64,000 nt of DNA from an uncultured Acidobacteriota bacterium (GTDB taxonomy: Bacteria; Actinomycetota; Acidimicrobiia; Spongiisociales; ZC4RG35), in contig CAWILU010000003.1 of the NCBI GenBank assembly GCA_963837055.1, positions 71,524-135,523 of the forward strand, given 5' to 3'. A program made the position numbers and the translations under genes. Positions 1-64,000 of the stretch are shown here, piece by piece (position 1 is the first letter of the stretch; each line of letters opens with the position of its first letter). Below the pieces are notes generated by a model, which saw nothing but the letters and a program-made list of their open reading frames with translations, made no database searches and was not told the origin of the DNA.

Positions 1-1
1 C

Positions 2-502
2 ACCTCTTCAATTCCGATCACCCGCATCGCGTCGGCAACTACCCAACCAGAACGCGTCGTCGGCCTCCATTTCTTCAACCCGGTCCCGATCATGGGTCTC
101 GTCGAACTGGTCACCACCGTGATGACCTCGCCAGAGACCGAGCGGGCGGCGCGGGAGTATGCCGAGTCACTCGGCAAGGCCGTGATCCAGGCCAAGGACC
201 GGGCGGGGTTCATCGTGAACATGCTTCTGGTCCCCTATCTGATCGGCGCCATCCGAATGTTCGAGGCAGGGGTTGCAACGCGGGAGGACATCGATACCGG
301 GATGCGACTTGGGGCAAACCACCCGATGGGCCCTCTGGAGCTCTCCGACTTCGTTGGTCTCGACACGATGAAACACATCGCCGATGTCTTGTTCGATGAG
401 TACAAGGACCCCTTCTACGCCTCACCGCCCTTGCTCACCAGGATGGTTGAAGCCGGGCTGCTCGGCCGCAAGACCGGGCGCGGCTTCTACGAATACGGTT
501 GA
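2..502 (+). CDS. 3-hydroxyacyl-CoA / 3-hydroxybutyryl-CoA dehydrogenase, C-terminal part (5' end outside the window)
   Basis: The frame is open from base 2 (TSSIPITRIASATTQPERVVGLHFFNPVPIMGLVELV...) and continues into ORF 92..502. The HFFNPV motif and C-terminal dimerisation region are typical of Hbd/FadB-type enzymes. Confidence 0.85.
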   Translation, partial: TSSIPITRIASATTQPERVVGLHFFNPVPIMGLVELVTTVMTSPETERAAREYAESLGKAVIQAKDRAGFIVNMLLVPYLIGAIRMFEAGVATREDIDTGMRLGANHPMGPLELSDFVGLDTMKHIADVLFDEYKDPFYASPPLLTRMVEAGLLGRKTGRGFYEYG

Positions 503-503
503 C

Positions 504-2618
504 CTAGCTGTTCAGGATCACGACTGGACACGGGGCCAGCCGGGTCAGATATTCGATTCGGGGTCCGAGATGGAGATGGGTCGTGCCCGCCCGGACACTC
601 GTTCCCAGAACCAGCAGATCGGCGTCCATCTCGGCAAGGGCGTCGAGGATCCCGGTCTCGACGTCGTCAGCCTCCCGGACTTCGGTCTCCACATGCTGGC
701 CCATCCGGGTGGCGAGGATCTCGAACTCCGCCGTGACGTCGAGGGCGATGTTGGGCCGCATGCCCGACAGCCGGGATGGAGTGACGACATGGACTCCGGT
801 GACGACGGCATCCGACCCTGCGATGGCAAACGCGAGGTCTGCGGCGTTTCTCGAGCTGGCGCTGGCGCTGGCCGGGACCAGGATCCGCGAGGGAGCCCAT
901 TCCTCGGGCACGTTCTCACCCCTCACCACCAGCGTTGGGGTACGGGACAGCTTGATCAGATCGTCGATGACAGGCCCGAACACGCCCTCGCCGGAGCCAC
1001 TCATGGTCGGAGTGCCGATCACCAGGAGGTCGTAGTCGGCCTCCGCCTCGTGCAGGATCGCCTCAACCGGATCGTGGTTGGAGACGATCCGGGTCGTCGT
1101 CCCACCATCCCGGAACACTGCCCGCAGAGAGTTGAGGTAGGCACCGGCCAGCACTCTGTCCTGATCCCCTGCCACGGCGAGCAAAGTGGTGGAGATCTCG
1201 TTGAACTCACCGAGACGGGCAACGAGCACCGCCTGGATGGTCTGGGTTCCGACCTGTCCGATCCGGGGCCGGACCGGAACCAGCACCCGCCTCAGCCCTG
1301 AGAGGAAGCTGGTCTTGATCACCTCCTCCCGCGCCAGTCGTAGCTCCTCGTCAGCTCCGGGCTCGACCCGGGCAAGACAGAAGCGGAGAGCGGACGGCGC
1401 CGCGATCGACGTCACCACCGCCATCAACACGATGATCGAGAACATCTCGGTGGTGAGAATCCCCAGCGAGAGACCGATGGTTGCGATGATGATCTCCACC
1501 GCCCCGCGTGCGTTGAGACCAGAGCCATAGGCCAGGGCAGACCAATGATCCTGCCCGGAGATGTATCGGGCACCCAAATAGGCGCCGGCGACCTTGCCAA
1601 ACGTGGCCACGAGAATCACCAGCACCGCAACGAAGATGAGCTCCGGCTCCAGGATCGAGCCGAGGTTGACCTTGAGTCCGGCCACTGCGAAGAAGATCGG
1701 CGCGAACACGGCGAGAGCCATGCTCTCCAGTTTGTGGACCACATCGGTGGGGAGACGGGACAGGCGGCCGAACAGGATCCCAATGGCAAAGGCACCTATG
1801 ACCGGCTCCAGCCGGAGAGCCTGGGTGAATGCTCCCCAGGCGAAGGCGAGGACGACGACGAGCGTGAGGATGGCATCCCGACCCCGGAAACGGTCCTGAA
1901 TGAGGCCAAGACCGCGCTCGACCAGCACCCGCCCAACGGTGACGGTTGCCAGGATGAATATTGCGACCATCGCGAACGTCACCAGCACCGAGCCTGCAGT
2001 GAGCGTTTCGGCGCTGGCGAGAGCTGTCACCAGCCCCAGCAGCGTCCAACCCGTGATGTCATCGATCATCCCGGCCGCGAGCAAGGTCTGACCGAACTCG
2101 CGTCGCATCAGGTCGAGGTCCATGAGGATCTTGGCCAGCACCGGGATGGCGGAGATGGACAGCGCGGTCGCCACGAAGAGGGCGAACACCGTTCGATCAC
2201 TCGGGTCTACGAGAAGATCATCGGGGATGGCGTAACCGAGGGCGAGCCCGGTGATGAACGGGACCACCAGTCCTCCGACCGCCACTCCCAGCGCCACACC
2301 AATCCGACGCCGGATCAGGGACAAGTCTGTCTCGAGCCCGGTGATGACGAGCAGCAACATGACCCCGATCAGCGCCACCACCTCGAGCATGTAGCCCTGA
2401 ACCTCGGTCTGGGGCAGGATCCACTCGCCCAACCACGGCACCAGGCCCGAGAGCAGGGACCGTCCAAGGATCACCCCGGCGAGGATCTCACCGACAACCG
2501 CGGGCTGACCCATCCTCCGCGCCAGACCTCCGAGGAATCGAGCCGCGGCGAGGAGCACCGCGATCTGTATCACGAGTTGCAACACCTCAGCGTGGGAGGC
2601 GGCGCTGAACGTCTCCAA
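504..2618 (-). CDS. CPA2-family cation:proton antiporter fused to two C-terminal universal stress protein (USP) domains
   Basis: 704-aa ORF. The first ~400 aa are multi-helix hydrophobic sequence typical of Kef/NapA-like exchangers. Two USP-like modules follow (DYDLLVIGT..., DADLLVLGTS...PCPVVILN). The start codon at 2618 is TTG. Confidence 0.85.
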   Translation of the reverse strand: METFSAASHAEVLQLVIQIAVLLAAARFLGGLARRMGQPAVVGEILAGVILGRSLLSGLVPWLGEWILPQTEVQGYMLEVVALIGVMLLLVITGLETDLSLIRRRIGVALGVAVGGLVVPFITGLALGYAIPDDLLVDPSDRTVFALFVATALSISAIPVLAKILMDLDLMRREFGQTLLAAGMIDDITGWTLLGLVTALASAETLTAGSVLVTFAMVAIFILATVTVGRVLVERGLGLIQDRFRGRDAILTLVVVLAFAWGAFTQALRLEPVIGAFAIGILFGRLSRLPTDVVHKLESMALAVFAPIFFAVAGLKVNLGSILEPELIFVAVLVILVATFGKVAGAYLGARYISGQDHWSALAYGSGLNARGAVEIIIATIGLSLGILTTEMFSIIVLMAVVTSIAAPSALRFCLARVEPGADEELRLAREEVIKTSFLSGLRRVLVPVRPRIGQVGTQTIQAVLVARLGEFNEISTTLLAVAGDQDRVLAGAYLNSLRAVFRDGGTTTRIVSNHDPVEAILHEAEADYDLLVIGTPTMSGSGEGVFGPVIDDLIKLSRTPTLVVRGENVPEEWAPSRILVPASASASSRNAADLAFAIAGSDAVVTGVHVVTPSRLSGMRPNIALDVTAEFEILATRMGQHVETEVREADDVETGILDALAEMDADLLVLGTSVRAGTTHLHLGPRIEYLTRLAPCPVVILNS

Positions 2619-2643
2619 TATCGGTGCCTCTTGTCTTCCTCTG

Positions 2644-2770
2644 TCGCCTTGGGAGTTAGCTGACGGGCTCGGGCTGGAAGTTCGCCCTACCCGGCCTCCA
2701 GACCGGGATTCGCCCCGATGGGTTGGTTCCCCCCACCCGGCGCGGGGCCAGGTTCGGCGGTAAGGGCGAA
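2644..2770 (-). promoter_or_regulatory. c-di-AMP riboswitch (ydaO/yuaA class) in the 5' leader of the antiporter gene
   Basis: The minus strand reads UUCGCCCUU...GGGGGGAACCAACCCA...GGGGCGAAUCCCGG...GGUAGGGCGAAC...CCCGAGCCCGUCAGCUAACUCCCAAGGCGA. This matches the conserved ydaO blocks as I recall them (GGGGxACCCA, GGGGUGAAUCC, GUAGGG, CCGxCAGCUAAC...AAGCG) and includes a closing P1 helix (UCGCCCUU/AAGGCGA). It ends about 25 nt before the TTG start. Confidence 0.75.
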
Positions 2771-2851
2771 AATCTAGCCGGGGCTCGCTGCAATCCCGGG
2801 ATGTCTCTGGGTCCAGAGGACTAGTTCAGATGGCTGTGGAAAGAATGGGCC

Positions 2852-3478
2852 ATGCGGCCCATGCCCAAACGCTCCGAAATTGTGGATTATCCACAGGACA
2901 GGCAATCGATCGTTTTTCGGGAAAGGGCTGGGCAAGAGGTGATGGTGGCACCAAACCACGTCGAGGCGAGCGGGATGATGTCGAGCAGATTCGACGGTCT
3001 CGACACCATCGCCGGTCTCCTCGAGGTTGAGCGCTACCGCCTCGGAGACTGGGACGAGCCCTACGCCCGTCTCTACGCCATCGACTGCGCCTCGATAGTC
3101 TTCCGATATCACCTCCCCGACCTCACTGAGTCAGCCAGGGACTTCATCCAGCGTCTGCTCCATGAGGCGCTCCAGCTGGTGAGGGCGAATCGTGACAACG
3201 AGCTGGCCTCGATCGAGCGGGCCCTCATGACCGGGCTCGAAGCCGCCTCGAGGGTCACCAGGTCGGTCTGGCTGGTCGCCTTGAACGCTGTGCTCCCCGA
3301 CCCCTTCCGCGCCGCAGTGATGAGCACCGAGGCAGCCTTGCAGGCATTCGGGCATGGCCCCAACCCGCGGCGAGACGCGGTGGCCGAGGCCGTGCGTCGC
3401 CGAGTCTTCTCCCGGACCGAGGAAGCCGCGCTGCTCGGCTCTGTCACCCGGCTTCGGGCCCCCTCCGCCGTCGCCTGA
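2852..3478 (+). CDS. hypothetical all-helical protein (start uncertain, possibly the internal MMSSRF...)
   Basis: 208-aa ORF with no recognisable catalytic motif. The segment ARLYAIDCASIVFRYH loosely resembles the 'AADCAERVL' helical immunity-like families. It ends 40 nt before the macro-domain gene. Confidence 0.4.
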   Translation: MRPMPKRSEIVDYPQDRQSIVFRERAGQEVMVAPNHVEASGMMSSRFDGLDTIAGLLEVERYRLGDWDEPYARLYAIDCASIVFRYHLPDLTESARDFIQRLLHEALQLVRANRDNELASIERALMTGLEAASRVTRSVWLVALNAVLPDPFRAAVMSTEAALQAFGHGPNPRRDAVAEAVRRRVFSRTEEAALLGSVTRLRAPSAVA

Positions 3479-3518
3479 CACTCTCTCTCCCCCCGACGGG
3501 ACTTCCTACAGTCGACCC

Positions 3519-4043
3519 GTGACCCGTCTCGAGGCGATCCAGGCCGACATCACCACGATCGACGTAGACGTCATCGTCAATGCGGCCAACTCCTCGCTGA
3601 TGGGTGGTGGGGGTGTCGATGGTGCAATCCACCGGGCAGGTGGGCCCGCAATCCTGGAGGAATGTCGTGAGATAGTGAGCCGACAGGGCGACTTGCCCAC
3701 CGGTCAGGCAGTGATCACGACCGCTGGCAATCTGCACGCCCATCACGTGATCCACACGGTCGGTCCGATCTGGGGCACCGTGCCTGAGGCCGAGGCGACC
3801 AGGCTCCTCGCCTCTTGTTATCGAAACAGCCTCGATCTGGCTCATTCGGAGTCCGCCCGAACCTTGGCATTCCCCAACATCTCGACCGGTGTCTATCGGT
3901 TCCCCAAGGCGCTGGCTGCCCGAATTGCGATCAAGGCTGTGACCGACTGGGTGAGCGTGAACGACGGAACCATCGATTCGGTTCTGTTCGTTTGCTTCGG
4001 GTCGGAACATCTGGAGCTGTATCAGGACCTGCTCTCCAGCTGA
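3519..4043 (+). CDS. macro-domain protein (O-acetyl-ADP-ribose deacetylase, YmdB-like)
   Basis: LEAIQADITTIDVDVIVNAANSSLMGGGGVDGAIHRAGGP...VIHTVGP...AFPNISTGVY is the canonical macro-domain signature. An in-frame GTG at 3519 gives a typical ~174-aa protein. The longer ORF 3354..4043 overlaps the upstream gene. Confidence 0.85.
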   Translation: MTRLEAIQADITTIDVDVIVNAANSSLMGGGGVDGAIHRAGGPAILEECREIVSRQGDLPTGQAVITTAGNLHAHHVIHTVGPIWGTVPEAEATRLLASCYRNSLDLAHSESARTLAFPNISTGVYRFPKALAARIAIKAVTDWVSVNDGTIDSVLFVCFGSEHLELYQDLLSS

Positions 4044-4090
4044 CCCGGCTCATGCTCGCTTATGACAGGGGCAGCCCTAGGGTGTCCCGG

Positions 4091-6283
4091 ATGTCGGTCG
4101 GCACCCGACTTCGGCGAGCGAGCCTGGTTCTCCTCATGGCAGCCACGACGATGGTCGTGCCGGCTGAGCGAGTCACAGCGCAGGTTCCCCCCTGCCCGAG
4201 TCTGCCGATGCAGGCGGTGGAGCCGGTCGCCGAGTTCACCCCTTCAGCCGTGACCAGCAACAGGGCGCGCAATTGGCTCCGGATGCATCCGATGCCGATC
4301 ACTGGGCTGGTGCCAAGTCTGCCGAATCCGCCCGCCACGGTGGTCGATCGCTACATGGAGCCGTTCGGAGCCAACGCCGTCCACGTATGGATGGATGGCC
4401 CGCCCCAGGTCGAGAGCTGGCTTCAATATCGGCGGGGCGCCGGATTCCTCTCATGGCTCGCCGCCACCGGCAACTCACTCATCTGGAATGGGTCGCAGTT
4501 CGTCGATTCCGGGAAGGTGTTGGGAGGGCTTGCCCGGAACACCCCAGGACGCATTGGCTTCCAGGTCGGGGACGAGCCGGGCTCGGTCGCGGCATTGCAG
4601 GAGATCTCAGCAGGGATCAATCGAGCACGCGCAGCAGACCCCGATGCGCTCCTATTCACCAATCTCAGTTACTGGGCACCAAACTCGGCCCAGACGACCC
4701 AGCAATACGTGTCGTCTGTCGATGGCGATGTGGTGGTGACCGCCGACTACAACTTCGAATCGAGCCACTACACGGTTCTCCAGACCTTCCGCCGCGCCGG
4801 TCTCGCCAAGGGCGTCCCCTATTGGAACTACCTCAACGCCTATGTCGGCCAGGAGACCGACTGTCAGATCACCCACACCCGATCCGATCTGTTGTGGCAG
4901 GCGATGGCCGGACTCACCTTTGGGTACACCGGGCATTTCTGGTTCATCTACCAGGCGTCGACGACCGGGCATCCCAGCGCCACAGCATGGGGCGGCTCGA
5001 TCATCAACCAGCCCACCGGGACCTGGGGGGCGTCGCCCACCCAATATCACGGGATCATCGGTGAGGTGAACCGCCGTCTGGCCAACCTGGGCAAGGCAAT
5101 CACCCGCCTGACCTCGACGGATGTCAGATTCGTCAGGGCGAACCATGCTCTGAGCGAGCAGCCGGTCGACCTGCAGCCCTACACGGCGGGTGCCGGAGGG
5201 TTCCCCTACCTGTACGAGGTGGGACCGGCCCCGGGTCAGCCACCGCTGGAGATCCTGGTCGGCTTCTTCGTCGATGAGTTCGGTGAGCGCTACGTCGCGG
5301 TCCAGAACGCCCGCCACACGCACTCGACCGATCGCCCCAACCCGCCGCTCCCTGGCTCCAACGCGGTAGGCACGATTCATCTCAACTTCGACTTCTCCCC
5401 TGCCCCCGCCGGGCTCCCCAGAGACAACATGAGGGTTTTGCGCTCGGCCGACGGGGTGATGGGTGACCTGCCCCTGCAGAACCTTGGAGGAAATCTTCGG
5501 AGGGCGAACATCATCCTCGAAGCCGGCGACGCCGTCCTGCTCAAGTTCGATACCGCCCGTGACTTCGTCTTCGGCCCGGCCCGAGAGGACATCGGGCTGG
5601 TCGATCCGGCCAGTGGCGTCTGGCATCTTCGACGAGGTGGCGTCATGAGCTCGTTTTTCTACGGAAATCCGGGAGACACGCCGTTCATGGGCGACTGGGA
5701 TTGTGATGGGATCGACACACCCGGGCTGTATCGCCGTTCTGATGGGTTCGTCTACCTGCGAAACTCCAACACCCAGGGCATCGCCGATGTCAGCTACTTC
5801 TTCGGGAACCCTGGCGACCTGCCGATTGCAGGTGACTTCAACGCTGACGGCTGTGACACGGTCTCCATCTACCGGCCGTCGGAGGGAAGGGTCTACGTGA
5901 TCAACAGGCTTGGCTCCGGGTCTGCCGGCGCGGGGGCTGCCGACACGTCGTACTTCTTCGGCAACCCCGGCGACAAGCCGTTCGCCGGTGACTTCGACGG
6001 CGACGGGACCGACACCGTCGGTCTCCACCGAGAGACAACCGGCCTTGTCTATTTCCGGAACACCCACACCCAGGGGATCGCCGATAACCAGTACCTGTTT
6101 GGTGACCCGGGTGACCTGTTGGTGGCCGGCGATTGGACCGGGGTCGGGTTCTCCACGCCGTCACTGTTCCGGCCGAGCGCGACAACGTTCTATTTCAGAT
6201 ACACCAACACTCAGGGGATCGCCGACAACTCATTCCCCCTGGGCGACCAGGGCATGTTGCCCGTGGCAGGGTCCTTCGGCTGA
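4091..6283 (+). CDS. secreted protein: unknown ~480-aa N-terminal domain plus about five C-terminal FG-GAP/VCBS-like repeats
   Basis: The ATG at 4091 gives a signal peptide (MSVGTRLRRASLVLLMAATTMVVPAERVTAQ). The C-terminus repeats a ~45-aa module, FFGNPGD.P.AGDF..DG.DT....R...G..Y.RN..TQGIAD. Confidence 0.75.
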   Translation: MSVGTRLRRASLVLLMAATTMVVPAERVTAQVPPCPSLPMQAVEPVAEFTPSAVTSNRARNWLRMHPMPITGLVPSLPNPPATVVDRYMEPFGANAVHVWMDGPPQVESWLQYRRGAGFLSWLAATGNSLIWNGSQFVDSGKVLGGLARNTPGRIGFQVGDEPGSVAALQEISAGINRARAADPDALLFTNLSYWAPNSAQTTQQYVSSVDGDVVVTADYNFESSHYTVLQTFRRAGLAKGVPYWNYLNAYVGQETDCQITHTRSDLLWQAMAGLTFGYTGHFWFIYQASTTGHPSATAWGGSIINQPTGTWGASPTQYHGIIGEVNRRLANLGKAITRLTSTDVRFVRANHALSEQPVDLQPYTAGAGGFPYLYEVGPAPGQPPLEILVGFFVDEFGERYVAVQNARHTHSTDRPNPPLPGSNAVGTIHLNFDFSPAPAGLPRDNMRVLRSADGVMGDLPLQNLGGNLRRANIILEAGDAVLLKFDTARDFVFGPAREDIGLVDPASGVWHLRRGGVMSSFFYGNPGDTPFMGDWDCDGIDTPGLYRRSDGFVYLRNSNTQGIADVSYFFGNPGDLPIAGDFNADGCDTVSIYRPSEGRVYVINRLGSGSAGAGAADTSYFFGNPGDKPFAGDFDGDGTDTVGLHRETTGLVYFRNTHTQGIADNQYLFGDPGDLLVAGDWTGVGFSTPSLFRPSATTFYFRYTNTQGIADNSFPLGDQGMLPVAGSFG

Positions 6284-6293
6284 TCCGTCTATG

Positions 6294-7538
6294 TCAGACC
6301 GAAGCGCCGACACCTACATAGTTGGCGAGATGCTCGGTGAGATCTCTGGCGTCGTCCTCGGCGCCATGGATGAAGCTCGATTTACGCCGGCGCAGCATGT
6401 TGAGCCCGATCCGGTACATCCCGGGGGCTTCGGTCACCACGCCGGCGTCGTGGCGGATACGACCCTTACGATCCAGCACCCGGGCGTGCAGCCAGGAGTA
6501 ATCAGGTTGGAACCCGGTGGCCCAGATGATGGTTGAGATGCGCCCGTTTGAGAGGTCGAGACTGAGTGGCGGGGAATCATCCACCCGGGTCGGCGCGAAG
6601 CGATGTGCCGGCTCGATATCCCCCTCGAGGCCGCTCTGCGGGACCCAGTCATCGATGGTGTCCAGCAGTCGGTTCATCTTGAGGTCGGCGAGATTGCAGA
6701 GATTGCGGAGGGATCCAGATAGCTGGGCCGTCCCGTCCACGATCCCGGCCACACGGCCGACCAGAAGCACCCCCTGGTCGGTCAGGGCGTTCAGGTCGAG
6801 CGTCCTCCGCTCCGGAGTCCCCACCAACTGGGGCGACGGGATGTTGCGGGCGCGTACCAGATCGTCGACCTCGTCCCACCGCTCGTCGAGCACTCCGGTC
6901 CTGTCCAGCCACCACATGATGTCCTTGCCTCGATAGACCCGGGGCAGACGGACGTGCTCGCCCACCGACAGGGTCACCGGGCGCCCTGAGGCGTGTACCT
7001 CCTCAGCGATCTGAATCCCGGTAGCCGATGAGCCCACCACCAGCACGCCGCCCTCAGGTAGCAGCTCGGGCCTCCGGTACTGCAGCGCGGTGACCATCTC
7101 GACCGAGGCGGGGACGGTGTCGGCGACAGCCGGGACGCTGGCCAGGTTGAAGCCTCCCGTCGCCAAGACAACGCTGGTACTCGCCCAAGTTCCATCGGCG
7201 GTCACCACCTCGTAACCGTCCTCGGTGGGGCGAACCGAGGTGACCTTGGTGTTGGTATGAAGTGGAGCGTCGACGACTTTGGAGTAACCCTCGATGAAGT
7301 CGATCACCTCCGGCATGGTCATGAAGCCATCGGGATCCGAGCCGTCGTACTCGAAGCCGGGCAGCCGGCTCTGCCAATTGGGAGTGAGCAGGCGGAGAGA
7401 GTCCCAGCGCTCGGTGCGCCATGTATTGGCCACCTCGCCGCGCTCGATCACGACATGGTCGATCGAGCGCTGGCTGAGGAAGTGGCTGACGGCGAGACCG
7501 GCGTGACCGGCGCCGATCACAACCGTCGTCGTCCGCAT
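6294..7538 (-). CDS. FAD/NAD(P)-binding oxidoreductase (flavin-monooxygenase-like, CzcO/TrkA-type)
   Basis: N-terminal dinucleotide-binding motif VVIGAGHAGLA and a second GSSATG motif. 414 aa. Confidence 0.75.
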   Translation of the reverse strand: MRTTTVVIGAGHAGLAVSHFLSQRSIDHVVIERGEVANTWRTERWDSLRLLTPNWQSRLPGFEYDGSDPDGFMTMPEVIDFIEGYSKVVDAPLHTNTKVTSVRPTEDGYEVVTADGTWASTSVVLATGGFNLASVPAVADTVPASVEMVTALQYRRPELLPEGGVLVVGSSATGIQIAEEVHASGRPVTLSVGEHVRLPRVYRGKDIMWWLDRTGVLDERWDEVDDLVRARNIPSPQLVGTPERRTLDLNALTDQGVLLVGRVAGIVDGTAQLSGSLRNLCNLADLKMNRLLDTIDDWVPQSGLEGDIEPAHRFAPTRVDDSPPLSLDLSNGRISTIIWATGFQPDYSWLHARVLDRKGRIRHDAGVVTEAPGMYRIGLNMLRRRKSSFIHGAEDDARDLTEHLANYVGVGASV

Positions 7539-7549
7539 TCTGGTCCTGT

Positions 7550-8110
7550 TCAGTTGACCTCGACTGTCACATTGGTCGGGTTGGTGACCACGTCGAAGAC
7601 CGCAGACCGCTTCTGCGACTGGGCGACGATGGCTTCGATGTCTTCTTGCGTGGCTTCGGCGTCGATGTCGTAGTGCACCTTGATGTCATTGAACCCGTTC
7701 CGCACCTCGGGGTCGCCGCCGAGGATGCCCAGGACGTCCATGTTCCCCTCGATAGTCGCCTTCACCGAGTTGAGCTGAATGCCGCGGTTCTGCGCCACGG
7801 CAGCGACGCCTGCCGTCAGACAGCTGGCGAGGCCCACCAAGACGAGTTCGACAGGGGTCGCCCCGTTGTCCTCGGAGGCGAACACCTCCGGATGATCGGC
7901 CTCGAATGTGAAGGTGGAGCGATGCGATTGCTCGCCGCCGAGGCCGAAGAATCCCTTCACCTCCGATTGGCTGTGGGTGCCACCCACCCATTGAGTCGAC
8001 GCCTTCCAGGTGAACTGGGCCGCCTCCGGGGCATCGACGAGGGCGGTACGGGCATCGAGCAACGCTTGTACGTTGACTCCGTTGTCGACCGGTGTGTCGG
8101 TCGTCGTCAT
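7550..8110 (-). CDS. OsmC/Ohr-family peroxiredoxin-like protein
   Basis: 186-aa ORF with OsmC-type architecture (GATPVELVLVGLASCLT...). Confidence 0.75.
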   Translation of the reverse strand: MTTTDTPVDNGVNVQALLDARTALVDAPEAAQFTWKASTQWVGGTHSQSEVKGFFGLGGEQSHRSTFTFEADHPEVFASEDNGATPVELVLVGLASCLTAGVAAVAQNRGIQLNSVKATIEGNMDVLGILGGDPEVRNGFNDIKVHYDIDAEATQEDIEAIVAQSQKRSAVFDVVTNPTNVTVEVN

Positions 8111-8385
8111 TGTCTTCCTCCTTGTGGTCGGGATTTGCAGCGCAGGACGTCTCGATTGATCAACTCGTTGACTCTCGGGAGCCTTGACGTCCCTACGAGC
8201 GAATGACGTCGCTCGCGGCAGCCACCCGAGAGCAAAGACAGATACACGGGAGCCCGTGAAGGCGAGATTCGTGGTTGTGCGATTCTGTCATCGCTCCGCT
8301 TTCGGTTGCTGCGAGCTCACGGCAATTTGAGCAGGGAACCCAGGATGCGTCAAAGGAGCAGCATGGGGAATCGCCCCCATGCGAT

Positions 8386-9351
8386 TCAGAGCCAGCCGCT
8401 CTTCTTGAACCTGGTGTAGAGGAACAGGCACACCCCGGCCATGACCAGAAGCGCTGCCGGATAGCCCCACACAGCATCGATCTCGGGCATGTGCTCGAAG
8501 TTCATCCCCCAGATCCCGGCCAGCAAGGTAGGTATCGCGGCGATCGCCACATAAGCGGAGATCTTGCGCATGTCTTCGTTCTGACGAAGGCTGACCTGGG
8601 TCAGGTTGGCGGCGAGGACCGAGGTAAGTGTGTCCCGGTAGACGTTGATCCGGTCCAGAACCCGAAGGAGATGGTCGAGGACGTCACGAAAGTAGGGCTT
8701 CAAACTGGGGTCGATCGCCTTGAAATCATCGGTAGCCAGTCGATCCAAAGGGTCCTCGAGGGGCTCTACTGCCTCGTGGAAACTGAGCACCTCCTGCTTG
8801 AGCCGGTAGATGCGCTCAGAGTCCCCTTGCGAGGAGAAGACGTCCTCCTCTATGCCCCGAATATCGGCTCCCAGTTCGTCGAGAACCACTGCATAGTCCC
8901 TCACCACTTGATTGAGGATGCCATGAAGAACCGATCCCGGGCCGTAGGCGAGCCGCCCAGGATCTCCTTCCAGCTTGTGCCGAGCCTCGATAAGCCTGCT
9001 TGCCTCACCGTGCCGGACCGCCACCACGAAGTCCTCGTCGACGAAGATGAGGATCTCGCCGAATTCGACGATCTCCACCGGGTCGGCGTATCGGGCCGGC
9101 TTGGTGACGACGAAGAGTGTCTCGTCGAAGGTCTCCAGTTTGGGCCGCTGATGGGCGCGCAGGGCGTCGTCGACCGCGAGCTCGTGAAGCTCGAACGTCT
9201 TGACCGCCTGCGCGAACTCCTCCGCGCTCGGCTCGTGCAGGCCCACCCAGGCAAAGGTATCCGGCTCGGTGATCAGTCGCCCCGCCTCCTCGTAATCGAA
9301 TTCGCCGGGAACCCTCTGTCCGAGCTGATAGCAGGCAGCGTCGACGATCAT
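8386..9351 (-). CDS. corA: CorA-family Mg2+/Co2+ transporter
   Basis: C-terminal YGMNF-type signature (IWGMNFEHMPE) followed by the second TM helix. The ATG at 9351 (MIVDAACYQ...) overlaps the stop of the upstream gene as ATGA. Confidence 0.85.
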   Translation of the reverse strand: MIVDAACYQLGQRVPGEFDYEEAGRLITEPDTFAWVGLHEPSAEEFAQAVKTFELHELAVDDALRAHQRPKLETFDETLFVVTKPARYADPVEIVEFGEILIFVDEDFVVAVRHGEASRLIEARHKLEGDPGRLAYGPGSVLHGILNQVVRDYAVVLDELGADIRGIEEDVFSSQGDSERIYRLKQEVLSFHEAVEPLEDPLDRLATDDFKAIDPSLKPYFRDVLDHLLRVLDRINVYRDTLTSVLAANLTQVSLRQNEDMRKISAYVAIAAIPTLLAGIWGMNFEHMPEIDAVWGYPAALLVMAGVCLFLYTRFKKSGWL

Positions 9352-10229
9352 TCGGGGGAGGCTACGCGGCCCGCTGCCGAGCGAAGCTCTCGCAGGACGA
9401 CCGGATCGATGCGGTCTGTTCCCACCCAGCGTTCCTCCAAGTTGTGCCACCCCAGCCAACTCTGGAGACTGACCTCGAGAGAGCCGTTTGGATCCGACCA
9501 ACCGATCGAATCGAGGATCGCGCTCACCTCGGTCTGCACACTGGTGTCAAACGGAAGAAGCTCGTCTTCCGTGGTCTTGCCGAAGTAGAGGGTGTGGAGG
9601 TCGAGAAGACCGCGCAGGTCCTCGATCGGGCTGTCGGAATGATCTATGCGCAGATCGAGCCACCGATCGTGATTCCCGCCATACCCGCCACCTGGTCGTA
9701 CCACGAGCAGAGCAGCCGACTCCACGCCCCGCTTCTCTCCCCCGGCCGTCTCCCCGGCCGTGAGGGCCCCGAGGAGGCGTTCGGCGAGCTCGCCCTTGCT
9801 GTCGCGGAAAGCTGCGGCCATCGCCTCAGGGACTTGGGGGTTGGTGAGGATGTTCCCTTGAGCAGCGAAGCCCTCCCCGGTCACGCCCACGGCATGTTCG
9901 AAACAGTCCTCGCCGGTATAGGAGGCGCTTCTGCCATCGGCGGCGACCACGCCGACCTGCCGATGACTGCGCATCTCGTCGTTGGCCGTCAAACGATCGA
10001 TCGTCGTCTCTGGTGGAAGCCCGGATTCCAACAATTCGAGGCCTCGGTTGCCGTAGGTGATCTCTGCATATGCCTGAGTGGCCACCGCTCCAACTCCTCC
10101 CCGGGCCCAGGGGACGAATGCGCCGACCGCGAGGAACTTGGACTGGACAGCTACCCCACACTCCCCAGCTTCGGGGTCGGCGGCGACGATCGAGTAGGTG
10201 GAGGGACCGTATGAGTGGTCACGCCGCAT
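9348..10229 (-). CDS. DUF1028-family (Ntn-hydrolase-like) protein with a C-terminal extension
   Basis: N-terminus ...STYSIVAADPEAGECGVAVQSKFLAVGAFVPWARGGVGAVATQA is typical of DUF1028. 293 aa. Confidence 0.7.
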   Translation of the reverse strand: MRRDHSYGPSTYSIVAADPEAGECGVAVQSKFLAVGAFVPWARGGVGAVATQAYAEITYGNRGLELLESGLPPETTIDRLTANDEMRSHRQVGVVAADGRSASYTGEDCFEHAVGVTGEGFAAQGNILTNPQVPEAMAAAFRDSKGELAERLLGALTAGETAGGEKRGVESAALLVVRPGGGYGGNHDRWLDLRIDHSDSPIEDLRGLLDLHTLYFGKTTEDELLPFDTSVQTEVSAILDSIGWSDPNGSLEVSLQSWLGWHNLEERWVGTDRIDPVVLRELRSAAGRVASPE

Positions 10230-10648
10230 TCCTCGACGCTACCTCCAGATGCCGAACTCGGGCGCTCGAGGAGATGGGCGAGGGCGCCTTGGGTGGCTGG
10301 AGCAATCGGCTTCGATACGAGCGTGCCGAATCAATCGCCGGTTGGACTACTCCGAGTAGATGAACCAACGTCCGTTTGAGTCACCGGAAGAGGAACAAGG
10401 GGCGATCATCTGAATCTGCAAGGACAGCACAGCCGACCTCTCGTAGTTTGACCTGGATGGGCGCTGATCCCTCGAACGATGCCATTCGCACGTGGCCCGG
10501 GCACTGAAGGACTTGCAGCGAGCAATAGCTGTGCTCGATCGGATCATCCGCACGAAGCGAGACGCGGCCGTCATGTCCGAGCGGGGGGTGGGTATGTCGC
10601 GACCGGCATGCGGGTGGTCGAGAATCGGGTGGAGATGAACTCTGACCA

Positions 10649-10867
10649 CTAGAGCGGCTCGATATCGAAATCGGAGCCGATCAGGGCGTCGGGTATCCCG
10701 AGATTGAACCGATCGGGCCCTACGAAGAAATGGACCAAGTCGTCGTCGTGCCGCTCACGTCTCTCGTATCGCACCTGGATGCGCTCTGGCTCGGTGGATC
10801 CCGGCCGGTGGATGGTGAGCTGATAGTGGCTGTTTGTCTGGAGGTCCATTTGTGCCCGCTGCGCCAA
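10649..10867 (-). CDS. hypothetical small protein
   Basis: 72-aa ORF with a TTG start (or an internal ATG at 10849) and no clear RBS. No recognisable motif. Confidence 0.3.
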   Translation of the reverse strand: MAQRAQMDLQTNSHYQLTIHRPGSTEPERIQVRYERRERHDDDLVHFFVGPDRFNLGIPDALIGSDFDIEPL

Positions 10868-10990
10868 GTATGCGCCATGGATCTGTCACCCCGGTATCTG
10901 CTCCGCCGCCTTGCAATGAACTGTTGATGAATATCGCGCGCTGCCGCTTCGACGACCGAGATGTGACCCTGAACGTGACGTCGTCTTCTC

Positions 10991-11305
10991 CTAATTCGCG
11001 CCGGGGTCGTTGTGGTCGACCCAGGGGATCCGTGGTTCCGAGACCTGGTCACCTGGTTTCACCGCGGCCGCCTCCCCGGAGTCGATCGCGTATTGCCAGA
11101 AACCTCGGTAACGGTGGATCGCCGCATCGGCTTGGAGGGCAATCCCGAAGTGCGGAAGGTCAACCGCGGTCAGGCGATCGGCGGGATCTCCCTCGGTGAA
11201 GGCAAAGATGATGGCGGCTCGCTCCCAGCCTCGGGCAGTGAGCAACCGATCTCTGGCCTCGCCGATGGTCGCTGGGATCTCGATCTGGTTCCGCGGAATC
11301 ACCAT
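10991..11305 (-). CDS. hypothetical protein
   Basis: 104-aa ORF with an AAGGA Shine-Dalgarno about 7 nt upstream of the ATG at 11305. No family recognised. Confidence 0.45.
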   Translation of the reverse strand: MVIPRNQIEIPATIGEARDRLLTARGWERAAIIFAFTEGDPADRLTAVDLPHFGIALQADAAIHRYRGFWQYAIDSGEAAAVKPGDQVSEPRIPWVDHNDPGAN

Positions 11306-11346
11306 CTCAGTGTTTCCTTGTTGCAGGCGCGGGAGCGCCTCTGTAG

Positions 11347-11420
11347 TGGAGCTGAGGGGATTTGAACCCCTGACCCCCTGACTGCCAGTCAGGTGCTCTG
11401 CCAGGCTGAGCTACAGCCCC
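11347..11420 (-). tRNA. tRNA-Ala (anticodon GGC)
   Basis: The minus strand reads GGGGCUGUAGCUCAGCCUGGCAGAGCACCUGACUGGCAGUCAGGGGGUCAGGGGUUCAAAUCCCCUCAGCUCCA. It forms a cloverleaf with the G3:U70 Ala identity pair and anticodon loop CUGGCAG. No CCA is encoded. Confidence 0.9.
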
Positions 11421-11469
11421 GTTTGGGGAGTCGTCATTTTATGGCAGGGGAAGACCCAAGGCTGAATCG

Positions 11470-12468
11470 TCACCCGTCGGCGACCACCGGCTCGATCCAG
11501 TCGACCTTCTCCGAGTCGGCCCAGAGCCGCTCCAACCCATAGAACTCCCGAGCCGCTGCCTGGAAGAGGTGCACGATCACGTCGCCGAAATCGAGTAGAA
11601 CCCATTCGCCCTCTGTCCGGCCCTCGCTGCGAAGGGGCTTGAGACCCAGCTCTTCGACCATCCGCTCCTCGACGTGCTCGGCGAGCGACTGCACATGAGG
11701 TCGGGAGGTCCCCGTTGCGATCACGAAGACATCAGATAGAACGAACAGCCCTTCAACGTCGAGCAACACGATGTCCATGCCCTTTTTGCTGAAGATGGCG
11801 TCTGCTGCCACCCGGGCCTGTTCTCTTCCGCTATCTACGGGGATTCCTCCTGGTCGTTTCGCGGCCTCCACCATATCGCCTGATCGGATTTGCGTGTAGA
11901 TGCCTTGCGTCTCGATGAAGCGATGCACCCGAGGCGGCAACAAGAATCGGTACGGCCTACCCCACGCCGCCATTTCCCTGATCGCGGTAGAGCTCACATC
12001 GAGGGCCGCCATGTCGAGCATCGTGGCCGTTGGCAGGGTTCGAGCGACCTCAATCGATTCGGTCCCCGGTCTGGGCACAACCAATACACCGGCCCGCTCG
12101 ATCACTTCCTCCCACCGATGCCAGGTGGGCAGGCCTACCGCGGCATCGGCCCCGACGATCAGGAAGAGCTCCTCCTCCGCGGGGAACGTGAGCAGGGTGT
12201 CGAAGGTATAGGTAGGCCCATCGCGATGGAGTTCACGATCGTCGACCTCGAATCCTTCGATTCCCTCGATGGCCATCTCGGTCATCGCCAGGCGATCGGC
12301 AGCAGGGGTCATCGACCTCTCTGCCTTTTGCCACGGGTCGCCGGCGGGCATGAATAGCACCCGGTCCAGTCCGGCGGCGAACTGAGCCGTCTCCCCGGCG
12401 TGGAGATGGGCGATGTGGATCGGATCGAAGGTCCCGCCGAGGATCCCGGTGCGCACGCCGGCGAGCAT
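11470..12468 (-). CDS. nadD: nicotinate-nucleotide adenylyltransferase (NadD) running in frame, without a stop, into a ribosome silencing factor (RsfS) module
   Basis: The ATG at 12468 gives MLAGVRTGILGGTFDPIHIAH... (NadD HxGH motif). After ...ETQGIYTQIRSGD the same frame continues with MVEAAK...KKGMDIVLLDV...VIATGTSRPHVQSL...WVLLDFGDVIVHLF (RsfS/DUF143). The internal ATG is at 11874. Confidence 0.8.
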   Translation of the reverse strand: MLAGVRTGILGGTFDPIHIAHLHAGETAQFAAGLDRVLFMPAGDPWQKAERSMTPAADRLAMTEMAIEGIEGFEVDDRELHRDGPTYTFDTLLTFPAEEELFLIVGADAAVGLPTWHRWEEVIERAGVLVVPRPGTESIEVARTLPTATMLDMAALDVSSTAIREMAAWGRPYRFLLPPRVHRFIETQGIYTQIRSGDMVEAAKRPGGIPVDSGREQARVAADAIFSKKGMDIVLLDVEGLFVLSDVFVIATGTSRPHVQSLAEHVEERMVEELGLKPLRSEGRTEGEWVLLDFGDVIVHLFQAAAREFYGLERLWADSEKVDWIEPVVADG

Positions 12469-12955
12469 ACGGCCCTGGCGGCGCCACCAGATGAAGGGCA
12501 CGACTGATATCGGTGTTCCGGCAGCCGAGTTGGGTTTCGGGGTCTGTGTAGATGCCGTCGATTCGGGTGGACAGATGGACCCCGGCGATGCCATGGGGTG
12601 AACCCGAGGTGCCCACCACGTCGCCTCCGTCAACGCTGGTGCCGGATCTGACCTGGATGTCCGCGAGATACGAAAGCGATACCTTGAAGCCCTGAACGGG
12701 CTCGATAGTGATCGATTTCATCCCCGCCACCGTCCCGGCGAAGGTCACCCGTCCCGAAGCCGGTGCTCGAACCGGGGTACCGATGGGCGCGGAGTAATCG
12801 ACTCCCCAGTGGCCCCCATATGAACCGACAGGGGCGTAGTCGGCGACCACCCGGCCGTCGACCGGAGCCGCCAAACAGACGGCGGCCAATGCCAGCGCTA
12901 ACAGCACCTCAACCCTCCCTCGATCGAACCTACCCAGGTCGGTTTGGGGTGCCAA
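12233..12955 (-). CDS. secreted M23/LytM-family metallopeptidase (3' end suspect)
   Basis: Signal-like N-terminus, then GHWGVDYSAPIGTPVRAPASGRVTF...HGIAGVHLSTRIDGIYTDPETQL (LytM domain). After aa ~145 the ORF becomes an Arg/Pro-rich tail that overlaps nadD in another frame. Confidence 0.65.
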   Translation of the reverse strand: MAPQTDLGRFDRGRVEVLLALALAAVCLAAPVDGRVVADYAPVGSYGGHWGVDYSAPIGTPVRAPASGRVTFAGTVAGMKSITIEPVQGFKVSLSYLADIQVRSGTSVDGGDVVGTSGSPHGIAGVHLSTRIDGIYTDPETQLGCRNTDISRALHLVAPPGPYARRRAHRDPRRDLRSDPHRPSPRRGDGSVRRRTGPGAIHARRRPVAKGREVDDPCCRSPGDDRDGHRGNRRIRGRRS

Positions 12956-12997
12956 GGGGTATGGGCACTAATTTCGGGTGCACAGAAAGGATTATCA

Positions 12998-14014
12998 ATG
13001 ACAACACGGATCGGGCTTATGGGGTTCGGACGCATCGGGAGGAACGTCATGCGTCTCCTCCACAACAGGGCCGACCTCGACGTGGTGGCGATCAGCGACG
13101 TCGCCGATCCCGAGGCGCTCACCTACCTACTCAAATACGACTCCATATACGGACGGTTCCCGGCGCCGGTCTCGTACTCCGAAGGCACGTTGTCATACGG
13201 CGAGCGGAATGTGGCGTGGCTGAACGCCAAGGAGCCGGGAGACGCAGATTGGGGCGAGCTCGGAGTGGATGTCGTTCTCGAGACGACCAGTCGCTATCGG
13301 ACCAAAGACGCCCTCGATCAGCACCTCAAAGCCGGGGCAAAGAAGGTGGTCCTGACTTCGAGTCCCGAGATCCCCGGCGAGATCCCACTGTTGCTCCGGG
13401 GGATCAACGACGACGTACTGGGCCCCGATGTCGACCAGGTCGCGCTCGGCTCCAATACGTCCAATGCGGCAGCGCCCATCCTGAAGACACTCAACGACGG
13501 GATCGGGATCAAACGGGTCTACATGACAGTGGTCAAGGCGATGTCCAATGCCGGACGACTCGCCGACGTGCCCACCGACTCCTATCGGACCAGCCGCGCT
13601 GCCGGGGAGAACATCATCCCGGCCGAGACGAATTCCGCCGAGATCATCACCCAGGCCCTCCCCGAGCTCGAAGGCAAGCTGGCTGTGGTCGCGCTGAACG
13701 TCCCCGTGGTGGACGGGTCGACGATCGACATGGTTCTCGACCTCGATCGGCCTACCGATGAAGCCGAGGTGAACTCGCTGGTGAGAACGGCCTGTGAGGA
13801 GAAATACCAGGGAATCATCGAATATGTCGCCGATCCGATTGTTTCCTCTGATGTGCGGTCGATCTCACATTCGGGCGTCTATGACAGCCTCGCGACCATG
13901 GTCACCGGTGGGAATCTGGTGAAGACGATCACCTGGTTCAACAACGGCTGGGGTTATTCCAACCGTGTGGTCGAAGTCACCGGCATGGTCGCCACATACC
14001 TCAACGGAGAGTGA
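12998..14014 (+). CDS. GAPDH-like paralogue lacking the catalytic Cys and His (predicted pseudoenzyme)
   Basis: GAAAGGA RBS, then ATG at 12998. The NAD-binding GFGRIGRN motif and the overall GAPDH fold signature are kept. SNASCTTN is replaced by SNTSNAAA (no Cys), TVHAYT by TVVKAMS (no His), and TTGAA by ETNSA. Confidence 0.8.
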
Positions 14015-14016
14015 AA

Positions 14017-15039
14017 ATGGCAAACGTCGCTATCAATGGGTTCGGGCGGATCGGCCGGGCGGTGTTCCGCATCATCGCAACCCGACCGGATGTGGGGCTC
14101 AAGGTCGTCGCCATCAACGATCTCTCCGACGATGACATCCTCGCCTACCTCCTCGAGTACGACTCGGTGATGGGCCGCTTCGAGGAGGAGGTGTCTGTCG
14201 ACAATGGAGTGATGAAGGTCGGCGAGCACCAGATCAAGATGCTCATGGAACGTGATCCGGCCAAGCTCCCTTGGGCCGAGCTGGGTGTCGACATCGTGAT
14301 CGAATCGACCGGCGTGTTCCGGGACCGCGCCTCGAATCAGAAGCACATTGACGCCGGGGCGAAGCGGGTGATCCTCACTGTTCCTGCGAAGGACAAGATC
14401 GACGAAACCGTGGTGCTCGGCGTGAACGACGACCAGCTGGATGCCGACGACATCATCGTCTCCAATGCTTCGTGCACAACGAACTCGCTGGCGCCGCTGG
14501 CCAAGGTGCTCGACGACACCTTCGGGATCCGCAAGGGAATCATGACGACGGTGCATGCGTACACCAACGACCAGGTGTTGGCCGATGTCCCCCATCAGGA
14601 TCTGCGGCGCAGCCGGGCCGCCACCGAGAACATCATCCCTACCACTACGGGCGCTGCGGCCGCAATAGGGGAAGTGGTCCCCAGCCTGGCCGGAAAGCTC
14701 GACGGCATGGCGATGCGGGTTCCCGTTCCCGACGGATCGACCGTCGATCTGGTGGTGGAACTCGATCGTGACGTGACAGTAGAAGAGGTGAACGCGGCAG
14801 TGCGGGCGGCGTCCGAGGGAGCCATGGCCGGGATTCTCGAGTATGTCGAGGACCCGATCGTGTCCACTGACATCATCGGCAACCCCCACTCATCGATCTT
14901 CGACGCCGGCGCGACTCAGGTTCTCGGGGGGAATCTGGTCAAAGTGATGTCGTGGTACGACAACGAGTGGGGCTACTCGAACCGGGTGGTGGATCTAGCT
15001 CAGCGTCTGGCCGACGTGCTTTCAAGTGGTAGGTCGTAG
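14017..15039 (+). CDS. gap: type I glyceraldehyde-3-phosphate dehydrogenase
   Basis: [14 protein letters not shown]...[17 protein letters not shown]...[11 protein letters not shown]...[11 protein letters not shown]. All catalytic motifs are present. The ATG at 14017 lies 2 nt after the stop of the paralogue (alternative GTG at 14011). Confidence 0.92.
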
Positions 15040-15074
15040 GTTGTAAGTGGTGGGTTTCCTCAGACCTACGACCT
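15031..15074. terminator. 11-bp perfect inverted repeat between convergent genes
   Basis: AGGTCGTAGGT (15031-15041, containing the gap stop codon TAG) pairs with ACCTACGACCT (15064-15074). The loop is 22 nt. Confidence 0.45.
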
Positions 15075-15086
15075 GAGACCTAGGAC

Positions 15087-15116
15087 GTTCTTTCGTTACT
15101 CCAGTAACGAAAGAAC
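15087..15116. terminator. 13-bp perfect hairpin spanning the stop codon of the response-regulator gene
   Basis: GTTCTTTCGTTAC-tcca-GTAACGAAAGAAC. The TAA stop (15096-15098, minus strand) lies inside the left arm. No U-tract follows. Confidence 0.45.
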
Positions 15117-15470
15117 CGTGGAGCGGAAGTCGTTGGGCTGGAAAGGCTTGGTGACGAAGGCATCGGCCCCGCCTTCATTGGCCCGGCGCCTGGACTCCTC
15201 CTCGGCGTGTGCGGTCAGGACGACCACCGGGATGTTCCGGGTCGACTCGTCCCGGCGGATCCGGTCGAGCACCTCCCATCCATCCATTCCGGGGAGACCG
15301 ATGTCGAGCACCACCAGGTCGGGTGATTCCGAGCCGACTGCGGCGAGGCCACTCTTGCCGTCCTCCCGAGTGACGATCTCGAGATCGGCGGCGCGGAGAC
15401 AGACTTCGATGAGCCGTCTGATGACGGCCGAGTCTTCGACAACGAGTATCCGCGAGCCCATTTGATTCAC
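15096..15470 (-). CDS. single-domain (CheY-like) response regulator receiver protein
   Basis: ILVVEDS...DLVVLDIGLPGMDGWEVL...VVVLTA...KPF. 124 aa with no output domain. Confidence 0.88.
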   Translation of the reverse strand: MNQMGSRILVVEDSAVIRRLIEVCLRAADLEIVTREDGKSGLAAVGSESPDLVVLDIGLPGMDGWEVLDRIRRDESTRNIPVVVLTAHAEEESRRRANEGGADAFVTKPFQPNDFRSTVLSLLE

Positions 15471-15532
15471 CTCTGGTCCTGGCGCCCATCGGGGGGCGTA
15501 TCCGCAAACATCGGCAATAGTGCTCTCACGGT

Positions 15533-16960
15533 TTAGACATTCTGGAGCGATCGGGTGCCGGGCAGGGTCAGCTCTTCGATGAACTGTTCCAGTTGTCGCA
15601 GGGTGCGGACCTCATGGACCGAGGTGCAGTGTTCGGCATAGTGCGACATCGCGGAGTCCCCGGTGTCCCAATATGCCTCGGGCTCGGGATTGAGCCAGAC
15701 CAGGGCTCGCGCCGATTTGGCGATCTCCTCGAGCACCCCAGCGCGCGGGGGGCGGTAGTTGTTGCGGGCGTCTCCGGTGATGATCACCGTCGTTCGCGGG
15801 GTCAGCTGGCGCCCATAGCGAGCCATGAATGTCTCGAGAGAATTCCCGTAATCGGAGTGCCCGTCGAGCCAGACCACCTCCGCCTCGGTGGTGACTCGCT
15901 GCAGAGCCGAACCGAAATCGACTCCGGGGCCGAAGAAATCGCTGACTTCGTCGATCGTGTCGACGAAGGCGAACGAGCGCAGTCTCGAGAAATGGGTCGA
16001 CATGGCATGGGTGAATTGGAGCGTGAATCGCGAGAAGGTCGCCATCGATCCGCTGATGTCGCAGAGCAACCACACCTCGGGCCGGTGAGGGCGGGGATGG
16101 CGGAACTGGGGCTCGGCAGGCACACCGCCGGTCGCCAGCGACTTTCGCATCGTCCGTCTGAAGTCGAGCCTGCCGGTGCGTCTGCGGCGGCGGCGGGCGA
16201 GGCGGGCGGCGAGCTTACGGGTGAGCGGCCCGATCGCCGCCTCCATCTCCTGCAGGTCCCTGGTGGTCGCGTGCATCAGGTCGAGGTCCTCGATCAGGGG
16301 ACGGCGCAGGGTGCGGGCGACCGCTTCGCGGCCGCGATCGGCGACGAGCCGACGCCGGATCTCGTCTTCGATTTCCTCACGGAGCCTCTCGATCCTCGCC
16401 TCTACCTCCTCCTTGAGCAGTCGCCTCTCGAAGTCGGAGAGATCCTGATCCTCGAGTAGGGCGGTGATCAGACGCTCCTCCAGGTCGGCGAGATCGAGGC
16501 GACGCAGGGTGCGATAGAGGTAGTAAGTCCCTCCCACCGGCCGACCCGGCTCCATCCCAGCCAGCTGCTCGACGGCGGTCCGGGCACCACGACGAATCGC
16601 AGCCTCGTCGAGACCTGCCAGTGCCTCGAGCAGCGAGTCGAGCAGCTCGTCGAGATCGAAAGGAGCAGACTCCGGAAGATCGTCACCGTCGTGTTCGCCC
16701 TGCGTCGAAGCCGGAGCGTCTTCCCCGGGCCGGGCAACCGGATGGGGAACGGTCGAGAAGTAGACGTCGAAGGCGGTGTCGAACGCCCGCTCATGGCGCA
16801 GGTTCTTGATCAGGGTCGCCCGCAACGTCTCCCTCAGCGCGACCCGGTCGCCGATCTCGATGGCCTCGACGGCCTTCATGCCGTCGATGGCCTCCACCAT
16901 CGACACCGGTACGCCGGCCGCCCTGAGCTCGTCTATGAATCCGGTGATGATCCCGAGCAT
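15533..16960 (-). CDS. VWA-domain protein, CoxE-like
   Basis: 475 aa. The C-terminal VWA/MIDAS region is WLLCDISGSMATFS...; the protein is typical of the partner of MoxR/CoxD ATPases. Confidence 0.8.
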   Translation of the reverse strand: MLGIITGFIDELRAAGVPVSMVEAIDGMKAVEAIEIGDRVALRETLRATLIKNLRHERAFDTAFDVYFSTVPHPVARPGEDAPASTQGEHDGDDLPESAPFDLDELLDSLLEALAGLDEAAIRRGARTAVEQLAGMEPGRPVGGTYYLYRTLRRLDLADLEERLITALLEDQDLSDFERRLLKEEVEARIERLREEIEDEIRRRLVADRGREAVARTLRRPLIEDLDLMHATTRDLQEMEAAIGPLTRKLAARLARRRRRRTGRLDFRRTMRKSLATGGVPAEPQFRHPRPHRPEVWLLCDISGSMATFSRFTLQFTHAMSTHFSRLRSFAFVDTIDEVSDFFGPGVDFGSALQRVTTEAEVVWLDGHSDYGNSLETFMARYGRQLTPRTTVIITGDARNNYRPPRAGVLEEIAKSARALVWLNPEPEAYWDTGDSAMSHYAEHCTSVHEVRTLRQLEQFIEELTLPGTRSLQNV

Positions 16961-16964
16961 TGCC

Positions 16965-17828
16965 TTAGGGGTGCGGGCTCGAAGTCAGCTCCTTGGCCGC
17001 CTTCTCGATATCGGCTTGATACTTGAGCAAGACATGCAAAGTGTCACCGAGGATTGCCTCGTCGACCTCGTCGATGGAGAGCGCGAGCAGAGTCCTCGCC
17101 CAATCGATGGTCTCTGACACCGAGGGAGCTTTCTTCAGGTCCAGACTCCGGATCGAGCGAGCCACCTTGGCCACCTGGCTCGCCAGATGCTCGGATAGCC
17201 CCGGGACCCTCGCCATGAGGATCTCCTGCTCTCGCAGGGCATCGGGGTAGTCGATGTGGAGGAAGAGACAACGCCGCTTCAGAGCCTCACTGAGCTCTCT
17301 CGTGTTGTTCGAGGTGAGGACCACCATCGGCTGGGTATTCGCCTCCATGGTGCCCAACTCCGGGATCGAGACCTGGAAGTCGGAGAGTATCTCGAGCAGC
17401 AATGCCTCGGTCTCCACCTCGACCCGGTCGACCTCGTCGATGAGCAGGACCACGGGCTGATCGGAGCGAATCGCCTCGAGCAGCGGCCGGGTGAGGAGGA
17501 AGTCCTCCGAGAATATGTCCTGCTCGATGTCTTGCCAGTCGTGATCGACATCGGCCTGGATCCTCAGCAACTGCTTCTTGTAGTTCCACTCATAGAGGGC
17601 CTTGGCCTCGTCGAGTCCCTCGTAACACTGGAGTCTGATCAGGTCGCGCCCGGTGACTCGGGCCAATGACTTGGCCAACTCGGTCTTCCCGACACCGGCC
17701 GGGCCTTCGACCAGGATCGGCTTGTCGAGGCGATCGGCGAGAAAGACGACCTGCGCGATGCGGTCGTCCGGCAGATAATCGACCGCCCGCAAGGCGTCGG
17801 CAACAGCTTCAGGGCTCTCAAAGCTCAT
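16965..17828 (-). CDS. MoxR-like AAA+ ATPase (CoxD-type)
   Basis: Walker A LVEGPAGVGKTELAK, Walker B VVLLIDEVDR, 287 aa. It lies 4 nt upstream of the VWA gene. Confidence 0.85.
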   Translation of the reverse strand: MSFESPEAVADALRAVDYLPDDRIAQVVFLADRLDKPILVEGPAGVGKTELAKSLARVTGRDLIRLQCYEGLDEAKALYEWNYKKQLLRIQADVDHDWQDIEQDIFSEDFLLTRPLLEAIRSDQPVVLLIDEVDRVEVETEALLLEILSDFQVSIPELGTMEANTQPMVVLTSNNTRELSEALKRRCLFLHIDYPDALREQEILMARVPGLSEHLASQVAKVARSIRSLDLKKAPSVSETIDWARTLLALSIDEVDEAILGDTLHVLLKYQADIEKAAKELTSSPHP

Positions 17829-17881
17829 TGGCAGCCATTGTACGGGTCAATACTGAGGACTCCTCTTCCTAAGGTTCGAGC

Positions 17882-18208
17882 GTGGACGCCGTTCGTCAGA
17901 CCCTCATAGATCGCAAAGCAGAGCTGCAGGTCGAATTGGCGAGACTGACGGCACCTCCGACGACTAGCGCCGCCGTCTCGTTCGGAAAACGGGTGGGGGA
18001 CGGAACCACCGAGGCTGTGGAGCGACTCAGCACCACTGCCACTGCGCGATCCATCACGCACTCCATCGAGGACATCGATAGGGCATTGGTCAAGATCCAC
18101 GACGGCACCTACGGGGTGTGTGACCGGTGCGGAAACGACATCGGTGAGGTACGGCTCGAAGCACTTCCCGCCGCGTCACGCTGCGTGGGGTGCGCGGGTC
18201 GCAGTTGA
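17882..18208 (+). CDS. DksA/TraR-family C4 zinc-finger protein
   Basis: C-terminal CDRCGNDIGEVRLEALPAASRCVGC four-Cys finger preceded by a coiled-coil region. GTG start. Confidence 0.75.
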   Translation: MDAVRQTLIDRKAELQVELARLTAPPTTSAAVSFGKRVGDGTTEAVERLSTTATARSITHSIEDIDRALVKIHDGTYGVCDRCGNDIGEVRLEALPAASRCVGCAGRS

Positions 18209-18218
18209 CCTGGCGTGC

Positions 18219-19469
18219 TTACTCCTCTTCGTCCCGCACAGGGGTGAACTCGAACGAGATGTCCCCGATCCTGACTTCATCTCCCTCGACTGCCCCAGCA
18301 TCCTTGAGTGCCTGATCGACTCCGAGCCGCTCGAGACGCCAAGCAGCCATGTCCGCAGCCTCGGCCAGGGTCAGGTCGGCGAAGGCGACAGCCCGCTCGG
18401 CAGCAAGGCCCTCGACCCGCCAGGCGCCATCCTCTCGCCGGACCGTGAAGGTTGGGCCCAAGGGCCGGTGCAGCACGTAGCCCTTGCGTTGCGGGGCCAC
18501 CCGCTCGGCTTCATCGACCAGATCTGCGATGGCGTGCAATGCCTCCCGCATCCCATCTCCGCTCACGGCTGAGACCGGCAATGCCTCCAGCTCGATCGCC
18601 TGGTCCTCGACGCCTCCGAGATCAGACTTGTTGATCAGGACCACACTCGGCCGGGATGCGATCTCGGATGAGTAGTCGGCAATCTCCCGCCTCAGAATCT
18701 CGAGCTGTTCGGCTGGCGCCCGCTCTTGGGTGGGTGCCGGATCCAGCAGGATCACGAGGACCCGGGCTCTTTCGACGTGGCGGAGGAACTCATGACCAAG
18801 TCCTCTTCCCGAGGCCGCGCCTTCGATGAGGCCAGGGATGTCGGCCAGGACGAACTCCCGCCCATCGAAGCTCACCACACCCAGGTTGGGCTCCAGAGTC
18901 GTGAACGGATAGTCGGCGATCTTCGGCTTCGCCGCCGACACCTTCGAGATGAAGGTCGATTTGCCCGCGTTGGGGAAACCGATCAGCGCTGCATCGGCGA
19001 GGAGCTTCATCTCCAGCGTGAGCCACTCCGCCCGCCCGTATTCGCCCTGCTCAGCGACGCCGGGGGCTCGATTGGAAGGATTCACGAAGGCGGCGTTGCC
19101 CCTGCCGCCCCGGCCGCCTTTCACAGCCTCCACCTCCTGACCCGCCTCGACGAGATCAGCCACCATCGTCCCCGAATCGTCGATCACAACGGTCCCGAGC
19201 GGTACCGACAGAACAAGCGACTCCCCGGTGCGGCCGTGACGTAGGTCGCCTTGGCCGTGGGTGCCATGCTCCGCCGTGTGATGAGGGTTGCGCTGGTAGC
19301 GGAGCAGCGTGGCGACCGATGGGTCGGCTTTGAGGATCACCGAACCGCCCGGGCCCCCGTTTCCCCCGGTCGGCTTGCCCTTCGGCTTGCCTCTCACCCT
19401 CAGAAACGAGACAACCCCCGCACCGCCATTGCCGGCGCGGAGGTTGACGCGGACCCGGTCGACGAACAC
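18219..19469 (-). CDS. obg: GTPase Obg/CgtA
   Basis: MFVDRVRVNLRAGNGGAGVVSF... glycine-rich Obg fold, G-domain GFPNAGKST, DIPGLIEGA, NKSD, then a C-terminal extension. GTG start. Confidence 0.93.
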   Translation of the reverse strand: MFVDRVRVNLRAGNGGAGVVSFLRVRGKPKGKPTGGNGGPGGSVILKADPSVATLLRYQRNPHHTAEHGTHGQGDLRHGRTGESLVLSVPLGTVVIDDSGTMVADLVEAGQEVEAVKGGRGGRGNAAFVNPSNRAPGVAEQGEYGRAEWLTLEMKLLADAALIGFPNAGKSTFISKVSAAKPKIADYPFTTLEPNLGVVSFDGREFVLADIPGLIEGAASGRGLGHEFLRHVERARVLVILLDPAPTQERAPAEQLEILRREIADYSSEIASRPSVVLINKSDLGGVEDQAIELEALPVSAVSGDGMREALHAIADLVDEAERVAPQRKGYVLHRPLGPTFTVRREDGAWRVEGLAAERAVAFADLTLAEAADMAAWRLERLGVDQALKDAGAVEGDEVRIGDISFEFTPVRDEEE

Positions 19470-19482
19470 GACCGGACTCAGT

Positions 19483-19734
19483 TCACTCGGGCAGGACGTT
19501 TACACGGCGGCGGTTGGCCCGGGTCCCGTACTTGACGGTTCCGGACGCAGTGGCGAACAGGGTGTCATCAGACCCCTTGCCCACGTTCTCGCCGGGGTGG
19601 ATCGCGGTGCCTCGCTGGCGAACGAGAATGGCGCCGGCGTTCACGAACTCACCGTCGAATACCTTTGGCCCCAGCCGCTTGGCGGCGGAGTCACGACCGT
19701 TCTTGGAAGATCCGCCTGCTTTCGTCTTTGACAT
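19483..19734 (-). CDS. rpmA: 50S ribosomal protein L27
   Basis: [43 protein letters not shown]... Confidence 0.95.
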
Positions 19735-19735
19735 C

Positions 19736-20269
19736 TCACTCCTCCTCTGACGAGTCGGTCGTTGCTTTCTTGGTGGTTTTCGCAGCCGATGACTTTGCGG
19801 CAGTCGCCTTCGCCGCGGTTGTCTTGGCCGCGGGCTTCGCTGCAGTCTTCTCCGTAGCCGCTTTGGTGGCGGCTGGCTTCTCTGCGGCCTTCGATGCTGT
19901 CGTCTTGTCCGGTCCGGTCTTTGCGTCAGAAGACTTCGCGGTGGACTTTGCTTTGGCCCCGGGGAGCTTGATCTCGGTGATCTCGATCTGGGTGTACTTC
20001 TGGCGATGACCCTGGCGACGCCGATAACCCGTCTTGTTCTTGTACTTGAAGATGTCGATCTTTGGGCCCTGGGACTCGCCCAGCACCTTCGCCGTCACCA
20101 ATGCCTTGGCCAGGACGTCGCGATCGGAGACAGCATTCCCCTTGTCGTCTACGACGAGCAGCGGGGCAAACGACAGCTCTTCGGCGTCGCCTTTGACCCG
20201 CTCGATCTCGATGACATCACCCGATTGCACCTTGGCCTGTTTGCCGCCGGCGCGAATGATGGCGTACAT
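19736..20269 (-). CDS. rplU: 50S ribosomal protein L21 with a ~70-aa Ala/Lys/Thr-rich C-terminal extension
   Basis: [25 protein letters not shown]...[24 protein letters not shown] (L21 core of ~105 aa), then [10 protein letters not shown]...[16 protein letters not shown]. Confidence 0.93.
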
Positions 20270-20359
20270 GGGTAAACCTCTGGGAAGGGATTGAACCTGG
20301 ATGGTACCGGTGAGGGTTCCGTATCGCCAAGCGAGAAAGTCATAGGTCGTAGGTCGTGA

Positions 20360-21914
20360 CTACTCCGTCAGCGAGAAGTCCTCGATCAGGTCCTGGGCGG
20401 CGATGGCGTGCTCATGGACGATCACCCCACGCCCCCCGCATTCCTCACACTTGGATGAGAACTGCTCGAGGAGACCGGCCGAGACGTTCTTCCTCGTCAT
20501 CTCGACCAGCCCGAGATGGGACACGTCGAAGACTTGGGTCCTCGTCTTGTCCTTGGCCAGAGCCTCTTTGAGCCGTCTCAGAACCGCCTGTTGGTTGTCG
20601 ATCGTCTCCATGTCGATGAAGTCGATGACGATGATCCCGCCAATGTCTCGCAACCGGAGCTGGCGACCGATCTCCTCGGCCGCCTCCAGGTTGTTCTGCA
20701 GCACTGTCTCCTCGAGGTTCGAGGAGCCGACGAACTTCCCGGTGTTCACGTCGATGACGGTGAGAGCCTCGGTCCGATCGATGACCAGATGACCGCCCGA
20801 GGGCAGGTAGACCTTGCGGTCGAGGGCCTTCTTGATCTGGTCGTCGACGTGATAGCGCTCGAACAGAGGCACGTCGTCGGTGTAGTGCTGGACCTTGGAG
20901 ACGAGATCGGGAGCGGTGCCCTGGAGATAGTCGACGACGACCCCGTAGGCCTTGGCGTCGTCGATGAGCAATTTGCGGAAGTCGGCCGTGAAATGCTCGC
21001 GGATCACCTTGATCAGCAGCTCGGGCTCTTGATGAACGAGGCGGGGGGCGCCACCGGCCAGGGACTCCTCGCCGATCTGGTCCCACACCTTGCGCAGACG
21101 GGAGATGTCGGCAGCGAGCTCTTCGGCGCTGGCGTGGAGTGCAGCGGTCCTCACGATGACGCCGTATCCGTCGGGACGAACCTTATTGATCACCTCACGG
21201 AGACGCGACCTGTCATCGTCAGGCAATCGTCGGCTGATCCCGATGCTGTCCGAGTCGGGGACAAGGACCAGATAGCGCCCCGGCAAGCGACGGTACGCCG
21301 GTGAGACGAGCGCCTTTGGCCCCCATCGCATCCTTGGTGACCTGGACCAAGACGTCGTCGCCCTCTTTGAGCACGCTTTCGATTCTTCGCGCCGGTCGCC
21401 CGTTGCCTTTCCCGTCCGAAGCCACGTCCGAGGCGTAGAGCACGCCGTTCTTGGGAGCACCGAAATCGAGAAACGCCGCTTCCATGCCTGGAAGCACATT
21501 GCGGACCTTGGCCAGGTAGATGTTCCCGGCCACCGATCCTGCGTCTTCGCGGGCGACGTAGTGCTCGACCAGGACCGGTCCTTCGAGAATCACCATCTGG
21601 GTCTGACCCTTGTGGACCCGGACCAGCATCTGCTTTCGGCCGGTCTCGACGGGGACGATCACCTCGTCGTCCATGGGACGACGGGTCCTGGTGCGGGAGG
21701 TCGACACCCCGTTCCTGGAGTGGTTGCCGCCGCCCTTGTTCGAGGGCTGGTGGCGTCGTTCCTTCTTGGGCTTGTTGGTCGGGGCCGGTCGGGCCTCGAC
21801 TCGGGTGACTTCTACCTTGCGTCCCTTGACACGGACGGTCTTGTGCTCTTCGACGGTCCCTTCCGTCGAGGATTTCCGAACGATTTGTGGGCTCTTCTTG
21901 CGAAATAGAGCCAT
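20360..21914 (-). pseudogene. rne: ribonuclease E/G, reading frame broken by a 1-nt indel near 21278-21281
   Basis: ORF 21219..21914 carries the basic N-terminus and S1 domain (GNIYLAKVRNVLPGMEAAFLDFG...VLVQVTKDAMGAKGARLTG). ORF 20360..21499 continues in another frame from ...LPGRYLVLVPDSDSIGISRRL through the catalytic core. The two join if one G of a GGGG run is removed (SLAGRYLVLVP). Confidence 0.85.
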
Positions 21915-22157
21915 GTGGTGTTACTCCTCTGAGAGTCGATGATCGGGTCGACCGGAAAGCCCATTCCCTGACAGCGGCTTCCTGGTCCAAACAGATTCGC
22001 CAGATCGCGCCCGTGCGGCCGCCGATGGGGGCGGTCGCCGAGGGTGGCCTTGCCGGCTGGCCGGCATACAAGGGTGCTCATCAACGAAACACTCCGAAGA
22101 GGGGAAGATGTCGCGTCTGGCGGACTGGCGAAGGTTACCAGAAAGGAAACGCTGAAC

Positions 22158-22748
22158 CTACCCACCGTCGAGATCGAGCTCCGGCTGTTCCGGCTCGGTT
22201 GGGTCGTAGCACACACGGCACCGTGCCTCATATGCGCCCTGCGCTCCCAGGACCACCAGCTCCTCTGACCTGACGATTCGCTGGGTGTACATGCCGGGGC
22301 CGCCGCACTTGTGACAGACAGCCAGCATCTTGGTGACGTACTCGGCCCGATCGCACAGGGTCGGGATCGGTTCGAACGGCCGGCGGAGGTAGTCGGTGTC
22401 CAGACCGGCCACGATCACCTGTTTCTCGGCCGCCGCCAGTTGCTCGACCACCTCGATCAGTCCGTTGTCGAAGAACTGCCCTTCATCGATCCCAATCACC
22501 AGAGTGTTGTCGTCGACATGGTGAAGCAGGTCGGAAGAGGTCTCCACCGGGGTCGCCTCCACCTTGAGACTGGAATGGGAGACGACCTCACCGTCGGCAT
22601 ATCGCACGTCGAGCTGTGGCTTGAAAGTCTGGACGGGCACCCGGGCGATCTGATATCGAGTGACCCGGCGGATCAACTCCTCGCTCTTGCCGGAGAACAT
22701 CGGCCCGCAGATGACCTCCACCCACCCCCGCTCACCACGTCGATCCAT
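22158..22748 (-). CDS. tdk: thymidine kinase
   Basis: VICGPMFSGKSEELIRR P-loop, IGIDEGQFF, and a C-terminal Zn ribbon CHKCG...CRVCY. Confidence 0.92.
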   Translation of the reverse strand: MDRRGERGWVEVICGPMFSGKSEELIRRVTRYQIARVPVQTFKPQLDVRYADGEVVSHSSLKVEATPVETSSDLLHHVDDNTLVIGIDEGQFFDNGLIEVVEQLAAAEKQVIVAGLDTDYLRRPFEPIPTLCDRAEYVTKMLAVCHKCGGPGMYTQRIVRSEELVVLGAQGAYEARCRVCYDPTEPEQPELDLDGG

Positions 22749-22787
22749 GTCCGGGGAGCGTAGAACCTACGACGTAGAACGTAGAAC

Positions 22788-22821
22788 GAGAATCAACTCA
22801 GCTCTAGCTGAGTTGATTCTC
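22788..22821. terminator. 15-bp perfect hairpin spanning the rodA stop codon
   Basis: GAGAATCAACTCAGC-tcta-GCTGAGTTGATTCTC. The rodA TAG (22804-22806, minus strand) lies in the loop. Confidence 0.45.
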
Positions 22822-23958
22822 CCCAGGCACCGGGGTGCGCAGCAACCAGACTGAGTTGGCCACACCGAGGGCCAGGGTCATCGCCAAATAGAACGAGCCT
22901 CCGGCGGAGAGAAACGGGAGCGGGATGCCGGTGACCGGCATGATGCCGATCGTCATCCCCACGTTGACGAAGACGTGGAAGACCATCATCGCGGCGAGAC
23001 CGGCCGCGATGAGGGCCCCAAAGCGGTCCCGGGCGTTGGCGGCGATGACGAGCAGCCTCCAAATGATCACGGCAAAAGCAGCGACGACCAGGATCCCGCC
23101 AACGAATCCGAGTTGTTCGGCAACGGCGGTGAATATGAAGTCGGTCTCTTGCTCGGGCACATACTCGAACGAGGTCTGCGTTCCCTCCGCGAAGAGCCCG
23201 CGGCCGAACAACTGACCCGAACCGACCGCGTACTTCGATTGCTGGATGTTGTAACCGATCCCCTGAGGGTCGATCGAGGGGTTGAACAGCACCTTTATCC
23301 GGTTGAGCTGGTACTCGGCCAGCCATTCTCGTTGCAGCACGACCAGCACTCCAACGGTCGTGGCGCCGGCCAGGGCCAACATCTGACGCCAGGTGGCCCC
23401 GGCGACGAAGAGCATCACGAACAGGATGAACCCGAACACGAGCGTGGTGCCCAGGTCGGGCTCGAAAAGGACGAGGGCGGCGGGGACCGCGACGAGGAGG
23501 ACGGCTCGGGCCATGGTGCCCCATGAGAGTTGCCGCTGGCCCAACTCGTCACGATTACTCGGCGAGAGCAAGGCCGCCAGGAGCAATATCACGATCACCT
23601 TGGCGAATTCGGCCGGTTGGAGCTTGAAGAACCCGAGGGGGATCCAGCGCTGGGCGCCGTTGATCGGCTCGAACATGTAAACCGCTAACAACCCGAGAAC
23701 GACGAGGATCGACACGATCGGGATCAGATTCTTCAGCTCCCGATAGTCGATGTTGGAGATGACGACGTAGACGGTGAGCCCGGCCGCCACGAAGATCATT
23801 TGCCGCTCCATCCCGACTGACCCGGTGCTCCTCGTGGCCGAGTACACCATGAGCAGTCCGAATCCGGAGAGGGCGAGCATGGTCCCGAAGAGGATCCGGT
23901 CCGACTTGTTGCGACCCCGGTCGACGGCGACCTCGCGGAGACGGGAAAGTACAGCCAC
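22804..23958 (-). CDS. rodA: rod-shape-determining peptidoglycan glycosyltransferase RodA (FtsW/RodA/SpoVE family)
   Basis: Multi-TM SEDS protein (...DFIFTAVAEQLGFVGG...PLPFLSAGGS). An in-frame GTG at 23958 overlaps the mrdA stop by 1 nt. The 582-aa ORF extension upstream is an Arg-rich overlap artefact. Confidence 0.88.
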   Translation of the reverse strand: MAVLSRLREVAVDRGRNKSDRILFGTMLALSGFGLLMVYSATRSTGSVGMERQMIFVAAGLTVYVVISNIDYRELKNLIPIVSILVVLGLLAVYMFEPINGAQRWIPLGFFKLQPAEFAKVIVILLLAALLSPSNRDELGQRQLSWGTMARAVLLVAVPAALVLFEPDLGTTLVFGFILFVMLFVAGATWRQMLALAGATTVGVLVVLQREWLAEYQLNRIKVLFNPSIDPQGIGYNIQQSKYAVGSGQLFGRGLFAEGTQTSFEYVPEQETDFIFTAVAEQLGFVGGILVVAAFAVIIWRLLVIAANARDRFGALIAAGLAAMMVFHVFVNVGMTIGIMPVTGIPLPFLSAGGSFYLAMTLALGVANSVWLLRTPVPGENQLS

Positions 23959-25919
23959 TAGTCCGCCTCCTCGCCCTGCACGATTGGCGTTGGCTCGTTG
24001 CCGGCCAGGAATTGCATGATGTGACGAGCCACCGGGGCAGCGACCTGGCCGCCTGAACCACCCTCGTCGATCAACACGGCGACCACATAGCGGGGGTTGT
24101 CGAGCGGCGCCACGCCGACGAACCAAGCATGGTTGTCCCTTGTCGCCGACACCTGAGCGGTCCCGGTCTTGCCTCCGACGTTCTCGAGACCCTCGCCGAA
24201 ATCGCTGAACGCAGCGGCGGCAGTGCCTCCGCTGACCACACTGCCTAGATCCGCCAAGAGCGAGGCGCGAGTCGCGGGGTCGATGTCGACCGTGACCGGG
24301 GCGGGGCGCTCGACCGGAGTCACGTTCCCCTCGCTGTCGATGGTCTCCTTGACCACGCGCGGCTCCATGACCTTGCCGCCGTTGATCAGAACCGCAAATG
24401 ACGAGGCGACTTGGAGTGGAGTGGCGGTGAACGCCCCCTGGCCGATGGCGAAGTCCATCAGGTCTCCCCCGAGCCAGGGCGAGGCCAACTCGAGGCGGGC
24501 CGGCTCGAGACGCGGCGGCTCGTCCGGGTTCTCCAGTTGATATTCCTTCCACTCCTCGAACAGTTGACGGGTGGGGATGATGCCGGGCGCCTCACTGGTC
24601 AGGTCGATCCCGGTCTCGTGGCCGTATCCGACCCGGGTCGCCCACTCCTGAAGGATGTTCTCTTGGGCCGACCCCTGGGGATTGGCGACGTAAGTGCCCA
24701 GGGCCACGTTCCAGAAGTAGATGTTGCACGAGTTCTCGAGGGCGCCATGGATGTCGAGCCATCCCAGGTTGCGCGGGTCGTACCAGTCGTGCTTGACCTG
24801 AGGCGATCCGTCGGCGAGCTGGTCCAGGACCAGAGTGCCATCACAATGGATCAGGTCCCCGTCCACACCTTCGACATCAGGCGGGAACGGCAGGTTCTCC
24901 TCCAGCTTGGCTGTGTATGTGATGGCTTTGAAGGTGGACGCAGGCGGATAAAGACCACTTACCGCGAGATTGTTGAACGCCTTCGTTTCGTTGAGCCCTT
25001 CGAAAGTGGCCTCATCGATCCCGGCGACGAAGAGTTGCGGATCGAAATCTGGGTAGGAAGCAAGAGCGAGGACATCGAAGGTGTTCACATCGAGGACCAC
25101 AGCCGCAGCTCGCTGTGTCTCGTTGAAGACCTCCTCCCCGTCCGCTCTTTCTCCCTCTTTGACCGCGTTCGACAGTTCGACACCACTCTCCAAGGCGAGC
25201 TCGACCTGCTCCTGGAGGGCCAGATCGAGATTCAGTACGAGCGAGCTGCCCGCCACCGGTTCGACCGGTGGGCGCTGTTCGATGATCTCACCGCGGCGCA
25301 CCCGGTACTCGACCGATCCACCGGTGCCCTGGAGCACCTCGTCGTAGACCCTCTCTACACCGAGTTTGCCGATCCTGACGTCGGGCTCCAGCTCCTCACG
25401 CTCGGCAAGGTCGGCTTCCTCGGGCAGACCGAGGTGCCCGATGACATGAGCCATCGTCGGCCCTGTCAGGTACACCCGCTCAGGGACCTTCACCACTTCG
25501 ACGCCGGGGAGCTCGTCCAGAGCCTCGTTGATGGCGTACGCCGTCTCGTTGGAGACCGTGGTCACCTGGAACCGTCCGTTGATGCCCGCCTCGTCATACA
25601 AGGTGTCCAGGGCCACCGGGTCGACGCCAACGATGGAGGCGAGCTCCTGGATCAAGGGCTCCCGCTGCTCCGGCTGGACAAAGGTCCGATCAATCATCAC
25701 CGCGGGGACCATCCGGCTGGTGGCGAGAAGCGTCCCGTTCCGGTCGTAGATGTCGCCGCGTGGCGCGTAGGTCGACTTACCCACCCAGGTAGCCTCCTCG
25801 GCCGCCTGGGCGATCTGGGGCCCCTGGGCGACCTGGACGAACCAGAGCCGCAACCCGATGACGGAGAACATCGCGATGAAGATGATCCCGAGCGTCGTCA
25901 GCCTGAGCGCGAATTTCAT
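23958..25919 (-). CDS. mrdA: penicillin-binding protein 2 (elongasome transpeptidase)
   Basis: 653 aa: N-terminal TM helix, PBP dimerisation domain, and transpeptidase motifs (ASTFK, SCN-type, KTGTA). Confidence 0.9.
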   Translation of the reverse strand: MKFALRLTTLGIIFIAMFSVIGLRLWFVQVAQGPQIAQAAEEATWVGKSTYAPRGDIYDRNGTLLATSRMVPAVMIDRTFVQPEQREPLIQELASIVGVDPVALDTLYDEAGINGRFQVTTVSNETAYAINEALDELPGVEVVKVPERVYLTGPTMAHVIGHLGLPEEADLAEREELEPDVRIGKLGVERVYDEVLQGTGGSVEYRVRRGEIIEQRPPVEPVAGSSLVLNLDLALQEQVELALESGVELSNAVKEGERADGEEVFNETQRAAAVVLDVNTFDVLALASYPDFDPQLFVAGIDEATFEGLNETKAFNNLAVSGLYPPASTFKAITYTAKLEENLPFPPDVEGVDGDLIHCDGTLVLDQLADGSPQVKHDWYDPRNLGWLDIHGALENSCNIYFWNVALGTYVANPQGSAQENILQEWATRVGYGHETGIDLTSEAPGIIPTRQLFEEWKEYQLENPDEPPRLEPARLELASPWLGGDLMDFAIGQGAFTATPLQVASSFAVLINGGKVMEPRVVKETIDSEGNVTPVERPAPVTVDIDPATRASLLADLGSVVSGGTAAAAFSDFGEGLENVGGKTGTAQVSATRDNHAWFVGVAPLDNPRYVVAVLIDEGGSGGQVAAPVARHIMQFLAGNEPTPIVQGEEAD

Positions 25920-26422
25920 GGGTACCTGAGGGCGGTCCGGTCGCGGTCGACCAATCGTACGAAGGTGGGCGCAACCAGGGCGGCAACGGCAAGATTGGCC
26001 AAGGGAACCAGGATCATGAGGCTGAGCGCGCTCTCACCCACCAGCGCCGCCTGACCAAATAACGTGCCAACGAGGAGCAGCAGCACCACCCCGACCAGAG
26101 TCAACAACCCCGCCCACAACGCGATCGTGATCCGCCCCAGCTCGGCTCGCTCCTTGGTGCGAATCGCGATGTAGGCGATTGTCGTGTAGACGACGGCACG
26201 TAGCCCGATCAACGATGCTCCGAGCAGGTCCATGATCAAGCCGGAGATGAACGCCACGGCGAGTACCGCCTCGGTCCGAATCCGGGTGAGAGCCAGCAGG
26301 ATCCCGATCAGCATGACCAGGTCGGGGGTGACGATTCTCAGTCTGCCGAACAGAGTCGTCTGGATGATCACGGCGATCAGAACCGTGAGGCCGATCACCA
26401 GCGCGGTGCGGCCTCTCATCAA
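25916..26422 (-). CDS. mreD: rod-shape-determining protein MreD
   Basis: 168-aa polytopic membrane protein between mreC and mrdA, with 4-nt overlaps on both sides. Confidence 0.8.
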   Translation of the reverse strand: MMRGRTALVIGLTVLIAVIIQTTLFGRLRIVTPDLVMLIGILLALTRIRTEAVLAVAFISGLIMDLLGASLIGLRAVVYTTIAYIAIRTKERAELGRITIALWAGLLTLVGVVLLLLVGTLFGQAALVGESALSLMILVPLANLAVAALVAPTFVRLVDRDRTALRYP

Positions 26423-27348
26423 CCATCGTCCTCAGGGGTGGTCGTGGTGGTGGCCGCATCCTCGGCGATGGTGGTGGCGGTGAGCTCTTCGGGAATGGTG
26501 TCGTCGGTGGCTGCAGACACCGGGTCGGGGGGCCAGGCGAGGACGACCACGAATCGCAGAGTCTCCGGATCGACGAAAGGGCGGACCGTGGTCGTCAGCG
26601 AAGTCGACTCAGGGGAGGCGTCGGCGAGAATCTCGCCGACCGGAAGACCGGCCGGGTAATCGGTGCTTGCGGACGAGGTCAGGACCCTGTCTCCTGCCAG
26701 CACCGGCTCACGGGCATCGAACACGTCGAGGTCCATCTCGAGCCCGAGCTCGGATGAAAAGGGCCTGGTGACCAGGGTCCCCGTCTGGGATCCGACCAAC
26801 ACCGTGAGGCCTTCCCGGGTGGCGGTGATGGGCAGAATCGTCGCGCTCCCCGAGGTATTGCTCTTCACGGTGCCGACTACGTAACCGTTGGTGTCGATGA
26901 CCGGCTGTCCGACCAGCACGCCGTCGCGGCTGCCCTTGTCGATGATGAGGGCGGCATCGACCGATCCAATCACATTGGCGACTGTCTGCCCAAGCTCCCC
27001 ACCCTCGGTGTCGAGCTCATAGATCTGCTCCAGCAACGCCAGCTTGGCCCGGTCGTCCTGGACGGCCACCAACTCGGCCTGCGTCTCGGCCAGCTCGGCC
27101 GACAAAGCCGCGTTCTGCTCACGTAGCGATGCGACGTTGGACAGGCTGTCGAGGGCGTTTGCAATCGGAGTGACCGCAAATGCCGCCACCCGCTGCAGTG
27201 GGGAGACGATTGCCTGGGTGCCGCCCCGCAGGACCCCCACGACTCCCCCGCCATCGAGACGGACATCGAAAGTCATCAACAGGACGCCTATCACCAGCAG
27301 GCTGATGAAGGTGGGGAGGGCTCGGTCGGACTGTTTGGAGGTCAGCAT
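26419..27348 (-). CDS. mreC: rod-shape-determining protein MreC
   Basis: N-terminal TM helix, coiled coil (LREQNAALSAELAETQAEL), beta-barrel domains and a Thr/Asp-rich tail. Position is between mreB and mreD. Confidence 0.85.
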   Translation of the reverse strand: MLTSKQSDRALPTFISLLVIGVLLMTFDVRLDGGGVVGVLRGGTQAIVSPLQRVAAFAVTPIANALDSLSNVASLREQNAALSAELAETQAELVAVQDDRAKLALLEQIYELDTEGGELGQTVANVIGSVDAALIIDKGSRDGVLVGQPVIDTNGYVVGTVKSNTSGSATILPITATREGLTVLVGSQTGTLVTRPFSSELGLEMDLDVFDAREPVLAGDRVLTSSASTDYPAGLPVGEILADASPESTSLTTTVRPFVDPETLRFVVVLAWPPDPVSAATDDTIPEELTATTIAEDAATTTTTPEDDG

Positions 27349-27370
27349 GGGTCAAGACGGGTCGAGGTGG

Positions 27371-28402
27371 TCATGGACGGGACGACGACACGAGCACGTC
27401 CTGCAGCGTGTCGAATTCCTCCAGACACTTCCCCGAGCCGAGCACCACCGACTGCAGCGGATTGGCCGCAGTGACGATGGGCATCCCCGTCTCATGGGCC
27501 AGACGATGGTCCAGCCCCACCAACAGAGCTCCACCCCCGGTGAGCACGATCCCGCGCTCGACAACGTCCGCAGCCAGTTCCGGCGGCGTCTTGTCCAGCG
27601 TGAACTTGACTGCGTCGACGACCGCCTGGGTCGGCTCTTCGATCGCCTCCCTGATCTCAGGGCTGGAAAGGAGAATTGTCTTGGGAAGGCCAGTCACGAG
27701 ATCACGGCCTCGGACCTCGGCTGAGGGCTCATCCGCGTAGGGCCAGGCCGAGCCGACAGCGAGTTTGAGCTGCTCGGCAGTGCGCTCACCGATGAGGACG
27801 TTGTACTCCTTTTTGACCCAATCGATGATCGCCGTGTCCAATTCGTCGCCGCCAACCCTGATCGAGCGTGAGACCACGATGCCCCCGAGCGAGATGACGG
27901 CCACTTCGGTCGTGCCGCCGCCGATGTCGACGACCATCGAACCGGCCGGCTCGGCGATGGGCAGCCCAGAGCCGATGGCCGCAGCCATCGGCTCTTCGAT
28001 GGTGTATGCCCGCCGAGCACCTGCGTGGTAGGCCGCCTCCTCGACGGCTCTTCGTTCGACAGGAGTGATCCCGGAAGGCACGCAGACGACGATCCTGGGC
28101 CGGGCCCACTTGCGTCTGTGCACCTTCTGGATGAAATAGCGGAGCATCTTCTCGGTTACGTCGAAGTCGGCGATCACCCCGTCCCGGAGAGGTCGGATCG
28201 CAGTGATGTGAGCCGGGGTCCGCCCAATCATCCGCTTGGCCTCCATGCCGACTGCGAGGGCTCGCCCGTTCTGCGCGTTGATGGCGACCACCGACGGCTC
28301 GTTGAGCACGATCCCGCCGCCACGCACATAGACCAGGGTGTTGGCGGTGCCGAGGTCGATGGCCATGTCCTGACCGGCGAATGAAAGAAGGGTTTCAGCC
28401 AT
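27371..28402 (-). CDS. mreB: rod-shape-determining protein MreB
   Basis: [15 protein letters not shown]...[13 protein letters not shown]...LTGGGALL actin-like ATPase motifs. Confidence 0.95.
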
Positions 28403-28480
28403 GGCTGATGATGACTCCCGCGACGACTCGCCGAGTGTAGGTGTCGGTCAGATCTTGTGCCATAGCCGCCCCCTCACGCC

Positions 28481-28885
28481 TCAGCCGAAGAAGATCTCCA
28501 GCTCGCGCGCCGCGCTCTCCGGCCCGTCAGACCCGTGGACGATGTTGTGGGTCACCTGCAATCCCAGATCCCCCCTGATGGTGCCCGGTGCCGCCTGCTT
28601 GGGGTCGGTGGCTCCCATCACGCCGCGGGACACCATGATTGCGGACTCGCCGGACCACTCCATGGCGACGACCGGTCCCGAGGTGATGAACTCGAGAAGT
28701 TCAGGGAAGAACGGCTTCTCGACGTGCTCCTCGTAGTGGTGACGGGCCAGGTCCTCGTCGATCGTGAGCATCCGGATCTTCTCGAGGGTCAGGCCCTTTC
28801 GCTCGAACCGGCCGATGACCTCGCCGACCAGGCCACGGGCCACACCGTCGGGTTTGACCATGATGAATGTGCTCTCGGTTGCCAT
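28481..28885 (-). CDS. ndk: nucleoside-diphosphate kinase
   Basis: The ATG at 28885 gives [32 protein letters not shown]...NIVHGSD. The longer ORF to 29080 overlaps folC. Confidence 0.93.
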
Positions 28886-28967
28886 CGCACCGGAGGGTAA
28901 TGGTGCTGCACCAGAGAGACACCTCGCCCTGGCGGTCGGGCGCCAATTCAAGAAGTCCGGCCGGAAG

Positions 28968-30257
28968 TCAGGCCGGCAGCAGCAGTGCCCGAGCCTCACC
29001 GACCAGATACAGCGATCCGGCAACCAGCACTGCCCCGTCATGCCCGGCCTCGGCGCGGGCCATGTCGAGCGCGAGCTCAACGTCGTCTGCCTCGAGCACC
29101 GGCACGTCGACCAGCCCTCGGATTCGGTCGGCCAGCGCGGACGGTGCCACCGCTCTCTCCGATTCGGGCGCGGTGGTGATGACTCCGGCGATCAGCGGAG
29201 TCAGGCTCGCCACCATCGCCTCGACGTTCTTATCGCCCATGACTCCGAGCACCAGCTGCCATCTGGTGGTCGGGTACTCCTCTTCGAGAGATTCGGCCAG
29301 GGCCACCACACCGTCGGCGTTGTGCGCGCCATCGACCAAGACCAGCGGACGGGTGCCCAACGCCTCCATCCGTCCCGGGACCGTGGCGCCCGCCACAGCC
29401 TCGTGCACGCCTTCGTGATCGAGCTTCCTGCCAAGGAGCGCCTCGGTCGCGGCCACGGCGCTGGCGAGGTTGGCCAACTGATATCGACCGTGAAGGGGCA
29501 AGAAGAGGTCCTCATAGGTGTCCTCGGCCCCTGCGATCGTGACTACCCACCCGCCGACGCCCCGCTCCGAGTCGAGCACCGAGAAGTCCTTCCCATAGTG
29601 CCGGTGGTGGATTCCCAGCTCACGCGCCCTGGCGTCGGCGACTTCCACGACCGCGTCGGAAAGCGGCCCGCTGATGAGAATCGAATTCGGACCGGCGATG
29701 GCGAGCTTCTCTCCCGCAATGGTCGCGACGTCGTGACCCAGATACTCGGTGTGCTCGATGCCGATGCTGGTCAGCACGCATACCTCGGCGTCGACCACAT
29801 TGGTCGCGTCCAATCGGCCGCCCAAGCCGACTTCGAGAACGGCCGCGTTGACCGCTTGGTCTGCGAAAAGGGCAAATGCGGCGGCGGTGGTGAGCTCGAA
29901 ATAGGTGTTGGGGTCGGCCCCCGCCTCTGCCCGCACTTCGGCAAAGGCCGCCACGTCGGATACGGCAAGGGCGAACTCTTCCTTCGTGGCCGCCCGCCCG
30001 TTGATCGAGAGCCGCTCCTCGACTCGTTGAAGATGGGGCGAGATGTAGGTGCCGGTGTTGAGACCGTGGGCGACGAGCAACAACGTGGCGAAGCGGGCCG
30101 TGGACGTCTTGCCGTTTGTCCCGGCTACGTGGATGATCGGGTATCCCTGGTCGGGCCGGCCCATGTAGTCGAGAAGCTCCTCCATGCGCTCCAGACCGGG
30201 CTTGATCCCGTGCGCGATGTGGCCGTCCAGGTAGTCGAGTGCTTCGAGGTAGTCCAT
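28968..30257 (-). CDS. folC: bifunctional folylpolyglutamate synthase / dihydrofolate synthase
   Basis: [16 protein letters not shown]-loop and Mur-ligase-family architecture. 429 aa. Confidence 0.9.
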
Positions 30258-30309
30258 GAAAAAGCCCCGGGAGGGTACTCCCGGGGCTTTATCGGTCTTG
30301 GACTGTCGA

Positions 30310-31347
30310 TCAGGTCTCGTCGGCCTCGTCCCTCCGGGCGCTCACCAACAGCAAGCCGCCCAGGCCGATGGCGGCGAGAGCAATTGCTGCCATGGCGCCG
30401 GTGTCGACCCCGGTGAAGGGCAACACCTCTACCCCGCCGACCTGGTCGACGGGTGGCGTTATCACCACTCCCTGAACGTTCTCTGGATCAGCGCAGATTG
30501 CGGAAGACTGCAGGTAGGAGACCGGGACAACCACGCTCGGGTTCACCTCGAACAGCACCTCAACCGTGCCCCGGGCCCAGAGGTACCCATCGTCGCCCTC
30601 TTCCCAGACACCGTCCTCCCGCAGGATCCAACCGGGCCAGTCGGGCGGGTTGGCATTGGCCCCTGGCCAGAGGACGGCCCCATTCAGCGGCTGGTCCGTG
30701 TAGACCACATCGGCCCCATTGGGATTGAGGAAGGTGATCGTCGCCGACCCCCCACCTGGGTATGCGATGTCGTAGCTGAGGTAGGGGATGTCGTTGAAGC
30801 ACTCCGCACCCACCGCGGCAATATCGAGCGGTGGAGCGATTCCGGGCGGAGCCGTGGTGGAGGTGGTCGTGGTGGAACTGGTCGTGGTGGACGAGGTGGT
30901 GGTACTCGACGTGCCCGCTACGCAGTCATCGTCTTTGGGATCTTCCTCGTCGCAATCAGGCTCCTCACAGTCATCATGGCCGGCTCCAAGAGCCTGAACC
31001 GCACCCTCAGGACACTCCGGCTCCTCACAGTCATCATGGCCGGCTCCCAGAGCCTGAACCGCACCCTCAGGACACTCCGGCTCCTCACAGTCATCATGGC
31101 CGGCTCCAAGAGCCTGAACCGCACCCTCAGGACACTCCGGCTCCTCACAGTCATCATGGCCGGCTCCAAGGGCCTGAACATCACCTTGTTGTTGGTCGTC
31201 GCAAACGTCGTCATGTTGAGGGCTACTGGAGTTCTGCCCGGTGGTCGCGGAGGCCGTCCCGGAAAGGACGATCGACAACGACCAGACGAGGATCAGAGCC
31301 ATCATCATTGCGACGAAAAAGCGCACCCGTCGCACACTCACCCGCAT
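30310..31347 (-). CDS. LPXTG-type (LPFTG) cell-wall-anchored surface protein with Cys/acidic tandem repeats
   Basis: Signal peptide MRVSVRRVRFFVAMMMALILVWSLSIVLSGTASA. About 3.6 copies of GAVQALGAGHDDCEEPECPE, a Ser/Thr linker, a ~170-aa globular domain, then LPFTG, a TM helix and RRDEADET. The start could also be 31356 or 31407. Confidence 0.8.
   Translation of the reverse strand: MRVSVRRVRFFVAMMMALILVWSLSIVLSGTASATTGQNSSSPQHDDVCDDQQQGDVQALGAGHDDCEEPECPEGAVQALGAGHDDCEEPECPEGAVQALGAGHDDCEEPECPEGAVQALGAGHDDCEEPDCDEEDPKDDDCVAGTSSTTTSSTTTSSTTTTSTTAPPGIAPPLDIAAVGAECFNDIPYLSYDIAYPGGGSATITFLNPNGADVVYTDQPLNGAVLWPGANANPPDWPGWILREDGVWEEGDDGYLWARGTVEVLFEVNPSVVVPVSYLQSSAICADPENVQGVVITPPVDQVGGVEVLPFTGVDTGAMAAIALAAIGLGGLLLVSARRDEADET
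30961..31178. repeat. 60-bp tandem repeat, 3.6 copies, inside the LPFTG gene
   Basis: Units at 30961, 31021 and 31081 are identical except for one synonymous change at 31048. A fourth partial unit runs 31141-31178. The period is 60 nt (20 aa). Confidence 0.95.
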
Positions 31348-31570
31348 GAATCCCATCCCTTCATTGCGCGTAGGACGGGCCGGTCTCACCACTGGCTTCC
31401 CCAACACCCAGGTGACCGCCTTACAGGTGCGGGATCAACGCCTCCCTATTCCCCTTCATGACCCACCGCCCGAGGAGGGTCGTTCGAACAGTAACGACCT
31501 CGCGTGTCAGGACGTCGCCAATGACGCACATTCACCCACATGCGCTAGTCCCTGCGGTGATCGGGCGAAG

Positions 31571-32833
31571 CTAGGCCGATTTCTCGGCCGGGCCATCGTC
31601 CTGGCGCGCCGGCACCAGTGTCGGGTTGACCTTTTCTGCCACGACATCACGGTCGATGACGACTCTCTCGACGTCGTTGCGGGAGGGAAGGTCATACATG
31701 GTGTTCAGCAACACTTCTTCGAGGATCGCCCTCAGCCCTCGGGCACCGGTCCCTCTCTTGATTGCCTGAGCGGCGACCTCATCGAGCGAATCCGGGGTGA
31801 ATACCAACTCGACTTCGTCCATTTCGAACATGCGGGCGTACTGTCTGGTGAGAGCGTTCTTGGGCTCGGTCAAAATCCTCACCAGTGCGTCCATGTCGAG
31901 GTCCTCGACTGTCGCCATCACGGGGAGACGGCCGATGAACTCGGGGATGAGGCCGTACTTCATCAGGTCTTCGGGCATCACCTGATTGAGCAGGTCCGAA
32001 GGGCGGCCATCGGACTTGCCCCGGACCTCTGCGCCAAACCCGACACCACGTCTGCCGACTCGGTTGGCGATGATGTCCTCGAGGCCCCCGAAGGCGCCAG
32101 CGCAGATGAACAAGATGTTGGTGGTGTCGAGCTGGATGAACTCCTGGTGGGGATGTTTGCGCCCACCCTGGGGCGGCACCGAGGCGACGGTGCCCTCCAG
32201 GATCTTGAGAAGGGCCTGCTGCACGCCCTCCCCGGAGACATCTCGGGTGATCGAAGGGTTCTCGGCCTTTCGAGACACCTTGTCGATCTCGTCGATGTAG
32301 ATGATCCCCTGCTGGGCCCGGTTGACGTCATAGTCGGCGGCCTGCAACAGCTTCAGCAGGATGTTCTCGACGTCCTCGCCCACATAGCCGGCCTCGGTGA
32401 GACTGGTGGCGTCGGCGATGGCAAAGGGAACGTTCAGCTGACGAGCCAGAGTCTGAGCGAGGAGGGTTTTGCCCGACCCGGTCGGCCCGATCAGCAGGAT
32501 GTTCGACTTCTGCAGCTCGACGTCCCGCTGCACCTCACCGCCCCGGATGCGCTTGTAGTGGTTGTAGACGGCGACGGAGAGCTTCTTCTTGGCATCCTCC
32601 TGCCCGACCACGTAGTCATCGAGATAGGAGTTGATCTCGACCGGCTTGGGCAGCTCGGTGAAGGTGATCTCTTCGGTGGCGGAGAACTCTTCTTCGATGA
32701 TCTCGTTGCAGAGATCTATGCATTCGTCGCAGATGTAGACGCCTGGCCCGGCGATGAGCTTCTTGACCTGCTTTTGAGACTTCCCGCAGAAGCTGCACTT
32801 GAGCAGCTCGCCGCCATCACCGAGTCGTGCCAT
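31571..32833 (-). CDS. clpX: ATP-dependent Clp protease ATP-binding subunit ClpX
   Basis: N-terminal Zn finger CSFCGKSQ...CDECI and Walker [15 protein letters not shown]. Confidence 0.96.
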
Positions 32834-32849
32834 CGAGTTATGGACCTCC

Positions 32850-33473
32850 TTACTTGGAGGCTACCGCCGCAAGCTCTCGACGGGTGAGAATTCCGTCGAT
32901 GACCCCGTAGTCCTTGGCCTCGGCGGCCAGCATCCAGTAGTCACGCTCTGTGTCCGTCGCGATCTTCTCCAACTCCTGGCCGGTGTGCTCGGCGAGGATC
33001 TGGTTCAACGACTCCCGCATCTGCACGATGAGCCTGGCCTGGATCTCGATGTCCGATGCCTGGCCCTGGGCGCCTCCGTGCGGCTGATGGAGCATCACTC
33101 GGGCATGGGGCAGGGCATAGCGTTTGCCCTCCGCCCCGCCGGCGAGGATCACGGCCGCAGCCGAGGCGGCCATCCCCATGCACACCGTGTTCACCTCTGG
33201 CTTGATGTATTGCATCGTGTCGTAGATCGCGAACAACGAAGTGATCGACCCGCCTGGCGAGTTGATGTAGAGGAATATGTCCTTGTCGGGGTCCTCTGAC
33301 TCGAGATGGAGAAGCTGGGCCATGATCAGGTTGGCGATCGTGTCGTCGATCGGCGTGCCCAAGAAGATGATTCGATCCTTGAGCAGACGGCTGTAGATAT
33401 CGAAATAGCGCTCACCCCTGCTGGTCTGCTCGAAGACTGTGGGGATCACGTAGTTCTGGAATTGGTCGCTCAT
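32850..33473 (-). CDS. clpP: ATP-dependent Clp protease proteolytic subunit ClpP
   Basis: [19 protein letters not shown]...[11 protein letters not shown]...MLHQP. The start overlaps the tig stop as ATGA. Confidence 0.95.
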
Positions 33474-34905
33474 TCTTCTTCCTCCGCCGCGATGGCTAAC
33501 ACTTCGCCCATTGGCACTTCGCCGACCAGCACTTCGCCCTCCGGGATGTCCCCGACCGGCTCGGCCTCGACGATCTCTGCCTCGACTTCCGTCACACTCA
33601 GTTTCAAATCGATCGGGTTGCCGTCTTCGTCGACTGGGTTCGCTGCCGAGAGGATGGCGTCCAACGCCCTGTTTCGGAGAATATCACCGGCCAGTGCCAA
33701 TTCCCGGCCGCTTTGCCGGAAGGCCCGTAAGTAGGCGACCGGATCCCCGGACCGGGCGGCCAGCTCCTGGATCACCGACGAGACATCTTCGGGGGTCACA
33801 TCGATGCCGGCATCCTTGGCCACGGCTTCGAGGACCAGCTGGTTTCGCAGGGAGAGCTCGGCCTGTTGGCGGAGGTCTTCGAGGAACTGCTCCTGGCTGA
33901 TGCCGGAGGCTTGGAAGTAATCGTCGAGGGTCAGCTCATTCTCTTCGAGTCGGTGGACGAAGCGATGGAGATGGTCGTCCATCTCCGAGCGGACCAGCGC
34001 CTCGGGGAGGAGGATCTGCACCTGCTCGACGAGTGTGGTCAGCGCCCGTTCCGCGAATTGTCGTGAGATCGGACTGAAGCTTGGCTTCGCCGAAGCGCGT
34101 CTCCAGCTCGGTTCGGAGATCCCCGACGGTGTCGAACTCCGTGTTCTCGTCGACCCATACGTCGTCGAGCTCGGGCAGGATGCGCTCCTTCACTTCGTTG
34201 ACGGTGACTTCGAAGGTGACGTCCTCGCCGGCGCGATCACCGAACCCTTCCGGGAGCTGGGCGTCGAACGTGAAGACCGTCTCGGGCTCGGCACCCTCGA
34301 GCCGTTCATCGATGCCGTCGATGAAAAGGCCGGAGCCCACCTCATAGAGCAGATCGGCGGCGGTCGCCCCTTCCACCGGTTCCCCGTCCTTGGTCGCCTT
34401 GACGTCGACCGAGACGAAGTCACCGAGCGTGGCCGGGCGGTTGGCTTCCTCGACCGTCGCGAACTGTTCGAGCATGCGTTCGATCTGCATCTCGAGCTCC
34501 TCGGGCGTCACCTCCGGTGAGTCGACCTCCACATTCCGGTCGCGATAATTGGGTAGCTCGATGCTCCGGCCAGAGAGTGACCTTGATCTCCACCTCGACC
34601 CCGCCGTCCACGTCGTTGAGCGATTCGAGCTGGGGCGTAACCGCCGGACGTAGCTCTTCCTCGGTGAGGATCTCGCTGAGCGCCGGCGGGACGAGGTCAT
34701 CGATGACTTCACTGCGGAGGCGGTCGGTGCCAACCGCCGCCTCGATCACCGGGAGCGGCGCTTTGCCGGGACGGAAGCCTTTCAGCTTCATGTCCTGAGA
34801 GAGCTTGCGGGCGGTAGCTGCCTTGCCGGCAGTGATCTGGTCGTCGCTCAGCTGAAATGTGACCAGACGCTCGAACGGGCCGGTCTCGGTGACGGTTGTT
34901 GGCAT
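33470..34905 (-). pseudogene. tig: trigger factor, split over three frames by two 1-nt indels
   Basis: N-terminus from the ATG at 34905 (AGGAAG RBS): MPTTVTETGPFERLVTFQL...KLKGFRPGKAP...VTLWPE. The middle part is in the frame of ORF 33936..34733 (IELPNYRDRNVEV...FEVTVNEVKERILPELDD). The C-terminus is in the frame of ORF 33470..34021 (...LLPEALVRSEMDDHL...). Junctions lie near 34560-34572 and 34049-34056. Confidence 0.85.
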
Positions 34906-34979
34906 TGTCTTCCTGGTTGTCTGTCCAAATACCCGGTACTGAGTACCAAGTACGTGACCGCCCCTGCGGGCGGTCAACG

Positions 34980-35058
34980 TGGGGTGACCGACGGGATTCG
35001 AACCCGCGACTTCCTGGACCACAACCAGGTGCTCTAACCGGGCTGAGCTACGGCCACC
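34980..35058 (-). tRNA. tRNA-His (anticodon GTG), with G-1 and encoded CCA
   Basis: The minus strand reads GGUGGCCGUAGCUCAGCCCGGUUAGAGCACCUGGUUGUGGUCCAGGAAGUCGCGGGUUCGAAUCCCGUCGGUCACCCCA. Anticodon loop UUGUGGU. The extra 5' G pairs with C73. Confidence 0.9.
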
Positions 35059-35083
35059 ATGTCTTCGAATGGGTCTTCCCTTG

Positions 35084-35157
35084 CGCCCCCGGGAGGACTC
35101 GAACCCCCAACCTGCGGATTAGAAGTCCGCCGCTCTATCCAATTGAGCTACAGGGGC
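35084..35157 (-). tRNA. tRNA-Arg (anticodon TCT)
   Basis: The minus strand reads GCCCCUGUAGCUCAAUUGGAUAGAGCGGCGGACUUCUAAUCCGCAGGUUGGGGGUUCGAGUCCUCCCGGGGGCG. Anticodon loop CUUCUAA. Confidence 0.9.
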
Positions 35158-35194
35158 GAGGGCCAGGTCTGTCCCCGGAGGGCTTACCCATTCG

Positions 35195-35266
<72 letters not shown>

Positions 35267-35290
35267 GGACGAGACATTCTACGGTCCCAG

Positions 35291-35364
35291 TCGGGCTGGT
35301 CGGACTCGAACCGACGACCTCTTGCTCCCAAAGCAAGCGCGCTACCAAGCTGCGCCACAGCCCG
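35291..35364 (-). tRNA. tRNA-Pro (anticodon TGG)
   Basis: The minus strand reads CGGGCUGUGGCGCAGCUUGGUAGCGCGCUUGCUUUGGGAGCAAGAGGUCGUCGGUUCGAGUCCGACCAGCCCGA. Anticodon loop UUUGGGA. Confidence 0.9.
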
Positions 35365-35472
35365 TTGATCGGGTCAGGGTACTTCGCACCCAATTCCTGT
35401 CCCACCCCATTCGTATCGTCGAACCATGGAGGTGGGGACCGATTTTATGACCGGATCGCCTCATGGGACTAC

Positions 35473-36158
35473 ATGTCCCGCTGGGAGCGGTCCGAGCTGG
35501 GAAAGGACCTTCGCCGCCTCGGACTCTCCTACGGCGAGATCATGGATCTGATTTCGGTGAAGAAGTCCACCCTGGCCACCTGGTGCCGGGATGTGATGCT
35601 GAGCGAGGAGCAATACAGAGCGATTCGAAATCGGACTGGCTCGCGGGAAGGGATTCCGAGGGACACGAACCGAAAACGGCGCCAACAGATCGCTGAGATC
35701 AGGGAACGCGCCAGACGGCGTGTTCCGATTCTGATCGATGATCCGCTTTGGGTCGCGGGAACGATGCTCTACTGGGCCGAGGGTGCCAAGACGCCCGGCA
35801 GCCTGAGCGTGGCAAACGCAGACCCACGCGCCTTGAGGCTTTCGTCGCTTGGGTGCGGACATATCTCCGGCAGGACGCTCAGTTCTCTCTGCATCTTCAC
35901 CTTCATGAGGGAAATGACGAACCATCGGCGCGTGCTCATTGGATAGACGAAACCGGCCTGATCGCGGCGAACTTCCATCGGACCTTCATCAAGCCGGCCG
36001 GCACGGGTCACCGCAAGAACCACTTGGAGCACGGGGTCTGCACTGTCAAGCTGCGCCGACCTGCAGATCCGTGGAACATCGTGATGGAATGGATCGACAC
36101 GTTGTCTGAGCAGTTCGAGATTGACGTCCGTCCACTTAGACTTAGGTCGGGCCGCTAG
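35473..36158 (+). pseudogene. hypothetical HTH plus LAGLIDADG-like-motif protein between the two tRNA groups, with a frameshift near 35830-35840
   Basis: Frame A: MSRWERSELGKDLRRLGLSYGEIMDLISVKKSTLATWCRDV...PLWVAGTMLYWAEGAKTPGSLSVANADPRAL. Frame B continues (E)AFVAWVRTYLRQDAQFSLHLHLHEGND...GVCTVKL... to a TAG at 36156-36158. Restoring one G in ttgagg joins the two frames. The last 10 nt overlap the 5' end of tRNA-Lys. Confidence 0.5.
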
Positions 36159-36225
36159 CTCAATTGGCTAGAGCAGGACCCTCTTAAGGTCAAGGTTGTG
36201 GGTTCGAGTCCCACGCGGCCTACCA
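36149..36225 (+). tRNA. tRNA-Lys (anticodon CTT), CCA encoded
   Basis: GGGCCGCUAGCUCAAUUGGCUAGAGCAGGACCCUCUUAAGGUCAAGGUUGUGGGUUCGAGUCCCACGCGGCCUACCA. Anticodon loop CUCUUAA. Confidence 0.9.
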
Positions 36226-36227
36226 CC

Positions 36228-36253
36228 AAGCCCTCGGCCAGCCCCGAGGGCTT
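36228..36253 (+). terminator. 10-bp stem-loop immediately after tRNA-Lys
   Basis: AAGCCCTCGG-ccagcc-CCGAGGGCTT, followed by GTTCAAT (weak U-tract). Confidence 0.45.
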
Positions 36254-36279
36254 GTTCAATGGGAGAATGATCACCACAC

Positions 36280-36364
36280 GCGGGTGTGGCGGAACTTGGC
36301 AGACGCGCAGGGTTTAGGTCCCTGTGGGCGAAAGCCCGTGGAGGTTCAAATCCTCTCACCCGCA
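36280..36364 (+). tRNA. tRNA-Leu (anticodon TAG), long variable arm, no encoded CCA
   Basis: GCGGGUGUGGCGGAACUUGGCAGACGCGCAGGGUUUAGGUCCCUGUGGGCGAAAGCCCGUGGAGGUUCAAAUCCUCUCACCCGCA. 85 nt. Anticodon loop UUUAGGU. Confidence 0.92.
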
Positions 36365-36508
36365 CAAGGCTTTTCGGTGGTGGGCGCTCGCCGCCAGAGG
36401 CCAGACTGCAACCCTTTTGCAACCATCACCGAAGAGCTGGCTTCCAAGCTCGCCCCGGGCCCCGCCGGAGTGCCGGCACAGGAAGGCTTGACGGCGAGGG
36501 AGGTGATG

Positions 36509-36667
36509 ATGGCCCAGGCCGGCTATCAGAGTCCACACGACGAGTTCGGATGGCTAAAACCGAATTTCCTCGTGGAGCAGCTCGAAGAGGGTGCCCGGCA
36601 GCGTGAGGCCGAGGCGAAGGAGTGGGCCGTCGCGATGATGCAGGACGACCTCGGCGGCAAATCGTGA
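36509..36667 (+). CDS. hypothetical small protein (52 aa)
   Basis: GAGGGAGG Shine-Dalgarno directly upstream of tandem ATGs at 36506 and 36509. MAQAGYQSPHDEFGWLKPNFLVEQLEEGARQREAEAKEW... No family recognised. Confidence 0.35.
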   Translation: MAQAGYQSPHDEFGWLKPNFLVEQLEEGARQREAEAKEWAVAMMQDDLGGKS

Positions 36668-37188
36668 GGGGTCAGGCAGTGTTCCTGGTCGACGCGGCGG
36701 GGGCCGGCAGACTGACCGTGGGAAAACGACTCAGCGTCGAACTGGATCAGAACGTCCAAGATCGGTTTGGCAAGTCTCGCCCCAGGCCCTCACCATTGCG
36801 GTACAGCCGAAGTGCTCGCTGATGGTCGGATGGCGCTGTGGATCTCGGTTCGGAGGCGGGACAATCGGCCAAGGGTTTGCTTGAGCTCGACATCCTTGAG
36901 GCGGTGCTGGTGGGACCCGAGCCGACGGTCAGGCTCCAGGTGTCGTGATACGAAGTAGCAGCGAAGTCCTTAAGAGCGAGGCTCCGAACCCCCTGCTCGG
37001 GTCGGCACCTAGGTGCGGTCTGTGTCTCTCAATCCCAGCAGCCGCCAGGTGACGAGACCGCCGAGAACCCCGACAGCGAGGGGTATGAGGATGTCGAAGT
37101 TGTTAACTTCAACTACTGGGTTTCGCGGGCGCCCCACAAGGGAAAGGAAGGCAATGCCCTCATCACTCTTGCTCTCAAGTCGGCCGCA

Positions 37189-38100
37189 TTGAAGACCGGC
37201 TTGGTACTGGGTGGTGGGGGTTTGGCCGGGGTCTCCTTCCATGCCGCCGCCCTCGCAGCATTGGAGATCGATCTCGGTTGGGATGCCCGCAGAGCGGACG
37301 TGATACTCGGAACCTCCGCCGGAGCCCTCACCGGCGCACTTCTTCGTCTCGGGGTGAGTGGCACGGATCTCGCCGCGTTCGTCTCTGGGGCGCCGCTTCC
37401 AGCCAATCACTTCCTCGTGCGCCAAGGAGTTCGGCTGCCCGAGCTGCCCCCGGTGAGATGGCAGCATTTCCTGCCTCGCCCCCGGCACATCCGTCGGCTG
37501 GGCAGCGCACTTAGGAGCCCGGCGAGCGCGCTGTTCCGTCTGCTCCCTGATGGCCAGGTCGACCTGAGGCCTCACTTCGACTTCCTCGATCACCTCGATG
37601 ACGAATGGCCTCCCGGCGACCTCCGCATCTGCGCAGTCAGCGAGGATGACCATGAGTTGGTGGTGTGGGGTGGCGGCGGCGCGGTCCATCTGACTGACGC
37701 CATCGTGGCCTCCTCCAGCATCCCCGGATATGCCACCCCCGTCGTGATTGGCGACCGGTCCTACGTCGATGGTGGTCTCCGCTCCCCGACAAACGCAGAC
37801 GTCCTCATCCACTACAACCTCGACCTAGCTCTGGTCCTCTCCCCTATGACACCGGTCTCAGGATCGAACTTGGGCCTAACCGGCATTTTGACGCGCTGGG
37901 CCGGGCGACGTTTGGCCCGCGAGGTGCGCATGTTGCGACGGGCAGGAACCGAGGTGATCGTCCTCCGCTCGCCGGCCGCGCTCGGACGGGCTGCGACGAA
38001 TCCATTTGTCTCGCTTCACAAAAGGCCTCGCGGGGCGGTTGCCGAAGCATTCCTCTCGGTTGGAGAGCAGACTCCGTTACTAGGCGAGTTGCTCGGGTAG
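37189..38100 (+). CDS. patatin-like phospholipase
   Basis: Oxyanion-hole motif LVLGGGGLAG, nucleophile elbow GTSAGA, and catalytic Asp motif YVDGGLRSPTN. 303 aa. TTG start with no obvious RBS. Confidence 0.85.
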   Translation: MKTGLVLGGGGLAGVSFHAAALAALEIDLGWDARRADVILGTSAGALTGALLRLGVSGTDLAAFVSGAPLPANHFLVRQGVRLPELPPVRWQHFLPRPRHIRRLGSALRSPASALFRLLPDGQVDLRPHFDFLDHLDDEWPPGDLRICAVSEDDHELVVWGGGGAVHLTDAIVASSSIPGYATPVVIGDRSYVDGGLRSPTNADVLIHYNLDLALVLSPMTPVSGSNLGLTGILTRWAGRRLAREVRMLRRAGTEVIVLRSPAALGRAATNPFVSLHKRPRGAVAEAFLSVGEQTPLLGELLG

Positions 38101-38499
38101 TACTCAGGCGTTTCGCAGTAGCGCCCCAAAGTAATCGAAGACTCAAGTACCGGCTCCCGTATCCCGTGCACCGCCCAGCCGGGAGGACGGCATGCCCTCC
38201 CGGCCCGGACATGTGTTCGTTCCAAGGATCTTGGCGGGCCTGCTCCGTGGCCCTGCTGAAAACGTGTCATGCACGGTGGCGCTCGTCGGGTGACTGGACC
38301 CGGAGACCCCCCGACCGGCCTGATCTTCCAGTGATTCGACGACTCGGGGGTTCCCGCTCCCGCGCCGAATCGATGTGTGGCAACGAGTCGCACACAAGTA
38401 GTCCCCAACGAGCCAACTGTTCAGAGTCCGGTCGGAAGGATTCCCCCATCGGCCCAATCGTCCGGCGATGCTCCTCCATGAAATGGACCGCCCGGGCTG

Positions 38500-39894
38500 T
38501 CACGGACCAAGAGTCCAGTTCCCATCTGCGGTGATCTCGAGGAAAGCAGTACCTGCTGGCACAACATCGCTCGCGTTGTATGGGCCGATCTCGTTGACAA
38601 TGAGATCGTGCAGGGCGCCCGAATTCCTGAGTGCCCAGATGACAAAGTTGCTCGTGCCGTGGTGGGTGGAATGCATGACGGACCCGGCCTGATAGCGCAC
38701 GATCTCATCTCCATGGCCGTTCAGCGACCCGGTCATGACGCGAGCCTGAGTCATCGGCCGCACCGTGAGGGTCCAGCTCCCATCAGCGTCGATCTCGAGA
38801 TGCCGGACTGGATCGAGACCGCTAGAGCTAAACCAACCGGTGTTCAGTCCTCGTCTGCCGCTGTACGATCCGATCTCGTTGACCAAAAGGTCGATTTGAC
38901 CGAAAGCTCCATTTAGCGACCAAACAATGAAGTTGCTTGACCCATTGTGAGCCAGATCGATTAGGGCAGGCGCATCGCCGGGAACTGCCAGGTCGACCAC
39001 CGCGTTTCCGCTGCCATTGATGGTGAATGCCTGAAAGCCGCCCGGTGGAGGGGGTGGTGGTGCGACCGTGGCACATCCCGACGGCGGGCTACCTCCTCCA
39101 GGAAGAGCACCGAAGTCGCCGGCCACCGGCAGCCCGGTGGGCACCCCGTAGGTAAGCGTAACGTCCGCGACCCCCTGGGTGTTGGTGTGGCGGAGGTAGC
39201 TGGTGCAGGTCGACGGGCGAAACAGGCCCACCGACTCGGGGCCAGGCACTCCTCGAGTAGCCCATTCGGCGGCGACGATCTTGTCGCCCGGATCGCCAAA
39301 TATGAATTGTGAGTCGGCGTTGCCCTGAGTGTGGGTCTGTCGGAAGTAGACCAGCCCGGTCGACTCCCGATGCAGGCCGATCGTGTCGACCCCATCATTG
39401 TTGAAATCGCCGACAAACGGCTTGTCGCCAGGATTGCCGAAGTAGTAGGCGAAATCGGCTGCACCGAGACCGCCCTCATTGGCTCCAAGCGTGTTGATGA
39501 TGAAAACCCGGCTCTCGGAGGGCCGGTAGATACTCACCGTGTCACAGCCATCCCCATCGAAGTCGCCGGCCAAAGGAATATCGCCTGGGTTGCCGAAAAA
39601 GAATCGGATGTTGGCGGCACCCTGACTGTTCAAGTTTCTCAGATAGACAAAGCCGTCGGACTGCCGATAAAGCCCAGGCGTCTCATCTCCGTCGCAGTCC
39701 CAGTCTCCCACCATTGGAAGATCGCCAGGGTTGCCGTAAAAGAACCTGGTGGTCGCACCGGTTGCCGGGTCTCGGAGGTACCACTCTCCGGTCGAAGTGT
39801 CGACGATGCCGATCGACCCTTCCTGAGCCAAAGCAGGTGCGGCAACTCCCAGGACGAGCACCAATCCCAGGAGGACCGTTACTCGGCGACGCAT
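38500..39894 (-). CDS. secreted protein: about five N-terminal FG-GAP/VCBS-like repeats plus a duplicated ~85-aa C-terminal domain
   Basis: GGGAGG RBS, then ATG at 39894 and signal peptide MRRRVTVLLGLVLVLGVAAPALAQ. The repeat module (FFGNPGD.P.AGDFDGDGCDT...RN..TQG.AD) is the same as in CDS 4091..6283. C-terminal internal duplication: HNGSSNFIVWSLNG...LLVNEIGSY...EIDADGSWTL and HHGTSNFVIWALRN...LIVNEIGPY...EITADGNWTL. Confidence 0.8.
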   Translation of the reverse strand: MRRRVTVLLGLVLVLGVAAPALAQEGSIGIVDTSTGEWYLRDPATGATTRFFYGNPGDLPMVGDWDCDGDETPGLYRQSDGFVYLRNLNSQGAANIRFFFGNPGDIPLAGDFDGDGCDTVSIYRPSESRVFIINTLGANEGGLGAADFAYYFGNPGDKPFVGDFNNDGVDTIGLHRESTGLVYFRQTHTQGNADSQFIFGDPGDKIVAAEWATRGVPGPESVGLFRPSTCTSYLRHTNTQGVADVTLTYGVPTGLPVAGDFGALPGGGSPPSGCATVAPPPPPPGGFQAFTINGSGNAVVDLAVPGDAPALIDLAHNGSSNFIVWSLNGAFGQIDLLVNEIGSYSGRRGLNTGWFSSSGLDPVRHLEIDADGSWTLTVRPMTQARVMTGSLNGHGDEIVRYQAGSVMHSTHHGTSNFVIWALRNSGALHDLIVNEIGPYNASDVVPAGTAFLEITADGNWTLGP

Positions 39895-40240
39895 TGAGCC
39901 TCCCACTCGGTTCGTTGTGGAAACCTACTCCAAGGTCGTCACCGAAGGCACCCGAAAAGGGATTGACGACACTGAGGGTTCGGGCTCCCCACCAATGGCG
40001 ACCGAACCTCCTCGTACAGATGCAACTCCTACGGAGACGCCCGCACCACCATCCGAGTAAGTTGAGATTGTGCGGGGTGGCACCTTCGGGTGTCTGTCAT
40101 GAACCCGCACAACTGAACCCCCGAAGACTCGTCGAACCACTTCAAGTACGGCTAGCCATTGGGGGGTTCGTTCGCCGGGGTGTTTGTTAGCCCCTCATGC
40201 CGGGTACGGATGGGCCACTTCAACCTGGGAGGACGAACCT

Positions 40241-40384
40241 ATGGCAACAATCCTTTGGATTCTGGCGGCGATCCTGGTGATCGCGGGGATCGCGGCCATT
40301 CTTAGGGGTCAACTGTTGTGGGGCATCGTTCTGATCGTGGTAGGACTGATAGTCGGACCAGGCGGCGTTAGCGTCTTTACCTGA
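40241..40384 (+). CDS. small two-helix membrane protein ending in a GPGG motif (47 aa)
   Basis: GGGAGGA Shine-Dalgarno 7 nt upstream of the ATG at 40241. MATILWILAAILVIAGIAAILRGQLLWGIVLIVVGLIVGPGGVSVFT. Confidence 0.7.
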   Translation: MATILWILAAILVIAGIAAILRGQLLWGIVLIVVGLIVGPGGVSVFT

Positions 40385-40804
40385 AACCCTTCCACGTTCA
40401 CTAGTGCCGAGCGAAACCCTCATGACCATTGGGGGTTTCGTTTATGGAGTACTCGGGGAAGTGCTTCGGGAATCGAAGTCCACGCGTCCCCAGAAAACCG
40501 TCGGCCTCGATTCCACAAGACGAACCCCCGTGGTATGGGGAGAAGCCACGGGGGTTCTGTCATGTCACTCCCTTTTGGGTGGCTGAGAGCAATGCTGTTG
40601 GGCACGCCCGTGTTCTGGAAGCGGCCCGGACCGCACCTTCGGATGTTGTTACGAAACCCGCATAAACCTCCGGAGACTCGTCGAACCACCATTTGCAACC
40701 CAACCAGTCGGAACAGCCTGGTACACCCCGGTAGCCCGACTCTCCCACTCCCCCGGATTAGTTGACTATTCGGTACTCACCGGGACACCCCGGGATGGGT
40801 CTGA

Positions 40805-40864
40805 CAGGGTTTAGGTCCCTGTGGGCGAGAGCCCGTGGAGGTTCAAGTCTTCTCACCCGCACCA
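40805..40864 (+). repeat. orphan 3' half of tRNA-Leu(TAG) (att-like direct repeat), with encoded CCA
   Basis: cagggtttaggtccctgtgggcgagagcccgtggaggttcaagtcttctcacccgcacca compared with 36308-36364: 3 mismatches in 57 nt. The sequence upstream cannot form the acceptor or D arms. Confidence 0.9.
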
Positions 40865-40866
40865 GA

Positions 40867-41022
40867 TCAACTGACGACGAACCCGACGACGATCATCGCC
40901 GCGACCGCCAAGCCGATCCAGAAGAACAGCCACTTGTTGTCGCGCCAACTCTCCCACCAGAGCTTGTCCGGATGCTTCTCGCGCAACCGCTCCTCATAGG
41001 AGTCTCGATCGTCTTGGCTCAT
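40867..41022 (-). CDS. 51-aa single-TM micro-protein translationally coupled to ndh
   Basis: Hand translation: MSQDDRDSYEERLREKHPDKLWWESWRDNKWLFFWIGLAVAAMIVVGFVVS. Its ATG overlaps the ndh stop as ATGA. It is below the ORF-track length cutoff. Confidence 0.5.
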   Translation of the reverse strand: MSQDDRDSYEERLREKHPDKLWWESWRDNKWLFFWIGLAVAAMIVVGFVVS

Positions 41023-42278
41023 GGCTCACCCTTTTCCGGTAGCGGCGGTAGCCCGGTGATGATCCGGGCCCCGCGGCGGAAGGTCAAGTAGCTCCAAGCC
41101 CAGGAGATCAACACCAGGACCCGGTTGCGAAATCCGATCAAATAGAAGATGTGGATCGCCAGCCAGGCGAGCCAGGCGAAGAACCCGCCGAACCTGATCC
41201 GCCCGAAGTCCGCCACTGCCCTCGCCCGACCGATGGTCGCAAGCGAGCCCTTGTCCCGGTAGCGGAACGGCTGTCTCTCCTCGAGATGCAGGTCGGATTC
41301 GATCATTTGACCGGCGTGACGGCCCATCTGCATTGCTGCCGGCGCCACGCCGGGTACTCCGGAGACCGTGGCCAGGTCGCCAACCACGAACACCTCGAGG
41401 TGCCCCGGGACCGATAGGTCGTCTGTCACCGGAACCCGACCGCTTCGATCGGTCTCCAGCCCCAGCATCCCTCCCAGGTCCGACGCGTGCACGCCCGCCG
41501 CCCACAACACCAGGCCCGCCTCGATCCGCTGGCCATCGGTGAGAGTGACACCGCCTTGATCGATATCCTGAACCATGGTTCCGGTCAACACTTCCACTCC
41601 GAGCCCTTCCAACTGTCGTCGAGCGCTCTCGGAGAGGTCCGGCGGATACACGGGAAGGACGAAGGGAGCGCCTTCGACGAGGAAGACCCGCGCCTGCGAC
41701 GGATCGATGGTGTCGAATTCCTCACCCAGGGAGTGGACCGCGATCTCGATCAGCGCTCCCGCGAGCTCTACCCCGGTCGGGCCGCCCCCGACCACGACGA
41801 AAGTGAGCAGACGATCGGCGTCCCCTGGATTTCGCTCCGCCTCCTCGAAAGCAGCCAGAATCCGCCTTCGCATCACCAGGGCGTCCTCCAGCGTCTTCAG
41901 CCCTGGTGCCAGCTCTTCCCATTCGTCGTGGCCGAAGTAGGAATGCGCCGCCCCGGTTGCCAGGATCAGATAGTCGTAACCGAGGACCGAGCCATCGTCG
42001 AGTGTCACCGTCCTCGAGTCCAGCTCGAGCCCGGTCACCTCGGCGAGGAGCACGCTCCTCACGTTTTCCTGATCCCGGAATATCGAGCGGATCGGATATG
42101 CGATGTCGCTCGGATTGAGTGCGGCCGCCGCCACCTGATAGAGCAATGGTTGGAACAGATGGAAGTTGCGCCTGTCCACGATGGTGATCTCGACGGGTGC
42201 CCGGCGCAGCGCCTTGGCCGCGTTCAATCCGGCAAAGCCCGAGCCGACGATGACAACCCGAACAGGGTTGTTACTCAC
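41019..42278 (-). CDS. ndh: type II NADH:quinone oxidoreductase (NDH-2)
   Basis: VVIVGSGFAGLNAAKAL...FHLFQPLLYQVA...VVVGGGPTGVELAG...GD. 419 aa. Confidence 0.9.
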   Translation of the reverse strand: MSNNPVRVVIVGSGFAGLNAAKALRRAPVEITIVDRRNFHLFQPLLYQVAAAALNPSDIAYPIRSIFRDQENVRSVLLAEVTGLELDSRTVTLDDGSVLGYDYLILATGAAHSYFGHDEWEELAPGLKTLEDALVMRRRILAAFEEAERNPGDADRLLTFVVVGGGPTGVELAGALIEIAVHSLGEEFDTIDPSQARVFLVEGAPFVLPVYPPDLSESARRQLEGLGVEVLTGTMVQDIDQGGVTLTDGQRIEAGLVLWAAGVHASDLGGMLGLETDRSGRVPVTDDLSVPGHLEVFVVGDLATVSGVPGVAPAAMQMGRHAGQMIESDLHLEERQPFRYRDKGSLATIGRARAVADFGRIRFGGFFAWLAWLAIHIFYLIGFRNRVLVLISWAWSYLTFRRGARIITGLPPLPEKGEP

Positions 42279-42856
42279 CGGCCTGCCCCAAGCGCCTCCG
42301 CCAGAGAGCGCAGTGCGCGAGCGCGATGCGAAAGGGTGTTCTTTTCGGCAATTCCCATCTCGGCCAAAGTACGGCCGGCCACCTCGAACACGGGGTCGTA
42401 GCCGAATCCGCTCCCACCCCGGGGCGCAACGGTGATCACACCGTCGAGCTCGCCCTTCGCGACGACCTCCGCCCCGTCCGGCATCACCAGTGCAACGGTG
42501 GTGCGAAAACGCGCCCGCCGATCCTCCTTGCCCTTCATCTCACGAAGGAGCAGGTCGACGTTCGACGCGTAGGTCGCGCCTGGGCCGGAGTAACGGGCGG
42601 TTCGCACCCCGGGAAAGCCGCCGAGCGCTGCGACCTCCAGCCCGGTGTCGTCGGCGATCGCGGGAAGCCCAACCGCATCCATCACCGATCGGGCCTTGAG
42701 CAGGGCATTTTCCTCGAGCGTGTCCCCGGTCTCGTCCACGTCGGGCCAGTCGAGACCACGCACGATCTCGCCGACGAGCCCTACCTCGCCGAGCACTTCC
42801 TCGATCTCCGAGATCTTGTCCCGGTTCTTGGAGGCCACGACCACACGCGGGATCAC
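42275..42856 (-). CDS. rdgB: non-canonical purine NTP pyrophosphatase (RdgB/HAM1 family)
   Basis: VVASKNRDKISE...ETGDTLEENALLKA...ADDTGLEV...GGFPGV...GFGYDPVF. Confidence 0.9.
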   Translation of the reverse strand: MIPRVVVASKNRDKISEIEEVLGEVGLVGEIVRGLDWPDVDETGDTLEENALLKARSVMDAVGLPAIADDTGLEVAALGGFPGVRTARYSGPGATYASNVDLLLREMKGKEDRRARFRTTVALVMPDGAEVVAKGELDGVITVAPRGGSGFGYDPVFEVAGRTLAEMGIAEKNTLSHRARALRSLAEALGAGR

Positions 42857-43554
42857 TCCGCCACCGCTCGGCGCTGCAGGTCGTGCAGCTCGCTGATTCC
42901 AGCGGCAGCCAGGTCGAGGAGCTGGTCGAGCTCGGCCCTGGTGAACGGGGCCTGTTCGGCGGTCCCCTGTACCTCCACGAGGAGACCCCGGCCGCTCATC
43001 ACGACGTTCATGTCGACCTCGGCCCGGACGTCTCGCTCGTAATCCAAGTCGAGCATCGGCTGTCCATCGACGATCCCGACCGACACCGCGGCCACCTCGT
43101 CGAGGATCGGCGACGACGGGATCTGTCCCTTCTCGACTGCATCGGCCAGGGCGTCGTACAGCGCGATCCAGGCGCCGGTTATCGCCGCGGTCCTGGTACC
43201 TCCGTCCGCCTCTATCACGTCACAATCCACCATCACCATTGCCTCGCCCATTGCCTTCAGGTCGACGACAGCGCGCAGCGAACGCCCGATCAGCCGGGAG
43301 ATCTCCTTGGCGCGGCCCCCGGAAACATGGTCACGGCGAATTCTCTCGTTCGACGACCCAGGGAGCATCCCGTACTCGGCGGTGATCCACCCCTTTCCGG
43401 AGTCCCGCATCCAGCGAGGGACCTCCTGAGCGACCGAAGCGGTGCAGAGCACCCTGGTCTTCCCCATCGCTATCAGCACCGAGCCCGCGGTCGAGGACGT
43501 GTAGGGGACCTCCAGAGTTACGACTCGGAGTTGGTCGAAAGGGCGGTCAGACAT
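42853..43554 (-). CDS. rph: ribonuclease PH
   Basis: RPFDQLRVVTLEV...GSVLIAMGKTRVLCTASV...TAEYGMLPGSS...DCDVIEADGGTRTAAITGA. Confidence 0.93.
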   Translation of the reverse strand: MSDRPFDQLRVVTLEVPYTSSTAGSVLIAMGKTRVLCTASVAQEVPRWMRDSGKGWITAEYGMLPGSSNERIRRDHVSGGRAKEISRLIGRSLRAVVDLKAMGEAMVMVDCDVIEADGGTRTAAITGAWIALYDALADAVEKGQIPSSPILDEVAAVSVGIVDGQPMLDLDYERDVRAEVDMNVVMSGRGLLVEVQGTAEQAPFTRAELDQLLDLAAAGISELHDLQRRAVAE

Positions 43555-44287
43555 CGAAGGCGACTCCCGGCATCGCCAGCGACACCGGCCGGTCGAAGGT
43601 TGTCTCGGCCTCGTCGATCGATCGACTCACATCCAGGTACGGCGGGATGTGAGTGAGCACCAGACGTTGTGCCCCCACCTCACGGGCAATCCGTCCTGCC
43701 TCGGCTGAAGTCAGATGATGCGGGTAGTCGTCCTCGCCCCGTTCCTGGTAGGCCGCCTCGGACAACATGAGATCGACATCACGGGCTGCTTCCCGCCAGT
43801 CGCCCTTGGGCCCGGTGTCACCCGTGAAGAACAGGGAACGGTTTTCCGCTTCCCACCGCGAACCAACCGTTGGCACCGAATGGTCCATCTCGGTGAACGA
43901 GACTGAGAGATCCCCGATGTCGACCCGGTCCCCTGTCCACACTGGTGTGAAGTCGAACGTCTCGGTCAGTCGCGATCCTTGGCCACCGTCCAGATAGCCC
44001 GACACCGCGTCCCACACCGCCTGGGGTGCATACAACGGAATCGCCTTCCTCGGATCCGGGCAGTAGGTCCAGGCGTGAAAGGCGGTGAAGATGTCACAGC
44101 TGTGATCCGGGTGCTGATGCGAGATCACGATGGCGTCGATCATGTAGGAGTCGACCGGTAGGTTGACGAATGTTCCCGGGCCGGCGTCGAGCCACACCCT
44201 CGTCCCCGACTGCTCCACCACATATCCCGAAGCGGGGCGACCGGCGACCGGGAAGGTCCCCGAGGAGCCAATGACTGTGAGCTTCAC
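43547..44287 (-). CDS. MBL-fold metallo-hydrolase
   Basis: HQHPDH motif (VISHQHPDHSCD). The GTG at 44287 (VKLTVIGSSG...) overlaps the pdxH stop as GTGA. The alternative ATG at 44311 would overlap pdxH by 28 nt. Confidence 0.75.
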   Translation of the reverse strand: MKLTVIGSSGTFPVAGRPASGYVVEQSGTRVWLDAGPGTFVNLPVDSYMIDAIVISHQHPDHSCDIFTAFHAWTYCPDPRKAIPLYAPQAVWDAVSGYLDGGQGSRLTETFDFTPVWTGDRVDIGDLSVSFTEMDHSVPTVGSRWEAENRSLFFTGDTGPKGDWREAARDVDLMLSEAAYQERGEDDYPHHLTSAEAGRIAREVGAQRLVLTHIPPYLDVSRSIDEAETTFDRPVSLAMPGVAFDV

Positions 44288-44928
44288 GGCGCCAGCCTCT
44301 CCGTTCGCCACGCGGCGTCAACCCTCACGTAGCGCACTCTGTCGTGGAATCTGTTCGGCTGACCCTGCCAGAACTCGACCCGGTCAGGATTCAATCGCCA
44401 TCCTCCCCAAGCCCGAGGTCTCGGCACCTTTACCCCACGGAACCTGGCGTCCAATGCCTCGAAGGCCTCATCGAGATCCTCCCGCGACGACACCACCTGG
44501 CTCTGCGCCGAGGCATGAGCTGCGATCTGGGCCCCCCGAGGCCTCGCCTCGAAATATCGGTCGGCCTCTTCGCCAGTCACCATCGATACCTTTCCTTCGA
44601 ATCTGACCTGGCGATGCAGCGGGGTCCAAAGAAAGGTCGCTGCGGCCGATGGATTCACCCGCAGCTCCTCGCTCTTCCGGCTGGCCAGATTCGTGTAGAA
44701 CACCAGGCCATCGTCGTCGATTCCCTTCATGAGGACGGCGCGCGCCGATGGCACCGCCTGGGCATCTGCGGTGGCGAGAACAAAGGCATTCGGCTCGTCG
44801 ATGCCGGCCTCGAGAACGCCATCGAACCATCGTCGGAACTGGATGATCGGGTCGGCGGCCATGTCGGCCTCACTCAGCCCGATGGCCTCGTACTCACGGC
44901 GAAGGCGGGCCACCTGGTCGTCGATCAC
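44284..44928 (-). CDS. pdxH: pyridoxamine 5'-phosphate oxidase
   Basis: LRREY...DPIIQFRRWF...PNAFVLATAD...RVNPSAAATFLW..LHRQVRFEG...YFEARPRGAQI...GGWRL.PDRVEFWQG...R.HDR. The start is assigned to the GTG at 44928 and is uncertain. Confidence 0.85.
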   Translation of the reverse strand: MIDDQVARLRREYEAIGLSEADMAADPIIQFRRWFDGVLEAGIDEPNAFVLATADAQAVPSARAVLMKGIDDDGLVFYTNLASRKSEELRVNPSAAATFLWTPLHRQVRFEGKVSMVTGEEADRYFEARPRGAQIAAHASAQSQVVSSREDLDEAFEALDARFRGVKVPRPRAWGGWRLNPDRVEFWQGQPNRFHDRVRYVRVDAAWRTERLAP

Positions 44929-44985
44929 CTGTCTGACGATAGCCTCGCGCCCGTGAGCCAGGACCCGAGAGCTTCGACCCCCACC

Positions 44986-45372
44986 ATGGTCGGGCGGGCC
45001 CTCCGGCGTCGATGCCCCCGATGCGGAACCAGGGCCTTTTCCTCGTTCTTCGCCCTGCGCGAGCACTGTCTCGGGTGCGGCGTCAGGTTCGAGCGTGAGG
45101 AGGGCTACTGGGTGGGAGCCTTGATCATCAACACCGCAGTGGTGTTCGGGACATTTCTCGTCCTCTTCGTGGGTGGGATCCTGGTCTACTGGCCCGAGGT
45201 GCCGTGGGGAGCGCTTTCGGTGGTCACTCTCGGCACCATGGCCCTGCTGCCCATCCTCTTCTATCCCCTGTCCAAGACCTTGTGGATGGCGTTGGACCTC
45301 TCGTGGCACCCGCTGGAACAGCACGAGATCGCCGAGGCAGCGAAATCGGCCGACCAACCACCTACGACTTAG
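44986..45372 (+). CDS. DUF983-like small membrane protein with an N-terminal zinc ribbon
   Basis: MVGRALRRRCPRCGTRAFSSFFALREHCLGCGVRFEREEGYWVGA..., then two TM helices. The upstream part of ORF 44344..45372 is antisense to pdxH. Confidence 0.7.
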   Translation: MVGRALRRRCPRCGTRAFSSFFALREHCLGCGVRFEREEGYWVGALIINTAVVFGTFLVLFVGGILVYWPEVPWGALSVVTLGTMALLPILFYPLSKTLWMALDLSWHPLEQHEIAEAAKSADQPPTT

Positions 45373-45375
45373 GAC

Positions 45376-46533
45376 CTACAACCTCTTAGCTACCTCGTCG
45401 AGCATGACCTCGGTGGCCCCGCCCCCGATCGAGGCGATCCTGACGTCCCGATAGAGCCGCTCCACTGCGGTCTCGGCAATGAAGCCCATGCCACCGTGGA
45501 ACTGGACGCAGTCGTAGAGGACGCGGTTGGCCATCTCGCCGACAAAGGCCTTCACCTCGGATACCTGTCGGGTCGCATCCTCGCCCTCGTCGCTCAGCCA
45601 GGCTGCGTGATAGGTGAGCTCCCGCCCGGCGTCGATCTCGGCTTGGCGGGAGGCCAGCCGTTGCCGAATCGCCTGTTTCTCCCAGAGCGGCGCGCCGAAT
45701 GCCGCGCGCTGCTTGACGTGCTCGATGGTGAGCTCGAGCGCCCGCTGCGACTCTCCGAGCGCCTGACCCATGATGGCCAGCCTTTCGTTCTGGAAGTTGG
45801 CCATGATGTAGTAGAAGCCCTGGTTCTCCTCACCGATGAGATTGGCCTCGGGCACCCACACTTCCTCGAGCACGAGCTCGGCCGTGTCCGAGGAGTGCCA
45901 TCCCATCTTCTCGAGTGCCCGGCTCGCCTTGAAGCCGGGAGTGTCCTTCTCGACGGCGAGAATCGATATCCCGCGTGAGCCTTTGGCCGCCGGATCGGTC
46001 CGGGCGGCAATGAACACCAAGTCGGCGATACCCCCGTTGGTGATGAACATCTTGGTTCCGTTGATGACGAACCCATCACCCTCGCGGCGCGCGGTCGTCC
46101 TCATCGCCGCAACGTCCGAGCCGGCGTCTGGCTCGGTGACCCCGATGGCGGTCAGTATCTGGCCGCCGACCATCGCCGGAAGCCACCGCGCTTTCTGCTC
46201 TTCGCTGCCGAAATTGGTCACGTACGGCATGGCCAGGTCGGTGTGCACGAGCACCGTGATCGTGAACCCACCATATGTCGACCGTCCCAGCTCCTCGGCG
46301 AAGACCACCGAGGCCAGTGCTCCGAGACCGACGCCGCCGAACTCCTCCGGGACCCGGAGGCCGAAGAACCCAAGCCGCGCCATGTCGTCGAGGACCTCGC
46401 GGGGTACTCCCCCGTCCTCCCAAGCGGCCGCCCGCGGCACGATTTCTCGCTCCACGTACTCACGGGTCTGGGCGCGAATGGCCTCGAGGTCGTCGTTGAC
46501 GTAGATCGACTTCAAACTTTGGTCACTCCCCAT
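45376..46533 (-). CDS. acyl-CoA dehydrogenase
   Basis: ACAD fold: ...TEPDAGSDVAAMRTTA...GTKMFITNG...QFHGGMGF... The start is taken at the ATG at 46533. Confidence 0.88.
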   Translation of the reverse strand: MGSDQSLKSIYVNDDLEAIRAQTREYVEREIVPRAAAWEDGGVPREVLDDMARLGFFGLRVPEEFGGVGLGALASVVFAEELGRSTYGGFTITVLVHTDLAMPYVTNFGSEEQKARWLPAMVGGQILTAIGVTEPDAGSDVAAMRTTARREGDGFVINGTKMFITNGGIADLVFIAARTDPAAKGSRGISILAVEKDTPGFKASRALEKMGWHSSDTAELVLEEVWVPEANLIGEENQGFYYIMANFQNERLAIMGQALGESQRALELTIEHVKQRAAFGAPLWEKQAIRQRLASRQAEIDAGRELTYHAAWLSDEGEDATRQVSEVKAFVGEMANRVLYDCVQFHGGMGFIAETAVERLYRDVRIASIGGGATEVMLDEVAKRL

Positions 46534-47434
46534 CCCTGGTCGCCAGCAGGGCCTTGCCGGCGGCGCTGTTGTAGGTGAGATTGTGGTCGGCGCAGAACCG
46601 TTGGGCGACACTTGCCACCCCCATCTTGTCGATCCCATGCTCGATCCCCAGACCGTCGAGCAGATAGAGCAAGTCCTCGGTCGCCACGTTGCCGCTGGCG
46701 CCGGGTGCGTAGGGGCACCCTCCCAGTCCCCCAGCAGAAGAATCCATCATGGCGACGCCGCGTTGGAGTGCGACCATCGTGTTGGCGATGGCCTGACCGT
46801 AGGTGTCGTGGAAATGGACGCCGACCGCCTCAGCAGGAACCCTCCCGAGAACTTCCTCGAGGAGACGCTCGATGTGAGCCGGCGTGGCCCGGCCAATCGT
46901 CTCCCCCAGGAACACCGCATGGGCCCCCCATTCGATCAGCGTCTCGGCTAGGTGCGCCACCCAATCGGGGTCCTGCTCACCCTCATAGGGGCAATGGGTG
47001 GCGGTGGACACATAACCCCGGATCACCACGTCCTCAGGGGCATCGAGGAGGATGCGACGGATCCGATGCATCGACTCGTCGACCGTCGCGTTGAGGTTGC
47101 GCTCGCTGAAGGTGTCGGACGCCGCGGTGAGAACCCCAATGCCGTCGACGCCGGCCGCCACCGCCGCTTCGAGGCCTTTCGAGTTGGGCACCAACCCGAA
47201 CAGCGTCATGTCATCGGTTCGTTCGACCCCGGCCAGCACTTCGGACCCATCTGCCATCTGCGGAACCGCCTTCGGGCTGACGAAGGACACGGCATCGAAG
47301 GAGCGGAGACCGGCCCCAGCCAAGGAGTTGATCAGGCCCGATTTCGCGGTCGTCGGGACCCATGCACCGAGCGATTGGAGACCGTCACGAGAGGATGACT
47401 CGGTGACGAGAACTCGCGTGGGCAGAGCGCTCAC
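46523..47434 (-). CDS. hydroxymethylglutaryl-CoA lyase
   Basis: ...SFVSPKAVPQMAD...VHFHDTYGQAIANT...GGLGGCPYAPGASGNVATEDL... Confidence 0.88.
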   Translation of the reverse strand: MSALPTRVLVTESSSRDGLQSLGAWVPTTAKSGLINSLAGAGLRSFDAVSFVSPKAVPQMADGSEVLAGVERTDDMTLFGLVPNSKGLEAAVAAGVDGIGVLTAASDTFSERNLNATVDESMHRIRRILLDAPEDVVIRGYVSTATHCPYEGEQDPDWVAHLAETLIEWGAHAVFLGETIGRATPAHIERLLEEVLGRVPAEAVGVHFHDTYGQAIANTMVALQRGVAMMDSSAGGLGGCPYAPGASGNVATEDLLYLLDGLGIEHGIDKMGVASVAQRFCADHNLTYNSAAGKALLATRDGE

Positions 47435-47467
47435 GTCCGCGACGGTAACTGCAAAGCCCTAGGCGTT

Positions 47468-47800
47468 TCAGCCGCTCTGCTTGAACTCGGCGAGGCTCTC
47501 GATGAACTGAATCCGCCGGCCGCTGCGAGCCAGGCGGTTCCCGATCTGGCTGTAGGTCTCGCCGTTGTTCCGTAAACGCAGGACAACACGCTCCACCGGT
47601 CGCAATGCGTTCTCCGTCACGGCCTGATCGGGGAGGCCATCTCGTTTGTACTCGGCCATCCGGATGATTCGGGTGACCGTCCCTGGCTTCTTGCCCACCT
47701 TCTTGCCGATGTCGGCCAGCGAGCAGCCTTCGTCCTGCAATCTCATCACCACTCGCTCGATGGGGCGCATCCGGGCGACTGATTCGGCAGCCTCAGGCAT
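47468..47800 (-). CDS. small protein made of two tandem HTH (sigma-70 region 4 / LuxR-like) modules
   Basis: Internal duplication: RPIERVVMRLQDEGCSLADIGKKVGKKPGTVTRIIRMAEYK and RPVERVVLRLRNNGETYSQIGNRLARSGRRIQFIESLAEFK. It overlaps the ferredoxin gene by 8 nt. Confidence 0.6.
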   Translation of the reverse strand: MPEAAESVARMRPIERVVMRLQDEGCSLADIGKKVGKKPGTVTRIIRMAEYKRDGLPDQAVTENALRPVERVVLRLRNNGETYSQIGNRLARSGRRIQFIESLAEFKQSG

Positions 47801-48095
47801 GCACCGCGTCCTCGTTGTAGGGCTCGATCATGATGCACTCACCGGGGCATTCCTCGGCCGACTCGATGGTGTCCTCGATCAACGAGTCCGGGACTCGGGC
47901 TACGCCACGGGCGCCGTCGGGAGCTGCTTCGCCATCGAACACGATGGTGCGGCCAAAATGCTTCGACTCCTCTTTGACCACCCAGAGACCGTCGTCACGG
48001 CCCACGAACACATCAGGGGTGATCTCCTCGCAGATCCCGTCGCCGGTGCAGAGGTCCTGATCGATCCAAACCATCAGCTTGGTCTTGTCGGCCAC
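47793..48095 (-). CDS. ferredoxin (single-cluster, actinobacterial type)
   Basis: WIDQDLCTGDGICEE...AEECPGECI cysteine motifs. 100 aa. Confidence 0.8.
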   Translation of the reverse strand: MADKTKLMVWIDQDLCTGDGICEEITPDVFVGRDDGLWVVKEESKHFGRTIVFDGEAAPDGARGVARVPDSLIEDTIESAEECPGECIMIEPYNEDAVHA

Positions 48096-48127
48096 TTCAG
48101 TTCACCTCGTCTCGAAAGAGCCGTTCA

Positions 48128-48676
48128 TTATGACCCTACCCGGGGCTGCCGCTCATCAATCTCGTCTGGCTCCAGCACGAACACCCTGATCCGGCGGTGC
48201 GAGGCGCGACCGGCGTAGTACTCATATCCCGGGTAGGCAGAGGCGGCCTTTTCCCATGTGCTCTCGGTCTCCGAATGGTCGGCAGGGCGAGCGCGGACCT
48301 CCACCTGGGCGGCCCTGTACGAGACCCGTGCGCAGGGATCGGCCTCCAGGTTGCGCACCCACCCTGGCGTCGTCTCATGCCCGAAATGGGTGCCGAGCAC
48401 AGCCAGATCGCCGCCCACCGGGAATCCGAGCAGGGGAACCGTTCGCTCCGTCCCGGTCTTGGCGCCCCGGGTCGTCAGCCACAGGACTGGAAGACCGCTT
48501 GTCATCGACGTCATGGTCGACTTCCCCCCGGTGATGCGTGAAACGAAGCGGTCAACCGCCGGCAGGATCTTGCGACTGACCGCTGACACCGGACGGGTCG
48601 ACACCACGGCCACTACGGCGCGCCGGATCGCGTTCTGATCTCCTTGGACATAGCCGAGCTGGGAGGCGAGCCCCAT
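48128..48676 (-). CDS. deazaflavin (F420)-dependent nitroreductase-family protein (DDN/DUF385-like)
   Basis: ...LPVLWLTTRGAKTGTERTVPLLGF..GGDLAVLGT..G....PGWVRNLEADP... Confidence 0.7.
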   Translation of the reverse strand: MGLASQLGYVQGDQNAIRRAVVAVVSTRPVSAVSRKILPAVDRFVSRITGGKSTMTSMTSGLPVLWLTTRGAKTGTERTVPLLGFPVGGDLAVLGTHFGHETTPGWVRNLEADPCARVSYRAAQVEVRARPADHSETESTWEKAASAYPGYEYYAGRASHRRIRVFVLEPDEIDERQPRVGS

Positions 48677-48715
48677 CGGGCAACGGTACGCCCCCCTCTA
48701 CCATCGACAGCAGGC

Positions 48716-49039
48716 ATGGATGGACACGCCCTCGTTCTCATCACATGTGGAGGCCAGGATGAGGCCCGGGAGATCGCCCGGCGCCTGGTGGAAACCGGTC
48801 TGGCGGCCGGCGCACAGATCCTCCCTATCGAGAGCATCTACCGCTGGCAGGGCAACATCGTGGAGGACCATGAGTGGCTGATCCTGGCCAAGACCCGGCA
48901 GGATCGGTTCGATTCGATCGAGGCCTCGGTGAGCGACCTGCACTCATACGAGGTGCCGCCGGTGCTGATGGTCGAGATGGATAAGGCCAGTCGACCTTAC
49001 CTCGCCTGGATCGACGAGAACGTGATCCCCGCCCCGTGA
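48716..49039 (+). CDS. cutA: divalent-cation tolerance protein CutA
   Basis: MDGHALVLITCGGQDEAREIARRLVETGLAAGAQILPIESIYRWQGNIVEDHEWLILAKT...YEVPPVL. Confidence 0.85.
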   Translation: MDGHALVLITCGGQDEAREIARRLVETGLAAGAQILPIESIYRWQGNIVEDHEWLILAKTRQDRFDSIEASVSDLHSYEVPPVLMVEMDKASRPYLAWIDENVIPAP

Positions 49040-49054
49040 GGAGCGGGAATCCAA

Positions 49055-49076
49055 TGGTGGAGGTGCGGGGAGTCGA
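49055..49076 (-). repeat. 22-bp copy of the ssrA 3' end (att-like direct repeat)
   Basis: tggtggaggtgcggggagtcga is identical to 50565-50586, the acceptor and T-arm end of the tmRNA. Confidence 0.9.
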
Positions 49077-49299
49077 TACCTGTCAGCTGGAATCGTCCGC
49101 TGTCGTTCCGTACCCCACTGTCACGCAGTAGCAGGGAGGATCCGCACTCCGGGGCGAGGATTCCGCGGCAGATCGCCGGGGTGCCTCGCGCCCAATCTGG
49201 TCAACCCTCGGCTCTCCATTACCAGCTGAAACCTGAAGACTCGTCGAACCACTCCGGGTCCGGCCACCATTGGGACTCGCTATGTCGAGAGCGGCGGAA

Positions 49300-50199
49300 T
49301 CAGGGACTGGCGCTGTCCTCAAGAGGAATAGTCAGCGCGTCGATTTCCTCTCCCGCATCACTCACCGCAGAGACGGTGAGCTCTTGTTCCTGTTGAGTCA
49401 GGGTGAGAAAGTTGTGAACCTCTTCCCCAACGATCCGAGGAGTATGGCCGCTGGGACAGTCGTCCAGTTCATGCAAATCCCGCCCGCCCCCGCCCGTCAC
49501 TACATAGGGCACCCCATTTTCCTCGAATCGCTGATAGGTGTGAGCGTGCCCACTGAGCACGAGAATCACGTCATCGTCGAAGAGTGGCAGCCAGTCCGCT
49601 TTTACCGCCTCGTCATCGTCATGAGCAGAGCAGCTGAAGGGCGGATGATGGAATACGACAATGGTGGGCACATCGATGCGCTCCATCTCCGATTCCAGAT
49701 AGGAGAGCTGAGCCGGTGAGTCCACGTTGTTGGAATCCAGTATCAAGATTTCGGTGTCACCCCACTCGATGGTGGCCCAACGGGGCGGGTTGCCAAATGC
49801 CGCCTTGACCTCGGCGATGCGGTCGGACGACTCGACGTCGTGATTCCCCCAGGTGATCCAGAAGTCGACACCAGCGGAACGAGTCCATTGAAACGGATGC
49901 ATGATCTCGTCTCGGTCGTCTTCATACATATTGTCCCCGGTCGTGAGAATTGCCTGCACGGCATGAGAGGAGGCATACCCCTCCATTTCGGAGGCGATCA
50001 TCGACTCGTCTTCGTCCCCCGATCCCCAATCCCCGATAACTAGCAGAGAGCCAGGCTCTGCATCAGTCTGGTCATAAAACGATTGGGCGACACTCTGAGT
50101 TGGTTCGACGGAGCGCGGTTCAGTGGAGTCGGATAAGTCGCATGCGACCAACAAGGCGCACAGCAATACTGCCCCCAGAAAGCATCCCCACCTCTTCAT
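49300..50199 (-). CDS. metallophosphoesterase (calcineurin-like) lipoprotein
   Basis: The ATG at 50199 gives MKRWGCFLGAVLLCALLVAC (lipobox LVAC). Motifs: LVIGDWGS, GDNMY, ITWGNHD, VVFHHPP, LSGHAH. Confidence 0.85.
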   Translation of the reverse strand: MKRWGCFLGAVLLCALLVACDLSDSTEPRSVEPTQSVAQSFYDQTDAEPGSLLVIGDWGSGDEDESMIASEMEGYASSHAVQAILTTGDNMYEDDRDEIMHPFQWTRSAGVDFWITWGNHDVESSDRIAEVKAAFGNPPRWATIEWGDTEILILDSNNVDSPAQLSYLESEMERIDVPTIVVFHHPPFSCSAHDDDEAVKADWLPLFDDDVILVLSGHAHTYQRFEENGVPYVVTGGGGRDLHELDDCPSGHTPRIVGEEVHNFLTLTQQEQELTVSAVSDAGEEIDALTIPLEDSASP

Positions 50200-50543
50200 G
50201 TCTGAACAAGTGTACGGGTGGCCCGACACCGAGCAATTCTGGGGGTTTCGTTGTGCGAGGATCAGGGAAAGCGAACTCGGGACGGACCTTGCCTGGCGAG
50301 CAGTTCGGTCAGGCCGATGGGTTCACGAGGATATGAAAGCGCCTGGCCGAGGTGGCGGGTGTCCAGGTCTTGCGGTCACACAGCGGAGCCTGCCACGGTT
50401 GGGTCACCCGGGCGCGGGAAACCGGGGTCTCGATGAAGGTTGTGCAGGAGCAGTGGTGCCATGCCTAGCTGGCGCCACCGGCGACATCTACGGCCACGTT
50501 TCAGAGGAAGTCGCCGGCTATGAGTCGAAAAGGTCATTGCATA

Positions 50544-50561
50544 GGGAAGATTTCTCTTCCC
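50544..50561 (-). terminator. 7-bp stem-loop 3 nt downstream of ssrA
   Basis: GGGAAGA-tttc-TCTTCCC. No clear U-tract. Confidence 0.35.
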
Positions 50562-50564
50562 TTC

Positions 50565-50915
50565 TGGTGGAGGTGCGGGGAGTCGAACCCCGGTCCGTCG
50601 AGCCCTCAGCGCCGGCATCTCCGAGCGCAGTCGTCAGCGAGCTTTCGGCAACAGGAACTCTGACGACGAGTTTCCCTGCGCCTATCCGGAGTTGACTTGG
50701 CCCCACGGTCCCGAAACCCCGTGAGGGGCATCCCGCTGTGCGGCGCCCGGCCCCAGCCGTGCGGGATTCGGCTGGGCGGACGGGCTACTTATTTAGGCAG
50801 CCAGTGCGAAGTTGTCTTCGGCACTTATTGGTTTTTCCGGTTTGTTGACGAGGCCCCGGAGACCCCGGCTCGCTTCCAACGCCTCAACACTCGACGTCGA
50901 AACCGTTTCACCCCC
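50565..50915 (-). ncRNA. ssrA: tmRNA (SsrA)
   Basis: The minus strand begins GGGGGUGAAACGGUUUCGACGUCGAG and ends ...CCGGGGUUCGACUCCCCGCACCUCCACCA (tRNA-Ala-like with G3:U70). The internal tag ORF GCC GAA GAC AAC UUC GCA CUG GCU GCC UAA gives (A)EDNFALAA. smpB is adjacent. Confidence 0.92.
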
Positions 50916-51013
50916 AGTGGGTGCCGCCAGTTTAGCCGTTGGGAACCGCTCGCTCACCAGCGTGGTGGTGAGTGATGAGAAACCCACAACCCAAGACCCA
51001 CCACTCAGAACCC

Positions 51014-51490
51014 TCAGGACCTACGACTCTTCATCGCGCGCTCCACTTCCCGGTCGGCATCCCGTTCCCTGAGAGTCTCCCGCTTGTCATAAGAGGTCTT
51101 GCCCTTGGCGAGGCCCAATTCCACCTTTGCCCTGCCCTCTTTGAAATAGACCTGGAGCGGGACAAGGGTGAGGCCCTTCTCGGCGATTTGACCCTCCATC
51201 CGGTCGATCTCGCGACGATGGAGCAGCAGCTTTCGCTCGCGCTCCGGTTCGTGGCCCCCATCGCGGGCGAATTCGTACGGGGCGATGTAGGCGCCCACGA
51301 GATAGGCCTCGCCGCCCTTGACGAGGGCGTAGGAGTCCTTGAGATCGAGTCGTCCCTCCCGTAGGGACTTGACTTCGGATCCGACCAGGAGGAGACCTGC
51401 CTCGAGGGTCTCGACGACGGTGTAGTTGCGCCGGGCCCGGCGATTGCTGGCCACGACCTTGACCCGCTCGGACTCAGCCGAGCGCGCCAT
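51014..51490 (-). CDS. smpB: SsrA-binding protein SmpB
   Basis: ...NRRARRNYTV.ETLEAGL.L.GSEVKSLR.GR..L.DSYA......EAYL....I.PY... 158 aa. Confidence 0.93.
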   Translation of the reverse strand: MARSAESERVKVVASNRRARRNYTVVETLEAGLLLVGSEVKSLREGRLDLKDSYALVKGGEAYLVGAYIAPYEFARDGGHEPERERKLLLHRREIDRMEGQIAEKGLTLVPLQVYFKEGRAKVELGLAKGKTSYDKRETLRERDADREVERAMKSRRS

Positions 51491-52417
51491 TCAGGCCACC
51501 CCGGTGGGAATCTCTTCCCCGACCCCGTCGGCCTCTCGCAGATAGCGGCTCAGGCCGAGCAATGAGCCGATCACACCCGCTGCCGCCCCGAAGATGATGA
51601 AGAGCAGCCCCCATCGCAGGAAGAACTGGTTGCTCACATCGAGTCGGAACAAAGCGAACTCGGCGCTGGCCTCGGCGAGCCGGGTGGCGCCCAGCCAGAC
51701 GGTGAACACCGCCAGCGCAGCACCGACCACCCCCTCGATGAGGCCCTCCAAGAGGAACGGGATCCTGATGTACCAGTTGGAGGCGCCAACCAGCTTCATG
51801 ATCTCGACTTCATCACGTCTGGCATAGATGGCGAGACGGATCGTGTTGGCGATCAGCACCACCGCCGATGCGCCCAGGATGATGGCCATCCCAATCCCGA
51901 GCACGTTGAGCACGCTGGAGAGGTTCTGCAACTGTTCGATCTGCTCGGCAGCGGTGTCCACTCGGCGCACCACCTGTTGTTGTTGCTCGAGCTTGAACTT
52001 GACCGACTGGTGCAACTCGATTGCGACCAACTCGATCCGGACCGAGGCAGGCAGGATGGTCGGGTCGATCTCGAGCAATTCGTCCTGGCCGGCGAATATC
52101 TCCTGATATTCGACCCAGGCCTGAGCCTTGTCGACATAGGAGGCCCGGTTCACCTCCTCCCAGGACTCGACCTCGGCGAGCAGAGCCTGGTGGGCACCGG
52201 GCGGCACCCCGGTGGTTCCCTCATCTTGAAGGAAGGCAATGACGTGAACCCCTTCCTGCCAGGCAAGCGTGTTCACGCGAAGGATCTCGTTCACCACCAA
52301 GGCGCCGAAGGCAAGGCTGAGGGAGATGAACACGGCCAGGATCGCACCGGCCACGACGAGGAAATTGCGCTTGAGATTGACCAGCGCCTCACGGAGGAGG
52401 AAGAAGAACCGGCTCAC
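51491..52417 (-). CDS. ftsX: cell-division ABC transporter permease FtsX
   Basis: 308 aa: N-terminal TM helix, periplasmic domain and three C-terminal TM helices. It follows ftsE with a 4-nt overlap. Confidence 0.88.
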   Translation of the reverse strand: MSRFFFLLREALVNLKRNFLVVAGAILAVFISLSLAFGALVVNEILRVNTLAWQEGVHVIAFLQDEGTTGVPPGAHQALLAEVESWEEVNRASYVDKAQAWVEYQEIFAGQDELLEIDPTILPASVRIELVAIELHQSVKFKLEQQQQVVRRVDTAAEQIEQLQNLSSVLNVLGIGMAIILGASAVVLIANTIRLAIYARRDEVEIMKLVGASNWYIRIPFLLEGLIEGVVGAALAVFTVWLGATRLAEASAEFALFRLDVSNQFFLRWGLLFIIFGAAAGVIGSLLGLSRYLREADGVGEEIPTGVA

Positions 52418-53103
52418 GCCTGGCCCTGCTCGTACCGCCCGGAGTGCTCGTCCCTGGTGACCACGCCCTTGTCCAGCGCGACGACCCTTCGTTGCATTGC
52501 GTCGACGATGGCGAAGTCATGGGTAGCCATGACGATGGTGGTACCGGTTCGGTTGATCCGGTCGAGCAGCTTCATGATCCCCACCGAGGTCTTGGGGTCG
52601 AGGTTCCCGGTCGGCTCGTCGGCCAGCATGATCGGGGGCCGGTTGACGAAGGCCCTGGCCACCGAGACACGCTGTTGCTCTCCACCGGATAGTTGTTTCG
52701 GATAGCGACCCCCCATCTCGGAGAGCCCGACGAGATCGAGCACCTGATCGACCTGCGGCCCGATCACCGAGCGAGGGCGTCCCAAGACCTCGAGAGCGAA
52801 CGAGACGTTCTCCACGACGGTCTTGTTGGGGAGGAGCTTGTAGTCCTGGAACACGGTCCCCACCGAGCGCCGCAAATAGGGGATCTTCCATTTGGGCAGG
52901 GTCGTGATGTCCTTGCCCGCTACCCATACCTTGCCCCGCGTCACCCCCTCATCACGAAGCATGAGGCGGATGAGCGTGGACTTGCCCGAGCCCGAGGCCC
53001 CGACGAGAAAGACGAACTCGCCCTTCTGGATGTCGAGGGAGACGTCGTGGGCGGCGACGGTGCCGCCTTCATAGACTTTGGTTACGTGTTCGAGCCGAAT
53101 CAT
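52414..53103 (-). CDS. ftsE: cell-division ATP-binding protein FtsE
   Basis: Walker A GASGSGKSTL, signature LSGGEQQRV, Walker B IMLADEPTGNLD. Confidence 0.93.
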   Translation of the reverse strand: MIRLEHVTKVYEGGTVAAHDVSLDIQKGEFVFLVGASGSGKSTLIRLMLRDEGVTRGKVWVAGKDITTLPKWKIPYLRRSVGTVFQDYKLLPNKTVVENVSFALEVLGRPRSVIGPQVDQVLDLVGLSEMGGRYPKQLSGGEQQRVSVARAFVNRPPIMLADEPTGNLDPKTSVGIMKLLDRINRTGTTIVMATHDFAIVDAMQRRVVALDKGVVTRDEHSGRYEQGQA

Positions 53104-53174
53104 GGGAACAAGAGGAGTTTCGCAGCCTTCATTGGATCAACCGCGGACCTGGGACGGTAACGGCCCGGCTGGAA

Positions 53175-54308
53175 TTACGCGGAATCAGTCGAGGCCTCGT
53201 GACCAGCCCTCCGCCAGCGGAGATACGCCTCCACGAAACCCATGAGGTCGCCATCGAGGACCCCCTGGACATTCCCCACCTCGTGATCGGTGCGCAGGTC
53301 CTTGACCATCTGATACGGCTGCAGGACATAGGAGCGGATCTGACGGCCCCACGCGGCCTCACCTTGATCACCCCTGAGCTCTTCGAGGTGTGCCTGCCTC
53401 TCCTGGCGGACCCGCTCGGCGATACGTGACTGGAGAATCGCCATCGCACGCGCTTTGTTCTGAAGCTGGGATCGCTCGTTCTGGCACTGGACCACGATGC
53501 CGGTGGGCAAGTGCGTGATCCGCACTGCCGAGTCGGTGGTGTTGACGTGCTGGCCTCCCGCCCCCTGAGACCGGTAGGTGTCGATCCGGAGATCGTCCTC
53601 ATCGATCTCGACCTTGGCCTGGTCGCCGAGATCGGGGACGACAACCACTCCGGCAAATGAAGTATGGCGGCGGGCGTTGGAGTCGAACGGGCTGATCCGA
53701 ACCAACCGGTGAACACCCCGCTCGGACTCGAGCGTCCCATAAGCCCGGTCGCCTCTGACGGTGAAGGTGGCCGACTTGATCCCGGCCTCCTCACCCTCGG
53801 TTACCTCCTCCACCGTGTAGGTGAAGCCGGAATCCGTGAGAAAGCGCTGGTACATCCTGGCCATCATCTCGGCCCAGTCCTGGGCGTCGACCCCCCCGGC
53901 CCCGGCATGGACACTGAGGATGGCGTCACCTTCGTCGTACTCGTCGTAGTAGAGCGACTCGAGCTCGAGCGCATCGAGCTCCCCTGAGACTGCGGCCAGC
54001 TCCTCCAAAGCTTCTTTGCGGGCAACCTCGTCGCCGGCTTCGTCGGCCAGCTCCAGCAACACCTCGGCGTCGTCGATCTTCGCGGTGAGCCCGCTGACCA
54101 TGTCGAAGAGCCCCTCGTATCGGGCGAGACGTTGGCTGACCAGGCGCGCCTCGCTCTGGTCATCCCACAGATCGGGCGCCGAGGCCCGTTCCCGGAGCTC
54201 GTCCAGCTCCTTCTCCTTGGTCTCCAGGTCCAGGAACCCTCTGGCCTCGACCAGTCTCTGGCGGAGCTCGGCCAGCGTCGCCTTGGGGTCTGTGATCTCG
54301 GTGGTCAT
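53175..54308 (-). CDS. prfB: peptide chain release factor 2 (uninterrupted frame)
   Basis: The ATG at 54308 gives MTTEITDPKATLAELRQRL... SPF motif region (RISPFDS) and GGQ motif (RSQGAGGQHVNTTDSAVR). No in-frame UGA frameshift site is present. Confidence 0.92.
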   Translation of the reverse strand: MTTEITDPKATLAELRQRLVEARGFLDLETKEKELDELRERASAPDLWDDQSEARLVSQRLARYEGLFDMVSGLTAKIDDAEVLLELADEAGDEVARKEALEELAAVSGELDALELESLYYDEYDEGDAILSVHAGAGGVDAQDWAEMMARMYQRFLTDSGFTYTVEEVTEGEEAGIKSATFTVRGDRAYGTLESERGVHRLVRISPFDSNARRHTSFAGVVVVPDLGDQAKVEIDEDDLRIDTYRSQGAGGQHVNTTDSAVRITHLPTGIVVQCQNERSQLQNKARAMAILQSRIAERVRQERQAHLEELRGDQGEAAWGRQIRSYVLQPYQMVKDLRTDHEVGNVQGVLDGDLMGFVEAYLRWRRAGHEASTDSA

Positions 54309-54316
54309 CGCTCCGC

Positions 54317-56923
54317 CTAAGCGGCGCCGTGGCAGCGCTTGTACTTCTTGCCGCTGCCGCAGGGGCATGCGTCATTGCGGCCGATCTTGTCCGAAACCGC
54401 TTGCTTCGCCGGTGCGGGGCCGACCGGTGCCGGGGCGACGCGTTGCGGTTCGGTCGTCGGCTTGGCCAGCTCGACCCGGAACAGGTACCTGACGGCATCG
54501 CGCTTCACTGCATCGACCATCTCGGTGAACATGTCGTAGGCCTCACGTTGATACTCAGAGAGCGGGTCGCGTTGACCCATCGCCCGGAGGCCGATCCCGG
54601 CACGCAGGTAGTCCATGTCGGAGAGATGCTCACGCCACTTGTTGTCGATGACCGACAACATCACCGATCGCTCCACCTGACGGAGCAGGTCCGAGCCGAG
54701 ATCCTCCTCCCGCTTCGCATAGGCGTCGAGGGCCTCTTGGACCGCATATTCGACTACGTCATCGGCAGAGCCGGATACGGTCGAGGAATCGATGGTGGTG
54801 GGATAGACCTGGCTCAACTCCCTGTGCAGCGCCTCCCAGTCCCAGTCCGATCTCGGGACATCGGATGAGATCTCCGACTCGACCACCTCGGCGATCGCTG
54901 TCTCGATCCAGTCACCGAGGAGATCATCCTCGGCGGTGCCTTCGAGGATGGAGCGTCGCCAGTCGTAGATCACCTCACGTTGGCGGTTCATCACCTCGTC
55001 GTATTTGAGGACGTTCTTGCGAATCTCGAAGTTCTGCGACTCGACCTGTCTTTGGGCTCGTTCGATCGCCTTGGACACCATGTTGGCCTCGATTGGCTGG
55101 TCCTCAGGAAGACGAAGGCGGTCCATGATGCCGGTGACCCACTCCCCCTGAAAACGGCGCATCAAATCGTCCTCGAGCGAGAGATAAAAGCGCGACTCGC
55201 CGGGATCGCCCTGTCTGCCGGAACGGCCACGCAGCTGGTTGTCGATCCGCCGTGACTCATGTCGCTCCGTGCCCACCACATAGAGACCGCCGGCGTCGAT
55301 CACCAGTTGCTTGTCGGGGGTGATCTGATTCTCGAACTCCTGAGTGAGCTTGTGCTCCAACTCCTCGTAGGAGGGGTCGTCGTGAGTGACCCCTCGACGT
55401 TTCAGCTCGGTGCGGGCCATGCCGTCAGGATTCCCGCCGAGCTTGATGTCAACGCCGCGCCCGGCCATGTTGGTGGCGACGGTCACCGCACCCGGGCGTC
55501 CCGCTTGGGCGATGATGTCCGCCTCCCGAGAGTGGTGCTTGGCGTTCAAGACCTCGTGCTTGATCCCGTGATGATCCAGCGCCTTGGAGAGTTTCTCCGA
55601 CTTCTCGATCGACACGGTCCCGAGGAGGACGGGCTGCCCCCGCTTGGCCCTTTCAGCGACATCGCCCACCACGGCTCCATACTTGCCGTCCTCAGTCTTG
55701 TAGACGAGATCGCTCTCGTCGTCACGGGCCACCGGTTGGTTCGTGGGCACCGCGAGGACCTCGAGTGCGTAGATTTGAGCCAACTCGGCTGCCTCGGTCT
55801 CGGCGGTACCGGTCATCCCGGCGAGCTTGTCGTAGAGCCGGAAATAGTTCTGCAGCGTGATCGTGGCCAGCGTCTGGTTCTCGTCTTTGATGGCGACGCC
55901 TTCTTTGGCTTCGATCGCCTGGTGCAGACCCTCGGAGTAGCGGCGGCCCTCGAGCACACGACCGGTGAACTCGTCGACGATCTTGACCTCGCCGTGGTCG
56001 ATGAGATAGTCGACATCGCGTAGATAGAGCTCCTTGGCCCGCAGCGCTGCCTCCAGGTGGTGGACGAAGTCGACAGCGGCGTGGTCGAAGAGGTTCTCGA
56101 TCCCAAGCACCTGCTCGACCCGGGTGACGCCCTCCTCGGTGGTCAGGACCTGCCGCTTGCGCTCATCGACCTCGTAGTGGAGGTCTTTTTGCAGCCTGTT
56201 GGCGATCTTGGCGAAATCCCGATACCACTTGGCGCTGTCCGAAACCCGGCCCGAGATGATCAGAGGGGTCCGGGCTTCATCGATCAGGATCGAGTCGACC
56301 TCGTCCACGATGGCATAGGTGTGGCCACGTTGCACCCGATCCTGGGAACGCATCGCCATGTTGTCGCGGAGGTAGTCGAATCCGAACTCGTTGTTGGTGC
56401 CATAGGTGATGTCGGCGTCGTAGGCCGGATGACGCTCCGCCGATGTCATGCCGTTCTGGATCAGGCCGACTTTCAACCCGAGGAATCGGTGGACGGCTCC
56501 CATCCATTCGGCGTCACGAGAAGCCAGGTAGTCGTTGACCGTCACCAGATGGACTCCCTCACCGGCCAGGGCGTTCAGATAGGCCGGCATGGTCGAGACC
56601 AGTGTCTTCCCCTCACCGGTCTTCATCTCGGCGACCATGCCCCGGTGCAGGGCTGCGGCGCCGATCACCTGCACGTCGAAATGACGCTGGCCGAGCACCC
56701 GCTTCGCCGCCTCGCGGACGGTGGCAAATGCTTCGATCTGCAGGTCGTCGAGGGACTCACCGGCCTCGCTGCGATTGCGAAATTCAGTTGTCTTGGCTGC
56801 TAGGTCCTGGTCGGAGAGAGCCTCGTAAGCGGGCTCGAGGTCGTTTACCCCGGCGACGATGCTCTGGAACTGTCTGAGAGTCTTGCCTTCCCCGGCGCGC
56901 AGGACCTTGGAGAGGATTGGCAT
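54317..56923 (-). CDS. secA: preprotein translocase ATPase SecA
   Basis: [14 protein letters not shown]...[10 protein letters not shown]...; C-terminal Zn-binding [14 protein letters not shown]. Confidence 0.96.
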
Positions 56924-56974
56924 TGGGCTTTCATGCTACCGGCGGCCCCGAATTGACCCACTTCGGGTCGAACC

Positions 56975-57625
56975 TCAGCGAACGTCGATGAGACCTTCTC
57001 GTTGTGCCCAGGTCACCGCTTCGAACCGGGATTTCAGGCCCAACTTGTCGAGGACGTTGCGTACGTGGTTGCGAACCGTGTTCTCGGAGATGAAGAGCTC
57101 GGCGGCGATCTCCTTCGAAGTCTTGCCGGCGCCGACATATCCGAGGATCTCGAGCTCGCGCCCGGTCAGTTCCGGGCTCCGCGCCATGGCCTCACCGTGA
57201 TGCCTGAGCAGATCGCGGAGAGCGGTGAACAACTTGCCGCCCATGGCCGGGGACACCGCGGCGCCGCCGGCGAGCACGTCGTGCATCGCCGCCACCAGAC
57301 GGGGAAGCTGGGTGTCCTTGGTGAGATATCCGGAAGCACCGGCTTTGACCGCCGCCAGGAGGTCCTTCGCCGATTCGCTGGAGGTCAAGAGCACCACCCG
57401 TGAGTTGGGGCTGGCCTTGAGGATTGCGCCGACGACCTCGGTCCCCGACATGCCGGGCATGAGCAGATCGAGCATCACGAGGTCCGGCTGGTGCAGCCTG
57501 GCCACGTCGATCGCCCTCATCGCGTCGGCCGCAACTGCCTTGACTTCGAACCCCTCCTGGACGAAAACGGCGCGCAGCGCCTCGCGGAACAACTCCGCGT
57601 CGTCGACGATCACTACAGAGGCCAC
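56975..57625 (-). CDS. NarL/LuxR-family two-component response regulator
   Basis: Receiver domain (VIVDD...DLVMLDLLMPGMSG...VVLLTS) plus a LuxR HTH (LTGRELEILGYVGAGKTSKEIAAELFISENTVRNHV). Confidence 0.9.
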   Translation of the reverse strand: MASVVIVDDAELFREALRAVFVQEGFEVKAVAADAMRAIDVARLHQPDLVMLDLLMPGMSGTEVVGAILKASPNSRVVLLTSSESAKDLLAAVKAGASGYLTKDTQLPRLVAAMHDVLAGGAAVSPAMGGKLFTALRDLLRHHGEAMARSPELTGRELEILGYVGAGKTSKEIAAELFISENTVRNHVRNVLDKLGLKSRFEAVTWAQREGLIDVR

Positions 57626-57656
57626 GGGCAGATGCCTCCTGGATCGAGCGAAATCT

Positions 57657-58244
57657 TCATCTGTTCTCCCAGTCTGAGGTTGATGGACTAGACACCGTAT
57701 CGGCCAAATTGGCCGCGATCACAAGTGCTATTCGCTCAGGGCCTAAAGCCCTCGCCGCAGTGCGAACCGTGGCGCCTGTGGTGACGACGTCGTCGACCAG
57801 CAGGAACCGGCCCTTGTCCACCCGGCTCGCCTCGAGCGCAGGTGGGGGCCGGTTGTGGTCGCCACCGGCTCGCCTCCGGGCATGAAGCGGGGGCGAGAGT
57901 AGGTCGAGGACAGGAACATCCAGGGCGCGGGCGAGACGAAGGCCGATCTCCCGGGCCGGGTCGACGCCGTAGCGGATTTGACGGGACCAGGCTCGCGGCA
58001 CAGGCACGACGGGGAGACGTGGCACCTTCGGGGCGACCACCGCCACCACCAGATCGGCGAAGGTGGTGAGCCCACGGTATTTCAGCCCATGCACAAGCTC
58101 CCGGGCGACCCCGCTGTGCTCGAAGGCCGCAATGAGCCGTATCCCACCGTCCAGTATCCGCTCCGGCGCCGGACGCAAACGGGCCCGGCATCCAGGGCAC
58201 AGAAAGCCGGCGGACGGGTAATGACAGGCCTGACAAAGCATCAA
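57657..58244 (-). CDS. ComF-family phosphoribosyltransferase-like protein
   Basis: N-terminal Cys cluster CQACH...CPGC, then the PRTase motif LLVDDVVTTGATV. Confidence 0.8.
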   Translation of the reverse strand: MMLCQACHYPSAGFLCPGCRARLRPAPERILDGGIRLIAAFEHSGVARELVHGLKYRGLTTFADLVVAVVAPKVPRLPVVPVPRAWSRQIRYGVDPAREIGLRLARALDVPVLDLLSPPLHARRRAGGDHNRPPPALEASRVDKGRFLLVDDVVTTGATVRTAARALGPERIALVIAANLADTVSSPSTSDWENR

Positions 58245-58322
58245 GAGTCCAAGGCGGTAGGTGGTAAGTGGTAGGTGCCGGAAAAGCCGTCACCTAAAAC
58301 CTACGACTTATGACCTGAGACT

Positions 58323-58355
58323 GGAACCTGATCGGCGCTTCGCCGATCAGGTTCC
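58323..58355. terminator. 15-bp perfect hairpin spanning the ahcY stop codon
   Basis: GGAACCTGATCGGCG-ctt-CGCCGATCAGGTTCC. The TGA of ahcY (58347-58349, minus strand) lies in the right arm. Confidence 0.45.
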
Positions 58356-59594
58356 TTCTTGCCATCCGGACAGGTAGTCCACCTGCTCCTGGGTCAGGGT
58401 GTCGAGCCCCCCGCCGAGATGCTCGAGTTTGATACGGGCCACATCCGCATCGATCTCGGTCGGCAGGGTGTAGATCTTTGGCTCGAGGTCGTCCCGGTTC
58501 AATGCCAGATACTCGGCGGCCAGTGCCTGGTTCGAGAAGGACATGTCCATCACGTCGGCGGGATGGCCCTCCGCCGCTCCGAGATTGACCAGCCTTCCCT
58601 CGGCAATCACCAAGAGACGGCGGCCGTCCTCGAGCTCGAATTCCTCGAGATTGACCCGGATCTCGCGTCGCGCCACCGACGCCGCCCGCAGAGCGGCCAG
58701 ATCCAGCTCGATGTCGAAATGACCGGCGTTGGCCAGGATCACACCATCTTTCATCACATCGAAGTGCTCCATGCGGAGCACATGCTTGTTCCCGGTCACG
58801 GTGATGAACACGTCTCCGACCCTCGCCGCCTCGGCGCCGGTCATCACCCGGAAACCATCCATGGCGGCCGATAGAGCTCGCACCGGATCGACCTCCACCA
58901 CGATCACGGAGGCACCATGTCCATCGGCCCGGTTGGCCACGCCCCGTCCACAGTCGCCGTAGCCAATCACCACGACGTTCTGGCCGGCCAGGAGGATGTT
59001 GGTCGCCCGGATGATGCCGTCGATCGCGGACTGCCCGGTGCCGTAGTGGTTGTCGAACAGATGCTTCGTCGCCGAGTCGTTGACGGCCACGACCGGCACC
59101 CGCAGGGTGCCGTCGGCAGCCATCGCCTTGAGTCGGATGACGCCCGTGGTTGTCTCCTCCGTCGAGCCGATCACCTCGATGTCTCGTCGATCAGTGTGGA
59201 GGAGTGTGGCCAGGTCGGCGCCATCGTCCATGGTGATCGCCGGGGCGTGATCCAGGACCGCGTGGATGTGCTTGTAATAGGTGTCGGCATCCTCGCCGCG
59301 GATGGCAAAGACCGGGATGCCCTCGGCGACCAGGGCCGCGGCGACGTCATCCTGAGTGGACAGAGGGTTGGATGCGCACAGCAACGGCTCAGCACCACCA
59401 TCGCGCAATGCCAGCATCAAGTTGGCGGTCTCGGCCGTGACGTGGAGGCAGGCGGCGACCACGAGACCGTCCAGTGGCTTCTCCTTGGTAAATCGCTCCC
59501 GCACCGACGCCAGGACCTGCATCCGGCGCCCGGCCCATGCGACCCTCCTGGCACCGACCTCGGCGAGGGCAGGGTTGGATATGTCGTAGTTCAT
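58347..59594 (-). CDS. ahcY: adenosylhomocysteinase
   Basis: ...[11 protein letters not shown]...DDGADL...[11 protein letters not shown]...AGHFDIE... 415 aa. Confidence 0.94.
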
Positions 59595-59595
59595 C

Positions 59596-60605
59596 TCAGT
59601 CCTTCACCAATAGCTTCTTCAGTTTCTCGATCGTTTCGACGGGCACCGGATCGACACCCGCCTCCCCAGCCAGCAGGAAGGACACCAAGTCCCCACAGAC
59701 CGTGAGTGACATCAGACGAGCAAGCTCCGATTCCCCCGCGCCGACACCTCGCCAACCCAGGGCACGGCGAATGTGGTCAGATCCGATGTGTGCTCGAGTC
59801 GTGAACCAACCCGGGGGTGATCGGACCGATCGGTGAGGGCCACGATACATGTCAGGTCTCGGGTCACTGCCGGAAGCGTCTCCCACCCGACGATCTCATT
59901 GTGATCGAGCTCGGGCAGGACCGACCACCAGGCTGGCATCTTCGCGTTTTCGTTGATCTGGGTCTTCCAACGCTGTGCGGCCGTGGCACTGATCGGACCG
60001 CCCCCGTAGATGATCGTGATCCTGCCCACCAGACCCTTGGCCAGGCCCTGTGCCAGGTCCCAGGTCTCCGAGCCCTCGGTCGTGGCGGCGTCGACCAGGT
60101 CGGCGGCTTCGTCGAGCGCTGTCTGCTGATCCGAGAGCAGCCCCACGGCGGTCAGGATCCGTGCCACCGCACCCGCCATGTATCCAATCGCGGCCCTGGG
60201 CTGGAGCCCGGCGGGAACCGACACCGTCGCCCATCCCCGCTCCGACGTCATGTCGGCCAGCCGTCCACCGGTAGTAATGGTGATGATCGGCAGCCCTTGG
60301 GCGTCGGCGGCGGTCACGACGTCGAGGGTCTCCTCGGTGTTCCCCGAGTACGACGCGGCGATGACAGTCGGCCTCACCCTGGCCGCCCACCCGGGCAGAG
60401 GCGAATACCCCTTGTGCACTGCGACTCGACCCTGAGTGGTGGCGACCAGGGCGGCGCCGTAATCGCCTCCTATCCCTGAGCCGCCCATCCCTGCAACCAA
60501 GACCTCAGGGCTCAACGAGATCTGCGGCACCTCGAGATCACGGGCCCAGCGCAGCTGGTCGCCCAGCGTGCGGATCATCCCAAGCATGTCACTCATCGGG
60601 TCCAC
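59596..60605 (-). pseudogene. bifunctional phosphoglucose/phosphomannose isomerase (SIS domain), frame broken near 59775-59785
   Basis: ORF 59712..60605 carries the SIS core (VAGMGGSGIGGD...AASYSGNTEETL...). The expected C-terminus (...GESELARLMSLTVCGDLVSFLLAGEAGVDPVPVETIEKLKKLL) is in another frame (ORF 59596..59886). Adding one nt after ...TCGGATCT joins the two frames. Confidence 0.8.
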
Positions 60606-60768
60606 CCTCGGCCTCCTCGATCAGCATCACCGGTATGCCGTCCCGGACGGGATAGCGCCGGCCGCAGGCGGAGCACACGAGTCTCGAAGTCGGCTCGTCT
60701 TCGGTCAGATCGGCCTTGTCAACCGGGCAGACGAGGATGGCGGCCAATTGCGGATCGATCAGGCTCAT
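60589..60768 (-). CDS. Trm112-family zinc-ribbon protein
   Basis: MSLIDPQLAAILVCPVDKADLTEDEPTSRLVCSACGRRYPVRDGIPVMLIEEA. The ATG overlaps the upstream stop as ATGA. Confidence 0.8.
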   Translation of the reverse strand: MSLIDPQLAAILVCPVDKADLTEDEPTSRLVCSACGRRYPVRDGIPVMLIEEAEGGPDE

Positions 60769-62108
60769 CTGCCCTCCTCCAGGGTCGATGCCAGAGTCGC
60801 GACGGTCTCTTGAAGCGTCTGCGCGTCCGCGGACTCGACGTTGAGCCGCAGTAGTGGCTCGGTGTTGGACGGGCGCAGATTGAACCAGACATCGCCGAGG
60901 TCGACTGTCAACCCATCGATGTGATCGGTGCCGGCTCCCGGGAACATCGATTCGATCCGTGCCATCGATGCCTCCGGATCGGCTACGACGAAATTGACCT
61001 CGCCCGAAGCGTGATAGGGCTCGACGTCCCGCCTGAGGGCGGAGAGGGGGCGCCCCGCTTCGGAGATGACCCTGAGGAGCACGAGCATGGCCAGCATCCC
61101 CGAGTCGGCTCGGAAGTTGTCGGCGAAGTAGTAGTGGCCGCTGTGCTCGCCCCCGAAGACGGCCCCCGACTCCGCCATGACCTGTTTGATGTAGCTGTGC
61201 CCGACTCGGGTCCGGATAGGTGTCCCACCAGCAGCCAGCACGATCTCCGGCACGGCGCGTGATGTGATCAGATTGTGGATGATCGATGCACCCGGATGGC
61301 GCTCGAGCATCCAACGGGCGATGAGTGCGGTGACAGTGCTCCCACTGACGGCTTCGGCCTTGTCATCGATGAAGAAGGCCCGGTCCGCGTCGCCGTCGAA
61401 GGCAACTCCCAGGTCGTGACCCCCGTTGCCCACCATGGAGATCAGGTCCTGAAGGTTCTCCGGCTGGATCGGGTCTGCCGGATGGTTGGGGAATGTGCCG
61501 TCAGGTTCGAGATAGAGACCCTCCAGTGTCGCCTCGAGGCGGGCGAAGACCCGGTCGATGGTGACCCCGACCATCCCATTGCCGCCATCAACGGCAACAC
61601 GGAGCGGTCCAATTGTCGAGGCGTCGACGATGCCCAATAGGTGCTCCACGTAATCGTCGACCGCGTCGACGCCCCGGACCGACCCAGCGACGGCGGCGGT
61701 CGGCTCGATGCCGTTGACCACTGCCGTCTTTATATCCTCGAGTCCGGTCTCAGCGCCGACCGGGGCGGCTGCCGCCCGACACAACTTCAGCCCGTTGTAC
61801 TGGGATGGATTGTGGGATGCGGTGATGATCGCCCCCGGAACCGAGTGTCTTCCTGAGTAGAAATAGACAAGGTCGGTGGGCACCTCGCCCAGATCGATGA
61901 CGTCCGCTCCGGCAGAGGTCATCCCGTCTACCAGGGCCTCGAACAACTCCTGAGACGACTCCCGGCAGTCCCGGCCGACCGCGATTTCTCCCGCCTCGAC
62001 CAGTGCGACGAAGGCGATTCCGACCTTGCGAAACAACTCCGGGCCCAGTTCCCCGTTGTCGGTGCGGCCACGGATGTCGTAGGCCTTGAACACGGCGTCG
62101 GGGCTCAT
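60765..62108 (-). CDS. phosphomannomutase / phosphoglucomutase
   Basis: ...GAIITASHNPSQYNGLK...FDGDADR...GGEHSGH... 447 aa. Confidence 0.92.
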   Translation of the reverse strand: MSPDAVFKAYDIRGRTDNGELGPELFRKVGIAFVALVEAGEIAVGRDCRESSQELFEALVDGMTSAGADVIDLGEVPTDLVYFYSGRHSVPGAIITASHNPSQYNGLKLCRAAAAPVGAETGLEDIKTAVVNGIEPTAAVAGSVRGVDAVDDYVEHLLGIVDASTIGPLRVAVDGGNGMVGVTIDRVFARLEATLEGLYLEPDGTFPNHPADPIQPENLQDLISMVGNGGHDLGVAFDGDADRAFFIDDKAEAVSGSTVTALIARWMLERHPGASIIHNLITSRAVPEIVLAAGGTPIRTRVGHSYIKQVMAESGAVFGGEHSGHYYFADNFRADSGMLAMLVLLRVISEAGRPLSALRRDVEPYHASGEVNFVVADPEASMARIESMFPGAGTDHIDGLTVDLGDVWFNLRPSNTEPLLRLNVESADAQTLQETVATLASTLEEGR

Positions 62109-62155
62109 CGGCGGTCGAGTCTAGGGGTAGGCCTATCTCTGGCTGATTCCTACAC

Positions 62156-62905
62156 TTGCCGGCTCCGATGCCACCCGCCTTCTCGATTGTGGTCCCTGTG
62201 TACAACGAGGCCGCCTTCATTCCCCAGGCCGTGCCGGCGTTGGTCGGGCAGCTGGAGAGCCTCGGGACGCAATACCACGTCCTAATCGTCGAGAACGGCT
62301 CGACCGACGATTCGGCAGAGGCGGCGAAACGAGCCGCCGAAGGTCATCCAATCACCGTCATCTCCCTGCCTGAAGCCGACTACGGGGCCGCCATGAGACA
62401 AGGGTTTCTCGAGGCGGACGGCGACTGGGTGGTCAATTTCGACATCGACTATTTCTCGGCCGACTTTCTCAGAAAGGTATTGGAACTGGAAGCGGTAGAC
62501 CTCGTCATCGCATCGAAGAGGGATCCCAACTCCCAGGACAGGCGGCCTTGGGTCAGACGGGTTGCCACCAGGGTGTTCAACCTGTTGCTGCGGAGCATCC
62601 TTGGATCGAGGGTGAGCGATACCCATGGAATGAAGGCATTCCGCCGCGACCTCGTCACTGACCTTGTCCCTTCGGTCCTCAGTCGTCAGGACCTGTTCGA
62701 CACCGAGCTCGTGGTCAGGGCAGAGAGGGCCGGATATCGGATCACCGAAGTCCCGGTCGTCGTGGAGGAGATGAGGGTGGCGCGTTCATCGTTGGTGAAG
62801 CGGGTGCCACGGACGATCAAGGGGTTATGGAGCATTCGACAGGCCCTCGCCGCCGACGGTCTAGATCTTGCGGCGTCGCACAGTCCAGACACCGACACCA
62901 GCTAG
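62156..62905 (+). CDS. family-2 glycosyltransferase (polyprenol-phosphate mannosyl/glucosyl-transferase-like)
   Basis: FSIVVPVYNEA...VENGSTDDS...NFDIDY... Confidence 0.8.
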   Translation: MPAPMPPAFSIVVPVYNEAAFIPQAVPALVGQLESLGTQYHVLIVENGSTDDSAEAAKRAAEGHPITVISLPEADYGAAMRQGFLEADGDWVVNFDIDYFSADFLRKVLELEAVDLVIASKRDPNSQDRRPWVRRVATRVFNLLLRSILGSRVSDTHGMKAFRRDLVTDLVPSVLSRQDLFDTELVVRAERAGYRITEVPVVVEEMRVARSSLVKRVPRTIKGLWSIRQALAADGLDLAASHSPDTDTS

Positions 62906-64000
62906 ACCGACCAGGCCGATCAAGCTGGCGAACTTGCCCCCTGTCTCGGCCCAGGTGTCCTGGAACTCGAGCACGACCTGCTCGCTGGTGGGAACGACGA
63001 CCATCAGCGAAGGACTCGCCCGCCACGGGCCTTCCGCCCCCTCGGCGACCCAATTGGGGAAATAGGACACCTTGACCAGATGAGGCAGGCCCACCGCGGT
63101 GGTGGTGAAGGAGATCCGATGGTTATCGACCACGATGTCACTGACCGCATCAGCCGGCGCGTCGAGGGCGACGTTGGGTCTCTCGTCCAACGACTCGATT
63201 CGGGGCCATTCCTCCGGCCCGTCGGCGACCACCAGTCGGTCGAGGTTGTCGACGTCCTCATACCACTCGAGCGCCAGGTCGAAGAAGCTGGGCAGCTCCT
63301 GACCGTCGGACCCGGTGACGGTGTCTGAGCCGGTCAGCGAATCGAGCAATCCGTGTTCGGGCACCTCATAGACGGACGGGAGATGCGTCGCGACCTCGAC
63401 CAAACCGGTCTCGGGCAGTTGGTAGATGGTGAAAGGCTCGGTCGTCGCCACCTTGGTCAGCTCGGCCATTCCGTCGGCCCGCTCCGTTGCCTCGGGTGTG
63501 AACGACACGTAATAGTCGACCCCGAACAACTCCAGGTGCTTGATGCCTCGCTCCATCTCCCCTGTGTGGTATTTCAGACCCGGGATCGGGTTGGAGGGCT
63601 TCTCCGACATCTCGGAGGAGTTGATGAAGTGGAAAGGGGTCGTGAGCGACGACTCGAAGAACAGACCTTCCATCGACGGGTGCGAACCGCCCGTCCAATA
63701 TGGGATGAGCATCGGAGACATCGGAGTCCCGTACTGGTTGAGCTCGCTGTTCGCCTCCCAGTGGACCCGGCCATCGGGGAGAGAGTCGATCTCGGTCATC
63801 AGCGCCTCATACTCCGGCCATGCAGTCTTCGACTCGTAGCCCTCGTAGTTCCACTTCGCCCAACCATCCACGAAAGTGACCCCGGAGAGGGCGCCAAGCA
63901 CCACCACCGCCACGGTGGCGCCGGTGAGGAAGGTCCGGGTCGACAGCGTCGACTCCCACATGAAGGTGAGCCCGATGAGAAGCGCCCCGGCGATCGCGAC
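62861..64000 (-). CDS. large membrane protein of unknown function, C-terminal part (5' end outside the window)
   Basis: The frame stays open beyond the listed M at 63961 to the window edge. A large extracytoplasmic domain is followed by a C-terminal TM helix (FASLIGLVGLAGVGVWTV) and RRRKI. It overlaps the 3' end of the convergent GT2 gene by 45 nt. Confidence 0.55.
   Translation of the reverse strand, partial: VAIAGALLIGLTFMWESTLSTRTFLTGATVAVVVLGALSGVTFVDGWAKWNYEGYESKTAWPEYEALMTEIDSLPDGRVHWEANSELNQYGTPMSPMLIPYWTGGSHPSMEGLFFESSLTTPFHFINSSEMSEKPSNPIPGLKYHTGEMERGIKHLELFGVDYYVSFTPEATERADGMAELTKVATTEPFTIYQLPETGLVEVATHLPSVYEVPEHGLLDSLTGSDTVTGSDGQELPSFFDLALEWYEDVDNLDRLVVADGPEEWPRIESLDERPNVALDAPADAVSDIVVDNHRISFTTTAVGLPHLVKVSYFPNWVAEGAEGPWRASPSLMVVVPTSEQVVLEFQDTWAETGGKFASLIGLVGLAGVGVWTVRRRKI

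What the first reader, a model, noticed from the sequence alone, without database searches (positions are those of the whole stretch)
36280..40864. tRNA-Leu(TAG) is followed by a 4.5-kb insert ending in a second copy of the tRNA 3' half, with no integrase
Positions 36308-36364 (anticodon stem to discriminator of the intact tRNA-Leu) recur at 40805-40861 with only 3 mismatches by eye (gaaag/gagag; caaatcc/caagtct). The ORF track shows the same duplication as the shared peptide GFRSLWA(K/R)ARGGS in ORFs 36286..36606 and 40762..41091. The distal copy has no 5' half. It carries an encoded CCA that the functional gene lacks. It lies 2 nt from the stop of the 51-aa ORF that closes the core ndh operon. 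This is the classic footprint of site-specific integration into a tRNA 3' end. The cargo is a 52-aa ORF, a patatin-like lipase, an FG-GAP secreted protein (convergent with the lipase), a GPGG micro-membrane protein and about 1.3 kb of ORF-poor repeat-bearing DNA. No recombinase gene is present, so the element is either decayed and immobilised or mobilised in trans. A lipase paired with an adhesin-like protein on a tRNA islet is worth functional attention.
Basis: partly seen in the sequence, partly recalled or inferred. Interest (0 to 1): 0.7.

Follow-up and report, generated by a model that had tools for sequence, protein, structure and literature searches.

The report
Decayed integrase-less islet at tRNA-Leu
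The 4.4 kb between tRNA-Leu(TAG) and a displaced copy of the tRNA's 3' half is the worn-down remnant of a mobile element that once integrated there; it has lost its integrase and is an ordinary, though well-preserved, example of a known kind.

Summary
tRNA-Leu(TAG) lies at 36280-36364. Its 3' part (36308-36368) recurs at 40805-40865 with 57/61 matches, in direct orientation and without a 5' half. The copy carries an encoded CCA that the live gene lacks. No recombinase domain occurs in any frame between the two copies.

The integration reading is supported by comparison with other genomes. This Acidimicrobiia locus (ndh - gap - tRNA-Leu - tRNA-Lys) is syntenic in relatives. One relative has an empty site. 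At least five other genomes carry small islets flanked in the same way. Related loci carry a tyrosine integrase with an arm-binding domain directly beside the tRNA, and several islets keep only its last 30-60 codons.

Both ends of the window's islet are homologous to the attP arms of an intact 8.1-kb sibling element. They include 11-bp-spaced TGCAACC heptamers that I read as arm-type integrase sites.

The interior is a mosaic and not one cargo. A sister strain (about 99% identical) lacks the 1.77-kb FG-GAP-like module. The patatin gene occurs alone in three unrelated contexts. So the lipase-adhesin pairing is not supported.

Verdict: a decayed tDNA islet that keeps both att sites but no integrase (CIME-like). 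It is a new member of a known kind and of low to moderate interest.

The parts
36280..36364 (+). Intact tRNA-Leu(TAG). Its 3' part, 36308-36364 (anticodon stem to discriminator), is the attL core. The trailer is CAA and not CCA.
   Evidence: ARAGORN; Rfam RF00005 at 51.3 bits; repeat family D1.
36365..36426 (+). P'-arm remnant of the former element. It holds two direct TGCAACC heptamers (36407-36413 and 36418-36424, 11-bp period), which are putative arm-type integrase sites.
   Evidence: Conserved about 43 nt 3' of tRNA-Leu in L081, L004, L007, L124 and 16 metagenome loci. Lies between the tRNA and the integrase stop in intact elements L091 and L125. Homologous to the L125 P' arm.
36427..37096 (+). 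Strain-specific filler that includes a 53-aa ORF (36506-36667). This is where the integrase gene lies in intact relatives.
   Evidence: Replaced by 247 unrelated nt in sister strain L081. No Pfam hit and no integrase remnant.
37118..38100 (+). Patatin-like phospholipase gene module. ORF at 37189-38100 (TTG start), preceded by a conserved 12-codon uORF (37154-37192) whose stop overlaps the start codon.
   Evidence: PF01734 at 60 bits. GGGxxG, GTSAG and DGG motifs are visible in the translation. The same module at 89-90% nt identity lies in three unrelated contexts, L120, L121/L122 and L123, with homology ending at the gene borders.
38158..39927 (-). FG-GAP-like secreted-protein module (ORF 38500-39906, minus strand). 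It is a separate insertion/deletion difference between strains.
   Evidence: Absent from sister strain L081, with a junction at a 4-nt CTCC microhomology. The N-terminal 265-aa module is shared at 70-89% identity with many paralogues that have other C-terminal domains. Structure model has pLDDT 91.5.
39928..40687 (+). ORF-poor backbone shared with the sister strain. It contains the GPGG-motif small membrane protein gene (40241-40384), terminator-like hairpins (40115-40169, 40413-40439, 40522-40557) and two copies of a 20-mer repeat (40121, 40670).
   Evidence: 99.3% identical to L081. NF040511 at 82.9 bits. The GPGG gene is 89% aa identical in the L118/L099 islet. Hairpin z-scores are -2.7, -5.1 and -5.8. 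20-mer repeat.
40688..40804 (+). P-arm remnant. It holds one intact TGCAACC heptamer (40694-40700; the partner heptamer is degenerate) and a conserved box, TTGACTATTCGGTACTCACCGG (40762-40783).
   Evidence: Alignable with the region 5' of the tRNA fragment in L004, L089/L092 and L102/L114, in L100 (sequence printed) and in L118 (blastn). Also alignable with the P arm of intact element L125.
40805..40864 (+). Displaced 3' fragment of tRNA-Leu (attR core) with encoded CCA. It has no 5' half.
   Evidence: 57/61 identity to 36308-36368. No tRNA call. The empty-site relative L015 and other heptamer-free relatives encode CCA.
40867..42278 (-). Chromosomal flank (B' side). It comprises a 51-aa membrane ORF (40867-41022) whose start overlaps the stop of the type-II NADH dehydrogenase gene (41019-42278).
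   Evidence: Pyr_redox_2 + NDH2_C. Synteny with 11 relatives. The 51-aa ORF is found only in L081 and L113 (76% aa).

Best explanation
The segment 36365-40864 is a decayed integrative element, a tDNA genomic islet.

Proposed history:
1. An element encoding a heterobivalent tyrosine integrase (arm-binding N-domain plus catalytic domain) recombined its attP with the 3' part of the tRNA-Leu(TAG) gene.
2. The element-borne copy of the tRNA 3' part now completes the live gene. Its trailer is CAAGGCTTTTCGG, with no CCA.
3. The original CCA-bearing 3' end was pushed 4.5 kb away, next to ndh.
4. The integrase and the other backbone genes were later deleted.

What remains of the element is the two att cores, the P' arm with a pair of TGCAACC heptamers, a partly eroded P arm, and probably the GPGG small-membrane-protein gene. 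The rest of the interior (patatin module, FG-GAP-like module, filler) arrived or was reshuffled by separate illegitimate recombination events and differs between strains.

Shown: the repeat, the absence of a recombinase, the empty site, sibling islets, intact sibling elements, arm homology and strain-level mosaicism.

Inferred: the direction of the original event, that the heptamers are integrase arm sites, and that the islet is now immobile unless an integrase is supplied in trans.
For: 1. Direct repeat of the tRNA 3' part, 57/61, starting in the anticodon stem.
2. Conserved synteny tmRNA...rdgB-ndh-[gap]-tRNA-Leu-tRNA-Lys in 11 Acidimicrobiia genomes, with a gap of 3 nt (L015, empty) to 2.5 kb.
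3. The same architecture (full tRNA plus 3' fragment, 1.5-2.4 kb apart, no integrase) in L004, L089/L092, L100, L102/L114 and L118/L099, and in sister strain L081.
4. Intact integrases (PF00589 + Arm-DNA-bind_4 PF14657) immediately 3' of tRNA-Leu(TAG) and convergent with it in L091 and L116. Integrases at the same locus in L124 and L127.
5. C-terminal integrase remnants in islets L109, L009, L102/L114, L097 and L099/L118. These show the decay series.
6. L125, picked by integrase homology alone, is an intact 8.1-kb element with 58-nt tRNA-derived direct repeats. It has TGCAACC repeats in both arms at the same distances from the core. The window's two ends are homologous to those arms.
7. The heptamer changes to CGCAACC beside the more divergent integrase of L127.
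8. Among related loci, a CCA-encoding tRNA end goes with absence of the heptamers and a CCA-less end with their presence. The window's displaced fragment has CCA.
9. The islet is the most atypical 4.4-kb stretch of the window by tetranucleotide usage, with GC 0.617 against 0.632.
10. Published principle: integration splits the tDNA, the island restores it, and the displaced fragment marks the far end (PMC4383910). Pairs of direct arm-type sites flank the cores of actinobacteriophage attP sites (PMC3203893).
Against: - No integrase remnant survives inside this particular islet, so its descent from the L091/L125-type family rests on the arms, the core and one shared small gene.
- The P arm keeps only one good heptamer.
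- L007/L088 have the P' heptamers together with a CCA-encoding tRNA and no fragment. The CCA rule is therefore not absolute, and the motif alone could be read as a native feature of the locus.
- In each genome the two copies share that genome's own variable-arm sequence. This needs either elements long adapted to their host lineage or gene conversion. I did not resolve this.
- Integrase binding to TGCAACC has not been tested.
Confidence: 0.85

Rival explanations
1. The islet is still a working mobile unit, a cis-mobilisable element. It carries no integrase of its own, but its attL and attR are intact enough for a cognate integrase from a sibling element elsewhere in the cell or community to excise and reintegrate it. 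On this view it serves as a tRNA-linked platform that shuttles single-gene modules.
For: - Both cores are present, and the anticodon stem-loop segment (the usual crossover zone for cores that start there) is identical in the two copies.
- The P' heptamer pair is perfect.
- Arm sequences are the best-conserved parts of many otherwise unrelated integrase-less islets.
- Cognate integrases are common in related metagenomes, with >2000 homologues.
- Elements that keep att sites but have lost their integrase (CIMEs), and their transfer in tandem with a functional element, are documented in streptococci (PMC5704250).
Against: - The sister strain keeps the islet at the same place with the same att ends. 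It differs only by internal insertions and deletions, which looks like vertical inheritance plus decay.
- The P arm has lost one heptamer, and the core has 3 mismatches.
- There is no intact cognate integrase in the 64-kb window. The only other hit is a fragment by the tmRNA gene.
- No circular junction or strain-level empty site was found.
Confidence: 0.12
2. The distal copy is the remains of a second, tandem tRNA-Leu gene, or of a local segmental duplication, that lost its 5' half. It would have nothing to do with site-specific recombination.
For: tRNA genes are clustered here (seven tRNA genes lie in 34980-36365), and tRNA gene fragments are common in prokaryotic genomes (PMC9897764).
Against: - The fragment starts at the same tRNA position (anticodon stem) in six independent genomes.
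- In the window it is preceded by sequence homologous to the P arm of an intact integrase-bearing element.
- No relative has two full tRNA-Leu(TAG) genes at this locus.
Confidence: 0.02
3. The arrangement is an assembly artefact, with a repeat-induced chimera joining unrelated contigs of a metagenome bin.
For: The source is evidently an uncultured Acidimicrobiia genome. All close relatives are metagenome-assembled.
Against: - An independent assembly (L081, ENA ERZ25039456, a 430-kb contig) has the same attL, attR, patatin gene and ndh junctions at 98-99% identity.
- Sibling islets occur in many other assemblies.
Confidence: 0.01

Closest known systems
tDNA genomic islands as defined by Islander (Hudson, Lau & Williams 2015, PMC4383910; Williams 2002 sublocation classes)
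   Same: An intact tRNA gene lies at one end and a displaced 3' tDNA fragment in direct orientation at the other. The identity block begins in the anticodon stem, which is the anticodon-centred class. The tRNA is restored by element DNA. A related genome has an empty site.
   Different: There is no integrase gene, so Islander's own filter would reject it. At 4.4 kb it is very small. The interior has been largely replaced.
CIMEs (cis-mobilisable elements) of streptococci: decayed ICE/IME that keep attL and attR but have lost integration and transfer genes (PMC5704250)
   Same: It keeps both att sites, lacks a recombinase and transfer genes, and intact sibling elements with the same site specificity exist. 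Islets of this type recur at one hotspot.
   Different: The phylum is different (Acidimicrobiia). No evidence of mobilisation or of accretion with an incoming element was seen here. One arm is partly eroded.
attP organisation of lambda-type and actinobacteriophage (L5, Giles, Cluster K) heterobivalent tyrosine integrases (PMC3203893)
   Same: The core overlaps a tRNA 3' end. Short direct repeats at about 11-bp spacing lie in pairs on both sides of the core. The integrase has an N-terminal arm-binding domain. In L091, L116 and L125 the 3' end of the integrase gene abuts the P' arm, as in integrated lambda.
   Different: The sites are inferred only from comparison, and no binding data exist. I recalled from memory an L5 arm-site consensus beginning TGCAAC, but a search for that string (TGCaaCtcYy) in the paper library found nothing. 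Treat it as unverified.
Intact sibling elements found here: L125/L126 (8.1 kb, in tRNA-Leu(GAG)) and L091 and L124 (in tRNA-Leu(TAG))
   Same: They share the integrase family's att architecture, the heptamer motif, the distances of the arms from the core and, for L091/L124/L127, the same target gene.
   Different: They carry an integrase, an XRE-type regulator, an HTH_17 (excisionase-like) protein, an AAA_25 and/or Prim-Pol replication protein and an HNH protein. The window's islet has none of these.

Membership tests
tDNA-integrated genomic island (Islander definition) | Intact tRNA/tmRNA gene at one boundary | tested here: met
   tRNA-Leu(TAG) at 36280-36364.
tDNA-integrated genomic island (Islander definition) | Displaced fragment of the same tDNA, in direct orientation, at the other boundary | tested here: met
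   40805-40864, 57/61 identical, same strand.
tDNA-integrated genomic island (Islander definition) | Integrase gene inside the island | tested here: not met
   Six-frame Pfam scan finds only Patatin. tblastn with the cognate integrases finds nothing in 36365-40804.
tDNA-integrated genomic island (Islander definition) | Absent from some related genomes (empty site) | tested here: met
   In L015 the tRNA-Leu lies 3 nt from the ndh stop. Gap length varies in 11 relatives.
CIME (cis-mobilisable element) | Retains attL and attR | tested here: met
   Both cores are present. The P' arm has a perfect heptamer pair and the P arm has one heptamer plus the conserved box.
CIME (cis-mobilisable element) | Has lost integration and transfer genes by decay of an ICE/IME | tested here: inconclusive
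   The genes are absent. A decay series is seen in sibling islets with integrase stubs, and the arms match an intact element. This islet itself holds no gene remnant.
CIME (cis-mobilisable element) | Can be excised or mobilised by an integrase supplied in trans | not testable with these tools
   Needs junction reads or recombination assays. The sister strain shows no excision.
Heterobivalent tyrosine-integrase attP (lambda/L5 type) | Integrase with a separate N-terminal arm-binding domain | tested here: met
   PF14657 + PF00589 in L091 and L116. Precomputed domains for P0129, P0135, P0155 and P0183. This applies to the sibling elements and not to the window.
Heterobivalent tyrosine-integrase attP (lambda/L5 type) | Arm-type binding sites on both sides of the core | tested here: inconclusive
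   TGCAACC pairs or triplets lie at fixed distances on both sides in L125 and in the islets, with a variant heptamer beside a divergent integrase (L127). Binding was not tested.
Patatin-like phospholipase (PF01734) | HMM above the gathering score, plus the Gly-rich loop, GxSxG serine and DG[GA] aspartate | tested here: met
   60 bits against a cutoff of 27.7. LGGGGLAG, GTSAG and VDGGL are present in the translation.
CBASS / defence-system phospholipase effector | Match to the effector model at its cutoff, with a partner cyclase | tested here: not met
   NF041079 at 20 bits against a cutoff of 200. PADLOC effector at 23 bits over 60 residues only. No cyclase is nearby.
FG-GAP repeat proteins (integrin-alpha-type beta-propeller) | Match to FG-GAP/VCBS repeat HMMs, or a clear propeller fold match | tested here: inconclusive
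   No Pfam, NCBIfam or PDB sequence hit. The model has five 4-stranded repeats (residues 26-259) at pLDDT above 90. The best Foldseek matches are weak, with TM <= 0.34.
GPGG-motif small membrane protein (NF040511) | Equivalog HMM above its cutoff | tested here: met
   82.9 bits against a cutoff of 33, over the full length 1-47.

The most novel reading that the evidence does not exclude
Integrase-less islets at tRNA-Leu(TAG) in Acidimicrobiia are maintained platforms and not just wreckage. On this reading, selection keeps both att cores and the TGCAACC arm sites so that integrases of co-resident sibling elements can excise, move or stack them. The platforms collect self-contained single-gene modules (the patatin gene with its coupled uORF, members of the propeller-plus-variable-C-domain secreted family, the GPGG protein). 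This would be a tRNA-linked, integron-like gene-exchange hotspot serviced in trans.
Probability: 0.12. Interest if true: 0.5.

Novelty: new member of a known kind. Interest (0 to 1): 0.27.

Why it matters
For annotation, it flags 36365-40864 as accessory DNA of foreign origin in an otherwise conserved core neighbourhood. Integrase-dependent island finders would miss it.

It also explains why the live tRNA-Leu lacks an encoded CCA while its fragment has one.

More broadly, the comparison defines a previously undescribed (as far as I could find) family of small tyrosine-integrase elements that target tRNA-Leu genes in uncultured Acidimicrobiia. The family has a testable candidate arm-site motif, and a graded decay series runs from 8-11-kb intact elements to 1.5-4.4-kb integrase-less islets.

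None of this changes current understanding of how such elements work.

Tried and rejected
- Exact-protein look-ups for the window's ndh and FG-GAP-like products found nothing. Only the 51-aa ORF led to a sister contig.
- A scan of viral contigs for the tRNA 3' end returned five loci. Three carry tRNA-Leu fragments with no complete tRNA, and two of these (L082, L083) have an adjacent integrase-like ORF. All are AT-rich sequences unrelated to this high-GC lineage. They illustrate the principle but are not relatives.
- The att-plus-heptamer pattern has no match in viral contigs.
- Rfam found nothing in the ORF-poor DNA.
- I first read the L007/L088 FG-GAP-like gene as an inverted orthologue, implying an inversion. 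The homologue search showed it is a paralogue that shares only the N-terminal module, so I dropped that idea.
- I considered the 20-mer CCGRAGACTCGTCGAACCAC as an att-arm element because it occurs only in the two islets. Its orientation is inconsistent between the islets, two of the three copies do not fold, and it is species-specific. It remains unexplained.
- A defence-system reading of the patatin gene was rejected.
- A literature check for the L5 arm-site consensus I recalled (TGCaaCtcYy) found no paper, so I do not rely on it.
- tblastx between the islet and the intact elements gave only arm and GPGG-gene matches. The remaining hits are low-identity noise linked by sum statistics.

Full report
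**1. The observation**

The window encodes a complete tRNA-Leu(TAG) at 36280-36364/5 on the plus strand (ARAGORN; Rfam tRNA model at 51.3 bits). The stretch 36308-36368, from the 5' side of the anticodon stem to three bases past the discriminator, recurs at 40805-40865. The match is 57 of 61 bases, on the same strand, 4497 nt downstream. It is the longest repeat in 35000-42500.

Upstream of 40805 there is no similarity to the tRNA 5' half. Neither ARAGORN nor Rfam at E<=1 sees a tRNA there.

The live gene runs ...CCCGCA-CAA and the distal copy runs ...CCCGCA-CCA. Two bases then separate the distal copy from the stop codon of the 51-aa ORF on the minus strand.

**2. No recombinase**

I translated every stop-to-stop segment of at least 45 aa in all six frames of 36366-40804 (61 segments) and scanned them against Pfam. 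The only family found is Patatin. tblastn with the integrases later found in sibling loci gives no hit inside the islet, even at E<5.

**3. The neighbourhood and its relatives**

The flanking gene at 41019-42278 is a type-II NADH dehydrogenase (Pyr_redox_2 + NDH2_C). It is a single gene and not an ndh operon.

Using it as a probe, the closest genomes are uncultured Acidimicrobiia at 71-82% aa identity. The order tmRNA ... rdgB - ndh - [gap] - tRNA-Leu(TAG) - tRNA-Lys - unknown ORF - tRNA-Pro/Gly/Arg/His is kept in them. The gap between ndh and tRNA-Leu varies widely:

| Locus | Gap between ndh and tRNA-Leu |
|---|---|
| L015 | 3 nt (empty site; tRNA encodes CCA) |
| L002 | 0.46 kb |
| L001 | 0.69 kb |
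| L008 | 0.9 kb |
| L009 | 1.2 kb |
| L005 | 1.3 kb |
| L007 | 1.6 kb |
| L006 | 2.2 kb |
| L004 | 2.5 kb |
| window | 4.5 kb |

The gap contents are unrelated between these loci. L004 has its own tRNA 3' fragment 2.1 kb from the full gene.

**4. A sister strain shows the interior is a mosaic**

The 51-aa ORF led to L081, an independent 430-kb contig that is 98-99% identical in the core. It has the same full tRNA, the same distal fragment, the patatin gene and the ORF-poor segment. Its islet, however, is only 2.2 kb. There are two differences:
- Window 38158-39927, the whole FG-GAP-like gene with its flanks, is missing. The junction sits at a 4-nt CTCC microhomology.
- Window 36427-37096 is replaced by 247 unrelated bases.

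The patatin module (37118-38100) recurs at 89-90% nt identity in three contigs with entirely different neighbours (L120, L121/L122, L123). Homology there starts about 70 nt upstream of the start codon and ends at the stop codon. The upstream stretch holds a conserved 12-codon uORF whose TGA overlaps the TTG start.

The FG-GAP-like protein belongs to a large Acidimicrobiia family. In this family a 265-aa N-terminal module (70-89% identical between members) is fused to many different C-terminal domains. The gene beside tRNA-Leu in L007/L088 is such a paralogue.

The lipase and the 'adhesin' are therefore independent modules and not a conserved pair.

**5. The parent element family**

Just 3' of the live tRNA (36404-36426) lies GACTGCAACCCTTTTGCAACCAT, which contains two TGCAACC heptamers 11 bp apart. 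The same motif follows tRNA-Leu in L081, L004 and L007.

A metagenome scan for tRNA end + 30-60 nt + motif returned 33 loci. Sixteen of them are tRNA-Leu(TAG) genes of this lineage. Their contents fall into three groups:
- **Intact integrases.** L091 and L116 carry a complete tyrosine integrase directly after the motif, convergent with the tRNA. Its domains are Arm-DNA-bind_4 PF14657, SAM-like and Phage_integrase PF00589. In L091 it is followed by an XRE-type regulator and an AAA_25 protein.
- **Integrase remnants.** L104 has a partial copy. L109 has a frameshifted copy. L009, L102/L114, L097 and L099/L118 keep only the last 33-59 codons.
- **Flanked islets without an integrase.** L089/L092, L100, L102/L114 and L118/L099 are, like the window, flanked by a full tRNA and a 3' fragment.

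Together these form a decay series.

**6. An independent test of the motif**

I searched with the L091 integrase (>2000 homologues) and looked at loci chosen only by protein similarity.
- **L125/L126.** An intact 8.1-kb element in tRNA-Leu(GAG) with 58-nt direct repeats (98%). It encodes an integrase, an XRE-type regulator, an HTH_17 protein, an AAA_25 protein and an HNH protein. It has three TGCAACC heptamers between the tRNA end and the integrase stop, and a TGCAACC pair about 120 nt inside the far repeat.
- **L124.** The integrase lies at the very same tRNA-Leu(TAG)/Lys/Pro/Gly locus, with the P' heptamer pair.
- **L127.** The integrase is 65% identical, beside tRNA-Leu(TAG) and tig-clpP-clpX. 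It has the same arrangement but with CGCAACC heptamers.
- **L128.** The integrase is 58% identical. The locus has a triplet of heptamers.

About 115 nt 5' of the displaced fragment, L004, L089, L100 and L102 all read GAYTGCAACCATTTTGCAACCCAACC, followed nearer the core by a TTGACYNTNCGGTACT box. The window and L081 keep the second heptamer (40694-40700) and the box (40762-40783), but the first heptamer is degenerate.

tblastx aligns the window's 36367-36426 and 40693-40783 with the two arms of the intact L125 element.

In actinobacteriophages, pairs of about 11-bp direct repeats flanking the attP core are taken as arm-type integrase sites (PMC3203893). The heptamers here fit that role, but binding is inferred and not shown.

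**7. Direction of the event**

Published principle: integration splits the tDNA, island DNA restores it, and the displaced fragment marks the far end (PMC4383910).

Here the empty-site tRNA (L015) and three other relatives without the heptamers (L001, L005, L006) encode CCA; two further heptamer-free relatives (L002, L008) do not. Most tRNAs followed by the heptamers end CA-AAGG... or similar, without CCA. These are the window, L081, L004, L124, L127 and most of the metagenome loci. The window's displaced fragment has CCA.

The simplest reading is that the distal fragment is the original chromosomal 3' end and that the live gene's 3' part came with the element.

Two loose ends remain. L007/L088 combine CCA with the heptamers. 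In each genome the two copies share that genome's own variable-arm sequence.

**8. Other properties**

- Composition: the islet has GC 0.617 against 0.632 for the window. It has the largest tetranucleotide distance of any 4.4-kb stretch apart from windows that overlap it.
- The 47-aa ORF (40241-40384) is a GPGG-motif small membrane protein (NF040511, 82.9 bits). It is 89% identical to one in the L118/L099 islet, so it may be original backbone.
- The ORF-poor DNA holds terminator-like hairpins with GAACCCCC/GGGGGTTC stems (z-scores as low as -5.8). These occur nowhere else in the window.
- The patatin protein has the Gly-rich loop, GTSAG and DGG motifs. It does not match defence-system effectors at meaningful scores.

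**9. Verdict**

This is a decayed, integrase-less tDNA islet that keeps both att sites, the kind called a CIME in streptococci (PMC5704250). It derives from a family of small tyrosine-integrase elements that target tRNA-Leu genes in Acidimicrobiia.

It is not a lipase-adhesin cargo unit. Whether it can still be moved in trans is open: the crossover-zone sequence and the P' arm are intact, the P arm is eroded, and the sister strain shows only vertical inheritance.

It is a new member of a known kind, useful for annotation and as an entry point to an undescribed element family. It is not surprising to a specialist.

Noticed in passing
window 49055-50586: A second decayed tDNA islet. The last 22 nt of the tmRNA gene (50565-50586; gene 50565-50915, minus strand) are repeated perfectly at 49055-49076. 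Between the copies lie a tyrosine-integrase C-terminal fragment (50316-50474, plus strand, 54% identical to residues 300-349 of the L091 integrase, convergent on the tmRNA 3' end) and a 309-aa ORF (49300-50229, minus strand) with a hydrophobic N-terminal segment and no family match.
   Followed up: partly
window 38500-39906 (-): The 'FG-GAP' protein's N-terminal ~265 aa is an unannotated module, 70-89% identical in many of the 120 best Acidimicrobiia homologues listed. These homologues carry different C-terminal domains (Amidase_2, Beta_helix/NosD, Excalibur, Beta-lactamase2, CAP, SNase, PF27111). It has no Pfam, NCBIfam or PDB sequence match. The AlphaFold model (pLDDT 91.5) shows five 4-stranded repeats followed by two beta-sandwich domains, and Foldseek matches are weak. 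It may be a conserved surface-anchoring or targeting module with swappable effector domains.
   Followed up: partly
window 35059-36158 (+): An ORF with no known family lies between tRNA-Pro and tRNA-Lys at the same place in all relatives. It is a single 238-aa ORF in L015 (11491-12207). In the window it is split by a frameshift near 35823-35841, and it is also broken in L081. Window 35612-36146 does not align at all with the 98-99% identical sister strain, and the adjacent tRNA-Lys/tRNA-Leu region is only 86% identical.
   Followed up: partly
window 40121-40140, 40670-40689, 49233-49252: A 20-mer, CCGRAGACTCGTCGAACCAC, occurs three times in the window, against 0 expected by chance. All copies lie inside the two decayed islets, and among the fetched loci it occurs only in sister strain L081. 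Copies A and B share about 60-90 nt. Only copy A folds into a hairpin. Its function is unknown.
   Followed up: partly
window 37154-37192: A conserved 12-codon upstream ORF (MPSSLLLSSRPH*) precedes the patatin gene. Its TGA stop overlaps the TTG start codon (TTGA). The uORF and its Shine-Dalgarno-like AAGGGAAAGGAAGG are conserved in all three other genomic contexts of the gene. This suggests translational coupling or leader-peptide control.
   Followed up: no
L125 366-403 and 3084-3121: Beside the intact 8.1-kb element in tRNA-Leu(GAG) there is a third partial copy of the att region, 2.7 kb further on (38 nt, 95%). This suggests a tandem array of an intact element plus an older decayed islet at that tRNA.
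   Followed up: no
window 40805-40869 (minus-strand reading): The displaced tRNA fragment begins 2 nt after the stop of the ndh-orf51 unit. In the empty-site relative L015 the antisense of the whole tRNA abuts the ndh stop. The antisense tRNA hairpins might serve as the 3'-end structure of that transcript, which could help explain why the fragment persists. This is speculation and was not tested.
   Followed up: no
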